NCBI GenBank assembly: GCA_024704765.1
Contig: JAKMXF010000341.1
Location: 160,596-178,441 of the forward strand
Source of the DNA: Oopsacas minuta
Lineage: Eukaryota; Animalia; Porifera
Reading direction: 5' to 3'
Length of the DNA stretch: 17,846 nt
The position numbers and the translations under genes were made by a program. The notes under the pieces were generated by a model, which made no database searches, was not told the DNA's origin, and was given only the letters and a program-made list of their open reading frames with translations. Positions 1 to 17,846 of the stretch are shown here, piece by piece; the first letter of the stretch is position 1, and each line of letters starts with the position of its first letter.

Positions 1-482
1 GGGCCCGGTACAGTGGTGGAGATTGATGAATCGAAATTTGGGAGACGAAAATATAACCGTGGTAGATTACTCACTGGTCAATGGGTTTCGGTATATATGA
101 GCAAGGTACTGATAACGTTCTGATGATTCAAGTTCCCGATCGCTCAGGTGTGACCCTACTTCACATCATTCAGCGATATGTATTACCTGGAACTACCATC
201 CACTCAGACGAATGGACTGATTATAATGTTGTCCCAGCTGCAGGCTACGATCATCACACTGTGAACCATTCTGAGAATTTTGTGGATCCAATTGACGGTA
301 CCCATACACAAGGGATAGAAAACGCTTGGGGTGTGGTCAAGAAAAGGCAAAGAAGAGGCCAAACAACAAATCCTGAATTGCTAGAATCCCACCTTATCGA
401 GTCTTGTTGGAGAAGAAAGAATAAAGGAAACATCCTAAACAGCATCGTCAAGTGCATTAGAGAATTATATCCTGTTGTGTAA
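1..482 (+). pseudogene. Merlin / ISXO2-like (IS1595 family-related) DDE transposase, 5' part outside window, frameshifted near nt 86-89
   Basis: Frame 1 from nt 1 reads [29 protein letters not shown]. Homology then continues in the -1 frame (ORF 81-482): FGIYEQ...DRSGVTLLHIIQRYVLPGTTIHSDEW...TVNHSENFVDPIDGTHTQGIENAW. EIDE, HSD and IEN are the ISXO2/Merlin DDE motifs. Confidence 0.85.
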
Positions 483-615
483 TTTAGTTGCTAATATATA
501 TAGTATTACTTTGTTAAGAATAGTTACATTATACACTCTTACATCACATACTTGCTAAATGTTAGCATAAGCTATTCTAAGGGATATTGAAACTAGTAAA
601 TGCGCCCATATTGCC
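1..615 (+). mobile_element. Right part of a Merlin-like DNA transposon, putative right terminus near 615
   Basis: The transposase relic is followed ~130 bp later by ...tgcgcccatattgcc (reverse complement GGCAATATGGGCGCA), a GG-starting terminus as expected for this group. The left TIR and TSD are outside the window, so the end point is inferred. Confidence 0.4.
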
Positions 616-2037
616 TCGAATAACTGCCCCTAGGGCATAGGGTAGCTTGAAATAAATACTCACCCCGGCTAACATTAGAAGTTATGTAGTGTTGTTAACA
701 GAATACTTGTTTATTGTTAACGACATACTATTATTAGCTGTGAACAGTAACAATTGCAACTTCCGTTGGCCAATAACAGCTATTGTCAGACTGTTTCTAT
801 TCCTGTCGTATTGATGTCGTGATCCCTGTGTAAGCGCAGGAAGTATTTCAGATCATACATATTTACAAATAATTTTTACAAAAACGAGCTGAAGAACTAG
901 TTCAACGAAGAGATTACTATTTGCAGACAGTTTACATGCAAACGGACAGAAACAATAATACATAAAAAGTCCCACTGCAACAATTCAACTTATGCTTTTA
1001 ACATCAGCCCAGACCCAGGAGCAACCACGACACTATCTAATCCCGTTCCTATATCGCTAGCATATAGACTCAAAGGTCCCTAAAACAGCAAACGCGTTTG
1101 CACCTGGATAACGACATGAATTCTAAGTTGGATCCGGTCATTTGCAGCTAGAAAATGGGTGAATAAACGTATTAATTATGAAGGTTGTGGCATGCCTCCT
1201 TTTGTTGCTTCTAGGGTTTCTGAAGCCAGTGTGATAAAATGACAAGCAAGGGAGCCAGTCCTACTTAGGATAAATGTATAAATTTAGGATATTTCTAAGC
1301 AACAAATGAATCCTAGTTAAGATATCTTTGAAATGTACTTGATGATTATTTGGCAACATTAATAGTGCATAACACCTATTGTTAGGATAGCTGGATGTGG
1401 TCCAAGTGGTAGTTTTTGGCTAGATGAGGCCAAGGCCTACCGTTTTCCTTTGTAAAGCTAAGCGATGCGAATTATAGTTTTCGAGATATACGGTGTGACC
1501 AGGTTTTCGCCCTTTGGGAACCAGGCCACACCAGGTTTAAATTGACCGTTCTTAATAGTAATAACTACAAATTACGCAAACTAATAAATTCATAAAAGAA
1601 TCAATCAACTGACGCAAGCGTTGATAACCGCAAGATTGATTATATGTGCATTCCTATGGTAGTTTGTATAGAATTCATCAGCATTATTTCAGTATAGTAG
1701 CTAATACAATTTTCTCCATAGGATTTGGCTTATTTAGGAGATTTTTCGTAACTTCGTCAGTTTCCATCCGATTTTTGAGTTCGAAAGCTCTATCAGCTTC
1801 TCTCAACGAGTTCTTCAACGGTGCATATAGCGATTTTTGACTACATTAAAAAAGTTGGGGGGTGTCGGATTCTATAGTTGTACCTAAATCCTCTTCCCAT
1901 ATAGATGAACCACAAACGAATAATTTGACAGAAACGGGGAAACAAGGTAGCATTTTCAGCATCCTGGTACTCCGTTTTGGATGTTGTACTGTAATTATTC
2001 TAATCTGCTCTAATTACTAATTTCAATAACTTAGAAA

Positions 2038-3330
2038 ATGGGTAGTTACAAGGTAGCAGACATAAGCCTGGCCGAATGGGGACAGAAAGAAGTAATTCTT
2101 GCCCGCAATGAAATGCCAGGCCTGGTAGAGATGCAGCAACGATTTGGTGATAGCAAACCTCTGAAAGGAGCTCGTATTGCTGGGTGTTTACATATGACAA
2201 TTCAAACAGCTGTGTTGATTGAAACACTACGTAAATTAGGAGCAGAAGTTGCCTGGTCTTCCTGTAACATATTCAGCACTCAGGACCATGCAGCAGCAGC
2301 TGTAGCTACCTGGGGAGTTCCTGTGTATGCTTGGAAAGGAGAAACTGTTGAGGAATACGTCTGGTGCATTGAACAAACCTTGAAAGCATTCGAAGGTGGA
2401 AAACCACTCAATATGATATTGGATGACGGAGGAGATCTGACTAGCTTGGTTCATAACAATTACCCTGATCTGTTGGGCGGGATTTTAGGTCTGACTGAAG
2501 AGACTACGACTGGAGTACATCAACTTTACAAGATGTACGCTAAGGGAGATCTCAAGCTGCCAGCTTTCAATGTCAATGACTCAGTCACTAAGAGTAAATT
2601 CGATAATTTGTATGGCTGCAGAGAGTCCCTGATTGATGGAATCAAGCGTGCTACTGACATCATGCTAGCAGGTAAAGTGTGTGTAGTAGCTGGGTACGGA
2701 GACGTAGGAAAAGGATCTTGTCAATCTCTCCGTGCATTCGGAGCACGAGTAGTAGTCACAGAGATCGATCCGATAATAGCACTACAAGCAGCGATGGAAG
2801 GCTATCAAGTAATGACAATGGAAGAAGCTTGTAAGATTGGACAGATATTCGTGACAGCTACTGGTTGCAACAAGATAATTGGGTCTCAGCATTTCCTCGA
2901 AATGAAGGAGGATGCTATCGTGTGTAACATTGGACATTTTGATATTGAGCTAGATGTAGCTTGGCTTAATGCAAACGCTCAGAAGCAGGAGATAAAGCCA
3001 CAAGTTGATAGATATACACTTCCTAATGGACGTCACATTCTATTGCTAGCTGAGGGCAGACTAGTTAATCTAGGTTGTGCTACTGGTCATCCTTCCTTCG
3101 TGATGAGTAACTCATTCACTAACCAGGTGCTAGCACAGATAGAGCTGTTCTGCAGACACTCTGAGTATAAAGTAGGTGTACACTTCTTGCCAAAGAAATT
3201 GGATGAAGAAGTAGCTCGTCTACATCTGGCTCATCTAGGAGTACAGCTCACTACGCTTACTGACGAGCAGGCTAAATATTTAGGAGTCCCGAAAGGAGGT
3301 CCTTACAAGCCTGATTTTTATCGTTACTAA
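2038..3330 (+). CDS. AHCY: Adenosylhomocysteinase (SAH hydrolase), canonical form, single coding exon, 430 aa
   Basis: Motifs [59 protein letters not shown], Rossmann [32 protein letters not shown] and C-terminal [10 protein letters not shown] are all present. There is no IRBIT/AHCYL-type N-terminal extension. Confidence 0.97.
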
Positions 3331-4760
3331 TTACTCGTTATCTTAGTTACTAGTTCATTCATTCCATTCTATTCGATCTTTGTCACTCTTAGCCTAATTA
3401 TAGCAATTCATTTCTTACTGTGAATTAACACTAATTGTATGTCATTTAATCGTTTAAGTATCCACTGACCAAACCTGATAGGCCTGGTACTGTACTATGT
3501 GTCGAGATTAATATTAAATATATACTGAGAACAGGTGACTCAACCTTACAGGATACAATGATATTATGAATAGATTATACTGGCATATGACAGTCAGCTA
3601 TTACTACGATACATAGGCGTCGAGTTATTAATTATTTTACCTAAAGCTGACGGGGCACTCGAAATTTTATAATACGTCTCTGATTTTATCTATATTCTAT
3701 ATTCATAGTAGTAAGCATTGAAATAGCATTTACCATGTAATTATTCTGAAGTAAACTGTTTATATTTTCGTGTAAAGCAAGGTTGCAACCAACTAGTCTA
3801 ATATTCGGTTCAAGCGGTTTCAACCTTGGTGTAAAGTAATCAATTATTCTTATTTGTCTTCCGATTCCGCATCCAGAAACATGTTTTCTATAGAGCAAGA
3901 TTTGGAATCTTGGAAGAATAGGTTGTTATTAGAAATTTGGTTATGAGTCTGTGTTTGAAAATAATTTTTCGTTCATAAACAATGTACAAAATTTTGAATA
4001 GCTGGGAGGTCGTAATTCCAAAATCAATTAATACTAATGTTAATAAGTAGTTGAACGAGAATATAAAAAGTATTAGTAATATCGGATGATCGTTATTCTG
4101 AGGTGGTAGTTAAGCGGGATTCCACAATTGGTATACTCGTACAGTAAATTATTGATAAAATATCCGGAAAGTATACTTGTTCTTGATTGAAATAGTCATG
4201 ATTAATAGTCATGATTTCATACTCTGTACATATATATTTTCTGGAATCTTTAACAGAAAGCTGACGGGGCGAAGAGGCCTCCCCCCGTTATGCATACGGA
4301 CTGAAGGAGTGTGCCCCGATCGCCCCCTCATACTCTGCCTATGATACTATATCAGTCTATATGTAGTAAATATGTAAAATATTCTTGAAACGCCAAAATA
4401 ATTTTAATTTTGATACAAGGTTTGTAGGTTTTAAGAAATCTACTACAAAAAGTAATATTTAGAATCACATCTAACTTTGGGACATTTCCAGCATATCAAG
4501 CAAGCATGCCCTCTGCTATTTCTGAGGAATGTAATAGGAGAACCAAATCCTGTAGTATCAAGCAATGGTTCATCTAGGATTCTAGGTGCTTGTCTGGCAA
4601 ATAAAATTCCCAGTTCAGCAGCCAGAAAATTGCCGTCCCACGATTTCCTGGATTAATCCCTGGTGTCAAGTTTAGACATAACAATACTATGATATGATTG
4701 GTTACTACCGAATTAGTGTGTAAAATTTAATTATTAGAACTTATTACTAGGATCTAAGCT

Positions 4761-4895
4761 CTAACTTTGTCTATGTAGGTATGTCATAACCTCTGCTGCC
4801 TTGTTTAGTAGCACCACCCGTCTCTGGTTGAGGCGATCAATCATCTGATTGAATAGCTTATTGGTTTGTGACTCTACAGGGTTACAAACTGCCAT
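4761..4895 (-). CDS. Candidate short ORF or first exon (44 aa) resembling a B-box C-terminal coiled coil
   Basis: Manual translation gives MAVCNPVESQTNKLFNQMIDRLNQRRVVLLNKAAEVMTYLHRQS*. The F..M...L..RR..LL spacing resembles TRIM/NHL BBC coiled coils. No downstream exon was resolved. Confidence 0.3.
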   Translation of the reverse strand: MAVCNPVESQTNKLFNQMIDRLNQRRVVLLNKAAEVMTYLHRQS

Positions 4896-5417
4896 TCTTT
4901 GTTATTTAGTTTATAAAATTATGGCAGAGTAAAATAGTTAGTGAATTGCTAGGAACAAATATTTTCATGCTCTTATACTAGCAGACCTGTCCGAGCTGCC
5001 AGCTCTCACCGATTCTCGCGGCCTAAAGATGAATTATCACGTTTTGCTCCTTATACGAAAATATTTAAATACTATTGAGCACTGAGCCTTAAGATATAAG
5101 GAAAATAAATATTATACCTAGAAACAGAATTCAATGTTAAGAGACTTAATCAATATACTATAGTACTAACAGTTATAGAAAAGTTAATTCATTGGCGTTC
5201 TAAATCCAATCAACTAACAGTACCATAGAAACCAAATGTAATTTCATTGATTTCGTGTTATAGCCTTCTATCTTTATGTAATGGAGCTTGTATGGTTCTT
5301 CTAATTTCAATTGTTGTACTGACTGTCCAGGCTAGGTACGCTGATTACAAATATGAATTTATCACCAACGTATTTATTTGTGAATATTTTGCTACTTTTA
5401 TCCCATACTCGGATACC

Positions 5418-5445
5418 GACAATTCGCACCACGACAATTCGCACC
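5418..5445 (+). repeat. Left subterminal array, 2 x GACAATTCGCACC (15-bp period)
   Basis: Copies at 5418-5430 and 5433-5445. Confidence 0.9.
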
Positions 5446-5449
5446 TAAT

Positions 5450-6160
5450 TTGATTGGCCTACTGTGTCCACTTGCCCAGCCTCAACAGATGCTCCTGGAC
5501 TTTGAGAAGGGCCCGATTACCAGCTTTGAGCATGTCTGGCCTAACACAGTAGTGAAGTGCTGCTTCTTCCACCTCACACAGAATATCTGGCGACATGTGC
5601 AGTCTGTAGGGCTGCAGTCTGCCTACACACATGACGAAGAGTTGGCTATGTGCATCCGGAGGATACCAGCCCTTGCTTTTGCCCGACCAGCAGACGTACA
5701 CGATCTGTTTGATCAAGTGGCAATGGACCTCCCCCTTACGTCTGAGATAGGCGAACTAGTCGACTACTTTGAGAGGACGTATATCGGTCGCACGCTAGCC
5801 AGTGGATACCATGTAGCGGCGACGTTCCCCATCGACCTGTGGAACTACCACCTCAGCACGCCCTTCGGGCTCCCCCGTACAACCAACGCCGTGGAGGCAT
5901 GGCACCACAGCTTCAATGCCACTGTCGGCTGCCATCACCCCACCATATGGAAGTTCCTCCTAGCCCTCAAGCGTGAGCAGGGCCTAGTGGAGGTGCGGCA
6001 TACTAACTACCTCGTTGGCAAGCCACCAACCAAGCGAAGGCGGTCCAAACAGAGTGAGGAAGCGTTGAAGACTCTAGTTCGTGAATATTATTCTCAAGAT
6101 CGTTCTAAAATGGAGTTCTTGCAGGGTGTAGCACATCATTTCAGTCTGGGAGCCGATTAA
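5450..6160 (+). pseudogene. MULE (Mutator-like) transposase, C-terminal part only
   Basis: Contains LLDFEKG (second catalytic D), CCFFHLTQNIW (CxxH motif) and RTTNAVEAWHHSFN (catalytic E). It lacks the first catalytic D and the N-terminal DNA-binding region. The ORF start is a TTG next to the repeat array. Confidence 0.85.
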
Positions 6161-6228
6161 CATGTTAATCTAAAGGATTATCTCTAATCAATGTATTTGA
6201 GGGCTAGATAATCCTTTAGATTAACATG

Positions 6229-6939
6229 TTAATCGGCTCCCAGACTGAAATGATGTGCTACACCCTGCAAGAACTCCATTTTAGAACGATCTTGAGAATA
6301 ATATTCACGAACTAGAGTCTTCAACGCTTCCTCACTCTGTTTGGACCGCCTTCGCTTGGTTGGTGGCTTGCCAACGAGGTAGTTAGTATGCCGCACCTCC
6401 ACTAGGCCCTGCTCACGCTTGAGGGCTAGGAGGAACTTCCATATGGTGGGGTGATGGCAGCCGACAGTGGCATTGAAGCTGTGGTGCCATGCCTCCACGG
6501 CGTTGGTTGTACGGGGGAGCCCGAAGGGCGTGCTGAGGTGGTAGTTCCACAGGTCGATGGGGAACGTCGCCGCTACATGGTATCCACTGGCTAGCGTGCG
6601 ACCGATATACGTCCTCTCAAAGTAGTCGACTAGTTCGCCTATCTCAGACGTAAGGGGGAGGTCCATTGCCACTTGATCAAACAGATCGTGTACGTCTGCT
6701 GGTCGGGCAAAAGCAAGGGCTGGTATCCTCCGGATGCACATAGCCAACTCTTCGTCATGTGTGTAGGCAGACTGCAGCCCTACAGACTGCACATGTCGCC
6801 AGATATTCTGTGTGAGGTGGAAGAAGCAGCACTTCACTACTGTGTTAGGCCAGACATGCTCAAAGCTGGTAATCGGGCCCTTCTCAAAGTCCAGGAGCAT
6901 CTGTTGAGGCTGGGCAAGTGGACACAGTAGGCTAATCAA
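6229..6939 (-). pseudogene. Second, inverted copy of the same MULE transposase fragment
   Basis: The translation is identical to the + copy except Gly/Ser at the third residue (IGLLC vs ISLLC). Confidence 0.85.
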
Positions 6940-6943
6940 ATTA

Positions 6944-7017
6944 GGTGCGAATTGTCGGTGGTGCGAATTGTCGTGGTGCGAATTGTCCCGGTGCGAATTG
7001 TCGTGGTGCGAATTGTC
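6944..7017 (-). repeat. Right subterminal array, 5 x GACAATTCGCACC on the minus strand
   Basis: GGTGCGAATTGTC occurs at 6944, 6960, 6975, 6990 and 7005. Confidence 0.9.
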
Positions 7018-7025
7018 GGTATTCC

Positions 7026-7078
7026 TTTTATACTTGCTCAATTCGAACACAAAGTGTTCGCAAGCGAAGCGCACTAGT
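7026..7078 (+). mobile_element. Possible Helitron-type 3' end or short non-autonomous relic
   Basis: A hairpin CGAACAC-aaa-GTGTTCG (7044-7060) is followed by GCGAAGC (7064-7070) and CTAGT (7074-7078). Hairpin plus CTAG is the usual Helitron 3' signature. No 5' end was identified. Confidence 0.3.
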
Positions 7079-7402
7079 TTTTAATTATATTTGATCTAAA
7101 ATACTAAATTTAGCTTAATACTAGTTTACAGCTATTAATCATTGACCGTATTATTAATTCAAATTCCTAGAAGCTCTTTCAACAAATTTCAACTCTCACT
7201 TTTCAGATTCTGACATATTAGGCCATTATTTGGCTACATAGTATTCCTATTTATTACTATTCAGTGGTTGTCATACGAACTCCATATGATGCTATAACAA
7301 TAGACCACCACACAATGATGCAGGATTGGAACAATATAAATTCTGGTAGGCTGTTCAGTCTATACAAACTAGTAATACGATATCAGTGGAGTATATTCTA
7401 TA

Positions 7403-7864
7403 ATGGCAAGCAGTGGTTCGCATGGATTAAGCAAGGAACAAGTGGAAGAGTTCAAAGAAGCATTTGCATTGTTTGACAAAGATGGAGACGGGTCCATCAC
7501 TACCAGAGAGCTGGGTACCATCATGCGTTCTCTCGGTCTGAATCCTACAGAGGCTGAACTACAGGAAATGATCAATGAAGTGGATCTAGATGGAAACGGT
7601 ACGATAGACTTCACTGAATTCCTTGGTATGATGTCAAAGAAGCTGACTGAGCCTGATTCTGAGAGAGACATCCGAGAAGCCTTCAAAGTGTTCGACAAGG
7701 ATGGAAATGGGTTCATATGCGCGGGAGAGTTGAGACACGTGATGACTAATCTAGGGGAGAAGCTCACGGACGAGGAGGTAGATGAAATGATCAAGGAGGC
7801 AGACATTGATGGAGATGGACATATTGACTTTAAAGAGTTTATGTCTATTCTAACTAACAAATAG
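7403..7864 (+). CDS. CALM: Calmodulin / calmodulin-like paralog, 153 aa, four intact EF-hands, intronless
   Basis: The EF loops [36 protein letters not shown] and [12 protein letters not shown] all keep Glu12. [15 protein letters not shown] and [22 protein letters not shown] match calmodulin. The linker and termini diverge from canonical animal CaM. Confidence 0.93.
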
Positions 7865-8080
7865 GAATAGCTAACTGTGTCTCTTATGTTACTTGTCATA
7901 ATTATGAATCCCATATAGAATAATCTCTTTATCAGTTTGGAAATTCTCATATTATTAGATTTAAATACATCAGATTAGACGGGTGGAGGGGGGGGGCATA
8001 CATATGCTCTTCTTAATAGATTAACAGGTTATTTAAAAAAAATAACATCCTAAATATGTGTAACAGTAGTTTACTAATTA

Positions 8081-8181
8081 CAGTCAACATCCGGTAACTG
8101 GAACGCCCGTTCACTCGAACATTCGCTATATCGAACAGATTTTGATTTTCCCTGATGGCTCAAGCTATCGGACATTGACTG
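8081..8181. mobile_element. Tc1/pogo-type mini-MITE (101 bp)
   Basis: Imperfect TIRs CAGTCAACATCCGGTAAC and CAGTCAATGTCCGATAGC (reverse complement). The left flank is TA and the right flank is AA (decayed). Confidence 0.5.
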
Positions 8182-8242
8182 AATTTACAACTTACAAGCC
8201 TTTGTCTAGTTGCTTTGCGTCTCGAGGTATCGATGTATTAAC

Positions 8243-8357
8243 AGCAAGTCTCTACGTATATTTTGAAATTTCATTTATATTTTTTACCATACGCGTATTC
8301 ATAAAAATAACCATAAATTTACATACGATAAACTGGCGAATTCGGATTCAGCGTACC
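8243..8357 (+). repeat. Dispersed repeat, same family as 11710-11940 (minus) and 17354-17395
   Basis: agcaagtctctacgtatattttgaaatttca aligns with the reverse complement of 11790-11820. gcgaattcggattcagcgtacc aligns with the reverse complement of 11847-11868 and with 17372-17395. Confidence 0.6.
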
Positions 8358-8441
8358 TTGTTGCCCCATTGTATCCGTTGAGAGCTAGTCTCTAAGTTAT
8401 TTTGAGATATCCATTATATTTGTATGTTTACTTAATAGAGT

Positions 8442-8593
8442 ATTTCTAACTAGCAACCTAGGTTGCTACTTGCTACATAGAAATATTCCAGTAACCTAGT
8501 TTGCTAGATGCCCTGCAGCAACCTATTTGGTGACGTGGGATCATCGGCTTGCTGGGATTTTGTATATAGCAACCTAGGTTGCTGGTTAGAAAT
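8442..8593. repeat. 152-bp element with 27-bp inverted termini built from the palindromic unit AGCAACCTAGGTTGCT
   Basis: 8442-8468 and 8567-8593 are inverted with one mismatch. The 18-bp TAGCAACCTAGGTTGCTA at 8451-8468 is a perfect palindrome. Two degenerate internal copies lie near 8488 and 8517. Confidence 0.7.
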
Positions 8594-9737
8594 CCTACTG
8601 AATATTCATAAAAGAACAAATAATTTGCTTAGCTGAAATCTAGCCTAATTAGTTGTCACAGCGTTTCTACATTGAATTTCCGATCACATTTCTGCTTGAT
8701 TCTTATCAAAATGCTATACAGTCTAGGAAGGACAATACACTAGTATTACGTGTGATAAAGACAGTAACACGCACTTAGTTTGATCTACTATCGGGCCACT
8801 AGCCCCTCGGAGTTCTGGAGGAGGATATTTGACGCAAAGGGGGGACACCTGACCCTAGTACTCGAAGTTGCCTTTTGGACGCCGGAATCTCGGAATTTGA
8901 CATGATATCCAGGGGAAAAATACACAATTCAGGGAAATATTAGGTGTTAATAAGCATTCTTACTATTTTTATACAAAAGAAGAAAATTCGCATTATTTCA
9001 TTTAACATTAGAGATCCAGGGAAATAGCTTGAAGAAGTCGTTAAGTATGCAAACAGAATTACGTACATAAATATACAAATCGGCAACATTTTATTTGGTT
9101 TGATGCAGTTTAGACCTGTAATCTAAATAGATATAGATGATGTATTGCTATTTCTTGATAATCTACTTTATTTCATTTGTCTACAATCTACATCATAAAT
9201 GGACTACGTAGTATGTATTTAAGCGAAAATGATCCCAAAACGAGTTAATTACTATTTTGTATTTACGAAAACTATTGTTTCATAGACGCATATGTATATT
9301 GTCTTTGTAGCAGAGTTTACCCAATATGTCTTATTGTTTAAGCGTAATTGTTTAATAGTATGAAACCGAAGTCTGCTGTAACTAATGTGATACTATAAAT
9401 TCTTTCATATAACAGTCATATAATCGTTATAAGAACTTATTTTTCTTAAGAACCGCAACAGCAGTATATTAAACTACGGATTTATCGAAAAAGAGATATA
9501 AGTCATCTAACGAGCTGTTTAGCCTGCCCAAACGAGTATCGTCTAATCTAATGTGTTACTATTCACCTTTTTTCGGAGTTGCCATTGATATATTATCATG
9601 ATAATCTGATATTTTTAGATCTCGAGCATTTCTCGATAAATTGTATCAAATTACACTTAAGACGTACTCTCGGTTAGATCGTAATATTTTTAGTTTCCCA
9701 GGGGTAGGTCATATCAGAGTCCTACTGTATACCTTAT

Positions 9738-10541
9738 ATGCAATTGAGTCTAATTCTCCTCCTAAGTATAGCTGATATGAATATTGATACTATCCTCAGC
9801 TATAATATTATCCCTATTGAAGGTCTTGCTCCAGAACTAGTCAATTCTCTCTTCCTGTTCCTATTATCCTCAATAGCTGCAGCAGTAGCTGTATATGTTC
9901 ATGGTTGTAGAGTTAACAGAGGGATTCATCCCGCCCTACTAGACCAGGTTGAAGAGGTCAGGACCAATCTAGTTGCTCTCCCTCAGGCCCCAGATAGAGA
10001 GGGACTACCTCATCAAGACAGCTGTCCTATCTGTATGACACCACCTACCCTTCCTGTTGAGACTAACTGTGGTCATATATTCTGTATTAACTGCTTCACA
10101 ATGTACTGGACACATGTAGGTGATTTTAGCACTACTAAGTGTCCAATGTGTAGGAGCCGTGTCACACTACTCATGCTCACTCAACCGAGGGAAACATATG
10201 CAGCTGACACAGATAATTTACAGAAAGTGGAGGCTTACAACCGTAGACACTCTGGACAACCTCGCACTCTTATAGAGCAGTTATACGACACACCTGCCTT
10301 CCTACGTCACATGTTCAGAGAGTTCTTCACCCCCGGGATGCTACACATCACTTACATCGGTAGAATCATTGTAATCCTTATCGGTCTGCTGATCTACTTA
10401 TTATCTCCTCTGGATATTATCCCAGAGAGTGTGTTTGGTATATTCGGACTAGTAGATGATATCTTCATAGCATTAATCATACTGTGTAGTCTGGGTAATA
10501 TGTATCGTGCATTATTGATTGATAGAGATTACAGAGACTAA
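9738..10541 (+). CDS. RNF170: RNF170-type ER membrane E3 ubiquitin ligase (N-terminal TM, C3HC4 RING, DUF1232); true start may be the ATG at 9777
   Basis: RING CPICMTPPTLPVETNCGHIFCINC...CPMC, plus IEG and IHP motifs, YNRRHSGQPR, LRHMFREFF and YLLSPLDIIPESVFGIFGLVDD. These match the RNF170 family as I recall it. Confidence 0.9.
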   Translation: MQLSLILLLSIADMNIDTILSYNIIPIEGLAPELVNSLFLFLLSSIAAAVAVYVHGCRVNRGIHPALLDQVEEVRTNLVALPQAPDREGLPHQDSCPICMTPPTLPVETNCGHIFCINCFTMYWTHVGDFSTTKCPMCRSRVTLLMLTQPRETYAADTDNLQKVEAYNRRHSGQPRTLIEQLYDTPAFLRHMFREFFTPGMLHITYIGRIIVILIGLLIYLLSPLDIIPESVFGIFGLVDDIFIALIILCSLGNMYRALLIDRDYRD

Positions 10542-11709
10542 TGAGTGGATTGATGGTATGTATCTGTTATATGTTGTTTCAATTTATGCTTTCAAGCTCG
10601 TATATACTATCATAATATTTAATAATATATTCATTTTATTATTGTTCTAAACTATCTACCAATACGGTATCTATATTGTATCCTTTGGGGAATGTAGTTT
10701 GTTTACTAACTATATTTCATACTTTACCACCATTAATAAGCCCCCCTGGGTCCTGGTCCATTGAATAAGTTTATATACAAGTAAATAATAGGAAGTGGCT
10801 AAGTGCCAGGCTACTGTACACAATTTTATTCTTAATGTGCTTGTAGCGTGGTACACACCTTAAGAGGAAAATATTGGATCCTATTCTAGCATTAATCCTT
10901 AAAGTGTCGTCGTCGGCACTTTAGCTGCAGCCTATATATATAGTAATATATAGATGTGTGTGTATATGAGTAATTAATTGTTATACGTATATTATAAATA
11001 CACTCTTTGACTTCTTTATTCAATAAGAAAGTCGGATCGTATACTTCTGCAGTCTGCACCTGACCCCTTATCCATGGTTTATCACTAATACGTTTATAGA
11101 ATAATGTTAGAAATGATTTATTAAAATAGTAGCCGTAACACGTATTAGCCGATAGAATAGATTTCGGAGTATGTATTCTGACATTCTGAGTCACTTATCC
11201 ATAGTCCTATATTGCGTCAGGGGACCGAACATCCATTAACTTGAGGCTACTGGGTCCCACGGAGACACGTTTCAAACGATGCCAAGTTACGATCCCATAA
11301 TTTCTTTGAAATACAACAGTTAAATGTTTGATTACAGTAGGCCCATACAAACCTCCTCTCATCCGAACACGGCCTTAAGACAGAAAATGTTAATACAATT
11401 GACGAAATAAAGTATTAGGATTATACACAGCTGTCGGATTATGCAGGTTCCAACGTATACCACATATGGTCATAAACCATATGTGCTTGCTTACCACCCC
11501 CATATACTATGTTCCTTGGAATCCTTACCGATTATTTGTATAGAGTTATTATCTCTATTAATTCTCCGAGTCAGAAGAGGCCATATAGGTTCATTTTCAT
11601 TATCTATTAATAATTTGTATTTATCGCCTATTTGGCTCGAATGCTAACATTCGATCACACCCTCATTATTTCACCTAATCATTTGTGTTTTAGAGACGAT
11701 ATACAGATA

Positions 11710-11940
11710 TGATCTGAAGAATTTCGCATTTTAAAGTTTCTCATATGTAAATTTATTGTTGTTTTCATGAATATTAAGTAACAAATAGTTGAAATCTCTA
11801 AATATACTTGGAAACTTGCTTTCATCAGAAATATTGGGTTAACAAAATACCCTGAATCCGAATTTCGCATATTCAAGTTTCTCTTATTTACATTCTTTGT
11901 TGTTTTTATGAATATATAGTAAACAAATAGTTGAAATATT
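11710..11940 (-). repeat. Tandem pair (141-bp period) of a dispersed repeat
   Basis: gaatttcgcat...gtttctc...ttgttgttttcatgaatat...acaaatagttgaaat starts at both 11719 and 11860. Confidence 0.7.
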
Positions 11941-12144
11941 TATCTATTAACCCCGCCATCAGCTAGACCCTCCATAAGCTAGCTTTGTAGGAATTACTTG
12001 CAGATTTGATTCGATTTAGTAATTAGAATAACTTGATTGTATTCATAATTATATTAAGAATTCATCTAACTGAATTGTCATATTCCTATAATGTAGATTT
12101 ACATCCAATACATATAATCTGAATTCTATATTTAATTATATTAG

Positions 12145-12323
12145 AATATAATATAATATAATGTAATGTAATGTAATGTAATGTAATGTAATGTAATGTA
12201 ATGTAATATAATGTAATGTAATGTAATGTATGTAATGTAATGTAATGTAATGTAATGTAATGTAATGTAATATAATGTAATGTAATGTAATGTATGTAAT
12301 GTAATGTAATGTAATGTAATGTA
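12145..12323. repeat. (ATGTA)n pentanucleotide microsatellite with a 64-bp higher-order duplication
   Basis: About 36 units. The variant ATATA occurs at 12206 and 12270, and the 4-nt unit TGTA at 12231 and 12295. Confidence 0.97.
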
Positions 12324-12809
12324 TCCTAATATTCATTCAATTCATTATTACTTATATTCTTATGAGAGCATTTTGTATTATCTCCACTGAGGTTTAAATT
12401 ATCTAAATTGAATACATATTTGATTAAATAATTATTTTCCAGACTTCTGTAGCTTTGAATAACTTTACTGAGGTTTATGGGGTATTATGCGATTACAGAC
12501 TTGTATTTCTGTGAATCAGAAAAATAATTAGAAATTTAGCATGCATTTCTTAGGTTGTAGGTGATACAGCATGATTTTTCATATTTTATATGTCTAGAAT
12601 AAGTTATTTCGCTGATTTCTAGAAACTATGTAGTATTAACTCTTTCTTATATTAAACTTTGTTGATTAGGTTTCTTTACGTCTCAAATTTGTGTTATTAA
12701 TTCTTTAATTTCTTTCATAAACCTAACCTTTTAGCAAAATATGTAGTTAGGGTCGCCAGACGGCCGTGTCTAGAGCGTTTTGTCTGGAGTCCGGGTTTGA
12801 ACGATATCA

Positions 12810-12870
12810 CAGTACAACCTCTATAAGTGGTGTCTCTATAAATGGGGAACGTCTATAAGCGGGCAATTTT
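12810..12870 (+). mobile_element. Solo left end of the MITE family seen at 15157-15424
   Basis: cagtacaacctctataagtgg is followed by two degenerate ctataa/gtgg subterminal repeats, as at 15157. Confidence 0.55.
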
Positions 12871-12911
12871 TCGTCCTAGCAACCCTATATGTAGTCAACA
12901 TGGATATATTA

Positions 12912-13196
12912 CAGTAGGCCCTCGATTATCCGAACAACTGAAATTACATTTGTGTGAAAATCGTTCAAATTTCATCTCAAAATGAGCTATTTCTTTAGTA
13001 CTAGATTTTCGGATGATGCGATCATTTTAGGCACTTATTGCAATAAATATGCAGTCAAATATTCCAAATTATTAAATCCTCATCTCAATAGCTCTGTGCT
13101 GTGCAATTTCATATAGGAATATACACAATTTTAGTTATCCTAACACTGATATTGTAAATGTATGACGAAGGTGTTCGGATAAAAGCTGGTATACTG
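12912..13196. mobile_element. Tc1/pogo-type MITE (285 bp) with TA target duplication
   Basis: Left end TA|CAGTAGGCCCTCGATTATCCGAACA. Right end, as reverse complement, TA|CAGTATACCAGCTTTTATCCGAACA. A related end is at 11335. Confidence 0.65.
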
Positions 13197-13237
13197 TATT
13201 AGCTTAAATATTCCTGTTTGTTAATAGGTTAGTACAT

Positions 13238-13519
13238 TTTTATCCAAATGATATCGAAGACAGTCTCACAGACGAGCTGATCCAATTCAGTCCTTACCTA
13301 AAGTCAGAAATGGATAAAGCTATGATCCTTGAATATAGTATAGAACTAGTCATGTATCAAATGCTATCGCAGCATGGTCTTTGCGAGGCATTCCAAAGCC
13401 TAAATATAACACTTCGCATATACTTATTCCTTGTGGCTAGCAATTGTACCGGTGAGCGATCGTTCTCCAAACTTAAGCGGATAAAAAGCGAAATGCGCTC
13501 AACTATGTCTGAGACCTAG
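13238..13519 (+). pseudogene. hAT transposase C-terminal dimerisation-domain fragment (ZMYM1-like type)
   Basis: The in-frame translation reads FYPNDIEDSLTDELIQF...LRIYLFLVASNCTGERSFSKLKRIKSEMRSTMSET*. ERSFSxLKRIK...RSTM is the hAT dimerisation motif. It stops prematurely and no upstream catalytic region is evident. Confidence 0.8.
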
Positions 13520-14471
13520 AATAGACGATGCAACATTGATGCATCATGTATTATGCCTTGTTACATGCAACAAAGTTGTATCGCGTATAGTGAGGTTTAT
13601 AGTGGGTAATAAAGAAATTCTGAAAGAGCAGATACCGCTTTTTTGAGGGCCTTACCACACTGAATTTAATTACCATACTTCATAGAAGAAACAGGAGTGG
13701 CGAAAACAGATTAAAGGTTGCCAGGTCATTTATATCCCGACTACCAGTTTGTCTGACCGGTTCCACTGGCCCTACTCTATCTGTCTAATTGTTTTACTTC
13801 ATTGTACGGTTAGTTATGAATGGGTATATACCAAACATGAATTCATGATTGTTAATAAGACCCTTCATATCCTATTAAATGTTTTATACAAATATAGAAA
13901 TTAAATGGGAAGACATCTACTGGCTGTTGTTAAGTCACAATCCTAATCATGTGTTGAAATAATCATAGATAATACATATCATTAGTATCATAATACGCGT
14001 AGTATCTTGCTTGGCTTTCTCATTATTTGGATACTCATCAAAATGAGTGTTAACAAATGTCTTCGACAGATCATCACAATTCTATTGATATACTTTCCAC
14101 TATTACCGTATTTCAATCGTGTAGTCAGTCTATTGCACTTTATTATTGCATTCAATTATTCAAATCTTGTCATCATAAACCTAGTTCGAGGCCATAAATC
14201 CATCCACACATCTATCAAATAAATGTGTTTAGTTTTGTTTAAGCTGTGGAATGTGCTTAATTATCATTGCATGTTCAGAGAAGACCCTCTAATGAAAAGG
14301 TAGCAATTGCGTGACCACATAATCTTCTGAATAGCTGTTACGACTCTAGTTTGCTGACCTACAACCAGTAATATGCTGCTACTCTACAAGCATATTATTG
14401 TACATGCATTTTTTGTATAAATAATGATTGGGATAATTTCTGGTAAATTATTCATTCAATACACACCTAAT

Positions 14472-14933
14472 ATGGCTGAGTTGAATTATGCATTAAATGC
14501 TGATCAGTTGTCTGAGCTGCAAGCAATGTTCCTTTGGCTGGACAAGGAAAACAATAGTTTTATCAAGGTTGAAGACCTGGAGAACTTCCTGGTATCCTGG
14601 AGGAAGATTGTAAGTATTGATGATGTGAAAAAATTAATTGAAGTTTCAGACCTGGATAAATCTGGGAGAGTAGAATTCCATTTGTTTTCTAACGTTGTTG
14701 TGGAGTTTGATAAAATATTTAAAGCTGAGTTATACAAAGAACTTAGCTCAACTTTTAGAAAGATAGATGATAACAGGACTGGTTACGTCAAAGTAGAAGA
14801 TGTGCTAACTGTATTCAAAACTAACGAGTATTCTGTTTCAATTGATTACGTCATCACTATAATTAATCAGATCAATCCTTCCAATAATGAACTCGTTAAT
14901 TACAAGAATTTCATTGAATCGTTTATTTGTTGA
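14472..14933 (+). CDS. Divergent calmodulin-like four-EF-hand protein (153 aa from ATG 14472; in-frame upstream ATG at 14424)
   Basis: It has the CaM-like helix-loop-helix spacing, with loops DKENNSFIKVED, DLDKSGRVEFHL, DDNRTGYVKVED and NPSNNELVNYKN. The ORF is uninterrupted. Confidence 0.75.
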   Translation: MAELNYALNADQLSELQAMFLWLDKENNSFIKVEDLENFLVSWRKIVSIDDVKKLIEVSDLDKSGRVEFHLFSNVVVEFDKIFKAELYKELSSTFRKIDDNRTGYVKVEDVLTVFKTNEYSVSIDYVITIINQINPSNNELVNYKNFIESFIC

Positions 14934-15156
14934 ATTTCACTCTCTCCATTTTCTTCAAGTAATTACATGAGGTAGTGATTAATACTCAGGAGAGTTGTAT
15001 ATAGGGTGTTGAGGTGTACGGTCTAATCAAGTGGTGACAGCCGATTTTTGCTTTATATGGTTATATTTATTTTCGAGATTTTATACATTAATTGGAAGAT
15101 ATATAATTATTCATTGCTATCAGTTCACAATCTATTTTACTGAGATACTGCTAGTA

Positions 15157-15424
15157 CAGTGCAACCTCTATAAGTGGGTCTCCTCTATAGATGGAGAACC
15201 TCTTCATGTGGGGAATAGGGAATGATGGAATTTTATATACACCAACAACTTACTGCATATTATAATATTCAAATATTGAAAACAGTCGTTGGTGGATGAG
15301 GCTATACATATTTACTCAAATATCTCTCTTTCAACGACATTTACATTTGAAGTTATTAATTGGGAATGGGGGGTTATCAGGAGATTCGTCGGCCCTATCT
15401 CCCCCACATATAGAGGTTCTAATG
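15157..15424. mobile_element. Tc1/pogo-type MITE (268 bp) with TA target duplication
   Basis: Left end TA|CAGTGCAACCTCTATAAGTGGG. Right end, as reverse complement, TA|CATTAGAACCTCTATATGTGGG. There are three ~17-bp subterminal repeats at the left end. Confidence 0.7.
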
Positions 15425-15546
15425 TACTATAATTGTTATTCTTACAACTTTAATATTCCCACATAATTCAATCTATTGCACCATGGCCATGGCCGCACAT
15501 TTATTTACTTATACAAATAATAGTTTGCTTCGCTCGTTACTGCAAT

Positions 15547-15881
15547 GTTGCCGTGGGTATGGGAATTCCCATGGGAAACCAGTGACGGCGCTAGAGATGG
15601 GACTAGAGCCACATTAAACTTTTTCAGCCTGATCACTTGATAGGCTGAGAAGATACAAAGTGAGAAATATATCGAAGAAGTATTTCAATTTTCAACCAAT
15701 CTTAAACTATTTTAAAAGTATTTCAGCAAAATTTTATTATAATATTTTGCTTCGATAACTTTAAATTTAACTTCCAGCTCCAAATCCCGTTCCCATCGTA
15801 ACCATAAGAGTTGCCGTGAGAATGAGAATTCCCATTGAGATCATGTGGGAATGGGAATTGAAATTCTGTTCCCACAGCAAC
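15547..15881. mobile_element. Two adjacent small inverted-repeat elements sharing GTTGCCGTGGG(A/T)ATGGGAATTCCCA ends (hAT-like MITE relics)
   Basis: Left-type ends at 15547 and 15810. Inverted right-type ends at ~15783-15803 (tcccgttcccatcgtaacc) and 15869-15881 (ttcccacagcaac). No TSD was found, so the superfamily is inferred. Confidence 0.45.
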
Positions 15882-16687
15882 CGTGCTTGTTAGACTACTT
15901 CATAACTTGAGGAAAGGCACCTGTACAGTCTACACAACTACTGCCTTGCGGTTGTACACTCGACAAGAAATAAATATCCTCATTTCGAATAGATTTTAGC
16001 CGGAATTAAGTAATTTTCATTTTCGAATTTTGAGTGACAGGACGAATACTCTAAGAGTGTTAGGGAACTTATACTTGTTCAACGATTAACGATTATCGAA
16101 TCAAGTCGGGTAAATGCTCCAATTTGGTACAAAGTTGCAGCAGTATCTGATTGTCACGTGTTTGCTAAGGTGAAGAAACTGTACAGGAAAACACTGGACG
16201 AATCATATAACACTGGACATAGCGAAATTTCCCCCTAAAAACTGGACAATAGTAACTTTATATTGATGGTAAGATGCGAGCGAAGCGATCCGAAATGTAA
16301 GGTTTGCTATTCGAGCTAGTTTGTATTTCAATATATTGAAATATTTGTGAATACCACTGCACTATGATTCCATATCATGTATAATTATCCTGGAGGTATC
16401 TCCAATCCCCCTATATCTGCGGATCTGCAACTGGTCATGCTATAACTGTTCCGGAAGCAACCATTGTATTATAGTAATGGGTTATTGTCACTATATCTGC
16501 GATTACCTTTTCAAAGCCACTCAGTTAGAGCCAACAGGACAAAATTTGGGGAGGCTTACCCTCACCAAGCCTCTATTATGCATTGCCCATGTGTACACGT
16601 CAAGGCAAAAGTGGTCAGACATTTGCCTTACATGCCTGATCAGTTTCACCGGTGTCATATTGTAATCCTCCCCTCTGTAAATATCAC

Positions 16688-16753
16688 CCCGGGAAGAACT
16701 TTACTACACATGATAATCTTCCCGGGGGGAAAATTATCATGTGTAGTAAAGTT
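16688..16753. repeat. Interlocked inverted repeats / perfect 21-bp stem
   Basis: AACTTTACTACACATGATAAT (16697-16717) pairs with 16733-16753. CCCGGGAAGA (16688-16697) also pairs with 16717-16726. Confidence 0.85.
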
Positions 16754-17647
16754 TCCCCTATTCAAAAACAGTTAGAGTCCTTTCTTTCTTTGTTTATCTA
16801 CAGACAAACAAACAAAGAACAATGAGATTTAATAATATAGATTTAGTACTAAATGTGACTAGTAACAGTACAAATTGGGATAGAGGGGAAGAATACTCAA
16901 AGGATAATACGTAGATTCTAGTAACAAAATGACCCAAACATAACATTGATTAGATAATTTGCATAATAGAATAATTCCAATAAATATAATTTCGTATACA
17001 AGTTCTTGCTACAAATTCTGACCAAACCAGCATATGAGTGTATGTTAATGGCACCGTTGATCAACTGCATGTTGGTAGCATCCCTATGAAACAAATACGA
17101 AACCCAAATGTACTTGCCAAACAAATTTATTGATTAACCGAACAAATTTCAAAACTAAACATATAACATATTGACTTACGAAAATATTGGATACATATTA
17201 TTAGCATTTAGTAATTAGTAATTAAGTGTCAAACTTGTCAAACGACCGCGCTTCGCTGCTCAGGTGCGCGATTTGCTAACATTTCGTGTTCTTGTTGAGT
17301 TCAGCACTTTGTGTCTGGAGGTTTTTTCATAAGAACAACAGTACATATAACGTACATATGAGAAACTTGAAGTGCGAAATTTGGAATCAGCGTACTACTC
17401 GATTACTCAAGTATAACAGTTGAAAGTAATCTGCCCAACACTATATGTTTGTATCCCCGATTATAATACACACCAGACAAACAAACAAATACACAATCAT
17501 ATATGCAATTTAGTTTTGATAATGTAGACATCTACTCTTAAGTCCTAATAAGGTTTGTATTAATAAGAACCTCCTGGAAATTCGGTGTTGTTGCTTATTG
17601 CCTAAAAATTAAATATGCTCTTTTCTGTACTCTTCATATTTATTAGT

Positions 17648-17846
17648 ATGGTGAATCGAATGTTGCTACTAGCACTCATCTCTATAATCTTCATACCAAC
17701 ATCTCTCACACAGTGTAACACTGAGTTACCTGATAACTCTAAAGTTATACTGGATTCTAATACTTATCATACAGTAGATACTGGTGGGGTAATACAACCT
17801 GAAACTTTAGGATGGGGCAGTGTTCAAGTAGATAGTATAGTATATA
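17648..17846 (+). CDS. Probable secreted or membrane protein, N-terminus only (runs off the window)
   Basis: Manual translation gives MVNRMLLLALISIIFIPTSLTQCNTELPDNSKVILDSNTYHTVDTGGVIQPETLGWGSVQVDSIVY, open to the window end. The N-terminus has a signal-peptide-like basic then hydrophobic pattern. Confidence 0.55.
   Translation, partial: MVNRMLLLALISIIFIPTSLTQCNTELPDNSKVILDSNTYHTVDTGGVIQPETLGWGSVQVDSIVY

Follow-up and report, generated by a model that had tools for sequence, protein, structure and literature searches.

A probable Foldback-like MULE element with a palindromic transposase body in the glass sponge Oopsacas minuta

A stretch of 17,846 nt from the Oopsacas minuta genome (assembly GCA_024704765.1, contig JAKMXF010000341.1, positions 160,596 to 178,441; hereafter the window, to which all coordinates refer) contains a palindrome built almost entirely of MULE transposase coding sequence. 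This raises the question of whether a host locus has been rearranged into a silencer of transposons, in the manner of maize Mu killer, as a sequence-only reading had proposed, or whether the palindrome is part of a mobile element. We consider, with a probability of roughly 85%, that positions 5410-7025 represent a non-autonomous DNA transposon, present in many copies, which has Foldback-like ends and belongs to a FLYWCH+MULE (Phantom-type Mutator) family.

The palindrome and its coding content

A repeat search together with direct reading of the sequence bore out the palindrome as it had originally been described, with two arms of 752 nt each (5432-6183 and 6206-6957) lying 22 nt apart and a single mismatch between them (5456 G versus 6933 T). 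Each arm is composed of 26 nt of terminal-repeat sequence (5432-5457 on the left side), 703 nt of coding sequence and 23 nt that follow the stop codon, which in the reading frame of the left arm is found at 6158-6160. The GC content of the palindrome region is 47-56%, against 30-44% in the background. Going beyond the sequence-only reading, we also found 15-bp tandem units at both outer ends, as well as a terminal 8-mer on each side (Table 1). No Rfam match was found in the interval 5200-7300.

Table 1. Features of the element and of its target site in the window
Feature	Position	Strand	Remarks
Left target-site copy, degenerate	5396..5409		TTTTATCCCATACT = TTTTATACT + 5 extra nt
Terminal 8-mer, B end	5410..5417	+	CGGATACC; adjoins target-site copy
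Two 15-bp subterminal tandem units	5418..5445	+	GACAATTCGCACCAC type
Inner terminal inverted repeat	5446..5457	+	TAATTTGATTGG; ends at deletion junction
Left arm coding, C-terminal 234 codons of FLYWCH/MULE transposase	5458..6160	+	
Post-stop sequence within left arm, 23 nt	6161..6183	+	
Non-palindromic spacer (loop), 22 nt	6184..6205		Inverted relative to longer parent elements
Right arm, mirror of 5458-6183	6206..6931	-	0 differences over 726 nt
Inner terminal inverted repeat	6932..6943	-	Carries the arm mismatch at 6933
About five 15-bp subterminal tandem units	6944..7017	-	
Terminal 8-mer, A end	7018..7025	-	GGAATACC on minus strand
Right target-site copy	7026..7034		TTTTATACT

An ATG-started ORF of 223 aa occupies the left arm (5489-6160, plus strand) and its counterpart the right arm (6229-6900, minus strand). 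When the 236-aa ORF of the arm was compared with the Pfam MULE profile (PF10551), the match covered only profile positions 64-99 of 99 and scored 20.9 bits, which is below the cut-off of 27.6 bits because the domain is truncated in the arm. The first Asp (LADGTF in the longer relatives L009 and L008, described below) sits upstream of the part that the arm represents; the arm itself contains the second Asp (LLDFEKG) and the Glu (NAVEAWH). An exhaustive HMMER search with the arm retrieved 8384 library proteins at E<=0.001, and the full-length relatives, of 450-690 aa, combine FLYWCH and MULE domains, the arm query being aligned to their last ~230 residues. A whole MULE domain scoring above the cut-off is present in the L009 ORF, which is 87% identical (34.5 bits), and also in the relatives P0001, P0008 and P0009. 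The FLYWCH domain (PF04500) was detected in an L008 ORF that lies outside one of the arms, upstream of the MULE part (25.1 bits, cut-off 23.6), and in the full-length relatives P0005, P0008 and P0009, and this part has been lost from the window copy. Both the domain match and the longer relatives agree with the earlier description of the arms as MULE transposase coding sequence without the first catalytic Asp or the DNA-binding region. No intact full-length transposase was found among the sampled copies, L008 being interrupted and the L009 ORFs ending at 294-296 aa.

The coding sequence of the arm shows a dN/dS of 0.35-0.5 among O. minuta lineages and of 0.16 in comparison with L010, a related element from another assembly. 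Judged from these sequence comparisons, such values are the signal that selection on a working, parental transposase would leave. Alternatively, the 223-aa ORF might be expressed and poison transposase assemblies, by analogy with truncated transposases elsewhere; its sequence includes the second Asp, the Glu and the C-terminus, and neither a DNA-binding domain nor the first Asp. Such a protein repressor would be consistent with the unbroken frame found in both arms and in several of the copies, and with the dN/dS observed among O. minuta lineages. However, open frames are expected without any selection because the copies are so young, and selection on the parent transposase would produce the same dN/dS signal, which makes a repressor function highly improbable in our judgement.

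Short copies, longer relatives and the origin of the element

A search with the arm protein recovered many O. minuta proteins annotated as "MULE transposase domain-containing", and 11 sequences make up the 90% cluster of the 223-aa arm ORF, several of which form adjacent locus-tag pairs (LOD99_522/523, LOD99_6136/6137 and LOD99_318/319). The unit seen in the window recurs at five or more other loci with 96-99.5% identity. Three of these (L003, L004 and L005) contain the whole unit, each with different neighbouring genes, L006 is a partial copy with an N gap in the second arm, and L007 is a one-armed derivative with a 27-unit array of the 15-mer, fused into a saccharopine dehydrogenase gene model. 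Each of the six short copies has one A end (GGAATACC) and one B end (CGGATACC), and in the complete copies these ends directly adjoin the target-site duplication. The duplication is a perfect 9-mer in L003 (CCCCTACTT), L005 (ACAAGAAGG) and L007 (CACTTAACC) and is imperfect in L006 (8/9 match), L004 (8 bp) and the window (degenerate). The count of 15-bp units varies among copies from 1 to 27 per end, and is unequal at the two ends of one copy. From these multiple copies and target-site duplications we infer that the element is mobile.

The inner terminal repeat and the transposase gene meet at a junction, TAATTTGATTGG followed by CCTACTG, which is present on both sides in the four complete copies and once in the one-armed L007. 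In L004, the same junction carries a 1-nt insertion, again on both sides. The longer relatives examined lack this junction, and such a distribution indicates that the short copies had one origin and were transposed as a unit. Independent and recurrent formation of palindromes in the short family was also considered, and is unlikely in view of the one pair of junctions that its members have in common.

The window element is itself nested in another short repeat, whose uninterrupted paralogues in read contigs read GCTAC-TTTTATACT-T.... Since these paralogues contain TTTTATACT, the insertion went into TTTTATACT, and the 5 additional nt of the left copy were acquired afterwards. Loose contig ends were observed at 5374 in the read contigs. 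Joints from 5374 to 7044/7045 were examined as a possible empty allele and rejected: the 7-8 contigs diverge there with ~80% agreement, as paralogues of the short host repeat would. Among the fetched loci, no paralogues of this surrounding short host repeat were found.

A sequence search of sequencing runs returned four runs of one sample, all DNA-like, and two runs from another organism with weak matches; none of those recovered was an RNA run. In three runs of that sample, the depth of the flanks is even across genes and spacers, so that these runs are probably DNA. Within the element, the summed depth of Logan contigs in these three DNA-like runs is ~100-700x that of the flanks, a value which is a depth sum and not a copy number, and this read depth suggests that related arms number on the order of 100. 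The abundance of the element fits the figure of 15.4% DNA transposons given in the O. minuta genome paper.

In the O. minuta gene set, the palindromes have been annotated as pairs of "MULE transposase domain-containing" genes, and at least one palindrome has been counted into a host gene model, LOD99_7689. The annotation method accepted the gene models on the arms without requiring support from transcripts. We suggest that MULE palindrome gene models in O. minuta should be treated as transposon fragments.

Longer relatives, which span 4.4-5.5 kb, share the termini and the tail-to-tail transposase palindrome, with its centre ~34 nt past the stop codon. The closest described here, L008, is 5.5 kb long, has a 9-bp duplication (CTTTTCCAA) and shares its inner terminal repeat with the short copies; its palindrome has arms of 1279 nt and a 26-nt spacer, and it is 95% identical to the window element over the whole 1476-nt core. 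One extremity of L008 is an A end, and the other begins GCACCACC. In two further relatives, L009 (arms of 1333 nt) and L001 (arms of ~1290 nt), both 87% identical to the window element, the alignment of the window passes through the centre, revealing the same centre and a recognisably homologous spacer. Recurrent, independent formation of the palindrome among the long relatives is likewise unlikely, given this shared centre and spacer sequence. The A-type and B-type ends of L009 accompany different subterminal sequence. Where the inner terminal motif of L008 runs on into TCAATT..., that of the window is joined instead to CCTACTG of the transposase gene, and the window element corresponds to such a parent minus both of its sides, with cut points that each lie 737.5 nt from the centre.

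We propose that the short element may have arisen from a longer palindromic parent through deletions at mirror-image points. Conversion could have transferred a one-sided deletion to the opposite arm, the terminal repeat supplying the outer homology and the arm the inner one, or a nascent strand could have folded back during gap repair and templated its own junction. As the extreme A and B termini are still different, the symmetrising process would have halted inside the terminal repeat. The transposase of the family would then move the short element in trans, through recognition of the termini and the 15-mers. Recombination between the arms could have two outcomes, conversion keeping the arms alike and crossing-over flipping the loop. 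The palindrome appears to be part of the inherited body plan of the family, and hence not a local host rearrangement. These comparisons point to the window element as a dispersed, recently mobile, Foldback-like MULE copy, whose hairpin-forming body was probably inherited from the parent family.

Arm likeness, loop orientation and the assembly

Palindromes of sex chromosomes have arms that are kept alike by arm-to-arm gene conversion. The element described here resembles such large palindromes in that its arms are closer within a copy than between diverged copies, in its mirrored variants and in its invertible spacer, but it differs from large genomic palindromes in its scale of 1.5 kb inside a mobile element, and in that the evidence comes from a type of assembly that can by itself render palindromes symmetrical. 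Over 726 nt, the number of differences between the two arms of one copy is 0 in the window, 2 in L003, 1 in L004, 5 in L005 and 5 in L008, and it reaches 19 and 36 in the diverged relatives L009 and L001, respectively. There are 34-37 differing sites between the window copy and L008, and ~90-110 between the window copy and L009 or L001. Considering the variant occurrences in the four complete short copies, nine are mirrored on both arms and eight are confined to a single arm; among the mirrored ones are a 15-bp deletion private to L005, a C>A change private to the window (6047/6342) and the 1-nt insertion in L004. When the copies are oriented with the A end on the left, the loop reads CTAATCAATGTATTTGAGGGCT in L004, L005, L006, L008 and L009, and its reverse complement in the window, L003 and L007. 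This split is incongruent with the pattern of shared SNPs, which implies a minimum of two flips.

Taken at face value, the mirrored variants and the two loop orientations suggest recombination from arm to arm, and assembly by hybrid SPAdes and Pilon could mimic both. The O. minuta assembly was indeed built with hybrid SPAdes from Illumina and corrected PacBio CLR reads, followed by SSPACE, Pilon and GapFiller (PMC10280926). The two arms share de Bruijn edges, so that an assembler may run through the loop in either direction, and polishing with multi-mapped reads treats both arms alike; the near-perfect arm identity, the mirrored variants and the loop orientation could therefore be artefacts in part. 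The contrast between 0-5% divergence within copies and 12-15% between lineages is harder to ascribe to the assembly method. Repeated re-symmetrisation by fold-back repair would give, in the present data, the same pattern as gene conversion.

A more radical possibility is that the palindrome of the window is itself a product of assembly. The true insertion would then be one-armed, like L007, the assembler having threaded a path through the palindrome of other family members, or a fold-back would have come from a chimeric long read. The combination of hybrid SPAdes, PacBio CLR reads, SSPACE, Pilon and GapFiller could allow such an error, the N gap lies in the second arm of L006, and short-read Logan contigs break at the borders of the element, none of them bridging the element or its centre. 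We nevertheless give this explanation very little credence, since several loci have the same structure with individual differences and with proper termini and duplications, tandem-repeat numbers are unequal at the two ends, and the arm mismatch and the single-arm variants have been retained. The one-armed form, moreover, does come out of the assembler where it is present (L007), and a tail-to-tail second copy was also found in a related element, L012, of a different species and in a long-read assembly.

Silencing, known systems and other species

A hypothetical RNA covering 5446-6943 was computed to fold into a single uninterrupted hairpin of -1621 kcal/mol, with a perfect duplex of ~750 bp. 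The element is placed between two plus-strand genes, ~2.1 kb downstream of an AdoHcyase gene, whose ORF in the window is intronless and has an exact match in contig JAKMXF010000341.1, and 378 nt upstream of a calmodulin-like ORF. On this model, dicing of such a hairpin is plausible, and it is also plausible that read-through RNA could feed RNAi directed against the MULE family. A silencer of the Mu killer type would go further: a flanking promoter would drive the hairpin RNA, which would be diced and would silence the family in trans, and the locus, or the set of short copies, would have been kept for taming the family. Apart from the perfect hairpin fold, this proposal is favoured by arms that span the catalytic C-terminal half at 87-95% identity to the longer elements, by the conceivable read-through of an element located between two same-strand genes, and by the definition of Mu killer itself, which is likewise a partial inverted duplication transcribed by read-through from a neighbouring gene (PMC3440606). 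Against it, the locus is no one-off rearrangement, since the element is dispersed and the family had its palindrome already in the ancestral state; the family is abundant, with copies only 0.3-0.8% apart, which hardly resembles an effectively silenced family; and the gene models on the arms could be called without transcript support. We therefore regard the silencer as unlikely, while noting that it can coexist with a mobile element.

Mu killer occupies one locus, made up of two copies of one TIR and the 5' part of mudrA, for which transcription, siRNAs and dominant heritable silencing have all been demonstrated (PMC3440606). The likeness originally drawn to it holds for the partial inverted duplication of a deleted transposase gene of the Mutator superfamily, and for the long hairpin that would form if the unit were read through. 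It does not extend to a single rearranged locus, in view of the element's own termini, its 9-bp duplications, its presence at five or more other loci and the ancestral palindrome. The sequence-only reading had also pointed out that, unlike in Mu killer, the 3' catalytic part of the gene is duplicated, and the arms are indeed the C-terminal 234 codons; the O. minuta unit is further distinguished by two distinct ends, target-site duplications, many copies and a palindrome older than the unit. As the window locus is an unexceptional member of a repeat family, less is left of the claim that an animal has a natural Mu killer locus.

The Foldback elements of Drosophila (FB/FB-NOF) are characterised by long inverted repeats, variable internal tandem repeats, instability and a link to MULE-type (NOF) proteins. 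The arms of FB are non-coding repeats, whereas those of the O. minuta element are transposase coding sequence. Tm1 of Meloidogyne, for its part, has asymmetric terminal motifs, terminal inverted repeats composed largely of 13-15-bp tandem units in numbers that vary between the two ends and among copies, 9-bp duplications and a Phantom-type transposase, with autonomous relatives that encode a FLYWCH + MULE transposase of ~460-500 aa and with many non-autonomous derivatives (Gross & Williamson 2011, PMC3169594). The O. minuta element matches this Tm1/Phantom end architecture almost point for point. However, the O. minuta family has a tail-to-tail palindrome of its own transposase between the ends: the derivatives of Tm1 contain unrelated inserts (histone hairpin) or are MITE-like, whereas the short O. 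minuta derivative consists of two mirrored C-terminal halves. What is new here is thus the gene-derived palindrome between the ends of a Foldback-like MULE, the end architecture being already known from Tm1/Phantom.

Related elements were also found in other assemblies. L010, found in an ENA long-read assembly, shares the termini and the 15-mers, has a 9-bp duplication (GAGACAAGA) and encloses a single, non-palindromic C-terminal fragment with 70% amino acid identity. L011, from another assembly, is likewise non-palindromic; its Foldback-like ends consist of a different 15-mer, and it contains a single ORF. The wider lineage therefore includes members without the palindrome, namely L010 and L011. 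L012, from yet another assembly, has related ends and an inverted second copy 160 nt past the 3' part of its MULE ORF, with 83 nt of this second arm visible before the end of the contig. The host gene of L012 is only 61% identical to the best O. minuta protein, which indicates a different species. On the basis of these 83 nt, the tail-to-tail layout may be older than the O. minuta family.

These observations describe an unusual family, with mirror-symmetric deletion derivatives, arms that appear to evolve in concert and a loop that appears to flip. One may go as far as to imagine a heritable and actively symmetrised hairpin-RNA module, built into the Phantom-type MULEs of glass sponges and limiting their own family, of which the short copies would be mobile equivalents of Mu killer; we hold this to be speculative and distinctly improbable. 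If true, it would be the first such system in an animal, and the layout of L012 would make the tail-to-tail palindrome old and conserved. If long reads confirm the patterns described here, the family would be a small, naturally occurring model of how a palindrome is maintained within a mobile element; small RNAs mapping to the arms would further make it an example of transposons with their own RNAi trigger in an early-branching animal.

Gene neighbourhood and nesting site

The gene neighbourhood in the window is compact and seemingly intron-poor, with four uninterrupted ORFs that encode recognisable proteins (see table). The ORF with an ISXO2-like domain is a fragment of a transposon family other than that of the foldback MULE element, and a microsatellite, (AATGT)n, of about 36 units lies within very AT-rich sequence (GC 0.22).

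Features of the window
Feature	Position	Strand	Length
ORF with an IS1595/ISXO2-like DDE transposase domain (PF12762, 68 bits)	81-482	+	133 aa
AdoHcyase ORF, uninterrupted	2038-3330	+	430 aa
Calmodulin-like protein ORF, uninterrupted	7403-7864	+	153 aa
RING + DUF1232 protein ORF, uninterrupted	9738-10541	+	267 aa
(AATGT)n microsatellite	12145-12323		
Second EF-hand protein ORF, uninterrupted	14424-14933	+	169 aa

The element itself is nested in a second short repeat (window 5335-5409 and 7026-7065). Read contigs reveal at least 7-8 paralogues of this host repeat, with points of divergence at 5335 and 5374 and renewed agreement from 7044-7065. Over window 5270-5363 the depth of the read contigs increases about 10-fold.

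Other copies in Oopsacas minuta

The short copy L007 (L007:6405-7679, JAKMXF010000310.1) is a one-armed derivative whose second arm is gone from the spacer to the terminal repeat, and its array of 15-bp subterminal units (15-mers) counts 27 units. Its arm ORF is included, as a fusion, in the saccharopine dehydrogenase gene model LOD99_7689, which is probably an annotation chimera. In the partial short copy L006 (JAKMXF010000334.1), most of the second arm is given as a run of about 530 Ns, which indicates that these palindromes were difficult to assemble. Within the 2.3-kb unique left part of the long, parent-type relative L008, an ORF (L008:3799-4464) encodes HTH domains of the mariner type (HTH_48 and HTH_32); it is either a nested insertion or a captured sequence.

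Related elements in other assemblies

L012 (ENA ERZ25072740) is a related MULE from another sponge-like species. At the contig end (L012:7016-7341), the 3' end of its transposase gene is present a second time in inverted orientation, and this copy runs off the contig. The plus-strand copy has an internal deletion close to its 3' end. The termini and 15-mers of L010 (L010:4657-5803, ENA ERZ20067936) are near-identical to those of O. minuta, whereas identity falls to 70% in the fragment that it encodes; the gene is far less conserved than the element ends.
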